From Myxococcota bacterium (lineage in GTDB: Bacteria; Myxococcota_A; Polyangia; Nannocystales; Nannocystaceae), in assembly GCA_039028615.1 (NCBI GenBank), contig JBCCHT010000005.1, forward strand, positions 224,001 to 288,000: DNA of 64,000 nucleotides, in the 5' to 3' direction. Shown piece after piece: positions 1 to 64,000 of this stretch; position 1 is the stretch's first letter; every line of letters begins with the position of its first letter. Position numbers and translations under genes: made by a program. Under the pieces are notes generated by a model. The model searched no databases, was not told the DNA's origin, and saw only the letters and a program-made list of their open reading frames with translations.

Positions 1-7
1 TTATTCA

Positions 8-898
8 TTGAACGTGCTTGGTCGAGTGCTCGCGGGGGCCGTGGTGCTCGGGTCCGCGGGGTTGGTCTACGGGGGGTGGTCGGCCGATGCCCGGGCGTGC
101 ACCTGCATCCCCACGCTCGAGGTCGATTGGCCTGCGGACGGTGGGGTGCTGCCCCGCAACGGCCGCATCCTGCTGAGCGCCCATGGCTGTGGAGCCGGGG
201 TCGGCGGTGATCTCGATGTCCTGGTCGATGGTGTGCCCGCACAGCTCGTTCGCGACGCGGCGATGAGCGTCGGCGGTGACGTCTCGGCGTACTCGCTCGA
301 CCCGATGCCGGCCGAGGGCGCGACGGTGGAGCTGTCCGGGTGTCCGTCGGAGGGCTGCTTCGGGACCCCGGCCGTCTCCATGACCCTGACGGTGGGCCCT
401 TCCGACGAGCAGGCTCCGGCGGCGCCCGAGCTCGGCGAGCTCGCGCATCGGGTCGAGGACTACGAGAGCTTCGACTGCGGTGAACTCGACGACACCGTGG
501 AGCCCGTCCGCAACTGGTCGTGGACGATGACGCCCGCCGCCGATGCGTCGGACGAGGTTCGGGTCTACGTGGTCGACGTGGGTCCGGTGGACGGCGCGCA
601 GAGCGAGAACATCCTGGCTCGCAATCACACCGAGGCCATGGACGTGCTGGTCCGACGCTTCACCGAAGATGCGGGCGAGGAAGTGTGCGCCGTCGTGCGG
701 GCCTACGACACCGCGGGTCTCGCCAGCGAGCCGGTGCAGCTGTGCGAGGTGCTCGACGACGAGGACACCCTGGTGCCCGCGGAGGGCTGCGGCTGTCGTG
801 CCCATTCGACACCCACCGGATTGGGCTGGGGCCTGCTCGTGCTGGTCCTCGGCGCGATGCGGCGCGTGGGTGGGGCTCGGTCGCGACCACGGCTATGA
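8..898 (+). CDS. Secreted protein with MYXO-CTERM-like C-terminal sorting tail
   Basis: N-terminal signal peptide; C-terminus GCGCR...LGWGLLVLVLGAMRR (GC motif, TM helix, basic tail). Confidence 0.75.
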   Translation: MNVLGRVLAGAVVLGSAGLVYGGWSADARACTCIPTLEVDWPADGGVLPRNGRILLSAHGCGAGVGGDLDVLVDGVPAQLVRDAAMSVGGDVSAYSLDPMPAEGATVELSGCPSEGCFGTPAVSMTLTVGPSDEQAPAAPELGELAHRVEDYESFDCGELDDTVEPVRNWSWTMTPAADASDEVRVYVVDVGPVDGAQSENILARNHTEAMDVLVRRFTEDAGEEVCAVVRAYDTAGLASEPVQLCEVLDDEDTLVPAEGCGCRAHSTPTGLGWGLLVLVLGAMRRVGGARSRPRL

Positions 899-2106
899 TC
901 GGGCACATGGCGCTGCAGCACTCGGCTTCGGCTCGCATCGGTGCGGCGCTCGTGGGCTTCGTGCTCACGGGGGCCTGCCAGTCGTCCTCGCCCGCGCCCG
1001 AGGGAGCGAAGCCCAGTGCGGTCGAGGCCAACGCGGAGCCCGAGCCCGAGCCCGAGCCTCCGCCCCAGCCGACGCCGTCATGCGACGAGGTCCCGCCACT
1101 CCACATCGACGACGTCTGGGTCTTCGACGGCGCGGCCGGGCCCGCCGTGGCGTTGCTCGACAGCGGGGGCATGCTGCCCCAGCGGGGATACTGTCGCCGA
1201 GTCGTCACCGTGGACCTCGCGTCGGGGAAACGGCTGGGCCGCATGGCGTTGAGCCCCAGCGGCAGCAACGTGCTGCGGTTGTTCGAGGTGTTCGAGCACG
1301 AGGGCAAGCCCCACGCCTGGCTGTGGGGCGGCGAGTCGACCCGGTTCACCCTGGTTGCTCTCGCGCCCTTGAAGAGCATCACCAACACTGCGTTCGTGAC
1401 CTTGGGCTCCACCATGGAATCGGTCACGCAAGTGCACAAAGCCCGCGTGGAGGGAGCCACCATCCAGGTCATGACCGACCAGGGGCACCAGTGGGAGGTC
1501 GATGCCTTCGGTGGCTCGGCGAAGGCGCTGCCGCCCGGCACCGAGGTCGACTTCAGTGACCATCCCGACCGGCCCTGGCACGAGCAGCAGCGCTACGCGT
1601 GCGCGGCGGGGACGGCCGAGTTCGGCTTCGAGCGCATCTACGGCAACCGCGAAGTGGAGATGACCGAGTGCCCCCGGTGCCGCATTCGCTGGGGCGAAGG
1701 GCAGGGGCCGCCGTCCGCCGATGTCTTTCTCGAGCCGCAGGCCGGCCGGGTGCAGATGGCGTCCGACCGCGGTCTACGACGACGCGAGCGCCTCCGCCTC
1801 GACGCGCGCGAGTGCGTAGGGCAGGCGTGGGGCGATGCGTCTCCGCGACTGGTCGTGCACCGCGATTCCCTCGGCTACGGCGCGACGAACATGCTCAGCC
1901 GCGTGCGGCCCGATGGGACGACGCACTGGCAGCAGACCGTCGGCGGCGAGCAGGTGGATGCGATTCGAGTCTCGGCCGATCGAGTGCTGCTGACTCGCTC
2001 GCGCCTGCAGTCGGGCGGCCGATTCCGTCGCCTCGACGTGCACGACCTCGAGACGGGCGAGCGGGTCTGGGCCTATCCCGACGGTCGCCTCCAAGCACCA
2101 CCGTAG
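895..2106 (+). CDS. Lipoprotein, probable beta-propeller (PQQ-like repeats)
   Basis: ATGA overlap with the upstream stop; lipobox LTGAC; Pro/Glu linker; DLASGKR and DLETGERVW propeller-like motifs. Confidence 0.6.
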   Translation: MIGHMALQHSASARIGAALVGFVLTGACQSSSPAPEGAKPSAVEANAEPEPEPEPPPQPTPSCDEVPPLHIDDVWVFDGAAGPAVALLDSGGMLPQRGYCRRVVTVDLASGKRLGRMALSPSGSNVLRLFEVFEHEGKPHAWLWGGESTRFTLVALAPLKSITNTAFVTLGSTMESVTQVHKARVEGATIQVMTDQGHQWEVDAFGGSAKALPPGTEVDFSDHPDRPWHEQQRYACAAGTAEFGFERIYGNREVEMTECPRCRIRWGEGQGPPSADVFLEPQAGRVQMASDRGLRRRERLRLDARECVGQAWGDASPRLVVHRDSLGYGATNMLSRVRPDGTTHWQQTVGGEQVDAIRVSADRVLLTRSRLQSGGRFRRLDVHDLETGERVWAYPDGRLQAPP

Positions 2107-2214
2107 TCGCGGTCAGTCGATCTTGTCGTTGGCGCGTTGGCGTGTAGGCCTTGCACGGGGTCGTTTCGGTCGCGCAGACGACCCCACGCTTCATCGTGCA
2201 TGCGCAAAATAGAG

Positions 2215-2259
2215 CGACGCCTCGCGCCCGCCGATGATGCCGACGGACGCGAGGCGTCG
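2215..2259 (-). terminator. Putative intrinsic terminator / strong hairpin
   Basis: Perfect 12-bp inverted repeat CGACGCCTCGCG/CGCGAGGCGTCG, followed on the minus strand by CTCTATTTTG. Confidence 0.5.
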
Positions 2260-2675
2260 AGGGATGCGGACCAAGCTCGCTGGTTGGATTCGCGCTCGCC
2301 CAGGGGACGGAGACGAGCGGGACGGGAGGTGGATGCGAGTCCGGCGAATCGGACCAGGATTCACCGAAGGTGCGGAGCAGACTGCGCGAGCACCGGTCCA
2401 CGGAATAGCCGGCGTCGCCATTTCAACGCTGCCGGATGGATAGGAACGAAAACGAATATTGCTAATCTTAGGAGACCACGAAACTCACAACCTGCAAGCG
2501 ATTTCGACGATAAATCTAAGTATTGATTTGAATGTTAGTTTTGAACGTCGGCGCGTAAGCCGTGTTTGTGTCCATGGCCGGGCCTCGACGCGTTTGCCGT
2601 TTCCGCGGATTCTGGGCACAGACGGCCCTCCGGCGCTGAATTGCGGCGTCGAAGTCGACCGGTCCGCGCCGAGGA

Positions 2676-3305
2676 CTACTCGTCGGGGGCCGAGGTCGCG
2701 CGGCGGCCCTGGCCGACCAGGTAGTGCTCGGCGCTGCCGGCCCGCGTGGCCTTGGTATGGAAGGGCTTGCTCTGCGAGAAGGTCTGCCGCATCTGCGCGA
2801 TGAGCTGCGGGAACCCGCCGCCCTGGAAGACCTTGCCCGCGAAGTGTCCACCGGGGCGCAGCACGATCGACGCGATCTGAAGCGCCCGCTCGAACAGGGC
2901 CTCGCTCCTCAGGCGATCGGTGGTCGAGTCACCGATCGTCTTGGGGGCCATGTCGGAGATGACGCAGTCGAAGTGCCCGTAGCGTTCGATCAGCTGCTCG
3001 GGATCGATCTCGTAGACGTCAGCGACGAAGGCCTCGCACCACGAGGGGAGGGCCAGCTCGATCTCGGCCAGGTCGAGGCCGATGACTCGTCCCTCTTCGC
3101 CGACGCGCTCGGCCGCGTACTGCATCCACGAGCCCGGCCAGCAGCCGAGGTCCAAGACGCGACGCCCGGGCCGAAGCAGCGAGAACTTCTTGTCGAGCTC
3201 TTGCAGCTTGTACACGGCACGCCCCGCGAAGCCCTCTTGCTTGGCGCGGCGGTAGGCCGCGTCATGCCGGGCTTCGCGGTTGTGCAGCTTGCGTTTACGG
3301 GCCAT
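2676..3305 (-). CDS. rlmE: 23S rRNA Um2552 2'-O-methyltransferase (FtsJ/RrmJ family)
   Basis: RAVYKLQE, VLDLGCWPGSW SAM motif, VISDMAP, GKVFQG, SAEHYL. Confidence 0.93.
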   Translation of the reverse strand: MARKRKLHNREARHDAAYRRAKQEGFAGRAVYKLQELDKKFSLLRPGRRVLDLGCWPGSWMQYAAERVGEEGRVIGLDLAEIELALPSWCEAFVADVYEIDPEQLIERYGHFDCVISDMAPKTIGDSTTDRLRSEALFERALQIASIVLRPGGHFAGKVFQGGGFPQLIAQMRQTFSQSKPFHTKATRAGSAEHYLVGQGRRATSAPDE

Positions 3306-3323
3306 GGGCCCGAGCCGTGGCGG

Positions 3324-4007
3324 CTACTTGCCGCCCTTTTTGGCGGCGTGCGCCTTGCGTGCCGAGGCCTTCTGGCCGTGGCGAATGAGCACGATCGACT
3401 GGTTGGCCCCGGGGATGGAGCCGCGAACCAGGATGAGCCCCTCGTCGGCGATGATCTTGGCGATGGTCAGGTTCTGGGCGGTCGTGCGGACGTTGCCCAT
3501 CTGGCCGGCCATGCGCTTACCAGGAACGACGCGGCCTGGGGTGAGGCGGCAACCGATGGAACCGCCGTGGCGGTAGACCTCGTGCACACCGTGGGTGGCC
3601 TTGGTGCCGCGCATGTTGTGGCGCTTGATGACACCCTGGAAACCCTTGCCCTTGCTGGTGCCGGTCACGTCGACGGAGGCGCCCTCCTCGAACATGTCGA
3701 TGGGCAGGTCCTGGCCGACGGGGTACTTGTCGAGCAGCGAGGCGTCGACGCGGAACTCCCGGACGTGCTTGCGGGGGGTGGCGCCGCTCTTCTTGAAGTG
3801 GCCGAGCTGAGCCTTGGTCAGGCGCGAGGGCTTCTGCTCCTCGAAGCCGACCTGCAGCGCGACGTAGCCGTCGCTTTCCTCGGTGCGATGCGCGGTCACG
3901 GTGTTGCCGCTGACCGACAGCACGGTCACGGGGACGCGCTTGCCAGTGTCGAGGAAGAGCTGGGTCATGCCCACTTTCTTGGCGATCAATCCGGGCTGGA
4001 TGTTCAT
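3324..4007 (-). CDS. rplC: 50S ribosomal protein L3
   Basis: KKVGMTQLF, DGYVALQVGF, VDVTGTSKGKGFQGVIKRH, PGRVVPGKRMAGQMG. Confidence 0.97.
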   Translation of the reverse strand: MNIQPGLIAKKVGMTQLFLDTGKRVPVTVLSVSGNTVTAHRTEESDGYVALQVGFEEQKPSRLTKAQLGHFKKSGATPRKHVREFRVDASLLDKYPVGQDLPIDMFEEGASVDVTGTSKGKGFQGVIKRHNMRGTKATHGVHEVYRHGGSIGCRLTPGRVVPGKRMAGQMGNVRTTAQNLTIAKIIADEGLILVRGSIPGANQSIVLIRHGQKASARKAHAAKKGGK

Positions 4008-4113
4008 TGTCGTCGTCGTTTCTGGTGAACGGTTCAAAGCGTGGCGAGGCCAGAGGCTTCGTGGACCGGCGTTTCGTCCTCATGGGAGCGGGCCGGTCGC
4101 GATTGGGCTGGGG

Positions 4114-4142
4114 ACTATGGCCAAGGGGTGCAGGCCCGTCAA
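4114..4142 (-). promoter_or_regulatory. sigma70-type promoter for rplC-rlmE
   Basis: Minus strand TTGACG-N17-CATAGT about 105 nt upstream of the rplC ATG. Confidence 0.65.
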
Positions 4143-4233
4143 GGCGCGCGAATCCGTGAGTGGACCCACGGATGTGAACGCGCCGAGAAGGCCTCCAGTC
4201 CCCGAGAAACGGCCGTGAGGGGCCGATTGGGGC

Positions 4234-5049
4234 TCACGTCGGGGCCGGCATGGCGAGCAACGCGCGGGTGTTGTCGGTGGCCTGGCGGGCGAGCTGCTGC
4301 GGGTCCTGACCGCGGACCTCGGCCAGGCGCGAGCACGTGAACGCCACGTTGGCCGGGTTGTTCTTGGTGCCGCGCATGGGCACGGGCGCGAGGTAGGGCG
4401 CATCGGTCTCGAGCATGATGCGGTCGTCGGGCACCAGCTTCACCGCCTCGCGAATCTCCTCGGCCTTGGGGAAGGTGGCGATGCCGGAGAACGAGATGTG
4501 GAAGCCGAGCGCGAGCCAGGCCTCGGCCTCACGGGGGCCCGCGGTGAAGCAGTGCACCATGCCGGGCGCCTGCTCGCGGGGGCCCTCGTCGGCCACGATG
4601 GCGAGCGCCTCGTCGTGCGCCTCGCGGATGTGCAGCACCAGCGGCATGTCGAGCCGTCGCGCCAGGGCGACGTGCTGCCGCAGCGAGGTGCGCTGCTGGT
4701 CGGGCTCGCTCATGTTGTAGTGGTAGTCGAGCCCGGTCTCGCCCACCGCGAGGATCTTGGGGTGGGCCAGCCGCTGCTCGAGCTCGCTCAGCGCGGTCTC
4801 GTCGGTGGTCTTGGCCTCGTGCGGGTGAATGCCCACCGCGCCGAACACGGTGGGGTGGGCGTCGACCAGGGCCATGGCCCGCGGCTGGCTCTCCCGGGAG
4901 CACCCGACGTGCACCACCTGCACCACGCCCGCCTTGCGGGCCTGCTCGAGCGTGGCCTCGACGTCATCGGACATCGGCGCATAGTCGAGGTGACAGTGCG
5001 CGTCGATGAGCCCGGGGATGTTCGGGGGAGGGGGGCGTTTGCGTCCCAC
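4234..5049 (-). CDS. tatD: TatD family metal-dependent DNase
   Basis: IDAHCHLD, GIHPH, AVGETGLDYHY, HCFT, ETDAPYLAP. Confidence 0.93.
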   Translation of the reverse strand: MGRKRPPPPNIPGLIDAHCHLDYAPMSDDVEATLEQARKAGVVQVVHVGCSRESQPRAMALVDAHPTVFGAVGIHPHEAKTTDETALSELEQRLAHPKILAVGETGLDYHYNMSEPDQQRTSLRQHVALARRLDMPLVLHIREAHDEALAIVADEGPREQAPGMVHCFTAGPREAEAWLALGFHISFSGIATFPKAEEIREAVKLVPDDRIMLETDAPYLAPVPMRGTKNNPANVAFTCSRLAEVRGQDPQQLARQATDNTRALLAMPAPT

Positions 5050-5120
5050 GGGCGCACGCTAGCACGAGCGCCCGCGAGGACCAGGCGCCGACGGCCGGCC
5101 CCCGCTCACGGGTCGAAGGC

Positions 5121-6275
5121 TCAGCCTGCGGCCTGGGTCTCGCAGCCGAACTGGATGCTGATCGAGCCGCCGGCCGAGCCCTGCAGCTTGTTGCAGGTCT
5201 GCGGGCACATCAGGATGAAGTTCGGGGCGGCCGCGTTGTCGTAGTACCAGCCGTCGACCACGTTGGGGCAGTCGGCGGGCGAGTCCACGCGACCGATGGG
5301 GAGGATGCCACCCATGCCGTCGTCGAACTCCAGGTTGACCTCATCGGGGTCGAACTCCATGTCCTCGGGCGGGGCCGGAATCTCGAACTCGCACGACAGC
5401 TGGCTGCCGCCGATGACCTCGGTGGACAGCACGTCGAAGACGGCCTGGAAGTCCTGGTCACACAGGTCGGCCGCGACCCCGGCGGTTTGATTCGACAAGT
5501 CGATGTAGCGCTCACCGATGCCCGCGGCGCTGTTGCAGTTGGAGTGACACACCACCGAGTGGTGCAGGTAGCCCTCGTAGTTCGGGTTCAGGGCGAGGAA
5601 GGCCGCGTTGAACTCCTCGACGTTCATGTTGGAGGTGTCGTCGGTCACCACCACCAGGTGCTTGGTCGAGTCGGGCCGCAGCGCGGCGGCCCACTGATCG
5701 TGCGTGGCCAGCAGTCTCTCCCAGGCATCGTGGCTCGCCACGCGCTCGTCGACATGGGTGAAGGTCGGCGGGTTGGCATCCAGGTCGGGGCAGCCGCCGC
5801 TGCCGAGCGGAGCGTCGATGCAGATGCCGTGGCCGTTGTCGGGGTAGCTGGAGATCAGCACCACGTGCACGTCCACGCCGCTGGCGATGATCTGGTCGGA
5901 GAAGTCGTTCATGCGGGCTTGGATCTCGCCCGCCTCGAAGCTCATGGAGCCCGAGTTGTCGACGATGAAGATGATGTCGGCGGGCACGGGCACGAGCTCG
6001 GCTTGCTCGCCCACCGCCGCGCACTCCTCTTCGTCCTCGGGGAGCGGCTGGTCGTCGGGGATGTCGAGCTTGGCGCCGTCGAGGCCACCGTCATCGGCGG
6101 TGCCGTCCTCCCCGTCGGTCTCCGTGCCGCCCATCGCGGTCAGGCTGCCGATCCCGGAGCCGCTCGCGTCGTCGGACTCGTCTCCGCCGCCACCACAGGC
6201 CGCCAACGCCAGGCTTAGCGCGCCCAGCGCGATCGATCCCATGCCACGTGCCCAGCATCCCGTTGCCACCCTCAT
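5121..6275 (-). CDS. vWA-domain lipoprotein (myxobacterial type)
   Basis: Lipobox LAAC; MIDAS motif DIIFIVDNSGSM; VVVTDD; Cys-rich C-terminal domain (GWYYD...CPQTC...FGC). Confidence 0.8.
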   Translation of the reverse strand: MRVATGCWARGMGSIALGALSLALAACGGGGDESDDASGSGIGSLTAMGGTETDGEDGTADDGGLDGAKLDIPDDQPLPEDEEECAAVGEQAELVPVPADIIFIVDNSGSMSFEAGEIQARMNDFSDQIIASGVDVHVVLISSYPDNGHGICIDAPLGSGGCPDLDANPPTFTHVDERVASHDAWERLLATHDQWAAALRPDSTKHLVVVTDDTSNMNVEEFNAAFLALNPNYEGYLHHSVVCHSNCNSAAGIGERYIDLSNQTAGVAADLCDQDFQAVFDVLSTEVIGGSQLSCEFEIPAPPEDMEFDPDEVNLEFDDGMGGILPIGRVDSPADCPNVVDGWYYDNAAAPNFILMCPQTCNKLQGSAGGSISIQFGCETQAAG

Positions 6276-6432
6276 GAAAGGTGAGACACCTCCTTACTTG
6301 TGATTTCCGGTGCGGCGGGCTGAAAAAACGGCCGACAACGCCCGTGGTCCGCCGTTTTGTGCCCGGGGGATCGCTTTTTTCAGGCGATCGATCGCGGATG
6401 CAGAGACCGCGCTGAGCACGCTGGTGCGGAAC

Positions 6433-7458
6433 TCAGTCCGCGTTTCGCTCGCGCGCCGCCAGGGTCTCGAGGTTCTCGAACGCGTCGCCCACCGCCTCGC
6501 GGACGGCGGCGCGGGGGTGCCAGCGCAGCCGCTCGAGCAGCGTGAGCCCGGGATTCGGGCCGCCGTCGGTGCCCGCCATCCGGGCGAGCGCATAGGCGGC
6601 CCGCACCCGCGTGACCCCGGGCAGCAGCATGCGCTTGGCGAGTCGCTGGACTCGCTCGACCTCGGCCGGCTCGGCGCGACCGAGCGCAGCCAAGCCTTCG
6701 AGGGCGTCGTCTCGCTCGTGTCGAAGATCGAGGCCATCGAGCAGGCGAGGGCGGGCGGTGGCCCGGCGGGCGGCGGCCAGGGTCATCGCGCACAAAAAAC
6801 CGAGCGAGCCCCAGGCGTTCTCGCCCTGCACGAGGGTCTCGAGCACGTCGCACGCCTCGGCCCCGGGCGGGTCGAGATGCGCGAGGGCGTCGACGAGACC
6901 TTCTTGGACGCGCTCGTCTTCTTCGTTGCGCAAGGCGTCGACCAGCGCGGGCTCGGCCGCATCGCCTTGCAGCTCGACCAACGCGAGTCCGGCTTGGAAG
7001 CGCAGCTCGGGGTTGTCCGATTTCAGGGCCCCGGTGAGTGCCCCGTCGATGCGCGTGCGCAGCTCTGGAGCCGCGTCGGCATCGGCGGCGGCCTTGCCCA
7101 GGAACGAGGCGGTGACCACCGCACACTCGCGTAGATAGGCCTGGTCTTCGTCGTCACCGGTCAGCGCGAGCCAGGGCTCGACGTGGTCGAGCGCCTCGGG
7201 CTCTCCGAGCATGCCGAGCCCGGTGGCGGCCAAGCCTCGCAGCGGGGCGGGGTGCTCGTCGCTCAGTCGCTCGAGCAGGGCCCGCAGCACGGCCTCGCCG
7301 CGCGCGTGCTCGGTGGTGGAGCGCCAGTGCGGACCGGGCACGTCCAGCTCTTCGAGCAAGGCGGGCGCGAGGTTGCGGACCGCCTGGTGGCGATAGTGCT
7401 CGCGCTCGCTGTCCAGATCGCGAAGCGCCGCGTCGAGGGTGATTTCGGCGGCCAGCAT
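6433..7458 (-). CDS. HEAT-repeat protein
   Basis: Start overlaps the holB stop (TGATG); repeated LR..AA..LG.L helical motifs. Confidence 0.7.
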   Translation of the reverse strand: MLAAEITLDAALRDLDSEREHYRHQAVRNLAPALLEELDVPGPHWRSTTEHARGEAVLRALLERLSDEHPAPLRGLAATGLGMLGEPEALDHVEPWLALTGDDEDQAYLRECAVVTASFLGKAAADADAAPELRTRIDGALTGALKSDNPELRFQAGLALVELQGDAAEPALVDALRNEEDERVQEGLVDALAHLDPPGAEACDVLETLVQGENAWGSLGFLCAMTLAAARRATARPRLLDGLDLRHERDDALEGLAALGRAEPAEVERVQRLAKRMLLPGVTRVRAAYALARMAGTDGGPNPGLTLLERLRWHPRAAVREAVGDAFENLETLAARERNAD

Positions 7459-8513
7459 CAGGCACTCAGCTCCAGCAGCGTCTGCTCCATCGCCAGGCGA
7501 ACGTTGGGGTTGCGCATCAGGCCCTCGCGCAGCCCTTGCAGGCAGTCGATGTGGCGCAGCAATCGGGGGACTTCGTGCCCGGCGGAGGGCAGCCCGGGCA
7601 GGCCCTCGCCGCCCCGCAGATGCTCGCGCAGGTGCAGCAGCCACAGATCGGTGGCCCGTGCACACGCGGCGCGCTCGCGAGCGGGGCGACCCGCTCCCGC
7701 CCCGCCGCTGGCCTGGGTCCACGACGACCACAGCGGACCTTTGTCGCCGCTGAAGATCCCGCCCGGCCCGGCATTGACCGCGTCCATCGCGTTGCGCACC
7801 AGGGTGACCACGTCGTCGAGCGAGGCGTCGGTGAGCAGGTCGAGGGCCTGGCCCACGCTGCCCTGAGAAAGCCGCAGCGCCAGGTGTCGACGATCGGCCT
7901 CGGGGGTGGGCAAGGGCTCTTCGCCCGCCTCTTCGGCCTCGGCCTGGCGGCGGGCCAACACGTCGTCGACCACCTCGCCCTGCAGATCCAGCGGCAGCGG
8001 CCCCAGGCGCACGGGCAGGCAGCGGCTGAGGATGGTCGGCAGCAGCCCGTCGGGGCGGCTGGTGATCATCAAGAAATGCACGCCGGGCTTGGGCTCTTCG
8101 ATCGACTTGAGCAGCGCATTGAAGGCCTGCTCGGTCAGCGCGTCTGCGGGATCGAAGATCACCACGTGGTGCCGACCCTCGAAGGGCGCGTGGGAGAGGC
8201 GGTGGCTCAGCTCGCGCGCCGCCTCGACCTTGATGGTGCCGCCGGGGGTCTCGGGCTGGAGGGTCTCGACCCCGGCATGCATGGCGGACAGCACCCGGCG
8301 GCAGGAGGAGCAGGTGCCGCAGCCCACGGCGGGCTGGGTCTCGCAGTGCAGCGCGCAGGCCAGCCCCCGCGCCAGCGTAGCCTTGCCGATCCCCGTCGGA
8401 CCCATGACGATGAGCCCGTGGTGCAGCTGCTCCCGGGCGATTGCCCGTGACAGCCGCGCCTGGGCGTGGGTGTGACCCCGTACGCCGGGAAAGCCGGGAA
8501 ATGCGTCGGACAT
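7458..8513 (-). CDS. holB: DNA polymerase III subunit delta'
   Basis: GPTGIGK, Zn motif C...CGTCSSC, AFNALLKSIEEP, LLPTILSRC. Confidence 0.92.
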   Translation of the reverse strand: MSDAFPGFPGVRGHTHAQARLSRAIAREQLHHGLIVMGPTGIGKATLARGLACALHCETQPAVGCGTCSSCRRVLSAMHAGVETLQPETPGGTIKVEAARELSHRLSHAPFEGRHHVVIFDPADALTEQAFNALLKSIEEPKPGVHFLMITSRPDGLLPTILSRCLPVRLGPLPLDLQGEVVDDVLARRQAEAEEAGEEPLPTPEADRRHLALRLSQGSVGQALDLLTDASLDDVVTLVRNAMDAVNAGPGGIFSGDKGPLWSSWTQASGGAGAGRPARERAACARATDLWLLHLREHLRGGEGLPGLPSAGHEVPRLLRHIDCLQGLREGLMRNPNVRLAMEQTLLELSA

Positions 8514-8724
8514 CGGGTGCGCGAGAGGGTAACAGCCACGAGGCGGGAATCGACGGGGTCGGCTGCGGGTCCTTGCCGGGCCACCCGTACCTCCTCGACG
8601 CCGCCGGGCCGACGGCGGTTAGCTTCCCGAATCCGCGCGGGGGGGCCCCGGCCTCGCCCAAAACGAAATCAACCGCTTAGCCCCCGCCGGCGCGCCTGCT
8701 ACGATGGCGCCAGGCCCCTACGAC

Positions 8725-9432
8725 ATGAGCAACAAGCCCGGTCTGTTCAGCCGTCTCAAGACTTCCATCTCCAGCGCCCTCAACGACGCGGTCGACGCCG
8801 TGTCCGACCCCGGTCAAGAGGTTGCGCTGATGATCGACGATCTCGCCGCCCAGATCCAAGAGGCCGAAAAGGACCTCCGGCAGGCGATCGTCGATCGCAA
8901 GATGCTCGAGCGAAAAATCGAGGAACTCTCTGCCTCCGAAAAGGAGTGGGAGAAAAAAGCCGAGCAAGCGCTCAAGCTCGGCGACGAGGAACTCGCCCGC
9001 GCCGCCCTCAAGCGCAAGGGGGACTACGGCATGCAGCTGACCGAGGCCAAGGCCGGTCTCGTCGAGCAGACCAACCTCGCCGACACGATGCAAAAGCAGA
9101 TCAAGGAGGGCAAGGCCAAGCACAAGTCCCTCAACCTGCGTCGCGGCTCGCTCATGGCCCAGGCCCGCGCCGCCAAGCAGGGGGTCGCGCCCGGTCAGCT
9201 CTCCAACGGCGGCACCTTCTCGCGGCTCGACGACATCGAGAACAAGATCAACCAGCTCGAGGCGCTCAACGAGGTCTCCGCCGAGCTCAACCAAGACGCG
9301 GTCGAGGAAGCGAAGCTCGACGCCAAGCTGGCCGATCTGGCCGGGGAAAACGAGCTCGAAGACGAGCTGTCCAAGCTCAAGGCCAAGATGGCCAACGAGC
9401 AAAAGAGCCTGCCCAAGAGCGACGACGAGTAG
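8725..9432 (+). CDS. pspA: PspA/IM30 family protein
   Basis: GLFSRLK...DP N-terminus, GDEELARAAL, long coiled coil, ELSKLKAKM. Confidence 0.88.
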   Translation: MSNKPGLFSRLKTSISSALNDAVDAVSDPGQEVALMIDDLAAQIQEAEKDLRQAIVDRKMLERKIEELSASEKEWEKKAEQALKLGDEELARAALKRKGDYGMQLTEAKAGLVEQTNLADTMQKQIKEGKAKHKSLNLRRGSLMAQARAAKQGVAPGQLSNGGTFSRLDDIENKINQLEALNEVSAELNQDAVEEAKLDAKLADLAGENELEDELSKLKAKMANEQKSLPKSDDE

Positions 9433-9447
9433 CGTCGCAGCAACAAG

Positions 9448-9484
9448 AAAACGCCGCCCATGGCCTGTGCCGGGCGGCGTTTTT
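9448..9484. terminator. Bidirectional intrinsic terminator
   Basis: AAAACGCCGCCC...GGGCGGCGTTTTT between convergent genes. Confidence 0.8.
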
Positions 9485-9498
9485 GCGTGTCGACTCGT

Positions 9499-9951
9499 CT
9501 ACTCGGCGAGCGAGAGGCCGGCGGCTTCCTTGCGGAACAGCAGCTCTTCGTTCCACAGCATGGTGCTGTCGTGCGAGCGGCGGATGGTGACCTCGATGGC
9601 CCCCGACTCGGAGTCGTCGAGCAGCTTGTAGCTGACCTTGTGCTCGTACTTTTCGCGGGGCTGGATGATGCCGATCCACTCCGGGCCGCCGTTGGTGATC
9701 ACGAAGCCGCGGCCTTTGACGTCGACGACGAGGTTGTCGGTGGTCTCGATGCCCTGCGCGGTCATCTTGACGATGATCTCCGCCTCGGTCGGCCCGACGG
9801 AACGCCAGGCGACGTCGACCTTGAAGGCCGTGCCCTGGTCCGTGACCGTGTCCGACGCGGCGGGGTGGAGGACGGGGCCGGTGGGGCCCTTGTTGCAGCC
9901 CCCCACGAGGACGAGGCCGAGCACGAACGCGGGACCGATGCGACGGAGCAT
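9499..9951 (-). CDS. Hypothetical lipoprotein (beta-rich, Ig-like)
   Basis: Lipobox VGGC; alternating beta-strand pattern; typical codon usage. Confidence 0.7.
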   Translation of the reverse strand: MLRRIGPAFVLGLVLVGGCNKGPTGPVLHPAASDTVTDQGTAFKVDVAWRSVGPTEAEIIVKMTAQGIETTDNLVVDVKGRGFVITNGGPEWIGIIQPREKYEHKVSYKLLDDSESGAIEVTIRRSHDSTMLWNEELLFRKEAAGLSLAE

Positions 9952-10022
9952 GCCCGGAGGGTACCGATGTTTTGGGTCCCGTGTGGAGAGGTCCGGGTTG
10001 CTACACTGCGCGCTTCGCCGGC

Positions 10023-11723
10023 ATGGCCGACCGCCCCGACATTCGCCCGCTGATGGACCGCCAACGCCGACGCGGTGCGACGCTGCTGTTGCTGTGGCTG
10101 GGCCTGATGCTCGGGCTGTCGTTCCCGTACTTCGAGGCCACCCGCAACGCCAACGAGCGCCCGCGCCTGCTCCAGGCCATGGCGCTGGTGGAGGAGGGCA
10201 GCTTTGCCATCGATGGTCCGGGCGCTCGCGGACTCGACCCGGGACCCGACGTCTCGCGCAGCCGAGCCGATGACCGGATCTATCCGAACAAGCCCCCGGG
10301 GACGACGCTGATCGCGGCGGCGGCGTACCGCGGGGCGCGGGCGATGTCCGACGACCTCGATCTGCGGACCTATACCTGGTGGGCGCGGATCTTGGCCGGC
10401 TGGTTGCCCACGATGATCTTGGCGGGCCTGCTGTTCCGACGCTACGCGGCGGGCTTTGGTCCGCGGGTCGCCGCGGGAGCGGTCACGCTTTATGCCCTGG
10501 GCACGCCCGCCGCTTCGTATGCGCATCTTCTGTACGGGCATCAGCTGGCGGCCATGTTCCTGTTCGCAGGGATCGCCTTGCTCGTCGATGCGGGCCGGGA
10601 TGTCGGCCGACGCCGAGCCCTGGTGAGCGCGGCGCTGGGTGGAGGCCTGGCCGGAGCAGCGGTAGGGGTCGAGTACGGAGCGGTCTTCGCCGCGCTGCCC
10701 ATCGCGGGGCTGCTGCTCGCCCGGGTACGCAAGCCGGACGGGGCCGTGGTGTTGATCGCCGGGCTCGCGGGGGCCTTGGTGCCCATCCTCGCGCTGGCCG
10801 CGTATCACCAGCACGTCTACGGCTCGCCGTGGTCGACGGGCTATCACCACGTCACCAATGCCGACTTCGCGGCCAAGCACGGGCAAGGCCTGCTGGGGCT
10901 CGGCCTGCCGGGGCTCGAGGGCGCGACCACGCACCTGTTGTCGGCCGACGGCGGGCTCTTGTGGTGGGCGCCCACCGTGGTGCTCGCCCTTTACGGCTTG
11001 GCCCAGCTGGCCCACAAACCCGGCCCGCTGTGCGCCGAGGCCCGGGTGCACCTGGCGGTGCTGGTGGTCTACGGGCTGGTCGTCTCCAGCCTCAGCTTCG
11101 AAGGGGGCTGGCGTGTCGGCCCGCGGTACCTGGTGGTCGCGTTGCCATCCCTATGTATGGGTTGGGCCCACGTCCTGTCGCAAGCGCGCACCAAGATCTC
11201 TGCGATGGTCGTGGTCGCCGCGCTCGGGACCTACGCGGTCGTGGTCAATGCTCTGGCCGCCAACCTTTGGCCCCATTTTGATCTCACCAACATCCATCAG
11301 CCGGTCACCGAGGTCCTGCTGCCGCTGTGGGAGCACGACCGCCATCCCTATGGGTTCGTGCAGCTGCTCACCGGGCGCTCGGGTTTGCGCCTGGTGGTGG
11401 TGGGCAGCGTGATCGGGACCTGGACGGTGTTCGGAGCCATGGCCGAAGGCGGCTACCGAATGGCGTTGGGGATCATCGGCGGGTCGTTGGTCGGTTTGCT
11501 CTTGGTCGGGTCGACCTACGTGATCGAGCCGCATCCCAAGGGCGAACGCAATTTGGCGTACATCGAGCGAATCTGGGAGCCGAGAGGGGAAACCCCGGGT
11601 AAGAGCGTGTCGCTCACGGGCCCCCTTCACTCACGACGCGGCGGCCGGTCGACCGGAGAATCATCGCGGTCGAGCCTGCGTCCAAAGCGGTCGCGTCGGC
11701 GCGGCAGCACGCGCCGTGAATGA
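10023..11723 (+). CDS. Polytopic membrane protein, probable GT-C (ArnT/PMT-like) glycosyltransferase
   Basis: More than 10 TM segments; NANERPR and NKPPG loops; GPRYLV motif. Confidence 0.6.
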   Translation: MADRPDIRPLMDRQRRRGATLLLLWLGLMLGLSFPYFEATRNANERPRLLQAMALVEEGSFAIDGPGARGLDPGPDVSRSRADDRIYPNKPPGTTLIAAAAYRGARAMSDDLDLRTYTWWARILAGWLPTMILAGLLFRRYAAGFGPRVAAGAVTLYALGTPAASYAHLLYGHQLAAMFLFAGIALLVDAGRDVGRRRALVSAALGGGLAGAAVGVEYGAVFAALPIAGLLLARVRKPDGAVVLIAGLAGALVPILALAAYHQHVYGSPWSTGYHHVTNADFAAKHGQGLLGLGLPGLEGATTHLLSADGGLLWWAPTVVLALYGLAQLAHKPGPLCAEARVHLAVLVVYGLVVSSLSFEGGWRVGPRYLVVALPSLCMGWAHVLSQARTKISAMVVVAALGTYAVVVNALAANLWPHFDLTNIHQPVTEVLLPLWEHDRHPYGFVQLLTGRSGLRLVVVGSVIGTWTVFGAMAEGGYRMALGIIGGSLVGLLLVGSTYVIEPHPKGERNLAYIERIWEPRGETPGKSVSLTGPLHSRRGGRSTGESSRSSLRPKRSRRRGSTRRE

Positions 11724-11762
11724 TACGGTTGCGCCGCGACCTGCACACGGAGCGTTGTCTAG

Positions 11763-13931
11763 ATGATTCTCGGTTCCCTTCTTCTCCTGGGAGTGAGTGC
11801 CAGTGCCGACATCGGCGTGGACGAGTCCGCGGCCGCGGCCGAAGCGGCTGCCCCGGCCCCCCGCGCTCGCAAGTCGAGCACGACCGCCAGCCCGCGCCCC
11901 CGCAAGATCACGCGCACGGGGTCCAAGCCGCCGGCCAGCGATGGCCGCAAGCGTGGCGGTCGACTGCGGCTGCGGTCTCGCGCGTTGACCAAGCCGCCCA
12001 CGGTGAAGAAGGTCTCCGAGCGGCCCGAGCCTTCGGCCCGCGTCAAAGCTCAGCCCGCCCGCAAGCGCAAGGGCAAGCGACTGCGTCGCAAGCTCCCCAA
12101 GAAGGCGTTCACCAGCCGCACCAACCTCGGCAAGCTCAAGAGCCGAGAAAAGAGCGCGCCCAAGAAGGTCAAGAGCGAGCTGACGCGGCTGCGTCGCAGC
12201 ATCTCGACCAAGAAGAGCCGCTACCGCGTGGGCTATACGCCCGTGCTCGACATGCCCACCGATGCGGTGACCGGCGCCATCGAGCCCAAGAACCTCAGGA
12301 AGCTCGCCCGCGAGCAGAACGCCGAAGCGGCCGCGGTCTCTCGCCGACGCTTCGTGCCCAACCTGCGCCAACGGGCGCTGCGCGACGCCACCATCGTCGA
12401 GCCCGACTCGTCCGGGTCGTCTGCGGGGCAGTCCTCCGATCACGTCGACGATCCGTTCGGCCCGATGGTGGGCAATGCCACCTGCGCGGTGTCGGCCGAG
12501 GCGTGGAGCTGGAAGGAGTACATGCCCGAGCCGCGCTCGCAGGGCAGCTGCGGTAGCTGCTGGGCCTTCGCCACCCTGTCGGTGTTCGAGGCCTCGATGA
12601 ACATCGCCAACGGCTTCGACGCCGGGCTCGACTACTCCGAGCAGCACCTGGTCGACTGCGCGACCGCCAGCGACGGCTTCGACATCGGCAGCTGCCGCGG
12701 TGGCTACACCGTCATGGTGTACGACTACCTCCAGCGCAAGGGCACGCAGCTCGAGGAGACGGTGCCCTACCTCGAGCGCGACGACAGCTGCAACGCCGGG
12801 CTCAAGGCCGAGAAGAAGATCTCGAACTGGGGCTTCGTGCACGAAAACGGGGCGGTCCCCGAGGTCGACCAGATCAAGGCGGCCATCTGCAACTACGGTC
12901 CCGTCTCCGCTTCCGTGCACGTCAGTCCGGCCTTCAAGGCCTACTCGGGCGGGGTGTTCGACGAGCACGCGTCCGGTCAGACCAACCACGCCGTCTCGTT
13001 GGTGGGGTGGGACGACAAGCGCGGCGCTTGGCTCATGCGCAACTCGTGGGGCAAGTGGTGGGGCGAAGACGGCTACATGTGGATCGAGTACGGCAGCAAC
13101 AAGATCGGCCGATCCGCCGCGTGGGCGGTGGTGGAGCCCGACGTCAAGCCGCCGACCACCAAGACCTTCAAGGCGCGCCAGCTCATGGTGCGCAACGCCA
13201 CCAGCAAGCCCATCGAGGTCCGCCTGCTGCACCGCAAGAGCGGCGGCTGGCAGCCGGCCAAGCCCGGCAAGGGCAAGGCGATGACCTTCACCGTTGCCGC
13301 CGACAGCGAGGCGCTGCTCGGCACCGGGGGCAAGGAGATCGAGGCCTCCAAGGTCCGGCTGTGGGCCGAGTCGACCAAGGGCAGCGAGGCCTGGACCACG
13401 CACCGCAGCAAAGACCTGTCGCTCGTTCCGCAGGGCTCGTACAAGGCCAAGGAGATGGAGACCTTCGTCTTCACCTTCGACTCGAGCAACGTCGACGGGG
13501 GAGGGGGCTCCTCCACCAAGGGCAAGTCGGTCGACAACATCTTCGCCGAGGCCTTTGGGCTCATCGACGCGGGCAACCACGAAGAAGGGCGGGCCATGTT
13601 CTCGCGCTTCCTCGAGGACAAGCCCGGCCACGCCCGCGTGCCCGAGGCTCGCTTCTGGACCGGCTACAGCTTCTTCCTCGAGGGGGCCAACTTCGAGGCG
13701 CTGACCGAGTGGTACGACATCGTGCTGTCGTACCCCGAGCACGACTTCGTGGCCTACGCCCTGTACTACTCCGGCCTGGCCTATACCGGCCGCGGGCAGT
13801 GTGACCTGGCGATCCAGTGCTTCGAGCTGGTGGCCCACGCGGGCTACCCCTCGGCCTCGCAAGAGTGGATCGACGCCGCGCTCACCGAGGTGGGCAAGCT
13901 CGAGACCGACCCCAAGGCCTACTGCGGCTGA
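11763..13931 (+). CDS. Secreted papain-family (C1A) cysteine peptidase with C-terminal TPR domain
   Basis: QGSCGSCWAF (catalytic Cys), SEQHLVDC, NHAVSLVGW (His), RNSWG..WGEDGY (Asn); TPR-like tail; signal peptide. Confidence 0.9.
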   Translation: MILGSLLLLGVSASADIGVDESAAAAEAAAPAPRARKSSTTASPRPRKITRTGSKPPASDGRKRGGRLRLRSRALTKPPTVKKVSERPEPSARVKAQPARKRKGKRLRRKLPKKAFTSRTNLGKLKSREKSAPKKVKSELTRLRRSISTKKSRYRVGYTPVLDMPTDAVTGAIEPKNLRKLAREQNAEAAAVSRRRFVPNLRQRALRDATIVEPDSSGSSAGQSSDHVDDPFGPMVGNATCAVSAEAWSWKEYMPEPRSQGSCGSCWAFATLSVFEASMNIANGFDAGLDYSEQHLVDCATASDGFDIGSCRGGYTVMVYDYLQRKGTQLEETVPYLERDDSCNAGLKAEKKISNWGFVHENGAVPEVDQIKAAICNYGPVSASVHVSPAFKAYSGGVFDEHASGQTNHAVSLVGWDDKRGAWLMRNSWGKWWGEDGYMWIEYGSNKIGRSAAWAVVEPDVKPPTTKTFKARQLMVRNATSKPIEVRLLHRKSGGWQPAKPGKGKAMTFTVAADSEALLGTGGKEIEASKVRLWAESTKGSEAWTTHRSKDLSLVPQGSYKAKEMETFVFTFDSSNVDGGGGSSTKGKSVDNIFAEAFGLIDAGNHEEGRAMFSRFLEDKPGHARVPEARFWTGYSFFLEGANFEALTEWYDIVLSYPEHDFVAYALYYSGLAYTGRGQCDLAIQCFELVAHAGYPSASQEWIDAALTEVGKLETDPKAYCG

Positions 13932-14395
13932 CGCCGACGACGGCCGAGCCCGGCGATGCCGAGCATCAGGAGCCACGCCCCCAGCACCGGGGTCGTGGCT
14001 CCGCCGATCGTGCACCCTCGTTGCTCGGCGGGGGCCGGCGCGGGCGGGCCTCCCTCGGCGCGGGGCGGCTCGGACGAGGGCCCCGGATCGCTCGGCTTGG
14101 CGGTGAGGTCGGCGGGGCCTTCCTTGCACGCCAGGCAGGCGTGGCAGACCGTCTCGGGCGGGCTGCCCTTGGAGTAGTCGAGGTCGCAGCACTCGTCGGG
14201 GCGGCAGGCCCCGGGAACGGTGGTGCGCTGCAGCTCGCCGCCATCGGCCGGCTTGACCAGCTTCATCACGCCGCAGCTGGCCCCCTCGGCCTTGCCCGCG
14301 CACGCCTCGACGGCCGGGTTGGCGGCAGCGAGGCCGGGCAGCGCAAGGAGGCCCACGAGGGGCGCGGCGAGGGCAATGCGGGCGGCGATGGCCAT
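13919..14395 (-). CDS. Small Cys-rich secreted protein with MYXO-CTERM tail
   Basis: Signal peptide; ACAGKAEGASC, CC and CHACLAC; GCTIGG...WLLMLGIAGLGRRRR. Confidence 0.75.
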   Translation of the reverse strand: MAIAARIALAAPLVGLLALPGLAAANPAVEACAGKAEGASCGVMKLVKPADGGELQRTTVPGACRPDECCDLDYSKGSPPETVCHACLACKEGPADLTAKPSDPGPSSEPPRAEGGPPAPAPAEQRGCTIGGATTPVLGAWLLMLGIAGLGRRRRQPQ

Positions 14396-14461
14396 CGCCG
14401 ACCAGCTTGGCACGGCGCGCGCGCCTCGCCAAGCCATGGGCCCACGATGGTGCGGCGGACT

Positions 14462-15001
14462 TCAGCGCACGCGTCGCGGCAACCCGTTCGGTCGCAGTCG
14501 ACGGGCTCGCTCGACGAACATGCCCGCGAAGAAACCGAGGCCCAGTACACCGAGCACCAGGGGCCAGTCGAAGCTGAGCGGCGGGGCGGGGGCGTGTGCC
14601 TCGGGCTCCTCGATCACGATCTCGGCCTGGGCCTTCGCGCCGACGATGGTGGCGATGATGGTCGCGATGCGCTCGCGGACGGAGTCTGGGCCGTCGGGCG
14701 CGGTGGCGTTGACCACCGCGAGCACGCGGGCGCCGTCGGACGGACGCTGGGGCAGCTCGACGTTCACCCGGGAGGCGGAGATGGCGGGCAGCACGGCCAG
14801 CGCGTGCTCGATTTCCCGGGCCATGCCCAGCTCTCGGCGGACCCGCTCGCCCTCGCGGGTCGGCACCAGGGTCGGGTCGCCGAACAGCTCCGCCTTGTCG
14901 GGGCGACCGCGGACCGGGGTGCTCGGGCTCCGGGGCGTGGCCTCGCCGCAACCGGCTGCGAGCACGAGCACGAGCCCGAGTCGATGCGCGAGAGGATGCA
15001 T
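14462..15001 (-). CDS. Truncated SctJ/YscJ/FliF-like lipoprotein (single ring-building motif plus C-terminal TM)
   Basis: Lipobox AAGC; ELFGDPTLVPTREGERVRRELGMAREIEHAL...SRVNVELP resembles the SctJ second RBM; C-terminal TM helix. Confidence 0.6.
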   Translation of the reverse strand: MHPLAHRLGLVLVLAAGCGEATPRSPSTPVRGRPDKAELFGDPTLVPTREGERVRRELGMAREIEHALAVLPAISASRVNVELPQRPSDGARVLAVVNATAPDGPDSVRERIATIIATIVGAKAQAEIVIEEPEAHAPAPPLSFDWPLVLGVLGLGFFAGMFVERARRLRPNGLPRRVR

Positions 15002-15111
15002 GGGCCGAACACACCGCAGGCGCGGCGTCCAGGCAAATAAACGGAGGATGCGGGCCGGCCGAGGCTCATCTCGAGACCCTCGTGGCGAGGGGAAGGCGCC
15101 GATCCGAAGAG

Positions 15112-15183
15112 CTATCGGGCAACGAGGCGTGCAACTCCTCGAAATCACTCGCGGGTGAACGAGGTCGCCACCACGACCTCGTC
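15112..15183. repeat. Dispersed 72-bp element, copy 1
   Basis: About 85% identical (11 differences in 72 positions, manual alignment) to 63302-63372. Confidence 0.85.
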
Positions 15184-15200
15184 CTCCGCTGGGCCGGGGC

Positions 15201-16796
15201 TCAGTTGTTCGGTGCACCCCCGTCGATCCACTCCCGGATCATGTTGACGGTGCCTGCGGGCAACAAGGGTCCCCCAAGGGGCATCGAGTCGCCCACGGCC
15301 TGCGTGTTCTCCATCTTGTGGATGATGTAGCTGTTGTTGGCGTTGCCCGGCTCGACGAAGTCCAGAGCCACTTGGCCCGAGGGCACATTGACCAGTGCTG
15401 CGTAGGCATTCGCAACGGGGACATTCGAGAACACCGGCGATGTGGCGACGTGACAGCCACACTCCGCATCCCAGACGGGCTGGATGTCTCCCGAATAGCT
15501 GGGGATGCTGACGCAACCCGAGGTGTCGAAGCCGCAGTCGGCCGTGCAGGCCAGGCTTCCCCCGCTGAAGCCGAACGACACGCAGCTCTGTCCGTCGAGG
15601 TCGGCTCCATCGCAGGCCTCGGACGGGTCGGCCGTACCGTCGCCACAGTTGCCGCAGCCCCCCGTGTTGATCGAGCCGCAATCGGCCGCGCACGTCAGGG
15701 CTCCGTTGTCGAAGCCCTGGCTGATGCAGCTCTCGCCACCGAAGTCGGTGCCGTCACACACCTCGGCGTCCTCGATGATTCCGTTGCCGCACAGGCTGCA
15801 CTGGGCGCCACAATCGTTGATGGCCTCGCCAACGCAGATATCGTCCCAATCGGTGTTGCAGCAGTAGGGGTCGAAGGCACACACACAGGATTCGACCGCG
15901 AGGTCTTCACATCCCGGGGTGCCGTTCTCGAAGCAGCAATTGGTGTTGTCGAAACATCCGCTGGTGTCGTAGTCGCAGGCGCCACTGCACGCGAGCACCC
16001 CCGCGTCGAAGCCGAGGTCCCCACAGATCTGGCCGCCGAGGCTGGCTCCGTCGCAATCCTCGCTCCCCTCGATCGACCCGTTGCCGCACGAGGTGCAGGC
16101 CGAAGTATCGAACGTCGTGCAGTCGGCACCACACCCGAGCGAGCCCGCCGTAAAGCCCTGCGTGACACAGGTCTCCCCGCCGATGTCGCCCGAGTCGCAA
16201 ATCTCGGCCGGGTCGACGCTCCCGTCCCCGCAGACACCACAGCCACTGGTGTCGAAGCCGGAACAGTCGGCCAGGCACTCGAGCGTGCCGTTGTCGAAGC
16301 CCAACGAGGTGCAGTCCTGGCCGCCGACGTTGGTCCCGTCGCACAGCTCGGTTCGCTCGACCAAGCCATCACCGCACTCGAAGGTCACGCACAGGTCGAA
16401 CTCGAAGTTGCAGAGACGATTGCAGACGAGCTCGCCGCCGACGAAGCCAAACGCCGTGCAATCTTGGCCGTTCCAATTGTCGCCGTCACACTCCTCGTTG
16501 CCGGTCACCATCCCATCGCCACAACGATCGGCCGCATCGGTGCCGCCCTCTTGGCTCGAGGAACCCTCGTCGCCGGAGGAACTATCGCCGATCGGCCCGT
16601 TGGAGCTGCCCGAATCGCCCGGAGACTCGCCGCTGCTGCCCGGTACCGTCGAAGTGCCCGGAGCCACGGTGCCCGTAGTGGAGCCCGCCTCGGTGTCACT
16701 ACTGCCCGGAACGGGAGCGTCAGTGGGGCAACCGGCTGCGAGCAACACTCCCGCCAACACGCCGGAAGCACGACGAGCGCTCGAATTCATGACCAT
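15201..16796 (-). CDS. Cys-rich repeat lipoprotein (DUF4215-like) with C-terminal cytochrome c-like domain
   Basis: Lipobox AAGC; six repeats of about 50 aa (CGDG...ExCDG...C..GF..G.L.C...C..DTS.C); C-terminal DIQPVW..CGCH...MP...IREWIDGGA. Confidence 0.8.
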   Translation of the reverse strand: MVMNSSARRASGVLAGVLLAAGCPTDAPVPGSSDTEAGSTTGTVAPGTSTVPGSSGESPGDSGSSNGPIGDSSSGDEGSSSQEGGTDAADRCGDGMVTGNEECDGDNWNGQDCTAFGFVGGELVCNRLCNFEFDLCVTFECGDGLVERTELCDGTNVGGQDCTSLGFDNGTLECLADCSGFDTSGCGVCGDGSVDPAEICDSGDIGGETCVTQGFTAGSLGCGADCTTFDTSACTSCGNGSIEGSEDCDGASLGGQICGDLGFDAGVLACSGACDYDTSGCFDNTNCCFENGTPGCEDLAVESCVCAFDPYCCNTDWDDICVGEAINDCGAQCSLCGNGIIEDAEVCDGTDFGGESCISQGFDNGALTCAADCGSINTGGCGNCGDGTADPSEACDGADLDGQSCVSFGFSGGSLACTADCGFDTSGCVSIPSYSGDIQPVWDAECGCHVATSPVFSNVPVANAYAALVNVPSGQVALDFVEPGNANNSYIIHKMENTQAVGDSMPLGGPLLPAGTVNMIREWIDGGAPNN

Positions 16797-17009
16797 GGAC
16801 AGACATCATAGCTGAGCTGGTAGCGCGCGACGACGGCAAAACTCTGCCCGTTTTCGTTGCGGACGCGAATGGTGACCATCAGGTTTCTGGCCGGACCAAC
16901 CTCGAGGGTCGAGACCTCGAACAACTTCCCAGCAGCAGACCATGGTTCGAGCAGCGCCAGCATCTGGATCCGGGGCGACGACCCGGGCCCAGTTGCTACA
17001 GTACACGCG

Positions 17010-17363
17010 ATGAAATTCACCGCGAGTCTCGCTCTCGTTGCCCTGTTTTCGCTCAATGAGTGCACCGACCGCTCCGGCGAAACCTCCACGCCTCCGACGA
17101 CCCAAGCCAACGACAGCCACGACGGCAACGATGGCGCGAGCGAATGCCTGATCTGCGAGGCGAGCGAATTGCCTCCAAACATGACCACGCCTGAGGATGC
17201 TGCGCGGGCGCGGGAGATGTGTGATGCCCCCGCGTCGGCCCAATGCGCAGCCTGCTCGACCTTCATGGAAAAGCGTGACCGGCGTTGCAAGTGCGTGGAG
17301 CTCGGCATCAACGACTGCGATAGCGCCAACCCACAGGTGCTCGATGGACAAAGCCCTTCGTAG
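17010..17363 (+). CDS. Small Cys-rich secreted/lipoprotein
   Basis: Hydrophobic signal ending LNEC; CxxC motifs CLIC and CAAC; CKC. Confidence 0.6.
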   Translation: MKFTASLALVALFSLNECTDRSGETSTPPTTQANDSHDGNDGASECLICEASELPPNMTTPEDAARAREMCDAPASAQCAACSTFMEKRDRRCKCVELGINDCDSANPQVLDGQSPS

Positions 17364-17430
17364 GTGGACGCGATGAAAGAACACCGCCCCGAGTGCCCCG
17401 CGTATTTCGCGGCCCTCGACGCTCTGAGCT

Positions 17431-18132
17431 TCAGTCCGAGGAGGGCTCGGCGAGGACCGAGCTGAGGCGGGCGAGCAGGCTGGCGTGGCGCCGCGAGACG
17501 GTGGACTTGTGCTTGCCCAGGCGAGTCCCCAGCTCGGACATGCTGAGGCCTTCGTCGTACAGCGCCCGCAAGAACGCCCGCTCGTCCTCGTTGCAGCACT
17601 CGTCCAGCGCCTTGCGGACGCGGCTTTGGATCCGGGCGTCGTCGATGCTCGCGTCGAAGTCCCCGCCGTGGGCGTCGGCGACCTGCTCGGGGTCGCGGGG
17701 TCCCGCACTGGCCAGCATGACCACGGTGGTCGTCTGCGCCACGAGCTCGGCCGCGGCCTCGACCCGTTGCTGGAGACTGCGGGTGTCCTCGTCGCCTTGC
17801 TCTTCGCGCTGCTGCGAGCGCTCGAGCAGCGACTGCGACGCGGCCAGGGCTCGCAGGGCGCGGGAGCGCTGACGGAGCCCGGGCACGGCTCGCCGCGACT
17901 CGTCGAGCATGGCTCCTCGCACGCGGTGGTACGCGAAGGTCTGAAACGACGTGCCCGTCTCTGGGTCGTAGCGCTGGCTGCAGCGCACGAGCGCCTCGTA
18001 GCCCACCGAGCGCAGATCGTCCTCGCCGAGCTTGGCCACCTTCGGCGCGATCGAACGCGCCAGCGAATCCACCAGTCGGGTGCAACGCTCAACCCGAGCC
18101 CGTTGCTCGGCGGTGAGGGGCTTGGTCGTCAC
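17431..18132 (-). CDS. FliA/WhiG-like RNA polymerase sigma factor
   Basis: Region 2 DDLRSVGYEAL...RYDP...FQTFAYHRVRGAMLD; region 4 LSMSELG..LG..KSTVSRRH; GTGA overlap with the PilZ stop. Confidence 0.8.
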   Translation of the reverse strand: MTTKPLTAEQRARVERCTRLVDSLARSIAPKVAKLGEDDLRSVGYEALVRCSQRYDPETGTSFQTFAYHRVRGAMLDESRRAVPGLRQRSRALRALAASQSLLERSQQREEQGDEDTRSLQQRVEAAAELVAQTTTVVMLASAGPRDPEQVADAHGGDFDASIDDARIQSRVRKALDECCNEDERAFLRALYDEGLSMSELGTRLGKHKSTVSRRHASLLARLSSVLAEPSSD

Positions 18133-18449
18133 GATTGGTCGCGCTGGACGTCGCGGATGTGTTTCCGCAGCGCCCACTTCTGATCATCGCTGAGGTTCTC
18201 GAAGCGCACGCCCATGTCGCGCCCGGTCGCCCGCACGACGCGGCCGCTCAGGGGCAGGTTCGCGCCCAGGCTCGGAAAACACAGCACCATCTGAACCGCG
18301 GTGCCGGCCACCTCCCATGCGGAGACGTCGAAGCGGCAGCCGCCCAAGCTGATGTCCGCCACGGGACGCGCGAGTACGACCTCCTCGCCGATCACATCGG
18401 CTCGGGCCTCCACCGCGAATCGGGGATGTAGGCGCGCTTCCGCGGACAC
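18129..18449 (-). CDS. Single-domain PilZ protein
   Basis: RxxxR (RLHPR) and DISLGG motifs; GRVVR...MGVRF. Confidence 0.88.
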   Translation of the reverse strand: MSAEARLHPRFAVEARADVIGEEVVLARPVADISLGGCRFDVSAWEVAGTAVQMVLCFPSLGANLPLSGRVVRATGRDMGVRFENLSDDQKWALRKHIRDVQRDQS

Positions 18450-18682
18450 CGAGGCATGATAGCCATGCCCGCCATCACTGCGAAACCCGCGCGGTCGCAG
18501 CGGGGCGCGTCATGGGCGCAGGGCCCCGCGACGTGCTGACATGCCCTTGCGCGGATGTTTGTCATTTTGACAACCGAACCGGAGCCCCTGATCGCAGCCA
18601 ACCCCATGAAAATTGGTGCTGTTTCCCCTAACTTCCCGGGGGGTCGCGGCTTTGCATTCCTTCGGGGTCGCGATCGACTGCC

Positions 18683-19201
18683 ATGCGTCACCGTTTTCGC
18701 TCGTTGCTTCTCTTCCTGTTTGCCTTCGGCCTGCTCTCGCCGGTTGCGGCGTGCAAGGACACGCCGACGATTCCCGGTACCGAGATTCCGGACACCGAAG
18801 ACAACCGGGACATCCTGCGCGTCCTCGAGCGCTACCGGACTTCGTTGGTGCGTCGTGATGCGGCGGGCGTGCTCGCGACGGCGCACCCCACCTACTACGA
18901 CTCGGCCGGCACCGACGACCCGACCGACGACATCGAGTACAGCGAGCTGGGGCCGATCCTCCGCGAGCGTCTCACCGAGCTCGCCGCGATTCGCTTCACC
19001 ATCGACTACCTCGAGATCAACGTCGTGCAGGAGCGAGCGATCGTGAAGGTGTGGATCGACGCCAGCTTCCAGCTCCAGCCCATCACCGACGAAGAGACGG
19101 GCGAGGTCCGGGTCGAGGGTCGACACACCCGCAAGCAGGACCACGCCATGTTCGAGCTGGTGCGCGACCAGGGAGCCTGGCGCATCACCAAGGGCCTGTA
19201 G
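18683..19201 (+). CDS. Lipoprotein, NTF2/SnoaL-like fold
   Basis: Lipobox VAAC; helix followed by beta meander ending FELVRDQGAWRI. Confidence 0.7.
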   Translation: MRHRFRSLLLFLFAFGLLSPVAACKDTPTIPGTEIPDTEDNRDILRVLERYRTSLVRRDAAGVLATAHPTYYDSAGTDDPTDDIEYSELGPILRERLTELAAIRFTIDYLEINVVQERAIVKVWIDASFQLQPITDEETGEVRVEGRHTRKQDHAMFELVRDQGAWRITKGL

Positions 19202-19237
19202 GGCCCGGTCGTTCGAGCCGCAGCCCGGGAGTTCATC

Positions 19238-20179
19238 GTGCCAGGGCTGCTCGACATCATTCTCGGCTACGACTGCAACCTGGCGTGTGACTACTGCACG
19301 ATCACGCCGCCGATGCGGGCGCGCGCGCTGTCGCGGGGGCAGGTGCTCCGTGCCCTGCACGCGGGGCAAGCCGACGACTACGATGCCCTGTCGATCACGG
19401 GGGGCGAGCCCACGATTCGTCGCGACCTGCTCGGCCTCATCCGGGGGGCCAAGGCGATGGGCTTCGATCAGATCAAGCTCCAGAGCAACGGCCTGCTCTA
19501 CGCGGCGCCCGGCAACGCCAAGCGGATCCAAGACGCGGGCGTCACCCAGTTCAACATCTCCATCCACACGCATCGCGCCGATCGCTACGACGCGCTCGTG
19601 CGACGCCAGGGCACCTATGCCTCCATGGTGGCCGGCCTCGATGCCGTGGCCGCGCTCGACGTCAGCCTGATCGTCGACCTCATCATGAAGCGCGACACCT
19701 ACGAGGACCTCCCCGACGCGGTGCGCTGGCTGTGCGACCGGGGGGTGACCCAGGCCGACCTGTGGTTCGTGTCGCTGACGGACGCCAACGCCGAGCACCC
19801 CGAGTCGATGCCGCGGATGACGGAGGTGGTGCCGTCGATGGCCGAGGCCTTCGAGATCGCCCGCAGCCGAGGCATGCGCCTGCGGTCGCTGCACGTCCCT
19901 CGCTGCTTGCTGGGGCAGGACCACGGCCACGCGCACGATCCCGGGGCGGCGCGGGTTCGGGTGGTCACCCCGGAGGCGAGCTTCGAGCTCAAGCACAGTC
20001 GACTGACCGGACAGTTGTTGGTGCCCTCGTGCAGCGGATGCGAGTACGAGAGCTTCTGCCCCGGGATCCGACACGACTACCTCGATCGCTACGGCGACGG
20101 GGAGTTTGCGGCGGCGCGAGGCAAGTCGCCCACCACCTTCGGCACCGTGGGGCGGTCGTTGCCCGTCGTCGCCGACTGA
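19238..20179 (+). CDS. Radical SAM protein with C-terminal Cys cluster (HxsC-like)
   Basis: CNLACDYC; TGGEPT; QSNG; C-terminal CSGCEYESFCPG auxiliary-cluster motif. Confidence 0.8.
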   Translation: MPGLLDIILGYDCNLACDYCTITPPMRARALSRGQVLRALHAGQADDYDALSITGGEPTIRRDLLGLIRGAKAMGFDQIKLQSNGLLYAAPGNAKRIQDAGVTQFNISIHTHRADRYDALVRRQGTYASMVAGLDAVAALDVSLIVDLIMKRDTYEDLPDAVRWLCDRGVTQADLWFVSLTDANAEHPESMPRMTEVVPSMAEAFEIARSRGMRLRSLHVPRCLLGQDHGHAHDPGAARVRVVTPEASFELKHSRLTGQLLVPSCSGCEYESFCPGIRHDYLDRYGDGEFAAARGKSPTTFGTVGRSLPVVAD

Positions 20180-20696
20180 CGGGATCTCGGTTGGGATGCA
20201 CGCGGCCGGGTGCGGCTGCGTCGGTTCAATGACGCCGCGGAGAGAGGGGCCCGATTCGTGCCCTGTCACTATAGGATGTGGCCTGTCGTGGTCCGCCAGT
20301 GTCGCTTCGGGGATGCGGCGTCGCGTCGAGCGGAAGAAAATCTCGACGAGTTTTCGGTCGAGACGACGAACCCGAAGCGCGCGAAGGGCCCGAGTCGAAG
20401 TCGGTGAATTCGGCCTTCTATGGCACACTAGGCGCCGTTTCGGGCGATCCGCTCGAAGGCGAAAAACCAATGGATAACATCGTTCGTGATTTTGCGCACG
20501 GATAAAAAGAGACCTTCTCGCGACGAGTTTCTCTTCTTCCACCACTAGTTGGTTGTCGAGGGTGCCGTGATGCAAGCGGCCCCGCATTCATCAAACGCGA
20601 GCGGTCGGCCCCCCGACGTCCGCTCTGGTCAGAACGCTGGGTCGGGAGGCACGGGAGACGTGCGTCCGCGGCCCGGTTGGAGGGGGACAGGTCTCG

Positions 20697-21782
20697 ATGG
20701 ACACCAGCGGAATCACCCACAACTACCAGGCCGGCGTCTTGTGGATGGCGGTCGACCAATCCCCGTTCAACGGCGATCTCATCGCGGTTCTCGTCGATGT
20801 CGCTCAGCGGGTGACCGCAGGCCAGGCGGTGCTGCACAGCCTCGATGCCACGCGGTCCAAGCTCGTGTGGACGGGCCCCATGGGCGCCCTCGAGCTGCTC
20901 CAAGATCAGCTGCGACGCGGCGTGCGTGTGTCGGCGTTGAACGGAAGGGTGCCCGCGATGCAGCTCGAGCGCATGCCGGTCCGCGGCATCGTCAGCGCGT
21001 CGTCGCAGCCGCTGGTGCTGCTGGTCGACGGTGACGAAGCGCGGGCCAAGGCCGACGCGGAGGTCCTCGGCCGCGCCGAGATGAACGTGTGCATCGCCAG
21101 CGGCGGTCGGGCGGCTCAGACCATCATGCAGACGACGGTGCCCTTCGATGCGATCGTGATGCGTCACCGCCTCAACGACATCGACGCCCAGATGGTGCTC
21201 GACACGGTGCCCATCGACAAGCGCGTCTGCAGCACCCTGGTCATCGACGAGCGCTTCGATGCCAGCCGCAGCCTGGGCTACCGCGCGCTCGGGGCCCATC
21301 GCTATGTCCCGCAGCCCACGGGGCCGCTGCAGCTCATCGGTCGGGTCAACGCGACCATCGTCGACTCCCAGGCGTGGCGCGAGACGGAGCCGGGCACGGG
21401 GACCACGGCGCCGCCCCGCCTGCACCTCGATCCGGCCCATGCCGCCGATCGCCTCAAGCACGTCTTCACCCTCTCCTCCACGGAGCGCGAGGTCGCCTAC
21501 TGGGTGCTGATGGGCCTGCGTGATCTCGACATCGCCGATCGTCTCCGCAAGTCGGAGCGCACCGCCAAGCGCCACGTGGGTCGCGTGCTCGAGAAGGCCG
21601 GCATCCAGAACCGGGCGAGCCTGTGGGCGGTGCTCCACCACGACGGGCGCGGCGAGTCTCCTCAGCGCGCGCGTGAGGTCGAGGTCGTGCCGACCTTCGA
21701 CCCCGCTCCGCCGGCCCCGGTGGTCATGCCCTCCATGAGCCACCGAGTCGAGCCCTCGGGCACCGTCTCCCCCCCGCCGTAG
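20697..21782 (+). CDS. LuxR-family regulator with degenerate receiver domain
   Basis: VLLVDGD receiver-like strand; LSSTEREVA...G....IADRL..SERTAKRHV.RVLEK HTH. Confidence 0.8.
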   Translation: MDTSGITHNYQAGVLWMAVDQSPFNGDLIAVLVDVAQRVTAGQAVLHSLDATRSKLVWTGPMGALELLQDQLRRGVRVSALNGRVPAMQLERMPVRGIVSASSQPLVLLVDGDEARAKADAEVLGRAEMNVCIASGGRAAQTIMQTTVPFDAIVMRHRLNDIDAQMVLDTVPIDKRVCSTLVIDERFDASRSLGYRALGAHRYVPQPTGPLQLIGRVNATIVDSQAWRETEPGTGTTAPPRLHLDPAHAADRLKHVFTLSSTEREVAYWVLMGLRDLDIADRLRKSERTAKRHVGRVLEKAGIQNRASLWAVLHHDGRGESPQRAREVEVVPTFDPAPPAPVVMPSMSHRVEPSGTVSPPP

Positions 21783-22076
21783 CCCGAGGATGGGTCCCGA
21801 GGGTCGACGACCGACTCGTCATTGCGTCGTCGTCGGCCCGCTCGGCCGGGCACGACGCTCGGTCGGCTCCCGATGCGTCGATAGGGCGCCGGGCTATTGG
21901 TCGCCCGAGATGCCCCGACCTCTGCCGTTGGTCTGAACTTCATCGATACACCCTCGAGCCACGCCCCGCTGCCGCAGGATCGGTATTTGGGTAGCTGGCG
22001 TGGCGGCAGCGCTCCGTCGTCGATCGGGCCGACATGCGGCCCGAGACGGTTGCGCCCGCGAGCCCTCGCTCGCGCA

Positions 22077-22122
22077 CGCCCGCACGACGCTCTCCGTGAG
22101 CCCGTCGTGTGGGCGATTTTTT
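22077..22122 (+). terminator. Intrinsic terminator
   Basis: CGCCCGCACGACG...CGTCGTGTGGGCG followed by ATTTTTT; one G-U pair on the + strand. Confidence 0.7.
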
Positions 22123-22130
22123 GTCGGCCC

Positions 22131-23630
22131 TCAGGGTTCGCTGGTCGGCGCGGGCTGGATGAAGTGGTCCCGCGGGCGAACGGTGGTCCACCGTTCGAAG
22201 GTGTCCAGCACCTGCGGATCCCCCTCGGCCAGCTTGCCGAACAGATAGTCCTGGATGCCCTTGTGCACGGCACAGACCGCGTTGTCGCGCATGCGCCCGA
22301 AGATGGTGCCCTGGGTCTTGTAGTTGAAGGCGGCATTCGTGCCGCAGTAGGGCTGGTAGGTGCAGTGCACGCAGTCGGGCTGGGTGTCGAGGTTGGTCGC
22401 GATCGCCAGCGCCCGCACGGTGGGATGACCGACCAGGTCGCGGTAGGCGGACTCGTGCACGTTGCCGATCTGGAAGCTGCGGTCGCCCGAGGCGGCGAGC
22501 ATCCGGCCCTCGTCACAGGTGTAGACGTTGCCGTCGTAGTCGTAGGCCAAGGCGCCGATGCCCGCCCCGGCCGGGCTACGGAGATCGAGGTAGTTGGGGT
22601 CGTGGCCGCCGAGGATCTTGGTGAGGAAGATGGCGGCGTAGCGCTCGAGGATCTCGACGCCCTGGGCGTTGAGTTCGAGCATGTAGTCGACCGCGTTGCG
22701 GTAGTACTCGAGGTACTCGGCGCGCGGATACTCGAGGCGTCGGCGCGTGCGCTCGGCGAAACCGAAGGGATCGATGGGCCGCAAAAAGAGGCTGCGGCAG
22801 CCGAGCTTCACGTAGCAGTCGACCACTTCCTTCCACTGCGGGAGCGTGGCCCGGGTGGTCGTGAGCAGGGCCTCGACGTGATAGAGGGTGGGGTCGAGGC
22901 CGAGCTCCGCGTAGCGCTCGTTGATGCGGCGGATCCAGTGCACCGTGCGTTGGTGTGCGTCCCCGGTGGGTAGCTTGCGCTGGGCGTTGTGCAGGGCCTC
23001 GGGGCCATCGACGCTGGTGCACAGCTGCACCCGGTGCTCGAGCAGCCAGTCGAGCTTTTCTTCGTCGAGCAGGCCGAAGTTGGAGACCATGGTGAACTCG
23101 AGCTGCTTGCCGATCTCGGCGTTGCGCTCGGTGGCGTAGTTCACGATGTGCTGGACGACCTCGTAGTTGACCAGGGGCTCGCCGCCCTGGAACTCGATGG
23201 TGACGAAGGGGCTGGTGCTGCGCAGCACGAGGTCGACGGCGCGCTCGGCCGTCCCCTTGGTCATGTCGGTATGCACCGCGTCCATGTTGGCCCGCGAGGC
23301 GTGGCAGTAGGCGCAGGTCTCGTTGCAGCGCAGGGTCACCACGAACATGTGGAGGTTGGGGCCTCCGTGCACGAACGAGGAGCGGGCGCGCAGGCGCTCG
23401 GCGGCGGTGGAGACCTCGTAGCCTTCGCGCAAGAAGCCATCGTCGCGCAGGCGGGTGTGGAGGTCGGAGCCGGCCTCCACCTGGCCGCGCGCGTAGGCGG
23501 TGAACTCCTGCGCTTCGAGCAGCAGCCAGCGTCCCTCGCGATTGGTGATGAGGACCTTGTCGCCGACCTCCCGGAACGAAAACTGAGCCTGGGTGCCCGC
23601 GACGGGCTGTAGCTCGGCCATCGAGATCAT
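22131..23630 (-). CDS. hxsB: His-Xaa-Ser system radical SAM/SPASM maturase HxsB
   Basis: GPNLHMFVVTLRCNETCAYC, IEFQGGEP, LRSPAGAGIG, YTCDEGRM, CVHCTYQPYCG; coupled to hxsD by an ATGA overlap. Confidence 0.85.
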   Translation of the reverse strand: MISMAELQPVAGTQAQFSFREVGDKVLITNREGRWLLLEAQEFTAYARGQVEAGSDLHTRLRDDGFLREGYEVSTAAERLRARSSFVHGGPNLHMFVVTLRCNETCAYCHASRANMDAVHTDMTKGTAERAVDLVLRSTSPFVTIEFQGGEPLVNYEVVQHIVNYATERNAEIGKQLEFTMVSNFGLLDEEKLDWLLEHRVQLCTSVDGPEALHNAQRKLPTGDAHQRTVHWIRRINERYAELGLDPTLYHVEALLTTTRATLPQWKEVVDCYVKLGCRSLFLRPIDPFGFAERTRRRLEYPRAEYLEYYRNAVDYMLELNAQGVEILERYAAIFLTKILGGHDPNYLDLRSPAGAGIGALAYDYDGNVYTCDEGRMLAASGDRSFQIGNVHESAYRDLVGHPTVRALAIATNLDTQPDCVHCTYQPYCGTNAAFNYKTQGTIFGRMRDNAVCAVHKGIQDYLFGKLAEGDPQVLDTFERWTTVRPRDHFIQPAPTSEP

Positions 23631-24121
23631 GGCGTGCCCTCGGGCTCGGGGGCGTCCGGCGATTGGGGGGCCTTCTTCTTGTGCTTTTCTTCCCAGCTTT
23701 GGGCGATGCCGAGCGGATCGTCGAGGGCGGTGTCGGTGAAGTCGAAGTCGGCCAGGTCCTCGAGGCTGGGCGGGCCCATCGCGCCCGCCATCGCTTGCAT
23801 GGTCACTGTCTCTACGATGGCCTGATTGTCCTGGGTGAGCCGGTGGCGGAAGGCTCCGGCTAGCACTTCGTTGGCCAGCTCGCCCACCAGGTCGTGCAGG
23901 GCCTGGGCGGTGGTCTCGGGCTGCTTGCTCCACAGGGTGACCCGCACTCGGCCCTCCGCGGGACGGTCGAGCAAGACATAGGCTCGATCGATGAAGGCGT
24001 AGGTCGCCGCGTAGATGGCCGGCAGGGGGTAGAGAGTGGCGTCGAGCTGAACGATGGCCGAGCCTTCGTGGAGATCGACTTCCAGCAGTCCTTGGGGTAC
24101 CTCGGGCAGCGTCGTGCTCAT
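23627..24121 (-). CDS. hxsD: His-Xaa-Ser system protein HxsD
   Basis: LYPLPAIYAATYAFIDRAYV, GELANEVL, DDPLGIAQSWEEK; directly upstream of hxsB. Confidence 0.75.
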   Translation of the reverse strand: MSTTLPEVPQGLLEVDLHEGSAIVQLDATLYPLPAIYAATYAFIDRAYVLLDRPAEGRVRVTLWSKQPETTAQALHDLVGELANEVLAGAFRHRLTQDNQAIVETVTMQAMAGAMGPPSLEDLADFDFTDTALDDPLGIAQSWEEKHKKKAPQSPDAPEPEGTP

Positions 24122-24266
24122 GGTGCGCGCCGGATCAGGCTAACAGCTCGGGGAACGCGGTAAAAGCAAGCGTTGGGCGCGATCGATGGCCGCCGCAATC
24201 GCAACGACCCGGGTCACGCAGGCGTGATCCCGGGTCGGGCGAGCGTGGGGCGTTGCGATGAACGCC

Positions 24267-25286
24267 TCAGTTGAACATGCATAGGTCGGCGAAGCAGGTC
24301 ATGCCCGCCGGGCACGTGGCTCCGCCCGCGCAGCTGAGGATGCACTCGTTGTCGCCCTCGCCGGTCACGTCGATGCACGACACGGTGGCGGTGCCGCCCC
24401 CGGGGCCCGCCGGGCAGTCGCCGACGACGGTGCAGGGCTCGGTGCATACGGAGACGGTGGGGGCGGCCGGGTCGTCGCTCAGACACACCCCATCGATGCC
24501 GCAGATCGCTCCGCCGTTGTTCTGGCAGTCGCCGTACGGGGTGCCGGCGGCGCCTTCGCCTTCCCAGATGCACGCCAGCGCGCCGAAGCAGGTCATGCCC
24601 GCGGGGCAGCTGCCGCCGGCCGAGCAGTCGAGGTAGCAGAAGTTGGTGCCGTCTCCGGTGATCGCGTCGCAGGTGACGGTGGCGGTGCCGCCCGGTGAGG
24701 CGGGGCAGTCGCAGGCGTCGACGCAGGGGCTCTGCGAGCAGACGCCGGCGATGACCGGGTCGCCGCCCGTGATGCAGGTCGCCGTGCCGCCGCCGCAACC
24801 GGAGGTGTCGACCACGTTGCCGGCACCGAGGCAGGAGTCGTAGTTGCCGGGCACGTCGTTGCAGGCACCCGCGGTGGGATCGACGGGGGTGCACACGCCA
24901 TCGATGCAATCTTCGTCCGCGCCACAGGCGGGGTCACAGCCGCCGGGATCATCGGTCGTGGCCGTGGGGTCGGTGGGGTCGGTCGGATCCGTGGGATCGG
25001 TCGTCGCCGTGGGGTCCGTGGGATCGGTGGGGTCGGTCGGATCGGTGGTCGCAGGGGGATCGCCGGTCACATCGGCGGAGCCGCCCATCGTCCCCACGCC
25101 ATCGGTCATGACCGGGTCGCCGGTCTCGTCCTCCGAACTGGTGGCACCCGGTGTCGAGTCCTGCGGCGGGGCCGAGGTGAAGCCGGTGAAGCCGTTGTCC
25201 TGAACGCCGGTGGTGCAGGCGGACGTAGCGACCGCGAACGCGGTCAGGAGGAGCCAAGACGATCCAAGCGAGGGCTGCGCGGGCAT
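24267..25286 (-). CDS. Cys-rich lipoprotein with Thr-Asp-Pro linker and duplicated Cys domain
   Basis: Lipobox TSAC; (TDP)n repeats; two copies of C...DCP..PGG.ATV.C...N.C.L.C..G..CPAGMTCF. Confidence 0.8.
   Translation of the reverse strand: MPAQPSLGSSWLLLTAFAVATSACTTGVQDNGFTGFTSAPPQDSTPGATSSEDETGDPVMTDGVGTMGGSADVTGDPPATTDPTDPTDPTDPTATTDPTDPTDPTDPTATTDDPGGCDPACGADEDCIDGVCTPVDPTAGACNDVPGNYDSCLGAGNVVDTSGCGGGTATCITGGDPVIAGVCSQSPCVDACDCPASPGGTATVTCDAITGDGTNFCYLDCSAGGSCPAGMTCFGALACIWEGEGAAGTPYGDCQNNGGAICGIDGVCLSDDPAAPTVSVCTEPCTVVGDCPAGPGGGTATVSCIDVTGEGDNECILSCAGGATCPAGMTCFADLCMFN
24951..25052. repeat. 9-bp-unit coding tandem repeat (TDP/TAT)
   Basis: Degenerate GGGGTCGGT/GGATCGGT units encoding TDPTDPTDPTAT. 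Confidence 0.8.
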
Positions 25287-25423
25287 GATACGTGGCCTAC
25301 GATAGGCCACCGGGACCCGCAGAATCTACATGAATCGCCGATAAACCGGGGTCTAGCGTCTGACGCGCGGACACACGGTTGCGCTTCTGGTCGGGTGACG
25401 ATGGGTGGACCTATGCTCGCCGC

Positions 25424-27163
25424 GTGGATCGCCAGCGCCCCCGCAGCACGTCCAACGCCATCGACCTGTATATCCGGACCTACTACTCGCTGCTTCGAAG
25501 CTCGGGTGAGGTGCGCGTGCGTGCGTTCGAAGAGGCGCATGCATACAGCAACTCCAGCCTGCATACGGGCGCCCTGGAGGCAACGCCCGACGTCGCGGCC
25601 TTCGCCTACAGCGCGGCGCGCTTGCCCGGCTGCATGACGGGGGTGCGGCGGTTGATCGCGGGGCAGTCGGTCGAGCAGTTCGAGCGCGCCGGGCATGCGG
25701 TGCGGGACTGGACGTCGGTGCTCACCCGCGGGCGACGGCGTCCGCATCGCTGGGATGAAGGGGAAACCCTTGCGGTGTTCGTGACGAGTGCCTCGGACAT
25801 CGACGATCTCGTACCCATCGTTACGGCCTATCAGATCGAGTGGAACAAGATGCATGCGCGGCTCGCCCGGAGCGCGCTGGGGCAATCGCTCGCGGAGGGC
25901 ACGGCGATCGACGAGGCGACCATCGACGACGAACTCGGCCAGACGCTGGGGCTGGAGCCGGCCGACGTCGACTCGCTGCGCAAGGCACTCGGACCCGAGC
26001 TGCAGGAAGGCTTGGCCGCGATTGCGGCGGGTCGGAGGGATCTGCGGCTCAAGCTGTTGGCGGGCACGCTGCTCGAGTACCGACGCGCGACGCGACGGTG
26101 GTGGCATGGCATCGAAGGCGCCTACCAAGCGCCGTCGTCCGAGCCTCGGCCCGTGTACTTCGTGTCCTCCAATACCCATGCGTTCTGCAACCTGGTGGGG
26201 GGCTACGCGCGGGCGCACCTCGACCGGATCTTCGCGTTCGCGCGCGAGGTGGACTTCGAGGAACTCACCTCGCGCATCGACCAGGCCGAAGCCGACGGGG
26301 ACCAGGTCGAGGTGTTCAACCTGGCCTACTACCTGCTGCGCCAGTACATCGCGGCCGAGCCCGGGCAATCGCAGCGCCGCATGGAGGAGGTGCAGGCCTT
26401 CGACCGGGAGTGCGGCATCTCGACGCTGAGCTCACCCGGGCACCTCGACGTCAACGCGCAGCTGTTCAGCCTTCGCGATCTTCGGCCCGACCGGCTCGAT
26501 CCTCGGGTGCACGTCGACGGGATCGAGGCCTTGGCCCAAAGCGACGCGGTCATCATCAACATCGACTATCCGCTGGGCATGGCGGCGTATCACCACCTGA
26601 CCCAGCTCGCCGAAGGGGTGGGGGAGATTCGCGGGGTCTACGTCGTGGGCAAGGCGGCGACGCTCAACGGCAAGGTCGGCGACGTCATGCTCTCCACGGC
26701 TGCCTTTGACGAGCACTCGGAGAACACCTACCTGTTCCGCAACTGCTTCGACGCCGCCGACGTGGCTCGCTACGTGCGGCACGGGACGGTGCTCGACAAC
26801 CAAAAGGCGTTGACCGTTCGCGGCTCGTTCCTGCAAAACCGCGAGACGATGAACGTGTTTTATCGCGAGGGCTACACGGTGATGGAGATGGAGGCGGGAC
26901 CGTACCTGTCCGCGATCTACGAGATGGTCCACCCGACGCGGCACCCCACCGACGAGATCGTGCACCTGAGCAACCTGCTGCCCTTCGAGTTCGGCTTGCT
27001 CCATTACGCTTCGGACACGCCGTACTCGCGACGGCAGAGCTTGCTGTCCAAGAGCCTCAGCTACTTCGGGATGGAGGCGACCTACGGCTGCGCCATGGCG
27101 ACGCTGCGGCGCATCCTGCAGCGCGAAGTGGAGCACGTGCGCGGCGGGTCGACGAGCAAGTAG
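25424..27163 (+). CDS. Conserved protein (DUF6909-like) with C-terminal nucleoside phosphorylase/nucleosidase-like fold
   Basis: NIDYPLGMAAY, VGKAATLNGKVGDV, EMEAGPY, YASDTP; strong codon bias. Confidence 0.65.
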   Translation: MDRQRPRSTSNAIDLYIRTYYSLLRSSGEVRVRAFEEAHAYSNSSLHTGALEATPDVAAFAYSAARLPGCMTGVRRLIAGQSVEQFERAGHAVRDWTSVLTRGRRRPHRWDEGETLAVFVTSASDIDDLVPIVTAYQIEWNKMHARLARSALGQSLAEGTAIDEATIDDELGQTLGLEPADVDSLRKALGPELQEGLAAIAAGRRDLRLKLLAGTLLEYRRATRRWWHGIEGAYQAPSSEPRPVYFVSSNTHAFCNLVGGYARAHLDRIFAFAREVDFEELTSRIDQAEADGDQVEVFNLAYYLLRQYIAAEPGQSQRRMEEVQAFDRECGISTLSSPGHLDVNAQLFSLRDLRPDRLDPRVHVDGIEALAQSDAVIINIDYPLGMAAYHHLTQLAEGVGEIRGVYVVGKAATLNGKVGDVMLSTAAFDEHSENTYLFRNCFDAADVARYVRHGTVLDNQKALTVRGSFLQNRETMNVFYREGYTVMEMEAGPYLSAIYEMVHPTRHPTDEIVHLSNLLPFEFGLLHYASDTPYSRRQSLLSKSLSYFGMEATYGCAMATLRRILQREVEHVRGGSTSK

Positions 27164-27371
27164 CGCTGCGCCTCGCGTTTCGGCGCGGTCGCGCCGGTTT
27201 GGCCCCGACGCCCACGTTCACGGCGTTTTCCGGGGGACCTCCGTGCCCCGACGGGCGGTGGGGGGCTCGGTCGCCTTGCATCGGGCGACCGTGACTGCGA
27301 AAACAAAAACCTCAGTGGCTGCGGCCGTCCCGAGTTTGTTGTCGGGCGTGGTGCGGCCAGGAGACTTAGCC

Positions 27372-28889
27372 ATGAAACGACGAAGCTTGATCTTGATCGG
27401 TGCCCTCGTTCCCGCGCTGGGGTGCCCCGGAGACGACTCGACGGTGACCGGGGGCCAAGGCGGTACCGGAGACACCAGCTCCACCGGTGGTTCGGACGAG
27501 GAGTCCGTCACCAACCCCATGACCCCCGACACGGCCGACGCGACCGGTAGCTCGGGCGAGGACAGCCTCGACGACACCGGGACCACCGCGGCCCCGCTGG
27601 ACTGCGGCAACGGGATGATCGACGACGGGGAAGAGTGCGACGACGGCAAAGAGTCGCCCGAGTGCAACGACGACTGCACGCTGGCGGCCTGTGGTGACGG
27701 CATCGTCAACACCGCGGCGGGCGAGGCCTGCGAAGAAGGGGGCGAGACGAAGACGTGCAACGACGATTGCACCGCGGCTACCTGCGGTGACGGCGTGCTC
27801 AACGAGACCGCGGGCGAGCTCTGCGACGACGCGGGAGAGTCCGAGACCTGTGATGCCGATTGCACCGAGTCGACCTGCGGCGATGGCTACATCAACGTGA
27901 CCGCGTCAGAGCAGTGTGACGACGGCAACGAGGTCGATTTCGATTTCTGCAGCGCCACGTGCATCCCCGCGCCCGCGGTCTTGCTGGAGACCTTCCACAT
28001 CCTCGACACCGACACGGGGGAACTCGATGACGTGCCGCTCGCCCACTGGGACTCCGCCACGGGCACCTGGTACTCGAGCGGCTTCGAGATTGCTCCCGGG
28101 GCGGTACTCATCGCGCGCGGTTCCTTGCCCCTGACCCTCGAGGTCAACGGACCGGTGGACATCAACGGCATCATCGACGTGTCCGGCGAGGACGGGGGCG
28201 GGGCCTACACGGCGATGGGAGAAAACTGCGACACGGCCGGCCTGGGCGGTGACGGTGGGGCCGGGGGCTTTCCCGGCGGCCACGGAGCGGGATTCGGTGG
28301 CTCGAGCACGGTGGACGGTTTGCCCGGAGGCGGCCCCGGCATGAATCCGGCGACCGGGGGCCTGGCGTCGACGGTGACCGACACGGGCTTCGCGGGGGCC
28401 GGCGGCGGCGGTGGTGGCCATGCCATGGCCGGCGCCGACGGTGCGTCGTCCGCCGATGCCACGCCGGGCATGGGGGGCGAGATGCACATGAGCCTGCCTC
28501 CGCTCGTCGGTGGCGGCGGTGGAGGTGGCGGTAGCGTGGAGAAAGAAGGCGACCCGGGAGAGGCGCTCGTTGCCGCCGATGATGAAGGGACCGGCGGTGG
28601 CGGGGGCGGAGGCGCGATCGCGATCCACTCCACCGTGTCGATCACCGTGAACGGCACCATCGACGCCTCGGGTGGCAACGCGGGCACGGACGCGGGCTGC
28701 GGCGAGAACCGGGGGCTCGGCGGCGGTGGAGCAGGCGGGGCCATCGAGCTCGACTCGCCTTCCACCGACGTCGCGATGGGCGAGCTGAACATCAGCGGTG
28801 GCCTGGGCGGCGTGCCCCAGTTCAACCAAACCGACGCGGCGGGCCTGGCTGGCGGCGACGGTTCCGAAGGCGTCCTGTCCGTGATGTGA
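27372..28889 (+). CDS. DUF4215-type Cys-rich repeat lipoprotein with Gly-rich C-terminal domain
   Basis: Lipobox ALGC; four CGDG...GExCDD...C..DC repeats; GGGGGGG tracts. Confidence 0.8.
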   Translation: MKRRSLILIGALVPALGCPGDDSTVTGGQGGTGDTSSTGGSDEESVTNPMTPDTADATGSSGEDSLDDTGTTAAPLDCGNGMIDDGEECDDGKESPECNDDCTLAACGDGIVNTAAGEACEEGGETKTCNDDCTAATCGDGVLNETAGELCDDAGESETCDADCTESTCGDGYINVTASEQCDDGNEVDFDFCSATCIPAPAVLLETFHILDTDTGELDDVPLAHWDSATGTWYSSGFEIAPGAVLIARGSLPLTLEVNGPVDINGIIDVSGEDGGGAYTAMGENCDTAGLGGDGGAGGFPGGHGAGFGGSSTVDGLPGGGPGMNPATGGLASTVTDTGFAGAGGGGGGHAMAGADGASSADATPGMGGEMHMSLPPLVGGGGGGGGSVEKEGDPGEALVAADDEGTGGGGGGGAIAIHSTVSITVNGTIDASGGNAGTDAGCGENRGLGGGGAGGAIELDSPSTDVAMGELNISGGLGGVPQFNQTDAAGLAGGDGSEGVLSVM

Positions 28890-29105
28890 GCGGCGCTACT
28901 CGAGCATGTCCTCGACGAAGATGGGGGGCGACACGGACCCCGCGAACTTGCGGGTCGAGTGACCAAACGACATCAGCGTCAACGAGGGCGTGCCCGGGGC
29001 GCCTCCGGCCGGGCCGTGGGCACAGACCCGGTGGGGCGCGTTCCGTAGGCCCGAAGCCGCGGTGCGCTGACGCCCCCGTCTGTGAAGGGCGGAGCTACGC
29101 GCGAC

Positions 29106-31151
29106 TCAGTCGTCGGCGGGCGCTTCTTCGATCTCCCAGCGCTCGAAAACGGGCGGGGAGGCGTCGACCTCGACGAGGAACCGGCTCGGTCGCAGCAGCT
29201 TCATCGGCCCGTCGCGCGACTCCTCGAGCGTCGGGTAGCACAGATAAAGCTCGTCCGCGGCGCGGGTGGTGGCGACGTAGAACAGGCGTCGCTCTTCCTC
29301 GAGGTCGGGAGGGCTCCGCAGCGCCTGCGCGCCGGGGAAGCGCCCGTCGGCCATCCACAGGATGAAGGTGATCGGCCACTCGAGTCCCTTGGCTTGGTGC
29401 ACGGTGGACAGGATCAGCATGTCGTCGGGCTCGCCGCCCGCGACGACGTTCTCTGCGGTGACGCCCTGCACGAGCGCGACCTCGTCGAGGAAGAGCCGGC
29501 TATCCGCGTAGCGATCGGCGTACGTGGCCAGGTGCTCGAGGTCTTCGCGGCGGGTGGGCGCGTTGCTGAAGGTGCGATCGGCGTACTCGCCGTAGTGCGC
29601 CTCGACGATGCGCCGCAGGGCTTCCCCGGGCCCGGCCAAGCCGGTCTCCTGCTCGAGCGTGGCCCACAGCTGGGCGAGCTTGGCGAGCGCCTCTTTGCCG
29701 CGACCACGGGCCTTCTTCGCGGCCGTCTCGAGGATCTCGGCGGGCGGGGGCACGACCCATGGATCCTCGGGCGGGGTCTCGCCCTCGGGGACCATGCCGG
29801 CGAGGCGAGCAGCGATTTTTTCTGCCGTCTGGGCCCCGACCCCGGGCCACTGCCGCAAAAGTCGTACCCACGACAGGCCATCGCGGGGGTTCTCGCGGGC
29901 GCGCAGGTAGGCGACGACGTCCTTGATGTGGGCCTGCTCGAAGAACTTGACCCCGCTGCGCACGCCAAAGGGAATCTGCCGTCGCGACAGCTCGACCTGC
30001 AGCTCGAGGCTGTGGCTGTGGTTGCGGTAGAGCACGGCCATCTTGCGCAGGGGCAGGCCTTGCTCGTGGTGCAGCTCGAGCACGCGCTGGGCGACCAGCT
30101 CGGCCTGCTGGTAGACGTCGCGCAGCGGGATGACGGCCGGCACCATGCCGTCTTGCTTGACTGCACGCAGCTGCTTGGGGTGCTGGCGACGGTTCTGCGC
30201 GATGCAGCGGTTGGCGAGCCCGAGGATCTGCGGCGTGGAGCGATAGTTGATGGTCAGCTCCAAGACCTTGGCGTCGGGATGGCGCTGGGTGAAGCCGGCG
30301 ATCTGCTCGAAGTCGGCGCCGCGAAACGCATAGATCGACTGGGCGTCGTCACCCACCGCGGTCAGGCTCTGGCAGCGCGCGGCCATGCGATCGCATAGCG
30401 CCCCCTGCAGCGCGTTGATGTCCTGGTACTCGTCGACGAGCACGTGGTCGCACATGCCCTCCAGCTCGCGGGCGGTCTCGGCGTGCTTGGGGTCGTGCAG
30501 CAGCTCGTGCCAGCGCACCAGCAGGTCGTCGAAGTCGCACAGGTTCATGGCGCGCTTGCGCTGGTGGTAGCGCTGCAGCACGTCCTCGATGGCCGCCGTC
30601 TGGTCCATCATGCGGGGCAAGTGGGCGGCGATGACCTCGGCCACGGGCAATCGGGTGCCGCGGGCGAGGCTGCCCAGGCGCATGACCTGCTTGGGCGGAG
30701 GAAAGCGGCGGGCGGTTAGGCGCTTGAGGCCGAGCTCGCCGACGATGGAGGTCAGCAGGGTGCGCGCGTCCTCGGGGTCGAGGATGCCGAAGTCGGGCGC
30801 CATGCCCAGCGCATCGGCGTGCAGTCGCAACAGGCGGTTGCCGATGTGGTGGAAGGTGCCCGCCAGGCAGCGCCGCATGTCGATGGTGAGCAGGGCCTCG
30901 ACGCGCTCCACCATCTCTCGGGCGGCCCGATTGGTGAAGGTGCACAGCATGATGCGCTCGGGCGGACAGCCCCCGGCCACCAAGCGAGCGACGCGGTAGG
31001 TCAGCGTGCGGGTCTTGCCCGTGCCCGCGCCCGCGATGACGAGCAGGTTGCCCGAGCCCGCCTCTACCACCGCGCGCTGCTGCGGATTGAGATCGGCATC
31101 GGCGTCGAAGGGGGCGCGCTTGGGCGCAGCGGTCTTGAGCGTGTACTTCAC
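29106..31151 (-). CDS. UvrD/PcrA family ATP-dependent DNA helicase
   Basis: AGAGTGKT, TFTNRAA, VDEYQD, VGDDAQSIYAFRGA, NYRS, STVHQAKGLEW, EERRLFYVATTRA. Confidence 0.95.
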   Translation of the reverse strand: MKYTLKTAAPKRAPFDADADLNPQQRAVVEAGSGNLLVIAGAGTGKTRTLTYRVARLVAGGCPPERIMLCTFTNRAAREMVERVEALLTIDMRRCLAGTFHHIGNRLLRLHADALGMAPDFGILDPEDARTLLTSIVGELGLKRLTARRFPPPKQVMRLGSLARGTRLPVAEVIAAHLPRMMDQTAAIEDVLQRYHQRKRAMNLCDFDDLLVRWHELLHDPKHAETARELEGMCDHVLVDEYQDINALQGALCDRMAARCQSLTAVGDDAQSIYAFRGADFEQIAGFTQRHPDAKVLELTINYRSTPQILGLANRCIAQNRRQHPKQLRAVKQDGMVPAVIPLRDVYQQAELVAQRVLELHHEQGLPLRKMAVLYRNHSHSLELQVELSRRQIPFGVRSGVKFFEQAHIKDVVAYLRARENPRDGLSWVRLLRQWPGVGAQTAEKIAARLAGMVPEGETPPEDPWVVPPPAEILETAAKKARGRGKEALAKLAQLWATLEQETGLAGPGEALRRIVEAHYGEYADRTFSNAPTRREDLEHLATYADRYADSRLFLDEVALVQGVTAENVVAGGEPDDMLILSTVHQAKGLEWPITFILWMADGRFPGAQALRSPPDLEEERRLFYVATTRAADELYLCYPTLEESRDGPMKLLRPSRFLVEVDASPPVFERWEIEEAPADD

Positions 31152-31238
31152 CGGGATGTGCGCCCTCGTCGGGTCGCGGCGCAACTTTAGCCCAGCGATC
31201 CAGGCGGGGCGATGGGCCCGGCGGGCGGGCAGAGCCGC

Positions 31239-32447
31239 TCAGTCGGGGTCCGCGCAGCAGCGAAACCCGGTGGAGTAGTCCCAGTGGCTCACCCCGTGGG
31301 CGGTGGTCGCATACAGGCAGCCGGGGCCGTTGATCGCGGTATCGGCAAAGAACCCGCCGCGGAAGGTGCCCTCGGGATCGGACGTCCACTCGTGCAGGTT
31401 TCCCATCATGTCGAAGGCGCCCTCGCTCGTCACGCAGTCGGCGTGGCGCCCGGTCACGTGCAGGCTGTCGGGGATCTGCGAGATGCACGGGTGCCCCAAC
31501 TCCGACCAGATCCACTCCTCGCTGGTGCCGAAGTACTCGATGGCGGGATGCATCGCGCGCGCATCGTTGCAGCGGCCGGGCACGAGCCGATCCCCGTAGG
31601 GGAAGGTGGTGTTGGCCGCGCCCTGGCACGCGCGCAGCCACTCGGTGTTGGTGCACAGCCGCTTGCCAGCCTCGCTGCACGCCGCCGCGGCTTGGACCTG
31701 ATTGATGTAGCCCTGGGGGATCGCACCCGGCAGCGAGACGGCGCGGACCCGCGTGTCGCCCGGGTTGAAGTAGGGCGAGTGGTGCCCGAGCTGGCGGCCT
31801 TCGTCGTCGACGATCACCAGCGCGGCTTCGTGGCGATCGATGCAGAAGCCGTCGCTGAGCAGCATGCCCGCGGGGCAGCCCGCGTCGCCGGGCGCTTCGA
31901 CCAGCCCTTCGTTGGGGGTGGGCATGGCGGTCTCGTCGCAGGCGGTCGCCGGATCGGTGCAGCACTGGATCGTCGCATCGCCCGGACACAGGCCGGGCGT
32001 GGTCTGCAAAGCACCGTCGCAGTCGGCCACGTCCATGCACAAGCCGGGGGCTCCGCTCACGCTGCACGGGGGCGCCACCGGGACGCAGCACTGCTGCGTG
32101 GGAGGCCCGTCGCACTCGGCTTGGAACGGGCTCGAGGTCTCGGGGCAGGCGGTGACCTCGGTGCAGCTGCCTTCGATGTCGACGACGGCGCACGCTGAGG
32201 GCGGGGGGTCGCCCGTGGTGTCGTCACCGCTGTCGGAGCTGTCGCCCGGCGGTGGGGTCTCGCCGGTCGAGGAGGACGGATCGATCTCGCCGGAGCCCGA
32301 AGATGTGTCGGCGTCCGAAGAACTCGCCGTGGCCTGGCCCGTGGAACCCGGCGTGCCCGGAGGAGCATCGTCCGCCGGGCACCCCAGCGCCAACAAGAGG
32401 GTCGTACCCACCACCGAGAGCCTCGCCGGGCGCATCGGCACCAGCAT
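31239..32447 (-). CDS. Formylglycine-generating enzyme (FGE-sulfatase) family lipoprotein
   Basis: Lipobox ALGC; FCIDRHE, GKRLCTNTEW..AC, FDMMGNLHEW, GFRCCAD. Confidence 0.88.
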   Translation of the reverse strand: MLVPMRPARLSVVGTTLLLALGCPADDAPPGTPGSTGQATASSSDADTSSGSGEIDPSSSTGETPPPGDSSDSGDDTTGDPPPSACAVVDIEGSCTEVTACPETSSPFQAECDGPPTQQCCVPVAPPCSVSGAPGLCMDVADCDGALQTTPGLCPGDATIQCCTDPATACDETAMPTPNEGLVEAPGDAGCPAGMLLSDGFCIDRHEAALVIVDDEGRQLGHHSPYFNPGDTRVRAVSLPGAIPQGYINQVQAAAACSEAGKRLCTNTEWLRACQGAANTTFPYGDRLVPGRCNDARAMHPAIEYFGTSEEWIWSELGHPCISQIPDSLHVTGRHADCVTSEGAFDMMGNLHEWTSDPEGTFRGGFFADTAINGPGCLYATTAHGVSHWDYSTGFRCCADPD

Positions 32448-32468
32448 ACGAGGCGTCGAACGAAACGC

Positions 32469-33692
32469 TCAACCCGTGGTCTCGGCCAGATCGAGCAGCT
32501 CCCGCTCCAGCGCCATCAGGCGGTCCCAGCTCTCGGAGGTCGTGTCGCAGTTGAGCAACACCGCGATCCCGACGTGGGCGTCGCGGTCGATCCAGATCTC
32601 GGTGGTCGAGCCGAAGTCGCCGCCGTTGTGCCCGTAGAGCTCCCGGCCGTCCATCTCGCGCATGGCCCACGCGATGGCCTGGCCGTCCTCGTCCGTGCCC
32701 GCCGACGCGTCGACGGTGAGCATCTCGTCCACGGAATCCGCCGACAGCAGCTCGACGCCCTCGAGCTGGCCGCCGCCCTCGATCGCGGCGAGGTAGCGGC
32801 CCATGTCGTTCGCCGAGGAGCGGATCATGCCATCGGGATACGTGGGGTAGCCGTACTGCGGCCAGGGCCGAAAGTCGTCGCCCACCACGGTGTGCTTGTA
32901 GGGCACAGCGGCCTCGCGGGGCAGGTCGTTCAACAAGTAGGCGCTGTCCTCCATGCCGAGCGGCTCGAAGATGGTGCGCTGCACCAGCGTCATGAACTCG
33001 TCGTCCTGCGCGCTTGCAATGGCCAAGGCGCCGAGCGAGGCTCCGACGTTGCTGTAGGCGAACTCGGTGCCCGGCGCGGCCTTTCGCCAGTTGCGTCGCC
33101 GCCAGTACTTCCCGCGGGGCTGCACGTAACCCTGCACGAACTCGCTCAGCTCGATCGTCGGGTCGCCCTCGTCGTAGCTGCGGTCGTACTCGCGGGTGTC
33201 TCGTAGACCGGTGTTGTGGGTCAGGGCGTGGCGCAGGGTGATGGTCTCGCCGTCGACCCGGGGGTTGTCCACGGTGAACCCGACCCGATCCGTCAGCGAA
33301 TCGTCGAGCTGCAGCCGACCTCGCTCGACGGCCTGCATCGCGGCGACGCCGATGAAGGTCTTGCTGACGCTCGACAGCAGCACTGGGGTGTTCGCGGACA
33401 GCGGCTGCGCGCCGTCGAGCTCGGCCCAGCCGTAGCCGGAGGTGAACACCACCTCGCCATCGGCCACGAGGGCCACGCTGATCCCGGTCACGTCTCCGGG
33501 GGAGAGGAACGAGAGCACCGCTTCGTCGACGGCACGGGCGAGGTCGAGGTCCGTCTCGACGCCGCGTTCGACCGGCGCGGGTCCAGGGGGCAGCTCGGTC
33601 CGCTCGCCGGGAGACAGGGGCTGGCAGGCGGCGAGAGCGAGGAGACAGGACGGGGCGAGGGCGACGAGCAAGCAGCGGGCGGGAGCGGTCAC
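32469..33692 (-). CDS. Serine hydrolase (class C beta-lactamase-like) lipoprotein
   Basis: SxxK (SVSK), LTHNTG, FAYSN, HNGG; lipobox LAAC. Confidence 0.88.
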   Translation of the reverse strand: MTAPARCLLVALAPSCLLALAACQPLSPGERTELPPGPAPVERGVETDLDLARAVDEAVLSFLSPGDVTGISVALVADGEVVFTSGYGWAELDGAQPLSANTPVLLSSVSKTFIGVAAMQAVERGRLQLDDSLTDRVGFTVDNPRVDGETITLRHALTHNTGLRDTREYDRSYDEGDPTIELSEFVQGYVQPRGKYWRRRNWRKAAPGTEFAYSNVGASLGALAIASAQDDEFMTLVQRTIFEPLGMEDSAYLLNDLPREAAVPYKHTVVGDDFRPWPQYGYPTYPDGMIRSSANDMGRYLAAIEGGGQLEGVELLSADSVDEMLTVDASAGTDEDGQAIAWAMREMDGRELYGHNGGDFGSTTEIWIDRDAHVGIAVLLNCDTTSESWDRLMALERELLDLAETTG

Positions 33693-33845
33693 GACCCTGG
33701 AACACCGGGCGAGTCCCGAATCGTCACCGCGCCCGTCGGTTTTTTCGCCCCGCGCCACCCGTGCGACCCGCTCGAGGCGATGGGGCGGGTCGAGCGTGGT
33801 CGCCTGGCTCCCGACGAGGAGCCGGGGTGGCGCCGGGGTGGCCGA

Positions 33846-34178
33846 CTACTTGTCCATCAGCGCGTCGTGGAAGTAGTTGTTGGGGCAATCCATGATCACC
33901 GGGCCCCAGTTGCCCGAGGTGTCTTCGCATTTGCACATGTCTTGGCCCAGGCCGTAGCCCGTGCCGCAGGTGGGGATGAGGGCGACACCGACGTTGCCGG
34001 TGCAGTTGCCCACGCACTCGTTGCCCTTCTTCTTCTTTTTCGTCGTCTTGGGGGGCTCGGGATCGGTCTTGGGCTTGGTCGCGGCGGCGACGTCCGCGGT
34101 CGAAGCGGTGGCGACGGAGGCCATGCTGCCGAGGGCACCGATACAAAGGCCGAGGAGGACGGTCAGAGGCTGTTTCAT
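33846..34178 (-). CDS. Small secreted Cys-rich protein
   Basis: Signal peptide, Lys-rich linker, six-Cys C-terminal domain; typical codon usage. Confidence 0.65.
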   Translation of the reverse strand: MKQPLTVLLGLCIGALGSMASVATASTADVAAATKPKTDPEPPKTTKKKKKGNECVGNCTGNVGVALIPTCGTGYGLGQDMCKCEDTSGNWGPVIMDCPNNYFHDALMDK

Positions 34179-34359
34179 CGAAACGGAGCCTGGCACCCGA
34201 ATTGCCAGCTTCCAGCGCCCCGAACGGCGTCGCAGGCCGATTTAAGGGTCGGTTAATGTCCTTCGATCTTTCGCCGGTCGAAGGGACGACCGCAGCCCGG
34301 CCACGCGTTCGATCTGTAACGACCTTTCGCCACCTGAAAACTCGGGTCGAGCCCCAACG

Positions 34360-34397
34360 AAAAGGCGGACCGTCGCGAGAGCACGACGATCCGCCTT
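34360..34397 (-). terminator. Intrinsic terminator downstream of the S9 peptidase
   Basis: Minus strand AAGGCGGATCGTCG...CGACGGTCCGCCTTTT. Confidence 0.65.
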
Positions 34398-34424
34398 CAG
34401 CGCAGCACAAAACGAGCGCCGCGG

Positions 34425-36800
<2,376 letters not shown>

Positions 36801-36902
36801 GGCGCGGATGATTGCAGGGGCCCATGGCGGTGTCCACGGCGGGGACACCGTCCTTCGCTTGCCTGCGCGAGCCAAATGGTTGAAAACCCCGGCTCCAACA
36901 CC

Positions 36903-37358
36903 ATGGCTACTCTCGTCGAGAAGATCACCGCGCCCGAAGTCCACCCCAAGGTCATCCAGGACTGCCTTCAGCTCATCGAGTCCGAGGTCGCGTCCAAGTC
37001 GGGCCTTTCGGGAGCGGCGGTCAAGACCGGCTTCGCCGTGGTCAAGAAGCTCAAGCCCGGGATGATCAAAGAGGTCGTCACCAAGCTGCTTCCCGACTTC
37101 GCCCAGGCGCTCCAGCCCATGTACGACAAGAGCGGGGCCGCCGACGCAGGCGACAAATCGGGCGAGGTGTTCTCGTCGTTCCTCACGTCCAACCAGGACC
37201 AGGCCGCCGACGCTCTGCTCGGGGTGACCGACGCCAAGGCCGACAACGCCAAGAACAAGACCCTCAAGAAGACCTACAGCCGCATGCGCGGCGGGGCCAA
37301 GCAGCACGTCAAGGCCGCGGTCCCGGGTCTGGCCAAGACCTTGGGTGGCTACGCCTGA
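36903..37358 (+). CDS. DUF6918-like conserved protein
   Basis: EVASKSGLSG..VK..F..VK..KPG...LLPDF..AL.P...ADALLGVTD. Confidence 0.7.
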   Translation: MATLVEKITAPEVHPKVIQDCLQLIESEVASKSGLSGAAVKTGFAVVKKLKPGMIKEVVTKLLPDFAQALQPMYDKSGAADAGDKSGEVFSSFLTSNQDQAADALLGVTDAKADNAKNKTLKKTYSRMRGGAKQHVKAAVPGLAKTLGGYA

Positions 37359-37398
37359 GTCCAACGACTCTGTCGCGGCACCGACTTCCGACGCGTCG

Positions 37399-38709
37399 GT
37401 GACCGACGGATCGTCGACGGCATCGTCGACGATCGGATTGACCGTACGACGGGTCGCCACCGTGTGGTGGCCGCTCGCGGCGTCGTGGTCGATGATGGGC
37501 ATCGAGCAGCCGCTGCTGGGCGCAGCGGTGGCGCGGCTGCCCGATCCCGAGGTTCAGCTCGCTGCGTTCGGCGGCGTCGTGTTTCCGGTGGCCCTGGTGG
37601 TGGAGGCGCCGGTCATCATGATGCTGGCCGCGTCGACCGAGCTGTCGCGCGACGCGGCGGCTTACAAGGCGCTGTCTCGCGTGGCGCATGGGCTCGGCTT
37701 CGTGTTGACCCTGCTGCACATGCTCGTCGCGCTGACGCCCGCGTTCGATTGGCTCGCCGCGTCCGTGCTCGACGTGCCCCCGCAGGTGCGCGAGCCCGCG
37801 CGCCAGGGCCTGATCTTGTTGTTGCCGTGGACCTGGGCCATCGCGTCGCGACGCTTTCACCAGGGCGCGCTCATCCGTCACGGCAAGTCGAGGACGGTGG
37901 GGTGGGGCACGGCGCTGCGGCTCGTCGTCACCTCGAGCGTGCTGGCGGGCGGCTTGTTCGTGGGCACCGGTCCGGGCGCGGTCGTGGCTGCGCTCGCGCT
38001 TTCGAGCGGGGTGATGGCCGAGGCGATCTATGCCGCGATCGTGGTGCGGCCGATCGTGCGGACCTTGCCCGAGCACTCGGATCGAACCCCGCTGCGAGGC
38101 CTGGCGTTCTGGCGTTTTTACGTGCCGCTCGCCATGACTCCGCTGATCACGTTGGTGATCTTGCCGGTCGGGACCGCGGCCGTGTCTCGCATGCCGATGG
38201 CCCTGGCCTCGCTCGCTCTTTGGCCGATGGTCAACGGGCTCGTGTTCGTTTTGCAGGCCTTGGGGCTCGCCTACAACGAGGTCGTCGTCGCATTACTCGA
38301 CGAGCCGGGATCGCGTCGCCCCTTGCGCAGGTTCAGCTGGATCCTCGTCGTGGGCACCACGGGCGTCCTCGCGCTCATGTCGTTTTCGCCCCTGGCCGAC
38401 GCGTGGTTTCTGGTGGTCGCGGGCCTGAGCCCGACGTTGGCGACGATGGCCGGCGGCGTGTTGTGGATGGCACTGCCCATTCCGGCCATGCGAGTGCTGC
38501 AGAGCTGGCTGCAGGGATTGCTCGTGAACGCGCGCCAGACCCGCGGAATCACCGAAGCGGTGGGTGCATTTGCGTTCGCAGCTCTCACCGTCCTGCTCTT
38601 CGGCGTGTGGCGATCGACTTGGTCTGGCCTGCACGTCGCCGTAGTGGCGTACTCTTCGGGTCGTGTTGTGCAGACGTTGTGGCTTGCATGGCGGGCGCGC
38701 CGCCTCTAA
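37399..38709 (+). CDS. MATE-superfamily (ANKH-like) 12-TM transporter/flippase
   Basis: Two internally repeated halves (WWPLA.../YVPLA...; AVARLP/AVSRMP); many TM helices. Confidence 0.7.
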   Translation: MTDGSSTASSTIGLTVRRVATVWWPLAASWSMMGIEQPLLGAAVARLPDPEVQLAAFGGVVFPVALVVEAPVIMMLAASTELSRDAAAYKALSRVAHGLGFVLTLLHMLVALTPAFDWLAASVLDVPPQVREPARQGLILLLPWTWAIASRRFHQGALIRHGKSRTVGWGTALRLVVTSSVLAGGLFVGTGPGAVVAALALSSGVMAEAIYAAIVVRPIVRTLPEHSDRTPLRGLAFWRFYVPLAMTPLITLVILPVGTAAVSRMPMALASLALWPMVNGLVFVLQALGLAYNEVVVALLDEPGSRRPLRRFSWILVVGTTGVLALMSFSPLADAWFLVVAGLSPTLATMAGGVLWMALPIPAMRVLQSWLQGLLVNARQTRGITEAVGAFAFAALTVLLFGVWRSTWSGLHVAVVAYSSGRVVQTLWLAWRARRL

Positions 38710-38728
38710 CGGCGCGCAGAGGACGTGG

Positions 38729-38747
38729 TATTGAACCAATGTCAGTA
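38729..38747. promoter_or_regulatory. Putative TetR operator
   Basis: Imperfect palindrome TATTGA-N7-TCAGTA just upstream of the tetR start. Confidence 0.4.
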
Positions 38748-38764
38748 AGGGTGAGGCTCTAATC

Positions 38765-39385
38765 GTGGTGCGAGTACGCCTGGCGACCGATGAACGTCGC
38801 GCCCAGCTATTGCGGCTCGGCGTCGATCTATTCGCGCGTGATGCCTACGACGCCCTGACCACCGATGCGATCGCATCCGAGGGCGGCATCTCCAAGGGGT
38901 TGCTGTTCCACTACTTCGGAAGCAAACGCGGTTTCTATGTCGCGACGATCGAGCACGTCGCTCAGCTTCTCCTCGACCGAGTGGTGCTCGACATCTCGCT
39001 CGCACCCTTGCCCTCGGTCCTCGACGCGGTCGAGCGCTTCATGGATTTCGTGCACGACCACGCCGCGATCTATCGCGCGTTGTTGCGAGGAGGACTCGGG
39101 GCGGATCCGCAGTCGCAAGCGATCGTCGAGCGAGTGCGTTGGACCATCGTTTATCGCGTGTTGACGTTGCTCGATCCGAGTCGCACGACAGTGCCCGACG
39201 ATCCCGAGCCGCTCACGACGAACGCAGGTCTGCGCATGTATGCATGGGTAGGGACCATCGAGGCGCTGAGCCTCGCGTGGATCGATCTCGGTCTCGAGCG
39301 GGACCGCATTCGCACGCTCATGATCGAGAGCTTCGGCCCCGTGATCACGGCGTGGCCGCGCGACCAAGCGAGCGAAAAAGCCTAG
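38765..39385 (+). CDS. TetR family transcriptional regulator
   Basis: RRAQLL...LF...IASEGGISKGLLFHYFGSK HTH. Confidence 0.92.
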   Translation: MVRVRLATDERRAQLLRLGVDLFARDAYDALTTDAIASEGGISKGLLFHYFGSKRGFYVATIEHVAQLLLDRVVLDISLAPLPSVLDAVERFMDFVHDHAAIYRALLRGGLGADPQSQAIVERVRWTIVYRVLTLLDPSRTTVPDDPEPLTTNAGLRMYAWVGTIEALSLAWIDLGLERDRIRTLMIESFGPVITAWPRDQASEKA

Positions 39386-39536
39386 CGAATCTCGTTCGGG
39401 CTCGGCCCACTACGGTCTGCGCAAGCAGGCCGCGGTCTCGTGTATTCTGGCCGCGGTCTGCAACCGCCCTGCTTTGCGCGGGATCGGGTGAGCAGCCGTA
39501 TCTTCTAGCCGTTCACGAAAAGAGAGAATCACTACG

Positions 39537-40190
39537 ATGCGCCTGCTCAAACTAGGCCTGATTGCGCCCCTGAGCCTTTCATTGCCGCTGGTCACCGGTT
39601 GCGGTGACGACAGCACCTTCGACGAATCGGACGACACCGAGACCACGGGGAGCTTCGACGAGACCACGGGGGACGCCGAAGAGGACGGAGACGAGACGAC
39701 CTTCGGTGAGACTACGTTCAGCGACGAGACTACGTTCAGCGACGAGACGACATTCAGCGACGAGACCAAGGGCGACGGAGAGACCGAGACCGAATCGGAG
39801 ACCGAGACCGACGGTGGCGGTGGGTTCATCGACTGCGATCCGTCTACCGCACCGTTCCGCGGCCCCACCATTCCTCAGGCCGGGGTCAACGCGAATCTGA
39901 TGGGGATGGACTGCGAGACGGTCACCGGGTTCCCCGAGCTCGACCAGCTGGTCCTCGACGACTTCAAGGGAGAGTTCGGTGGCTCGGGTGGCGGCCACAC
40001 CGTGCTCGACCTGTCCGAGGGCTCGTTCACCAACAAGGCGGGCTTCTACATCATCTCGGATCTGCCCACGGGCACCCCGATCGAGCTGACGCTCGAGAAC
40101 ATGGCGGGCGACGTGTTCACGGTGCGGTTCACCATCGACGCCGGACCGCCGCCCCAGCTGACGGACGTCGCCGTTCGCTTCGGGTCCTGA
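39537..40190 (+). CDS. Hypothetical lipoprotein with acidic repeat linker
   Basis: Lipobox VTGC; DETTFS repeats; beta-rich C-terminus. Confidence 0.75.
   Translation: MRLLKLGLIAPLSLSLPLVTGCGDDSTFDESDDTETTGSFDETTGDAEEDGDETTFGETTFSDETTFSDETTFSDETKGDGETETESETETDGGGGFIDCDPSTAPFRGPTIPQAGVNANLMGMDCETVTGFPELDQLVLDDFKGEFGGSGGGHTVLDLSEGSFTNKAGFYIISDLPTGTPIELTLENMAGDVFTVRFTIDAGPPPQLTDVAVRFGS
39690..39767. repeat. 18-bp coding tandem repeat (DETTFS x ~4)
   Basis: GACGAGACTACGTTCAGC units. Confidence 0.85.
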
Positions 40191-40249
40191 CGCCTGCGCG
40201 ATCGAACGATGAACGACGCCGAGTTCGTGGCCTCACGAACTCGGCGTGT

Positions 40250-40708
40250 TCATTTGCGGTGGGTCGTGATCTGCAGCAGCTCGCGCATCGGACCCTTGCG
40301 GCGGATGCAGCGATCGAGCGTGTAGCCGTCGAGGGTGCTCAGGAACGCGTCGCGGGCGGCCGCGAGGGGGCGCTTGAGGCCGCAGGAGGGGCTGAGCCGA
40401 CAGTCGCGCTCTTCGGGGGTCTCGGGGTCGAGACACACCACGGGGGCCAGCGACGGCTCGAGCTGGCGGACCACCTCGCCCACGTTGATCTCGCGGGGCG
40501 CCACGCCCAGTCGCACTCCACCGCCGCGACCCTGCTTGGACTCGAGGTAGCCCAGTCCGGTCAGGTGTTGGGCGACCTTGATGAGGTGGGTCGTGGAGAT
40601 GGCGTAGGACTCGGCGACGTGCTTGACCGGGATCCAGTCGTCGGTGGCGGCCGCGGCCAAGTACAGCATCAGCCGCAGGCCGTAGTCGGTATGGAGGGTC
40701 AGCTGCAC
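40250..40708 (-). CDS. Rrf2 family regulator (NsrR-like)
   Basis: TDYGLRLMLYLA, HLIKVAQ.L...GY..S..GRGGG, three C-terminal Cys. Confidence 0.9.
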   Translation of the reverse strand: MQLTLHTDYGLRLMLYLAAAATDDWIPVKHVAESYAISTTHLIKVAQHLTGLGYLESKQGRGGGVRLGVAPREINVGEVVRQLEPSLAPVVCLDPETPEERDCRLSPSCGLKRPLAAARDAFLSTLDGYTLDRCIRRKGPMRELLQITTHRK

Positions 40709-40712
40709 GGGC

Positions 40713-42191
40713 TCACGCGGGTCGATCGGAGGGCATGTCGGCGAGCGCGGGCGCTGGGGTGGCGAGCAGTCGATCGAGCATGGGGTTGATGATCTCGGCC
40801 CACGCATCGCGAGCGGCCACGGCGTGGGCCCGGGCGTCGAGGCGGCCGTGCTCGCTCAGGGCGCGGGCATCGGGCTCGCGGGCGGGCAGGGGCTCGGGGG
40901 AGGGCGCGAGGGCGACTGCGATGGAGCGAAGCTGCTCCGCGACGTCGGGTCCGCCCTGCTGAAGGGCCCAGGTGATGGTCTGCCAGGCGAGCGCGGCGTG
41001 CCCGGTCTCGTCGTCGGCGATCGCTTCGAGGGTGCGGGCGATGTCGTGCTGCGCACAGCCCCGCGCGGCTCGGCGGGCGACCAGGGCGGCGATGGTCTCG
41101 CCCACGCAGCCCTCGGCAAAGGTATCGGCGGCGAGGCGGGCGAGGGTACTGGGACGCGGTGCGAGGGCGGGCAGAGCTCCCGGCTCCACCGCGTGACCTC
41201 CGTAGTGGCCGGCGAGCGCGAAGCATTGCTGGGCGTGTCGAATCTCGTCGAGGCCGGCGCGCTGGGCTTCGGCGAGCAGCGAGGGCGGGGCACCCACCGC
41301 CATCAGCTCGAGCGTCGCGCGGGCGAAGGCGGCCACCGATGCGTGCTCGGCCTGGGCGTCCTCGAGCCACTCGCGGGCGATGCGTTGCCGCAGCGCCTCC
41401 GGCTCGCTCGGCACGGTGAGCGAAGCGGCCAGCGACGTGTCGTTCCAAGCGTCACCCGCTCGCACCTCGGCGACGACGGGGCCGTCTTCATCGAGGTGGG
41501 GGCGGCCCGAGCAGTAGTTGAACCAGTGGTAGCAGCACATGTCCGCGTTGCCGGTTCGCGCGCGGACCAGCTCGGTGCCGTGCTCGTTCAGCGCCCCTTG
41601 CATGTTGGGCTCGGTCGACAGTCCCTCGTAGGTCTGGGGGTCGGCCTTGATGAGCTTGCTCGACTGACCGCCCGTGATCTTCGTAGGGCAGTCCATCGTC
41701 GGCGGAATCTTGGGCACGCCGATCGCGACGGCGGCTTCGTTGGCGCCACACCAGTTGCCCGAGACGCAGTGCGCTTCCTCGGGGTTGTAGCCGTCGATAT
41801 AGGGCGGGTCGCCGGGGATCGGGTCGGACTTGGAGGGCGCGGGAACGGCCGCCGGTTTGGCGTTGGCGTCGGCCTGGCGGATGCGCATGGCGTCGCGTTC
41901 GTGCGCGGGGATGACCTGGTCGAGCGTCTTGCCCTCGGCCTTGGCCTTCGCTTCGTAGTCGCGCAACTTCCGCTCGTCGATCTTCAGCTGCTTGCGTTGC
42001 TGGGGCGCGGCGAGCTGCGTCGAACGGTTGGCCTCCTGGGCGCCGTCTTTTTCAGCGCCGGCCTTGCCCTTGCGTTCGACGTTCTTCTTTGGCGTACGCG
42101 GTGGCGGAGAGCACGCGGGAACGGCGGCGGCGAGGCTGGGAAGACTCGCCAGCAGGGCGATGCGGGTTCGCAGACGCGAGGTGTCGCGCAT
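40713..42191 (-). CDS. Lipoprotein with C-terminal ferritin-like (diiron) domain
   Basis: Lipobox VPAC; EHASVAAF, DEIRH, EGCVGE and DETGH ligand motifs. Confidence 0.8.
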   Translation of the reverse strand: MRDTSRLRTRIALLASLPSLAAAVPACSPPPRTPKKNVERKGKAGAEKDGAQEANRSTQLAAPQQRKQLKIDERKLRDYEAKAKAEGKTLDQVIPAHERDAMRIRQADANAKPAAVPAPSKSDPIPGDPPYIDGYNPEEAHCVSGNWCGANEAAVAIGVPKIPPTMDCPTKITGGQSSKLIKADPQTYEGLSTEPNMQGALNEHGTELVRARTGNADMCCYHWFNYCSGRPHLDEDGPVVAEVRAGDAWNDTSLAASLTVPSEPEALRQRIAREWLEDAQAEHASVAAFARATLELMAVGAPPSLLAEAQRAGLDEIRHAQQCFALAGHYGGHAVEPGALPALAPRPSTLARLAADTFAEGCVGETIAALVARRAARGCAQHDIARTLEAIADDETGHAALAWQTITWALQQGGPDVAEQLRSIAVALAPSPEPLPAREPDARALSEHGRLDARAHAVAARDAWAEIINPMLDRLLATPAPALADMPSDRPA

Positions 42192-42272
42192 GAGCGGCAC
42201 GGTAGCACCAACCGTCCCGCCAGGGGCCATCCGGCGGTCGTGCGCCCCCGGTCGCCTCGCGTCGGGTGTCGA

Positions 42273-43382
42273 TCAGGCCAGGACCGGCAATCGGGTCCGG
42301 ACTGGTCGGGTGGTGGGGGGCGCCGACGTTGGTGCGGGAGGCCGAGCCGCGGTCGGCGTGCGGGTCAACTCGGGGCGCGCCGGGTGATCGGTGCCACAGC
42401 CGTAGGGCGTGAGGCCCAACTCCTCGAGCATGCGGAGATCGTCGTCGGGCCCTCGGTTCGCCGTGGTGAGGAAGTCCCCGATCATCATGCCGGAGGCGCC
42501 GGCCGTGAACATCATGGGAAGCAACTGGCCCAGGTGCGTGCGACCGGCGGCGATGAAGATGTTCTGCCGCGGCAAGAACATCCGGTAGGCCGCGATCACC
42601 TGAAGGATCTGAAGCGGGCTCAGCGGCTCCACGTTCTCGAGCTTGGTGCCCTCGATGCTGACCAAGAAGTTCAGCGGCACTTCGTCGACGTCGAGCTCGC
42701 GCAAGGTCTCGGCCAGCTCGACGCGATCGGAGGGCTTTTCACCCATGCCGAAGATCCCGCCGACGCAGGTTCGCAGGCCCTTGGACTTGGCCCTTCGGAT
42801 CGTCGCGATCCGATCGTCGTAGCTGTGGGTGCTGACGATCTTCTCGAAGAAGCTACGGCCGGCCTCGAGGTTGTGGTTGAGCTCGGTGAGCCCCGCCTTG
42901 ACCAGACGATCCATGGCGTCGTCGTCGAGGAAGCCGACCGAGGCGTGGGCCTCGGTGTGGCCGGCGTCGCGGACGGCCGCGATGGCCGACTCGATGTGCG
43001 CGAGTCCTCGGCTGTCGTCCTTCAAACCGCGAGTCGCCGTCACCAGCCCGAGGGCCGTCGCGTGGCGGGTCTGCGCCTTGGCGCTGTGCTCGACGATGGT
43101 GTCGACGTCGGTGAACTTGTTCGGAGCGACGTGCGTGGAAAAGTGACGCGACTGCGAGCAGAAACCGCAATCTTCCGGGCATCCTCCTTCCTTCGCGTTG
43201 ACGATCGAGCACAGGTGCACGTGGTTGCCGAAGCGCGCGCGGCGAACTCGATCGGCGGCGGCCATCAGCTCCCACACGTCCGTCTCCGGCGACAAGAAGG
43301 AGAGCATTGCCGCGGAGTCGACGGCACTGTCGTTACCGGCCAGGATGCGGTCAGCAAAGGTGGCGGGCTCGGGTCGGCTCAT
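42273..43382 (-). CDS. bioB: Biotin synthase
   Basis: CPEDCGFCSQS, NHNLE, VPLNFL, AAGR, GDFLTT. Confidence 0.92.
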   Translation of the reverse strand: MSRPEPATFADRILAGNDSAVDSAAMLSFLSPETDVWELMAAADRVRRARFGNHVHLCSIVNAKEGGCPEDCGFCSQSRHFSTHVAPNKFTDVDTIVEHSAKAQTRHATALGLVTATRGLKDDSRGLAHIESAIAAVRDAGHTEAHASVGFLDDDAMDRLVKAGLTELNHNLEAGRSFFEKIVSTHSYDDRIATIRRAKSKGLRTCVGGIFGMGEKPSDRVELAETLRELDVDEVPLNFLVSIEGTKLENVEPLSPLQILQVIAAYRMFLPRQNIFIAAGRTHLGQLLPMMFTAGASGMMIGDFLTTANRGPDDDLRMLEELGLTPYGCGTDHPARPELTRTPTAARPPAPTSAPPTTRPVRTRLPVLA

Positions 43383-43529
43383 GGCGCGAGCATATACCAA
43401 GGAATGGCCTCGAGATTCGACCTCACGCGTAGCGACATCTAGACGGCTGGTGTTAGGCTCCGCGCCGCAACCCGCTGGGTGTAGGCCGCTACCGAACACC
43501 CCTGTGAAGCGTGTTGCCTAGGAGGTCCC

Positions 43530-44555
43530 GTGAGCCCAACGAGCGCGAAGTCACCGTCGGCCCCAGTGGCGGCCCGCGACCCTGATGAACTCCGTCGTCT
43601 CTACACCGAGATGCTGCGAATCCGGCGCTTCGAAGAGAGCGCTGCCCGTGCGTACACGCAGGGAAAGATCAGCGGCTTTCTCCACCTCTACATCGGCCAA
43701 GAAGCCATCGCGGTCGCCACCGCCGACTTGATGAAGCCGGGCGACCGAGTGGTCACCACGTATCGCGATCACGGCTTCGCCGTCGCGCTCGGTTGCAAGA
43801 CCGGCGCGTGCATGGCCGAGCTGTACGGCAAGAAGACCGGACTCGTCGGCGGCAACGGTGGGTCGATGCACTTCTTCGCCAAGGAAGAAGGCCTGTGGGG
43901 GGGCTACGCCATCGTCGGTGGTCATGTGCCGGTCGCGGCCGGGCACGCCTACGCGTCCAAGTACAAAAAAGACGGCGCGGTCACGCTGTGTTTCTTGGGC
44001 GAAGGCGCGATGCACATCGGAGCGACCCACGAAGGCATGCACCTCGCCGGCTTGTGGCGGCTGCCGATCGTGTTCGTCATCGAGAACAACCAGTACGCGA
44101 TGGGCACTCCGCTCTCGCGGCAGTCGCCGGTCGAAGACCTCACGGTGCGGGCTCCGTCCTATCGGATGACCAGCGACCGCTGGGTCGTGCGCGACGTGTT
44201 CGAAACCCGCGATCGCCTGGCCAAGGCCATCGACCGTGCGCGCGAGGAATCGCAGCCGACGCTCATCGAGCTGCTGACCTACCGCTTCCGCGGGCACAGC
44301 ATGAGCGACCCGGCCAAGTACCGCACCAAGGACGAGGTCGAGAAGTGGAAGGAAATCGACCCGCTGCACCGGGCCGAAAAAGAGCTCCATGAGGAGCACG
44401 GGGTCTCCGAGGACGAGCTCGAGTCGATCGACGACAAGGTCACCGAAGAAATGGATGCCGCCGTCGATTTCGCCGAGAGCTCGCCGCTGCCCGATCCCGA
44501 GCATCGCTTCCGCAACCACTACGTCGAGGACGACCTCGCCGCTACGGAGGGCTGA
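43530..44555 (+). CDS. pdhA: Pyruvate dehydrogenase E1 alpha
   Basis: GFLHLYIGQEA, GGSMH, TPP motif GEGA...ENN, TYRFRGHSMSDP. Confidence 0.95.
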   Translation: MSPTSAKSPSAPVAARDPDELRRLYTEMLRIRRFEESAARAYTQGKISGFLHLYIGQEAIAVATADLMKPGDRVVTTYRDHGFAVALGCKTGACMAELYGKKTGLVGGNGGSMHFFAKEEGLWGGYAIVGGHVPVAAGHAYASKYKKDGAVTLCFLGEGAMHIGATHEGMHLAGLWRLPIVFVIENNQYAMGTPLSRQSPVEDLTVRAPSYRMTSDRWVVRDVFETRDRLAKAIDRAREESQPTLIELLTYRFRGHSMSDPAKYRTKDEVEKWKEIDPLHRAEKELHEEHGVSEDELESIDDKVTEEMDAAVDFAESSPLPDPEHRFRNHYVEDDLAATEG

Positions 44556-44558
44556 GCC

Positions 44559-45542
44559 ATGGCCGAGATTCAGATTCGCGAAGCACTGCGCCAGGCCATC
44601 GACGAAGAGATGGGCCGGGACGACACGGTCTTCATCATGGGCGAGGAGGTCGGCCACTACAACGGGGCCTACAAGGTCACCGAGGGCCTGCTCGATCGCT
44701 ACGGCGAGCAGCGGGTGGTCGACACCCCGATCGCCGAGGCCGGCTTCGCCGGCGTGGGCGTGGGCGCGGCGATGGCCGGCCTGCGACCCATCATCGAGTT
44801 CATGACCTTCAACTTCTCGGCCGTCGCGTTCGACCAGATCTTGAACAACGCGGCCAAGCTCCGACAGCTGAGCAACGGGCAGTTCACCTTGCCCATGGTC
44901 TTCCGTGGCCCCAACGCGGCCGCGCACATGCTCAGCTCGACCCACAGCCAGGCCTTCGAGGCCTTCTACTGCGGGTTCCCGGGGGTGAAGGTCATCTCCG
45001 TCGCCACGCCCTACGACGCCAAGGGCCTGCTCAAGTCGGCCATCCGCGACGACAACCCGGTCATCTTCTTCGAGAGCGAAGTGATGTACTCGGTCAAGGG
45101 CGAGGTTCCCGACGGTGAGTACCTCATCCCCATCGGTCAGGCCGACATCAAGCGGCCCGGCGATCAGGTCACGGTGGTGACCTGGGGGCAGGGCGTGCCC
45201 GTCGCCTTGGCCGCGGCCGAGCTGGCCGCCGCCGACGGTATCGATTGCGAGGTCATCGACCTTCGCACCTTGCGACCCATGGACACCGAGGCGGTGCTCC
45301 AAAGCGTGCGCAAGACCAACCGAGCCGCGCTCATCTATCACGGCTGGCCCTACGGCGGCACGGGGGCGGAGATCAGCGATCGAATCCAGCGACTGGCCTT
45401 CGATCACCTCGACGCTCCCATCGAGCGGGTCTGCTACGAGGACCTGAACATGCCCTACGCCGAGAACCTCGAGAATCTCGTCATTCCCAGCCCCGAGCGC
45501 GCCCTGGAGGGGATTCGCCGGGTCGCTTACTTCAACGTCTAG
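44559..45542 (+). CDS. pdhB: Pyruvate dehydrogenase E1 beta
   Basis: MGEEVG, DTPIAE, EFMTFNF, HSQ, DLRTLRP. Confidence 0.95.
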   Translation: MAEIQIREALRQAIDEEMGRDDTVFIMGEEVGHYNGAYKVTEGLLDRYGEQRVVDTPIAEAGFAGVGVGAAMAGLRPIIEFMTFNFSAVAFDQILNNAAKLRQLSNGQFTLPMVFRGPNAAAHMLSSTHSQAFEAFYCGFPGVKVISVATPYDAKGLLKSAIRDDNPVIFFESEVMYSVKGEVPDGEYLIPIGQADIKRPGDQVTVVTWGQGVPVALAAAELAAADGIDCEVIDLRTLRPMDTEAVLQSVRKTNRAALIYHGWPYGGTGAEISDRIQRLAFDHLDAPIERVCYEDLNMPYAENLENLVIPSPERALEGIRRVAYFNV

Positions 45543-45563
45543 CGGGTCCAGAGGCTTTTTGTC

Positions 45564-46862
45564 ATGGCCAAGATCGTCGAATTACCCCGGCTCTCCGACA
45601 CCATGGAGGAGGGCGTCATTGCGCAGTGGCACATCGCCGTGGGCGACAAGGTCAAGCGTGGGCAGCTCATCGCGGAGATCGAGACCGACAAGGCGACGAT
45701 GGAGTTCGAGTCGTTCGACTCCGGCTTCGTGTTGAAGCTCGTTGCCCCCGAGGGTGAGACGCTGCCCATCGGCGCCCCGATTGCCGTGCTCGGCAAGAAG
45801 GACGAAGACGCCGACGCAGCGCTGGCCGCCCACAATGGCGGTGGGGGAGCGGCCCAAGCTCCCGCGGCTGCTCCGGCGCCCGCACCCGAGCCCGCGGCCG
45901 CTCCGGCGGCAGCGGCAGCACCCGCAGCGGCAGCACCCGCAGCGGCGCCCGCGGCCGCGCCCGAGTCGTTGGGTCGCGTCCCCGATCGCATCGCAGCCTC
46001 GCCCGTCGCTCGCCGGCTGGCGCGAGAGCACGGCATCGATCTCAGCGGGGTCACGGGCAGCGGTCCACACGGTCGCATCGTCAAGGTCGACGTGGAAGCG
46101 GCGGCGGCGGGCGGAGGCACGAAGGCCTCCGCTGCGCAGGCAAGCGGCGAAGTGGACGACCGCGGTCGGCCCTTCGTGGTGCGTCCCGACGAGCCGCAGA
46201 CGCTGTCGCAGATGCGCAAGACCATCGCCAAGCGCATGGCGAAGGCGAACGCCGAGATCCCGCATTTTTATCTGACCACGGTGGTCGACATGGATGCGGC
46301 GGTCGCCTTGCGGGCGCAGCTCAAGGAGGCGCTCGAGACCAAGGTCTCCTTCAACGACCTCGTGTTGTTGGCGGCGGCGCGGGCCCTGGTGGAGCACCCC
46401 GAGGTCAACGCCTACTGGGACGGCAAGACCATCGTGCGGCGCGGCAACGTGCACGTGGGCATGGCGGTCGCGGTCGACGAGGGGCTGATCGTCCCGGTCA
46501 TTCGGCACGCCGACCAAAAGACCCTGCGGCAGATCGCGACCGCGGCTCGAGATCTCGGCCTGCGCGGGCGCGACAAGAAGCTCGACCCCTCGGAGATGAG
46601 CGGCAGCACCTTCACCGTCTCCAACCTCGGCATGTTCGGCATCGACGAGTTCTCGGCGGTGGTGAACCTGGGCGAGGGAGCGATCCTGGCGGTGGGTGGG
46701 ATTACCGACACCGCGGTGCCCAAGGATGGCGAGATCGTCATCGGCAAGCGCATGAAGATGACGCTGTCGTGCGACCACCGGGTCATGGATGGAGCGGTGG
46801 GGGCAAAGTTCCTCGCCACCATGCGAGGGCTGCTCGAAAAGCCCCTCGCCATGCTCGCCTGA
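45564..46862 (+). CDS. pdhC: Dihydrolipoamide acetyltransferase E2
   Basis: Lipoyl motif ETDKA, Ala/Pro linker, ASPVARRLA, DHRVMDG. Confidence 0.95.
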   Translation: MAKIVELPRLSDTMEEGVIAQWHIAVGDKVKRGQLIAEIETDKATMEFESFDSGFVLKLVAPEGETLPIGAPIAVLGKKDEDADAALAAHNGGGGAAQAPAAAPAPAPEPAAAPAAAAAPAAAAPAAAPAAAPESLGRVPDRIAASPVARRLAREHGIDLSGVTGSGPHGRIVKVDVEAAAAGGGTKASAAQASGEVDDRGRPFVVRPDEPQTLSQMRKTIAKRMAKANAEIPHFYLTTVVDMDAAVALRAQLKEALETKVSFNDLVLLAAARALVEHPEVNAYWDGKTIVRRGNVHVGMAVAVDEGLIVPVIRHADQKTLRQIATAARDLGLRGRDKKLDPSEMSGSTFTVSNLGMFGIDEFSAVVNLGEGAILAVGGITDTAVPKDGEIVIGKRMKMTLSCDHRVMDGAVGAKFLATMRGLLEKPLAMLA

Positions 46863-46883
46863 GGTCGATCGCACCCAATACGC

Positions 46884-46921
46884 AGGGGGCTCACCGGTTG
46901 TCGGTGAGCCCCTCGTTCGTT
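46884..46921 (+). terminator. Terminator after the pdh operon
   Basis: GGGGCTCACCG-gttgt-CGGTGAGCCCC followed by TCGTTCGTT. Confidence 0.7.
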
Positions 46922-47072
46922 CCTGGGTCCAGGCCGCGGCGGTTTTGTCTCAATGTCATTGCGCCGCGGTGCGGTGGGTTTGCTCCGGGTCTCACGGGGG
47001 TCGTGCTCGCAAGCCTAGTGTTGTGCCCTACCGACAACGCGGGCACTCTGGGAGAGGATTCAGTCGTCACTC

Positions 47073-47738
47073 ATGCGCGCACTTTTCGAGCCCTCTGTCG
47101 TCCTTCGCAACGCGTTGCTGGGGCTGGTGGTCGCCGCAGCGTTCGGCCCCAGTTGTGTCATCGAGTCGATCTTCACCTGCGCCCAGGACGAAGATTGCGT
47201 CGCCGAGGGAGGCGAAGGGGGCGTGTGCGAGTCGAACATCCAGTGCACCTTCCCCGACGAGAGCTGCGACAACGGCAAGCGCTGGCATGAGCGCGCGGTC
47301 GAGGAGCTGGCCGGGCAGTGTTACGACCCGTCCATGCTCGGGGGCAGCGGCAGCGCCACCGACGGTAGCGGCGGCGATGAGGGCTCGGGCGAGACGGGGG
47401 CGGCCTCGAGCGGATCGACGGCCGCGGGAGACGACGTCGCCGACGACGGCTCGGACGACGCCCCGATGACCAGCGCGGAGAGCAGCGGGGAGCCGCCCGG
47501 GTCGGGCTGTGACGATCAGTTCGGCTCGGCGAACGGCTACGAGCTGTGCCAGGAGACCGAGATGGCGTGCGTGTTCAATGCCGTGCTCGACCAGTCGAGC
47601 TGCGACGACCTGTGCATGAGCTTCGGCACGACCTGTGTCACCGCCTTCAACAACGAGGCCGGCGACTGTGCCTCGGCGGCCGACGAGGCGCCCTGCAGCG
47701 AGGCCGCCAACGACCAGATCTGCGCCTGCGCCAAGTAG
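47073..47738 (+). CDS. Cys-rich lipoprotein
   Basis: Signal ending GPSC; two Cys-rich domains joined by a Ser/Gly/Asp linker. Confidence 0.75.
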   Translation: MRALFEPSVVLRNALLGLVVAAAFGPSCVIESIFTCAQDEDCVAEGGEGGVCESNIQCTFPDESCDNGKRWHERAVEELAGQCYDPSMLGGSGSATDGSGGDEGSGETGAASSGSTAAGDDVADDGSDDAPMTSAESSGEPPGSGCDDQFGSANGYELCQETEMACVFNAVLDQSSCDDLCMSFGTTCVTAFNNEAGDCASAADEAPCSEAANDQICACAK

Positions 47739-47757
47739 CGAGGAGACCGGGGTTCTC

Positions 47758-48366
47758 GTGACGCTGTTCGTCTACGCGGCGCCCAAGGAAGGCGAGCCCT
47801 TTGCGAGCGACCCGAGGTTCAGCGAACTCGGGGTGGGCAAGGTCGCGGCAACCGTGGCGCTGACCCGGCTGATGCTCGAGCGCTCACCCCAGCAGGTGGT
47901 GCTTTTCGGGGTCGCGGGGGCTCATCCGGGCGGACCCGAGGTGGGGCAGGCGTGTCTCGTCGAGTCGGACTGGCTCGCGGACGAAGGCGTGGCTACGCCC
48001 GGTGGGTTCCTCTCACTCGAGGACCTGGGCTTGGGCCGCCGCGGTCCCTTCACCACGTCTCTCACGCTCGGCGCATGGATTCGGGCACAGGTCGGCGGCG
48101 AGCTGCCGTCGGTGATCGGGGCGACGGTGTCGACCTGCAGCGGCAGCGATGCTCGGGCAGCGTCGGCTCGATCGGCGTGCCCCGAGGCGCTCGTCGAGAC
48201 GATGGAGGGCGCGGCGGTCGGCGCCGTGTGTGAGGCGTTCGGGGTGCCCTGGGCCCAGCTGCGCGTGATCAGCAATCGCACCGGAGACCGCGAGGCGGCG
48301 GGGTGGGACCTGCCGGGCGCGTTGACGGTGCTGCACGACGCCGTGGGGCGCCTGCTGGAGACCTAG
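47758..48366 (+). CDS. mqnB: Futalosine hydrolase
   Basis: GVGK..A, TVSTCSG, ETMEGAAV, RVISNRTGDR...W; adjacent to mqnD. Confidence 0.85.
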   Translation: MTLFVYAAPKEGEPFASDPRFSELGVGKVAATVALTRLMLERSPQQVVLFGVAGAHPGGPEVGQACLVESDWLADEGVATPGGFLSLEDLGLGRRGPFTTSLTLGAWIRAQVGGELPSVIGATVSTCSGSDARAASARSACPEALVETMEGAAVGAVCEAFGVPWAQLRVISNRTGDREAAGWDLPGALTVLHDAVGRLLET

Positions 48367-48419
48367 GCTCCGCCCGTGTGCCGCGCGTCGTCCGGCCTGC
48401 TACGGTCCGGGGCGTAGCC

Positions 48420-49280
48420 ATGTCCGAGTCCAACGTGCTGCCGATCGGCTTTTCCAGCTGCCCCAACGACACCTTCATGTTCGATGCGCTGGTGCACGGT
48501 CGGGTGCCCGCGGGAGACCTGCGCTTCGCGGTGGAGATGGACGACATCGAGGTCCTCAATCGGCGCGCGCTCGGGCTCGAAGAGCGAGCGCCGCTGCCGG
48601 TCACCAAGGTCAGCGTGGCGGCGCTGGGTCAGCTCACCAGGGACTACGCGGTGCTCGACGCCGGCGCGGCGCTGGGGCGAGGCTGCGGCCCGCTCGTGCT
48701 GCGGCGGGCCGATGACGAACGACGCACCACGCTGGCGAGCCTCGACGGAGCCCGGGTCGCCATCCCGGGCGAGGCCACCACCGCGAACTTGTTGCTGAAG
48801 CTGTTTGCGCCGTCGGTCGAGCGGGTGTCGATGCGCTTCGACGAGATCATGTCTGCGCTTCAGCGCGGGGAGGTCGACGCGGGGTTGGTGATTCACGAGA
48901 GTCGCTTCACCTACGCCGATCACGGGCTCGCCTGCATTGCCGACCTCGGTGAGTGTTGGGAACGTGAAACCGACTTGCCGCTGCCGCTCGGGGTGATCGT
49001 GGCGCGACGGGACTTGGCGGACGAGACCGTGCGGGCGGTCGAGCAAGGGCTTCGTCGTTCCGTCGATGCCGCGTGGGCCGACCCGGACTCCACGACCGCC
49101 TACGTGCGGGAGCATGCGCAGGAGATCGAGCCCGAGGTGTGCAAGCAGCACATTGCGCTCTATGTGAACGATTTCTCCGCGTCGCTCGGAGGGTTGGGGC
49201 GGCGGGCGATCGACGAGCTGGTGCAGCGGATGCGTGCGGCCGGGATCATGGACGGCAGCGCGCCCGGTCCCTGGCGTTGA
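48420..49280 (+). CDS. mqnD: 1,4-dihydroxy-6-naphthoate synthase
   Basis: GFSSCPNDTF, GAALGRGCGP, IHESRFTY, HIALYVN. Confidence 0.92.
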   Translation: MSESNVLPIGFSSCPNDTFMFDALVHGRVPAGDLRFAVEMDDIEVLNRRALGLEERAPLPVTKVSVAALGQLTRDYAVLDAGAALGRGCGPLVLRRADDERRTTLASLDGARVAIPGEATTANLLLKLFAPSVERVSMRFDEIMSALQRGEVDAGLVIHESRFTYADHGLACIADLGECWERETDLPLPLGVIVARRDLADETVRAVEQGLRRSVDAAWADPDSTTAYVREHAQEIEPEVCKQHIALYVNDFSASLGGLGRRAIDELVQRMRAAGIMDGSAPGPWR

Positions 49281-49291
49281 GCGCTGCCGAC

Positions 49292-49519
49292 TCAGGCGTC
49301 GCTTTGGTGCACGGTGCGGGGAATCGTGTGCCCGCGATCGTCGATGACCTTCCAGAACTCGGGCCACATCGGGATCTCGACCATCGTCGGCACGACCTCG
49401 TCGAAGTTGTGCGGGTAGGTGCGCTTGAGGTAGGCGACCACGGCTTTGGGCGAGGGGGCCTCCACGAAGTGGGGCTCCATGGGTGGGAACTCGTAGCGGA
49501 ACTTGCGAAGCTCGGACAT
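49292..49519 (-). CDS. Small hypothetical protein (75 aa)
   Basis: Clean ORF with high-GC3 codons and protein-like composition. Confidence 0.6.
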   Translation of the reverse strand: MSELRKFRYEFPPMEPHFVEAPSPKAVVAYLKRTYPHNFDEVVPTMVEIPMWPEFWKVIDDRGHTIPRTVHQSDA

Positions 49520-49576
49520 CGGCGCGCTCGGGAGACGGTGACCGCCAGTCTACTGGACTCGCGCTAGACTCGTGAG

Positions 49577-50491
49577 GTGATCTGGCTCGGGGAGCGCCGC
49601 GGACATCTCGTCGATTGGGTGACGCAGCGCTGGGTTCAGCTCACAGGCAGGCGGATGGCCCTCGACGACGCGCCCTGGCTGCAGGGCCCGTGCGGCTCCA
49701 CCCACATGATCGGGGATGGGTTCTTCGAGGCGTTCGCGGCCGAGCAGGGGCTTTGTGTGTGCCCGGCGGACGACCGGGCGGGGCTCATCGGGGGCATGGC
49801 CGCGCTGGCCGGGCCTCGCTTCGACGCGGCCGAGGTGCACCCGACGATCGACCAGTTCTACGCTCACACCGCGGCGTTCGATCTCGAGCTGAGGAGTCGC
49901 TGGTCGGGGCCCTTCCGCGTCTTGGGATGGCTCATCGGTCGGATCTTCGCGCGTCGCCTCGCGCAGCTGAACATGCCGCTCGACGACGAGGAACTCGCGG
50001 GAGGGGTGCGCAGCCGCATCATTCAGCTCGCCGACGCCGAGGGGCGCGTCCGCCACACCGGATGGGTGCGCACCGCGATCCGTACCGGGCGCCCCGTGTT
50101 CGTCGGTCAGTACGGCGTCGACGAGATTCCCGGGCACGACGGCCCGTGCATCAAGGTCGTGTTTCCGCTGCCCAACGGCAACGCCACGATCTTCCTACGC
50201 CCGCAGGTGACTGAGGACGGTGGCCTCACCTTGCTCAGCGACGGTCGCCGGTTCGGAGACCCCGGCTTTTACTTCACGGTCGTCGCCGGCCCGGGGCAGG
50301 TCTGGGCCCGCTACGTACGGACGATGAAGGAGACGCTGAGCCTGAGCGCCACCGACGAGGGCATCCGGGCCACGCATCGGTTTCGCGTGTTCGGCCTGCC
50401 CTTCGTCGAGCTGCGCTACACCATCACGCCCAAGCGCGCGGCAGAGGCTGGCGCTCAGGTGGTCTCGGGCGCCCAGAGCACTTCGTCGTAG
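49577..50491 (+). CDS. Conserved hypothetical protein
   Basis: Typical codon bias; protein-like sequence (VHPTIDQFYAHT, FPLPNGN). Confidence 0.7.
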   Translation: MIWLGERRGHLVDWVTQRWVQLTGRRMALDDAPWLQGPCGSTHMIGDGFFEAFAAEQGLCVCPADDRAGLIGGMAALAGPRFDAAEVHPTIDQFYAHTAAFDLELRSRWSGPFRVLGWLIGRIFARRLAQLNMPLDDEELAGGVRSRIIQLADAEGRVRHTGWVRTAIRTGRPVFVGQYGVDEIPGHDGPCIKVVFPLPNGNATIFLRPQVTEDGGLTLLSDGRRFGDPGFYFTVVAGPGQVWARYVRTMKETLSLSATDEGIRATHRFRVFGLPFVELRYTITPKRAAEAGAQVVSGAQSTSS

Positions 50492-51057
50492 GCCAAGCGG
50501 TGGGCCACGGCCCGCCCCAACACGAAGAAGTAGTCGCTCAAGCGGTTGAGATAGCGAACCGCCTCGGGCCGGACCTGCTCGCCCTCGCTGTCCGACAGCT
50601 CCACCGAGCGTCGCTCGGCCCGGCGGCACACGGTGCGAGCCAGGTGGGTCGATGCGCCTACGGGGCCTCCGCCGGGAAGCACGAAGCTCTTGAGCGGCGG
50701 CAGCGGGTCGTTCCAGGCATCGAGTTCTTTTTCGAGTCGCTCGATGTGTCGCTCTTCGACCTTCAGCTTTGCGCCGCCCTCCGCTGCGCTCGGGGTGGCC
50801 AGCTCGGCGCCCAGGTTGAACAGCTCCTGCTGGATGCGCGCGAGTTGGGTGTCGAGCTCGTCGAGCACGACCTCTGCCCCCGCCCGACGGGGCTCGCGGG
50901 CAACCTCGATGCGGACCAGGCCGACGCAGGCATTGAGTTCATCGACGACGCCATAGGCCTCGATGCGCAGCGCGCTTTTTCGGACCTTGTCACCGCTGGC
51001 GAGCATGGTGTTCCCGCCATCACCGGACTTCGTGTAGACCTTGGAGATGTAGACCAT
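50455..51057 (-). CDS. pduO: ATP:cob(I)alamin adenosyltransferase (PduO type)
   Basis: KVYTKSGDGG, RIEAYG.VDELN, FVLPGG, ARTVCRRAER, YLNRLSD. Confidence 0.92.
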   Translation of the reverse strand: MVYISKVYTKSGDGGNTMLASGDKVRKSALRIEAYGVVDELNACVGLVRIEVAREPRRAGAEVVLDELDTQLARIQQELFNLGAELATPSAAEGGAKLKVEERHIERLEKELDAWNDPLPPLKSFVLPGGGPVGASTHLARTVCRRAERRSVELSDSEGEQVRPEAVRYLNRLSDYFFVLGRAVAHRLAYDEVLWAPETT

Positions 51058-51285
51058 GGATCTGGAGCGAGATGCATATACCATCCAGGGGTCGTCGCGC
51101 TTTGGTGGCGCGCGAATTTCTGCATGGCCCTGGCGGGCTTTGCCGCCATGGCCAGGTGTGAGCAGAACGTGTGCCGCAGGACGTGGGGCCCGCGGCCCGG
51201 GCGGCCTCGCTCGAGGTCGATGTCCGGCCCCAGCTGTGGTCGAAGCTCGCAACACCGGAGCCGGCCTCGCCGCCAAGAGTGCGCC

Positions 51286-51810
51286 TCAGCCGAACTTCGG
51301 CATGGCCTTGCCTTCCCACGGCATGTTCATCGTCGCGACGCTGGTGAGTCGATGTTTGGCGAGCAAGCCCGGGATGCGCTTGAAGTTCACGTTGACGCCG
51401 TGCTTTTTGGCGTCCATCGCCATCCGAATCGGTCCCTTGTCGCTCTTTTCCACCAGCTTTTGGAACTCGACGCCCGCGTTCAGCTCGATGTAGTCGCTGG
51501 GCGTGTCGGTGGCGTTCCAAAAGCAGTGCTCCACCCCGGCTGGCTTGCGGACGAAGCCGCCGGGCGGCACGGTGAAGCGCAGCCCATCTTCACCGCCGAC
51601 CTCGAACTCCAGCTCGCCGGAGGCCACGTAGACGGCCTGATCCTCGTCGTCGTGGGTGTGGGGGGCGAGAAGCTGGTGGGGGACGAGCGTCACCTTCATT
51701 GCGGAGAAGACGCCGCCCGTGTGCTCGGTGCCGATGGGGATGTAGATGTTGCTGCCGATCCGCTTTCCCTGCCCGGGAAGCACGAGGAGGTCTTCAACGG
51801 TGTGGTCCAT
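51286..51810 (-). CDS. Cupin domain protein
   Basis: PHTH..EDQ..YV.SGE and P.GVEHCFWN cupin motifs. Confidence 0.85.
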   Translation of the reverse strand: MDHTVEDLLVLPGQGKRIGSNIYIPIGTEHTGGVFSAMKVTLVPHQLLAPHTHDDEDQAVYVASGELEFEVGGEDGLRFTVPPGGFVRKPAGVEHCFWNATDTPSDYIELNAGVEFQKLVEKSDKGPIRMAMDAKKHGVNVNFKRIPGLLAKHRLTSVATMNMPWEGKAMPKFG

Positions 51811-51901
51811 AGCCTAGCTCCTTGGGGCCTTTCGGGTGCCGTCGCGTAGAATCGACCGACACGCTCTCAAGCTAGTGCCCACCCCTTTGATGGTCCGCGC
51901 G

Positions 51902-52945
51902 ATGCACGACAAAGATCGAGCCGTTGACGCCAACCCCCCGGGACCGTCCATGCTGGCGAACTTCATGACCACGGCGGCGGCCTATGCGGTGCAGCGTGGC
52001 GTGCCCCTCGAGCGTATCGCCGAGGCTGCTGGACTTGAGCCCCACGCCCTGATCGCGGCCCCCGACCGGGTGCCCGAGGACGCAGTGTCGCGCATCCTCG
52101 GCCTGCTGCAGCAGCACGTCCCCGATGAGGCGGTCGCCTTGGACATGGCAGCGGCGGCGCCTTTGCACTTTTTGGGACCGCTGGAGCCCGTCGCCCGCCT
52201 CGTGCCCGATCTGCGCACGGGCATCGATACGTTCGTACGCTACTGCAGCGTGCTGTCCACGAGCGTCGTCCTGGAGTTCATCGAGGCGCCGCCGGGGCCG
52301 ATGCTTCGCCTCGAGCACCCGAACGACGTGCAGTTCGGGGCACTCAGCACGGAGATGGGTCTCGCGATGGGAGCACGCGTGGTCACGATCGGGTTTGGTC
52401 TTCCCGATGCTCTACGGGCGGTGTGGCTCGCCCACGCACCGACGGCCCCCTTGGAGCGCTACGCGGACGCGTTCTCCGTCCCGGTGCGCTTCAATGCTGA
52501 GTTCAACGCGTTGTTGTTCGACCCCGAGCGGCTCGACGATCCCGTGGAGCCTGACGCGAGCCCGCGGTTGCGTATCCTGCGGGCCCACCTCGAGCTCGTT
52601 CGGGAGCAGCTCGAGCAGCAGCAGGAGCCGGCCGAACTCCGACGCATCCGCGACTGTGCGGCACGCAACGCGGCCCAGCGGGAGTACAGTGCCGCGGCCC
52701 TGGCCCGCCGCGTCGGCATGAGCCTGCGAACGTTGCAGCGGCGTGTCCGTGAACTGGGCACGTCCGTGCAAGCGCTCATCGATGACGTGCGCGCGGCGAC
52801 GGCACGCCAACTGCTCTCCGACTCGGAGCTGAGCTTCCACGAGGTTGCTTTCGCACTAGGCTACACCACCGAGAGCGCCTTCCGTCGGGCCTTCCGCCGA
52901 TGGACGGGACAGAGCCCGGCACACTATCGGCGCTCGCTGGCCTAG
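51902..52945 (+). CDS. AraC family transcriptional regulator
   Basis: MSLRTLQRR, LGYTTESAFRRAFRRWTGQSP; divergent from the cupin gene. Confidence 0.92.
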   Translation: MHDKDRAVDANPPGPSMLANFMTTAAAYAVQRGVPLERIAEAAGLEPHALIAAPDRVPEDAVSRILGLLQQHVPDEAVALDMAAAAPLHFLGPLEPVARLVPDLRTGIDTFVRYCSVLSTSVVLEFIEAPPGPMLRLEHPNDVQFGALSTEMGLAMGARVVTIGFGLPDALRAVWLAHAPTAPLERYADAFSVPVRFNAEFNALLFDPERLDDPVEPDASPRLRILRAHLELVREQLEQQQEPAELRRIRDCAARNAAQREYSAAALARRVGMSLRTLQRRVRELGTSVQALIDDVRAATARQLLSDSELSFHEVAFALGYTTESAFRRAFRRWTGQSPAHYRRSLA

Positions 52946-53160
52946 CGATCGCCGTCCAGATCGTCGGCGACAGTCTCGAACTCGGCCGGCTCGCTCGCAA
53001 CCATCACGCTCGGGACTCCTGCGTGCAGTACCCACAGTCCGACGTGCAGTTCGTGCTGCTGTTTCAACCGAGTGACGAGTGCGAAGTTGCCGTGTTGGTG
53101 GATGGCAACCGGCTCTGCCGTTCGCAGAGAACGACTTCTCGGTGGGTCGCGTCGCGATGC

Positions 53161-53386
53161 CTAGTCAGGATCGGCGGTGATGCGGTCCCAGTCGACCTGC
53201 GCCTCGCGAAGCCGATCGCCCAGGTGCTGAATGACCGCCTGCACGCGTCGCGGAAGCAGACCGCGATGCGGATACACGGCGTACACGCCATAGCGCCCCG
53301 GGATCCGCCACTGTGGGAGCACGCGCACCAGCTCTCCACGCTCGAGGTACTCGTCGGCGATGACGGCGACAAGGCGCCGACCCCCG
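53161..53386 (-). pseudogene. Duplicated 3' fragment of the LysR gene (left direct repeat of the island)
   Basis: About 95% identical to 63612-63836; 1-nt deletion; no 5' part. Confidence 0.9.
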
Positions 53387-53390
53387 ACCC

Positions 53391-53495
53391 AATCCATCCA
53401 ACGGGACGAGCTCGAAGCGAGTGAGAACCGACGGCGGCGAACTCGAGCAGAAGGTGCCACGCGATCGCAACGGTACCGTCGAGCCTGAGCTCGTA
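53391..53495 (+). pseudogene. IS256-family transposase fragment
   Basis: NPSNGTSSKRVRTDGGELEQKVPRDRNGTVEPELV matches the IS256 RNG..K...T..G....VPRDR.G.FEP motif. Confidence 0.7.
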
Positions 53496-53937
53496 GTTCT
53501 ATGGCAGTGGAAGCGCTGCCAGGTCGGCGGCGCCAGTCATTCGCCTGGGTCCTGCTGGCCGGCCATCGTCTTTAAACCTTGGCCTCGCGGCAAATCGGCG
53601 GCCCTCGCAGGGTAAATAGCGCAAAGCTGAAGGCCCTCGAGTCATTGCGACCACCGGGAATGCGTAACTACGACTTCCGCGGTGACTAGTAGGGGCGAGG
53701 ATGACGACGCCGGTCGCGTGCCCAACGTTAGTCGGCGCCACCATATGCATCGATCGCCTTCTCGCACACTACAAAGCGAAGCTGTCAATGAAGGACTTTC
53801 GCGACGCGGATCGGGTGCTGTTTGCCGGGAAATCGTGATGGCCTCGATGGACCCGCCGCGTCAGACTCGCCCTCAGCTTCGCCGTTCGAGGCCGGCGTCG
53901 GCTTAGCAAGTGCACGTACCTCGCACCAAAGGCGGCC

Positions 53938-54198
53938 TCATGTGACAGCGTGACGGCTTCGTTTCGAACGCAACAGCGTCATCGCGAACTCGTGATCGAG
54001 ATCGTAGGCCGCGAACACGACTTCTCTTCGCATCCGCCCCAAGGTGAGGGAGTGCGACAATTGGCCCAGCTGCTGCCCCCGCGTGGACGTCCATTGACTT
54101 GTTGATCAATCGGCCTCGATCCCTCGGGACGTACTGACTCCCGGAATTCGGGCGCGGCGCTGGAGCCGAGCATCGACATCCGTGGATTCTAGTTGCAT
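53938..54198 (-). pseudogene. Possible decayed Ser/Thr kinase N-terminus
   Basis: RBS plus ATG, internal TGA, then GQQLGQL...LGRMRREVVFAAYDLDHEFAM resembling kinase subdomains I-II. Confidence 0.35.
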
Positions 54199-54231
54199 CG
54201 TCTCTCCGTTCTCCTGTTCTTTGCTCCCTAT

Positions 54232-55248
54232 TCAGGGGGGAACCGGTACGCCATCGAATGGCGAGATGTCCGCGTTTTCGGGCCTCTCCTGCTGAACGCA
54301 GCCCTCGTTCTTGGCGTATTTGATGTTCTTCCATGCAGTCGTAGACGTATGATCCGAAATTCCTCCCACCCAACCTCGGTATTGTGTCGGCCTGAATCCG
54401 AGCAGTAGAGCCTCATCTTCTTCCTCGACCTCAGGGGTGTCTGGTTGAAACGCAGGGGTGGCACTGCTGCTGCTGGTAGTCCTGTACTGATATCGTATAT
54501 CCAGCGGAAAACCAAGCATGTCGAAGGGGCGGCCTCCACCTATGAGATGGTCACAGTCTTTCACGTCTTCTTCAACGTAGAAACTCTTGATTCCGCCATG
54601 CCACATTATACATACATCCCCGAATGTCTCTTCTGTCGATTCTTCTGAGACGTTGTTCATCCCGCGTTCTGTTGTTGAAACTGAGACCCATACCTGCGAC
54701 CCTTCAGAGTACGTCTTGAAGTGATCGTAGGGATCTGCATTTTCTGTCAATTTCGGATTCTTCGAAGCCGCCATAAATCCGAATTTTTGCCATGAATTCG
54801 GGTGCCGCCCATCCACTCGGTAGAGCTCTGGAATGTCCAAGACACGACCTGATGACCTGCTTCCGCTGGCCTTCTGGCTGACCAAGTTCATCCATTGCCG
54901 TAGGTCGCATGCTCCAGGAGAGGAGTTTGAGGTCTCTAGATATTGTTCAAGGCTCGCGATCTGAGCCGTGTCGATCGATGGTGCTTCTCCGCTGACGACG
55001 ACGTCGTCCAAAACGAGATCGAGTACTTGTGCGGCTGCGTCTGCTACGCAGTCGGCCTTGAGCTCGTCACCTACGCATCTGCATTGTTCGTTGGCTCGGT
55101 TGACCACGAAATTTCCGAACCCGAACGACGTCCATCTCGTACTGGAGACGCTCGCTGGTGGCGCAGAGGGATCTCGAGTTGAATCGCAGCCGACGAGCGT
55201 TCCACAGGCAAGCATATATGATAATGCTGAGGTGAGAGATATTCGCAT
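54232..55248 (-). CDS. Lipoprotein with cholera/pertussis-toxin-like (R-S-E) ADP-ribosyltransferase domain
   Basis: Lipobox LVGC; LYRVDGRHP, GF, YDH, WVSVST and EEEDEALLLG..PTQYRGW motifs in canonical order. Confidence 0.72.
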   Translation of the reverse strand: MRISLTSALSYMLACGTLVGCDSTRDPSAPPASVSSTRWTSFGFGNFVVNRANEQCRCVGDELKADCVADAAAQVLDLVLDDVVVSGEAPSIDTAQIASLEQYLETSNSSPGACDLRQWMNLVSQKASGSRSSGRVLDIPELYRVDGRHPNSWQKFGFMAASKNPKLTENADPYDHFKTYSEGSQVWVSVSTTERGMNNVSEESTEETFGDVCIMWHGGIKSFYVEEDVKDCDHLIGGGRPFDMLGFPLDIRYQYRTTSSSSATPAFQPDTPEVEEEDEALLLGFRPTQYRGWVGGISDHTSTTAWKNIKYAKNEGCVQQERPENADISPFDGVPVPP

Positions 55249-55366
55249 GCGGTTCTCTTTCATTGGTGTCGGCATGACGATTGAACGGGCATCGCCGTTC
55301 TGAGCCTCCTTGATTGGGAAGCCGAGAGTGCCTAGTAAGTCGCGAATGCGGACCATGTCTATGCAG

Positions 55367-55772
55367 CGGAGGTTCTCAAACGAAATGAGACAGTACTGGT
55401 TGGAATGGACTGAATGTTCGGCGCGAGCTGCGCTTGCTGTTCCGTGGTGAGCGTCCTCGGTGCAGGCTTGTTGATCCGCACCGCGGTGGGAAGCGGCGAC
55501 GGCTTGGGCAGGCGTCGTGGGAAGCGTTCTGGATGAGCCTCGACGGCAGCGGCGAGTGCTTCGGCGCGCCGGCTCCACTTGTCCTGAGCGAGGCCGTGGT
55601 GGACGTCGTAGGGGGTCATGGGGCCGAGCGCGAAGTGGTAATGTTCATGGTTGTCACCGTCGACGAAGTCGCGGTTGTGGGCCTCGGTTTGCCCTGGTTT
55701 GTAGAAGCTTGCGGGGAATTCGGGGTAGTGCTTCAGCGTTTTGAGACGAAACTCGGGGTAGGGGTTGTCTGC
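55367..55772 (-). pseudogene. IS3-family transposase C-terminal relic with putative terminal end
   Basis: DNPYPE..LKTLKHYPEFP...NHEHYH..LG.MTP.DVH.G...HPERF....P..LPTAVRINKP; TGTCTCA...CCG end-like sequence at 55367-55392. Confidence 0.75.
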
Positions 55773-55918
55773 GATTCGGGTTCCGGTAGGACTCCCCAGA
55801 GCGAGACAGAGGAAACGCCTGAACGACTCGAGATCAGGGGTTCGATACGCGAGACCGTTGAGGAGCGCTGGGAAGTCCTGGATGATGAGCCTGCGCGCTC
55901 GAGGTCCTCACGTACGAA

Positions 55919-56082
55919 CTGCAGTCGAAGTACCTCGATGATTGCCCGCAGACGCAGCTGTCCTGGGTGTTCGCGGGGCAAGGGGTGGAGCTGCGCCGAA
56001 ACCACCTGGAGAATTGGGTGGCAGCGGCGGCATCTCTGCTCGACTCGCTGGCGGCGGATCCATGCATTCGCGGTGCTGTCTG
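55919..56082 (+). pseudogene. IS66-family TnpC fragment
   Basis: SKYLDDCPQTQLSWVFAGQGVELRRNHLENWVAAAASLL resembles IS66 KY.DH.PL.R...F...GV.L.R.TL..WV. Confidence 0.6.
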
Positions 56083-56481
56083 ATGTGTCGTAGTTCGACG
56101 AAACGCACCGGGAACGTTCTCGATCGTGACGCCTCGAAGAAACATCGAGCGGGAGCATCGATGAGGGCTGGTTGGCGACCAGGCCTTCGTGTCGTTTCGC
56201 TACACGGAGAAACTGGACCGCGCAGCTGGCCGACGGGTTCCCGGGGCGCGGTTTGGGTGGGTGCTGGTAGTCGGGTACGTGTGGGCCCATGGCCGGCGCT
56301 CGACCGCTTTCGTGGTCCTGATTCAGGACGGAGGTAGCGTTGAGCAGTACCAGAGCGCGGGAACGTGTTTCAGTAGGGTTTCGAGACCGAGCCGTCGCTG
56401 TTCGCTCAGTTCCCACGTTGCGCGAGCGCGCGACACCCTTGCGTTGCGTGGACGCGGTGAGAATGAAAGGATAGACGATGG

Positions 56482-59418
56482 ATGCGGTCGGGTGACGACC
56501 TTCATGGGGACGAGACGAGACCGTCGCATCGGGTCGCTGGCGCGCAGTTGCCCGCGGAGAGTACGCCAACCCGCACGCTGGCTCCTGCTAGTGAAGCTTC
56601 GGTGCCGTTGGACGCCAAAGCTCCACGCGAGTTGTTAGGCCACCGCATCGGCCGTTTCTCGGTGCTGGAGTTACTCGGCCGGGGTGGCATGGGGACGGTG
56701 GTCGCCGCCTACGATGAGCACCTCGACCGGAAGGTGGCGATCAAAGTCCTGCACGAGAATCGGGCGGGCGATGAGGATGACCAGCAACGACTGTGGCGAG
56801 AGGCACAGGCCCTTGCTCGCTTCTCACACCCGAACGTCGTGACGGTGCACGAGGTGGGGCGTCATCGCGGCGGGGTGTTCGTCGCGATGGAGTTCGTGCG
56901 AGGACAGAGTTTGGGGGCCTGGCAGCGTACGGAGCCCGGCTGGCGAGCCGTGCTCGACGCGTACGTGCAGGCAGGCCAGGGGCTCAAGGCCGCGCACGAA
57001 GTAGAGATGGTTCATCGTGATTTCAAGCCGAGCAACGTGATGCGGACGAAAGATGGCTTGGTGAAGGTGCTGGACTTCGGCCTGGCCCGACACGAGACCG
57101 ATGCGTCCCCCAAGGAACGAGTGTCCGAAATGGGGAGGCGCAGGCCGATATCGTCTTCGCTGACGGAATCGGACACGGTGGTGGGAACCCCACCCTACAT
57201 GGCACCCGAGCAGCATGACGGGGAGCACGTCGATGCACGCAGCGACCAGTACGGGTATTGCGTTGCGCTCTGGGAGGGCCTGACGGGCGCGCGGCCGTTT
57301 CTCGGAATCGATTTCGACGAACTGTTGGCGAACAAGCAGCAGGGAGCGCCGCGTTGGCCCACGGACGCCCCGGATGTTCCCCCGGTCGTCGTCCGAGCAT
57401 TGCAACGGGGTCTGTCGCCGAAGGCAGAGGATCGATGGCCGTCGATGGATGAACTCCTACGGGTTCTGCGTTGGGACCCGAGCCGTCGCCGGTGGCGTTG
57501 GGTGTTGGGCCTTTCCATCGTGGCGCTCGTGGGACTGGGTGGCACGACGGTCTTTGCTTGGGCGCAGGCCCGGGCTGAACGCTGCGGGGGTGCAAGGGCC
57601 AAGCTCGCGAGTATTTGGGACGACAGCCGCCGCGCCGAAGCCAAGACCGCAGTCCTGGGAGTCGACCGGCCCTACGCCCCGGACGTATGGAGTCGAACCG
57701 AGCAGGGGCTCGACACGTATGCCAGCGCATGGGTCGAGATGCACACCGAGGCCTGCGAAGCAACGACCGTGCGTGGCGAGCAGTCGCAACAGATGCTCGA
57801 CCTTCGAATGAGGTGCTTGCACCTTGCATCGGTTGATCTCCAAGCGACGGTTGATACGCTCGCGGACGCTGATCCGAATGTAGTGGACAAGGCCCACCAA
57901 CTGGTGGCGAAGCTACCACCGCTGTCACGCTGTGCAGACACCGGAATCCTGGAGACGAAGTTCGAGCTTCCGCTGCCTCATGAAGCAGAACGAGTGAAGC
58001 AAGCGCGCCAGCGGCTGGCACGATCCCGCAGCGAGCGAGCAGCAGGGCGCGCGACGGATGCTCTTGCCGAGATCGAGGCATTGACCCCCTTGCTCGATGA
58101 TGTGGAGTACGGCCCGGTGCAAGCACGGCGGGCTCTCGAGAGAGGCAGAGTGCTCGACGCGCTGGGCAAGTACGACGCAGCCGAAGTGGCGCTGACCAAG
58201 GCGCTTGAGCTTGCCTCGCGAGAGAAGCTCTGGGACGAGTTGGCTCTTGCCGCCGAGGAGTTGATGGTCCTCATTGGTTATGGCCAGCGGCGAATGGACG
58301 AAGGTTTGCGGTATTGGCCCATGGTCCAGGGGTTGTCCGAGAAGGATCCCGAGCGGTTTGCTTCCGCGCACAATAGCCTTGGGACCATCCTCAAGGCGCA
58401 GGGAAAGTACGAACAGGCCGAGACCGAACTTCGAGCCGCGCTGGCATCCTGGGAACGAGTGCCCGAACCTCATGAACTCGATGTCGCTCGAGTGCGCAAC
58501 AACCTCGGCGTCGTCTTCTTCTCGCAAGGGAAGTATGAGCAGGCTGTAGTCGAATACCGAGCCGCGCTCTCGTTGCGGGAAAAGGCTCTGGGACCCGGCC
58601 ACCCCGTGGTCGCAAGGTCGCGCAATAATCTCGGCGCGGCCTATTACTCGCAAGGGAAGCATGAGCAGGCCGAGATCGAGTATCGGTCCGCGCTTTTGTC
58701 ATGGGAAAACGCGTTGGGAGCAGGCCACCCTGACGTTGCAAGCGGGCGCAACAACCTTGGCGCCGTTCTCCAGAAACAGGGGAAGTACGAGCGGGCCGAG
58801 GTCGAGTTTCGAGCTGCGCTTTCGTCATGGGCAAAGACGCTGGGAGCGGAACACCCCGACGTTGCACGGGCGCGCAACAATCTTGGTACGGTTCTCGATA
58901 GGCAAGGGAAGTACGAAGAGGCCGAGGCTCAGCTTCGAGCCGCGGTGGCATCGTGGGAGAAAATGCCGGGTGCCGAAAAAACCGACGCCGGAGTCGCGCG
59001 CAAGAACCTAGGCCTGCTCCTCGAGAAACAGGGGAAGTACGAAGAGGCCGAAGTCGAGCTTCGAGCCGCCTTGGCCTCATGGGAAAAGAGCTTGGGAGCT
59101 GATCATCCCCACGTCGTCCCGTTGCTCGACAGTCTCGCTTCTTTGCTGCTGAGGGAGGGACGTATGGATGAGGCCTTGCAAGTCGTGAACAAAGCGTGGA
59201 CACGGCACCGAGAAGCCGGCGTCGAACCACACAAACGAGCACGGACTGCGTTCGTCCTCGCCCGAGTTCTGTGGTCCATCGAGGGGGCGGAGCAGGACCG
59301 AGCGCGCGCCCTAGACTTGGCTAAGGACGCCGCCGTATCCTATCGGGTCGCGACGGGCCAGCATGCGGAGGAATTGAAGGAGGTCGAGCAATGGCTCGAT
59401 CTCCATCGCGGACCCTGA
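56482..59418 (+). CDS. Ser/Thr protein kinase with TM segment and TPR repeats
   Basis: GRGGMG, VAIK, HRDFKPSN, DFG, GTPPYMAPE; about six 42-aa NNLG...QGKYE.AE repeats. Confidence 0.95.
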   Translation: MRSGDDLHGDETRPSHRVAGAQLPAESTPTRTLAPASEASVPLDAKAPRELLGHRIGRFSVLELLGRGGMGTVVAAYDEHLDRKVAIKVLHENRAGDEDDQQRLWREAQALARFSHPNVVTVHEVGRHRGGVFVAMEFVRGQSLGAWQRTEPGWRAVLDAYVQAGQGLKAAHEVEMVHRDFKPSNVMRTKDGLVKVLDFGLARHETDASPKERVSEMGRRRPISSSLTESDTVVGTPPYMAPEQHDGEHVDARSDQYGYCVALWEGLTGARPFLGIDFDELLANKQQGAPRWPTDAPDVPPVVVRALQRGLSPKAEDRWPSMDELLRVLRWDPSRRRWRWVLGLSIVALVGLGGTTVFAWAQARAERCGGARAKLASIWDDSRRAEAKTAVLGVDRPYAPDVWSRTEQGLDTYASAWVEMHTEACEATTVRGEQSQQMLDLRMRCLHLASVDLQATVDTLADADPNVVDKAHQLVAKLPPLSRCADTGILETKFELPLPHEAERVKQARQRLARSRSERAAGRATDALAEIEALTPLLDDVEYGPVQARRALERGRVLDALGKYDAAEVALTKALELASREKLWDELALAAEELMVLIGYGQRRMDEGLRYWPMVQGLSEKDPERFASAHNSLGTILKAQGKYEQAETELRAALASWERVPEPHELDVARVRNNLGVVFFSQGKYEQAVVEYRAALSLREKALGPGHPVVARSRNNLGAAYYSQGKHEQAEIEYRSALLSWENALGAGHPDVASGRNNLGAVLQKQGKYERAEVEFRAALSSWAKTLGAEHPDVARARNNLGTVLDRQGKYEEAEAQLRAAVASWEKMPGAEKTDAGVARKNLGLLLEKQGKYEEAEVELRAALASWEKSLGADHPHVVPLLDSLASLLLREGRMDEALQVVNKAWTRHREAGVEPHKRARTAFVLARVLWSIEGAEQDRARALDLAKDAAVSYRVATGQHAEELKEVEQWLDLHRGP

Positions 59419-59722
59419 ACTCGGTTGAGGATGCAGGCCCGAGACGTTGGTTCGGTGAGTTGGGGAACGCCGCGGCCCCGGTGGCGAACGTCGTAGTTAT
59501 GTGCATGGTCGTCGTGGATGCGACCAGTGTTTCTGAGAGGGAGCCACCTTCTCGCGGAGCTGGCCAAGGCGTAGTGCGCCACGCGTCGCGAACAACTGGA
59601 GCTGGTCGAGGTCAAGGAGCAGCGGCCGCTCGCCGGGGTTTTTTTGCAAAGAGGTGAGTAAATCGGGGCTGTGCAGTGACCTGTTGTGTGTCGTGGTCCT
59701 GCGACGCCGAAGTGACTGAACC

Positions 59723-60778
59723 ATGCTCGAGTTTCGTCTGTGCCTTCTTGCGCCGCTGCTGTCCGTGCCTCTGCTCGCCTGTTCGGAGGATAACCAAGCC
59801 GCGAATACCGCCGCTGACTCTGATAGTGGTGACTCGGTCGCCACGGCTGCAGCAACGGCCGCAAGCACCGGCGCCTCACCAACTACGGCTGGGTCGACGA
59901 CCGGTGTGGTGCCCGACGATACCGACTCGGTGGACACCAGCGGCGATCCCGTCGACGAACCGGTCGATACCACTGCGACTATCCCCGACTTCGTATTCGA
60001 CCTTGGCGAGATCCCCGATGCTCCCGCTATCGATGAGGAGTGTGGTGAGGTCGATTTTCTGTTTGTCATCGACAACTCGGGCAGCATGGGCGACGAGCAG
60101 GCCAACCTCGTGGCCAATTTTCCCGCATTCATCGATGGGATCCAAAACAGCCTCGAAGACGTCGAGAGCTATCACGTGGGAGTGGTCACGACCGACGCGT
60201 ACTCGGACAACATCGCCGGCTGCCGACAATTGAGTTCGTTGGTGGTACAGACCGGCGGATCCAGTTCCAGCAACGCTATGTGTGGTCCCTATTTCGAGGG
60301 CAACAACTACATGACGGAGATGGACGATCTCGCTACGGCGTTCAGCTGTGCGGCGCAGATCGGTACCTCCGGCGACGCAACCGAGCGTGCCATGCAGGCT
60401 GTCGTCGAGACGGTCACGGGGGTGGAAGCCGACCCCGGTGAGTGTAACTTCGGGTTCCTACGCGAAGAGGCCTTGCTCGTCATCGTGATCATCACTGATG
60501 AGCCCGATAACACGTCCCTCGGTACGCCGATGACCTGGTTCGATGATGTCGTAGCAGCCAAGGCCGGTATCTCCGAGAACATCGTGGTGCTATCTTTGGT
60601 CAACACGCCCGGAGGGGCATGTCCTGGTGGCGACGCGAACAACATGGCCGCGTTCACCATGATGTTCGGGGACAATGACTTTATGGCCGACATCTGTGCG
60701 CCCGATTTCATGCCGGTATTCAACGAGGCGATCGGCGTCATCGACGTTGCTTGCGAGAACTTCATTCCGCCCAACTAG
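59723..60778 (+). CDS. vWA-like lipoprotein
   Basis: Lipobox LLAC; VDFLFVIDNSGSM, GVVTTD, IITDEPD. Confidence 0.85.
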   Translation: MLEFRLCLLAPLLSVPLLACSEDNQAANTAADSDSGDSVATAAATAASTGASPTTAGSTTGVVPDDTDSVDTSGDPVDEPVDTTATIPDFVFDLGEIPDAPAIDEECGEVDFLFVIDNSGSMGDEQANLVANFPAFIDGIQNSLEDVESYHVGVVTTDAYSDNIAGCRQLSSLVVQTGGSSSSNAMCGPYFEGNNYMTEMDDLATAFSCAAQIGTSGDATERAMQAVVETVTGVEADPGECNFGFLREEALLVIVIITDEPDNTSLGTPMTWFDDVVAAKAGISENIVVLSLVNTPGGACPGGDANNMAAFTMMFGDNDFMADICAPDFMPVFNEAIGVIDVACENFIPPN

Positions 60779-61438
60779 CGCCGAGCTCGAGATCTGTTTT
60801 GCCGGCGACCGGTGCCCAACCAAGTACGGCGTACGACGACTGCATCTTTGTCGATGTAGTCCTCCGGCGAAGCAGCAGCCTCGCCGGGGGATTGAAGGCC
60901 TGCGACGGAGTCGCACGGGCTGTTTCGAGGTCTTCGGCCGTGGGGCGCTTTTTCGACACTGTTTGCGCAGAACGATGTTCGGGGGGGGCGCAGCCGAGGA
61001 AAATGAAGAATCTTCGTCGGTCTGCGTAATCGGCCTCGGCACCGTGACTCTACGTTCACGATGACGAGACGTGCGTAGCGTTGGCACTTGCTGGTTCTGA
61101 AGCCCTCCAGCGCAAGCGAAAACCCCAATATTTCGTTGTGGCAACGTGCCGACCCTGCGGCGCAAAAGGTGCGACCGAGCCGAGTAAAACCACGAGCAAA
61201 CTTGGGCCCATCTCAGTCTCCGGGCTCGGCGAACGGATCCACAGCGACACGGGCGAGCTGATGCGGTCTTCAGGGCAGAGGGGCGGCCACTCGGTGATGG
61301 CGCCGACAACCCCTTCGCGGGTTGTACTCGGGCCAACAAAACCCGCCCGACTGGATTCCCGTGACGAGTCACGCGTGCCCATCCCGTCATCGGTCTTTTT
61401 CGCGAGACGTTTCAAAACAACTAAATAGAGACTCAACA

Positions 61439-62830
61439 ATGAAAAGAACCTCAATCTGCCCCCTCCTACTCTCTTTTGCCTGGCCTCTGATCGGATGTAC
61501 CGGAGAACCGCCCGACGGTAACGCCGACGACGGTGAGTCGGTGTCGACCGATTCGAGCGGTTCGACCGGAAACCCACTCGAAACCACGTCGACGGGCCCG
61601 GTGACCAGCGGGGAAAGCGACGGAACAGATAGCGATTCGGATGCCTCGTCTTCGGGCAATGCCGACTCGAGCAGCAGCGGAGGAGAAGATCCCCCCGAGC
61701 CCCCGCGGGAGCCGGGGGTGTTGCCCGACCCGCCGGAGAACTGCGCAGTCGACTTTCTGGAGTTCCCAATTGCTCAGGACTTCAGCTTCTTCGAACCGGA
61801 GGCCTTTTCGATCGGCACGGGAGCAGAGGTCGCCGTCCTTGGCACTCGGTTCGACGTGCAAGACTTCGCCAATATCATCACTTCATCCGAGGTTCTCTAT
61901 GGGACCTTTCAAGATGGGCCAATCTGGTCGCGGACGGTCCACGATGAAGACCAGACCGCGTTTCTGACGTCCATTGCCGTGTTGCCGTCGAGCGACGTCG
62001 CGTTGAGCTTCTCAACCCTCTTCACCAGCGAAGTCCAGGCGCTTCGCGGGTCTGACGGCGAGCTTCTCCTGAGGGAGGCGCCAGCGTACCTACGCGAGGT
62101 GGCTGCACTGCCCCGCGCGACTTCCTTCGCCGGAATAGCGGAGGGACTCTCGGCGGAGGGAGACTCTGACGGGGCGGTCGTTCGAATCGCGATGGATGGA
62201 AGCTGGGAAGGTGAAGGGTTTCCATTTGGCGGAGAAGATGAGGACGCGGGGATGTTCTTGCGACTCGACACCGACGGTCGGGGCATAGCGGTTGCGGCCA
62301 GTCGGACCTCGGGTTTCGGTTCAGAGGTCGGTTGGTGGTCGAACGACGTCGATTTCGCTCTGGGCGGGTCCCCGCTAACGCTTCCGAGCACATTTCATCC
62401 TGGCCCAGATTTCCTACGTGATGCGGCGTTCGATCCTGTGACGCGCGTCCTGTACGTGTTCGCAGAGACTTCCTACACCAGCGAATCCTACTTTGTCGCC
62501 GCCTACGATGAAGACCATCAACTTCTTTGGCAGGAAGCGTCACCGTGGTCACAACAAAGAGGCGTGGGAGTGGACGATGCTGGGCGCCCGTGGGCGGCCG
62601 GGCGTGACGAAACTACGGACTCGTTGAAGGTCTGGGCTTTGTCCAACGACGGTTTTTCGACGGTCTACGAGCAAGGTGATGGGAGCGGCGTGCTGGCCGA
62701 CGGCTTCGGTTTTCCTCAGTATCTCGAGGTTGGACCGTCAGGAAACATCTTTGTCATGTCACTCCAGCCTCCGCCAGACCCAAGCCAATTTGCAGAGACT
62801 CTCCAGGTTGCGCGAATCGACTGCGACTGA
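61439..62830 (+). CDS. Lipoprotein with Ser/Thr-rich linker and probable beta-propeller
   Basis: Lipobox LIGC; repeated beta-strand motifs. Confidence 0.7.
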   Translation: MKRTSICPLLLSFAWPLIGCTGEPPDGNADDGESVSTDSSGSTGNPLETTSTGPVTSGESDGTDSDSDASSSGNADSSSSGGEDPPEPPREPGVLPDPPENCAVDFLEFPIAQDFSFFEPEAFSIGTGAEVAVLGTRFDVQDFANIITSSEVLYGTFQDGPIWSRTVHDEDQTAFLTSIAVLPSSDVALSFSTLFTSEVQALRGSDGELLLREAPAYLREVAALPRATSFAGIAEGLSAEGDSDGAVVRIAMDGSWEGEGFPFGGEDEDAGMFLRLDTDGRGIAVAASRTSGFGSEVGWWSNDVDFALGGSPLTLPSTFHPGPDFLRDAAFDPVTRVLYVFAETSYTSESYFVAAYDEDHQLLWQEASPWSQQRGVGVDDAGRPWAAGRDETTDSLKVWALSNDGFSTVYEQGDGSGVLADGFGFPQYLEVGPSGNIFVMSLQPPPDPSQFAETLQVARIDCD

Positions 62831-62831
62831 G

Positions 62832-63273
62832 TCACTCGGGCTCGAGAACGCGAACACGGGTCGGCCCAGGTCTTGCGTGACGCCCTCCTCGCCAGGGCCG
62901 AGTGGTCCACCCCGCGTTGGCTCGTTCGGTGCGCATGTACTCCTGGGTCCTCCGCTTGCTGACGCGGATACCCAGCCTCAGCCGATCTCCGCAGATCCGC
63001 TCGGAACCCCACAATCGGCTTCGACTAGAAGCGGGTGCTCGTCGCCCGACCCACCAGGAACTCGCGATCGAGCTTGGTCAGCAGCAGGCGCTTCGTTCTG
63101 CGCTCGAGGACCACGAGTTGATGCCGGAGCAGCGCGTTCCCTGCGATCAATCCGTGGCGCGTTCGAGCCAGATCCACCAGCGCACCAGAGATACGGCGCG
63201 GCCGACTCAGCGCTCGTGCGAGCCCAAGCGCTCGGGTTGCTACGGCGCGCATGACTTCTCGAAGCCCGGCCAA
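62832..63273 (-). pseudogene. Integrase-core-domain transposase relic (frameshifted, internally deleted)
   Basis: DLARTR..LIAGNALLRHQL.VL.R and WGSERI.G..LRLGIRVSKR..Q.YM segments in different frames. Confidence 0.7.
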
Positions 63274-63301
63274 CCTCGGGGTATCCGAGCCTTGCCGTCG
63301 T

Positions 63302-63372
63302 CTATCGTCAACGAAGCGTGCAGCTTCTCGAAATCACTCGTGGATGAACGAGGTCGCCAGCACGCCTTGGTC
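63302..63372. repeat. Dispersed 72-bp element, copy 2
   Basis: About 85% identical to 15112-15183; lies just upstream of the integrase relic. Confidence 0.85.
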
Positions 63373-63609
63373 GTGCAGCGGCATCAGCAAGGGAATGGTG
63401 GAGGTGCCTTCGTGCTGCGGACACGTCGCGCATCGTAGGTGCGGCCGACGTACACCTGGAGCCGCGTGGCCATCTTGCGATTGGGCGTGGACAGGTGCTC
63501 CATGAGCACATGGACCAAGGCCGGCCGCTTGGATTGCCGCAGGGCGCCCGAGTCGAGGGATGTCGGTGTGTCGAGGCCGGAGGGCTGGGTCCGCACGGCG
63601 ATCGACCCG

Positions 63610-64000
63610 TCAGTCAGGATCGGCGGTGATGCGGTCCCAGTCGACCTGCGCCTCGCGAAGCCGATCGCCCAGGTGCTGAATGACCGCCTGCACGCGCCGC
63701 GGAAGCAGGCCACGATGCGGATACACGGCGTACACCCCGTAGCGCCCGGGGATCCGCCACTGCGGCAGCACGCGCACCAGCTCTCCGCGCTCGAGGTACT
63801 CGTCGGCGATGAACGGCGACAAGGCACCGACCCCCGCGCCGTATCGCACCGCCTGCAGCACGACGTCGGCATTGTCGGTGCTCAGCACCGAGCCCACGCG
63901 CAGCTCGAGGTGCTCCTCGCCGTGCATGAACTCCCACTGGTCCGCGCGGTTGCTCGCGTCGTAGAGCACCCAGTGGTCGATGAGGTCTTCGGGGTGCTGT
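63610..64000 (-). CDS. LysR family regulator (3' part; runs off the window)
   Basis: AVRYGAGVGAL..FIA..YL..GELVRVLP.W...VYAVYP.R..LP.RV substrate-binding domain end. Confidence 0.9.
   Translation of the reverse strand, partial: QHPEDLIDHWVLYDASNRADQWEFMHGEEHLELRVGSVLSTDNADVVLQAVRYGAGVGALSPFIADEYLERGELVRVLPQWRIPGRYGVYAVYPHRGLLPRRVQAVIQHLGDRLREAQVDWDRITADPD

Follow-up and report, generated by a model that had tools for sequence, protein, structure and literature searches.

The window analyzed here, a 64,000-nucleotide stretch of DNA, contains a gene for a lipoprotein-type protein of 338 amino acids (P0001), the C-terminal part of which very probably has an ADP-ribosyltransferase (ART) fold, as judged from its structural model. 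The best explanation, which we hold with about even confidence, is that the protein is a divergent mono-ART of the R-S-ExE type, i.e., a horizontally acquired orphan toxin cassette that is carried on a lipoprotein signal and would act outside its producer. The host genome has 65 MYXO-CTERM matches and is that of a myxobacterium. The positions of the features are given in Table 1.

The ORF is read from the minus strand (55248..54232), a point absent from the earlier note on this DNA, and its translation contains all the motifs quoted in that note: MRISLTSALSYMLACGTLVG|C21, LYRVDGRHP, PYDH, WVSVSTT, and EEEDEALLLGFRPTQYRGW. The catalytic set proposed there was correct for the R and ExE elements and incorrect for S-T-S, as the middle motif reads S-V-S. 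The middle region of about 120 aa was also recovered; 120 aa separate C21 from the ART motif, and this linker holds four Cys. Two more distant start codons, which would give 374 and 448 aa, were discarded, since these versions extend into an insertion sequence (IS) remnant and bury the signal. In agreement with the lower GC and the island location described earlier, the GC content of the gene is 53.1% (GC3 56%), compared with 68.3% for the 12.27-Mb genome; a GC content this low was found in 0.11% of 24,389 genome segments of the same length, and the four flanking genes outside the island have GC3 values of 82–91%. The DNA is contained in a single sequencing run, labelled marine metagenome and possibly the source, of which one contig spans 53218-56206 with zero differences, and no RNA run containing the ART gene DNA is listed. 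Among the 42 neighboring ORFs of ≥ 35 aa inspected by eye between 53380 and 56480, no B-subunit-like or immunity-like ORF was visible, as had been stated before. A Pfam scan of two flank fragments gave one LysR fragment and one blank.

Table 1. Positions of the features of the ART gene, its island, and the pilin loci (window positions unless a locus is named).
Feature	Position	Strand	Basis or remark
Predicted Sec/SPII signal peptide, residues 1-20, plus Cys21	55186..55248	-	Lipobox L-V-G-C, +2 Asp; pattern only
Cys-containing helical linker domain, residues 22-137 (C56, C58, C67, C114)	54838..55185	-	Model helices 41-55, 61-79, 94-103, 116-127
CT/PT-class ART domain (predicted), residues ~138-312	54313..54837	-	Foldseek, VIA wide and second look, weak Pfam, ESM Atlas
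RxDxR motif (Y143-R144-V-D146-G-R148), predicted NAD+-binding Arg	54805..54822	-	5/5 covering relatives; R144 on strand 142-146
W-V-S189-V-S191 motif (S-x-S)	54676..54690	-	S189 and S191 kept in 6 covering sequences; strand 188-191
Inserted beta-hairpin between C213 and C232	54553..54612	-	Cys 7/7; strands 212-217, 222-226
E277-D-E279, predicted catalytic ExE	54412..54420	-	Invariant 7/7; E279 starts strand 279-282
10.2-kb island	53387..63611		GC 61.1% vs 67.5% on left
Left island boundary, displaced LysR 3'-end copy	53163..53386	-	95.1% over 225 nt to 63612-63836; Pfam LysR_substrate
Right island boundary, 3' end of intact 324-aa LysR gene	63612..63836	-	225-nt duplication
Internal transposase fragment at left junction	53373..53494	+	84% to 403-aa G004 ORF and to G000:C50
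IS transposase 3' remnant with integrase core	55366..55769	-	78% over 405 nt to G001 ORF
Second IS remnant	55815..56279		73-78% to G000:C49, inside 521-aa ORF
TadE-like prepilins with variable tips	L005:8001-10160, L006:7947-9488, L007:7953-10070, L041		

The structural evidence comes from a full-length model of medium confidence (pLDDT 61, pTM 0.62, 2 of 5 models); a domain-only model reached a pLDDT of 34. In the full-length model, R144, S189-S191, and E279 each occupy a strand of their own, in the canonical order. When it was checked with Foldseek, as the earlier note had proposed, each of the 18 rows shown of ranks 1-21 belonged to pertussis S1, EcPltA, or cholera A. The lowest E value was 2.2e-3 (probability 0.99), so that none reached 0.001, and the first unrelated row had an E value of 0.11. 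In the VIA search over 48,161 chains, ranks 1-7 were likewise all ARTs, namely TreX, scabin, EcPltA, pierisin, pertussis, LT, and CARDS. The top match, TreX (Z 6.0, rmsd 3.0, 111 residues aligned), stood within 1 Z of scabin, EcPltA, pierisin, and PT, in effect a tie, the first unrelated row stood at Z 4.4, and no match reached Z 8. A second look with VIA showed ARTs in all 30 rows displayed. The identity in structural alignments with ARTs of the cholera/pertussis toxin (CT/PT) class was 9–20%. A Z below 8 is weak alone; we regard the agreement of two aligners on one enzyme class as the evidence. Together with the conserved motifs described below, these top matches support the assignment to the CT/PT (R-S-ExE) class made in the earlier note.

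The family to which the protein belongs is small. A set of 5.8 billion sequences yielded one relative, P0003, with 47% identity to P0001 over 99% of the length, and 1.84 billion representatives yielded five matches, four of them real; P0010 was dropped as a repeat artefact. A profile search added P0012, giving a family of seven proteins. The lipoprotein forms P0003 and P0007 are collinear with P0001 at 44–47% identity. E277, E279, C213, and C232 are invariant in all seven aligned sequences, and the residues beside E277 and E279 vary. RxDxR, including R144, was kept in each of the five relatives that cover the region, and S189 and S191 in all six sequences that cover them; the catalytic set is conserved over a range of 26–47% identity. 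RxDxR, S, and E are the signature of the Tox-ART-RSE group (PMC3482391). Of the 73 genomes of the order, which comprises a single family (presumably Nannocystaceae), one carries the ART gene. Searches of 100 relatives, 400 genomes of the phylum, and the 72 other members of the order did not recover it, and the genome, metagenome, viral contig, and plasmid sets yielded no cassette loci. In the host genome itself, a stretch of 53-58 aa (G000:C26:197906-198079; L002, L040) is similar to the C-terminal region of the ART (profile E 1.5e-5); it lacks the ExE and lies in a patch of 52–54% GC among lipoprotein-like ORFs. It is possibly a decayed second ART copy.

The same cassette occurs on a second export module. 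It stands behind a lipobox in three proteins (P0001, P0003, and P0007) and behind a TadE-like prepilin in two (P0009 and P0012), the ART part of which matched with an hhalign probability of 97.8% (E 8.7e-13). The linkers of the lipobox and TadE-fused forms are weakly homologous (hhalign E 2e-4, probability 47%), and in a comparison of the linker with 11 TadE fusions, only P0009 and P0012 reached E ≤ 0.01. Pfam TadE matched P0009 with an E value of only 0.25, and relatives are labelled 'Flp pilus assembly protein TadG'. When the pilin part was searched against proteins 286-910 aa long, 11 of 3,811 candidates were returned, which carried the following tips: the cassette ART in two, a scabin/pertussis-like ART in one, DUF7587 in one (P0019), and an XOO_2897 deaminase in two (P0020 over the cut-off, P0018 under it); four others had no match to a toxin family, and one had no tip. 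The scabin/pertussis-like ART tips were those of P0015 (E 3e-17) and L006 (E 2e-13). The prepilin motif G|AxxxE was present in 10 of the 10 sequences checked from this group (P0009, P0012-P0021, and the L loci). A CD38-like reading of the P0016 tip found no support in the PDB.

In the named genomes, long tips were found in three of seven pilin loci, all from Polyangiaceae or Myxococcales MAGs, and one MAG holds two different tips (L006 and L007). At L007, a TadA-type ATPase is encoded on the opposite strand at a distance of about 5 kb, with pilin-like ORFs in between. Most pilins have no such tip: among 73 TadE-like matches in the 383 genomes belonging to the family of G499, 4 lie in frames of > 500 aa, and the cassette ART part had no match in these genomes with three candidates scored per genome. 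The myxobacterial tie concerns the pilin module of P0009 and P0012, not these two proteins themselves. The C-termini of L005, L007, L041, and P0017 have H/C-x-E ... PCxxC motifs, which we take to suggest deaminase tips; Pfam gave no match for the tips of L005, L007, and P0017. Directly 3' of the L005 and L007 pilins with their putative deaminase tips, the two loci have lipoprotein-like ORFs that are related to each other and match nothing in Pfam (L005:10157-10801 and L007:9989-10717), possibly immunity or partner genes.

Because one cassette is found on two export modules, and the pilin module in turn carries other tips, the domain has the behavior of a polymorphic-toxin tip, which in the window gene is carried on a lipid anchor. 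Judging from these arrangements, the gene most probably encodes a mobile toxin tip that has been placed on a lipobox. The lipobox-linker module was not found with other tips among the 1.84 billion representatives. The N-terminal region was not seen as an escort shared with other toxin tips, as had been envisaged; it travels with the cassette ART.

The lipoprotein signal that had been read from the sequence is predicted from the pattern at C21 and recurs in all three lipoprotein forms, which share a hydrophobic h-region and the residues VG|CD. The +2 residue is Asp in each of them. In Escherichia coli, +2 Asp is an inner-membrane retention signal; no such role is known for it in Myxococcus xanthus, according to the available text of PMC3222651, which reports +2 Lys and +7 Ala as the lipoprotein signals of that species. 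P0001 has neither. The outer-membrane anchoring proposed in the earlier note was therefore not established, given an E. coli inner-membrane signal in three of three forms. A crude lipobox survey found +2 Asp in 91 of 803 matches, a number too noisy for conclusions on membrane sorting. All seven Cys of the mature protein are kept in all three lipoprotein forms; this would suit folding in an oxidizing compartment, and C213 and C232 probably form a disulfide in the inserted hairpin.

The mechanism that we propose follows from these features. The protein would be exported by Sec/SPII and then lipidated at C21, as the lipobox suggests, and would fold and form its disulfides in the envelope, apart from the cytosolic NAD+ and the targets of the producer. 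Such folding would make an immunity gene unnecessary, which is consistent with the conservation of seven Cys and with the absence of an immunity ORF. The enzyme would next be displayed on the envelope or on vesicles, for which NarE offers a precedent without a B subunit, and would reach an NAD+-containing compartment of another organism, be it prey, competitor, or grazer, through contact with or lysis of prey, vesicle uptake, or ingestion by a grazer. There it would transfer ADP-ribose to arginine. ExE is typical of Arg-modifying ARTs (PMC11606950; PMC3000352), and the E-D-E of the window protein points to arginine as probably the modified residue. As regards delivery, no entry domain is apparent in the protein, and the TadE and Flp pilin models had no match in the host genome, in searches that included a positive control; vesicles, lysis, or ingestion remain as routes. 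VipB sheath matches in the host genome (G000:C19:4-684 and C34:144590-144943) indicate a type VI secretion system (T6SS). A lipoprotein is not expected as T6SS cargo.

The anchor and the missing entry domain would also fit an enzyme that stays where it is made. The protein could be a lipid-anchored, disulfide-bonded ExE ecto-enzyme at the surface of the producer, working on NAD+ from lysed prey either by hydrolyzing it or by ADP-ribosylating Arg-rich extracellular peptides, as in the analogous case of the vertebrate GPI-anchored ecto-ARTs. The missing immunity gene would suit such an enzyme as well, and TraA, TadE, and Flp were not found in the genome searches. NarE, which has no B subunit, both hydrolyzes NAD and modifies Arg (PMC4440719). 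However, the same cassette occurs on pilins that bear deaminases among their other tips, and deaminases need a cytosolic target; furthermore, presence in a single genome of the order is unlike a housekeeping scavenger. We consider the ecto-enzyme reading unlikely, but the most probable of the alternatives.

The genomic context bears on whether the toxin cassette is in use at all. Besides the ART lipoprotein, the 10.2-kb island contains a Ser/Thr kinase-TPR protein, a VWA lipoprotein, a further lipoprotein-like ORF, and IS scraps; no intact integrase was seen inside it. The left LysR copy carries a 1-nt deletion and stops at the LysR stop codon, and the duplication ends there exactly, as if LysR were the integration site. 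The remnant next to the ART gene (55366..55769), which we take to be of the IS3 type, matches an ORF with Pfam rve/rve_3 that adjoins an HTH_Tnp_1 ORF; the second remnant (55815..56279) is presumably IS66-like, a label taken from the matching ORF, and the fragment at the left junction (53373..53494) presumably IS256-like. No joint skipping the island was present in the contigs of the DNA run, which cannot show absence, and in the loci seen no relative from the genus keeps the AraC beside the LysR of the island. The VWA lipoprotein (59723-60778) has weak similarity to CglD and MIDAS adhesins and has many paralogs in the genome and genus, and the 463-aa lipoprotein-like ORF (61439-62830; GC3 67%) has no significant Pfam or NCBIfam match. 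By its composition and surroundings, the ART gene appears to be a recent orphan among IS scraps that was acquired horizontally.

It might, accordingly, be a silent passenger: a genuine ART cassette brought in by IS activity, severed from its promoter and partners, and unused by the host. The integrase-core remnant ends only 118 nt before the start codon of the ART gene, no match to a sigma-70-type promoter was found upstream, the codon use is unameliorated, the 72 relatives in the order have no detected copy, and the weak 53-aa fragment elsewhere in the genome, with its ExE missing, suggests that the cassette can decay. Against this, the frame is unbroken over all 338 aa, with the signal, every Cys, and every catalytic residue in place, and the protein aligns along its length with two other lipoprotein forms that have diverged to less than half identity. 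A passenger role is improbable on this evidence, and we retain the toxin cassette as the preferred reading.

A more basic doubt, that the motifs and fold matches are coincidental or the enzyme dead, draws on the scores of the individual searches. Every sequence-level score was below threshold. Pfam gave Scabin-like at E 0.0083, which is below the cut-off, the NCBIfam search with P0001 gave no match, and nothing relevant was found in the PDB by sequence (phmmer with P0001 and a six-sequence profile). An ART-only hhalign comparison with scabin-like tips gave a probability of 1.3%, below the best of 60 shuffles. The ESM Atlas leads for P0001 reached only 0.77-0.79, under 0.9, and there was nothing for the C-terminal part of P0009. 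PF22596 was silent in the host genome and in controls alike and was therefore uninformative. The strict published pattern, [YFL]R-x(27,60)-[YF]xST[SQT]-x(32,78)-[QE]xE (PMC3000352), was matched by none of the five cassette proteins tested, and it was matched by the scabin-like P0015. P0001 departs from it in having W for Y/F, V for T, and a spacing of 85. In the cassette proteins, the spacing from the S motif to the ExE is 79–87, which is longer because the Cys-bounded hairpin is inserted. The STS is described as not strictly required (PMC3000352). No [DN]xN motif was present between S and E in P0001, P0003, P0009, and P0012, and P0007 has one unconserved DPN. A post hoc pattern built from the cassette sequences matched 1 of 40,790 genome frames, which demonstrates specificity only. 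Since they do not match the strict pattern, we regard the cassette proteins as a divergent, unnamed R-S-E subfamily. Two different structure aligners rank the same enzyme class at the top, few columns of the alignment are conserved and these include R, S, S, E, and E, and the model has these residues in the expected order on the strands where they should be; a coincidental or dead ART is therefore very unlikely.

The earlier note had suggested SitA-like delivery through TraAB outer-membrane exchange. TraA (TIGR04566) was not found in the 96.7%-complete host genome or in any of 60 relatives of the family, and the model was positive in 4 of the 101 genomes searched; two TraA-like proteins from the positive genomes had no phmmer match in the host genome. 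The available part of the traAB table of PMC6372800 names Haliangium, and Nannocystis, Enhygromyxa, and Plesiocystis do not appear there. SitA loci are described as always having sitI and an escort of ~375 aa (PMC8546572); by length, the 120-aa linker is about one third of that escort. A kin-discrimination toxin passed on in this manner would suit a lipoprotein with a C-terminal toxin-like domain on a mobile island of a myxobacterium, but with TraA undetected in the host family, no sitI-like ORF, and a linker this short, we give it hardly any weight, and the delivery route suggested earlier is not supported.

On a broader and more speculative level, which we regard as less probable than not yet worth stating, myxobacteria may have an undescribed surface-display polymorphic toxin system in which TadE minor pilins carry interchangeable enzyme tips (two kinds of ART, deaminases, and unknown domains) that also hop onto lipoboxes. 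The window gene would be one such hop, a new Arg-specific ART subfamily without an immunity gene, a B subunit, or TraAB, directed against prey or grazers. Which toxin is delivered by the Tad/Kil pili of predatory myxobacteria is described as an open question (PMC8460266; PMC12075869), and the Kil toxin was undiscovered as of 2021 (PMC8460266). The pilins that bear ART or deaminase domains as covalent tips are named and testable Tad/Kil toxin candidates; if the surface-display reading is true, candidate toxins have been named for contact killing by Tad pili. These tipped pilins are rare and were found in myxobacterial lineages other than that of the host. The window gene adds a divergent CT/PT-class subfamily missed by Pfam, NCBIfam, and the published pattern, and the new element is one cassette common to a pilin and a lipid anchor, together with a pilin module that bears other tips as well. 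The weight of the gene itself is limited by its rarity (seven proteins, one genome of the order). In the literature seen, no myxobacterial lipoprotein ART or TadE-tipped polymorphic toxin is described; ART tips may be listed in the supplements of surveys on SitA and on polymorphic toxins.

Several known systems resemble parts of this picture. The Kil/Tad system of M. xanthus has minor tip pilins with extended C-termini, one tip complex being toxic alone (PMC12075869), Flp pilins are listed among the carriers of CD38-like toxin domains, or ARC toxins (PMC12605009), and Amoebophilus APD1/APD2 are lipobox-anchored effectors with polymorphic C-termini (PMC3482391). The available portions of these accounts contain no series of TadE proteins with ART and deaminase tips and no cassette shared between a pilin and a lipobox. 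The AB5 holotoxins (cholera and pertussis) have linked B-subunit genes, whereas the window gene is flanked only by IS and LysR scraps. SitA toxins are lipoproteins encoded on mobile DNA that end in a toxin-type domain, an arrangement predicted for the window protein too; however, SitA is described with the escort, sitI, and nuclease tips, and the window protein has neither escort nor sitI in a genome where no TraA was found. By the tests made, the window protein is a member of neither group. The TreX/TreTu Rhs C-terminal ARTs are antibacterial T6SS toxins, and TreX, the best VIA match, is an R-S-ExE enzyme that modifies FtsZ (PMC11606950). TreX is delivered by Rhs, has no Cys, and has an immunity gene, in contrast to the Cys-rich lipoprotein without an immunity gene found here. 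NarE of Neisseria meningitidis is an exported Arg-modifying ART without a B subunit for which vesicle delivery has been proposed (PMC4440719); the likeness is one of description. NarE is a 16-kDa protein with no leader peptide, and a lipobox plus linker domain are present in the window protein. Compared with the CT/PT-like R-S-E ARTs (cholera/LT A1, pertussis S1, EcPltA, scabin, pierisin, and CARDS), the window protein has S-V-S for S-T-S, no [DN]xN, a Cys-bounded hairpin insert, a predicted lipid anchor, and no B subunit; it shares with them the order of RxDxR, S-x-S, and ExE and very probably the fold class.
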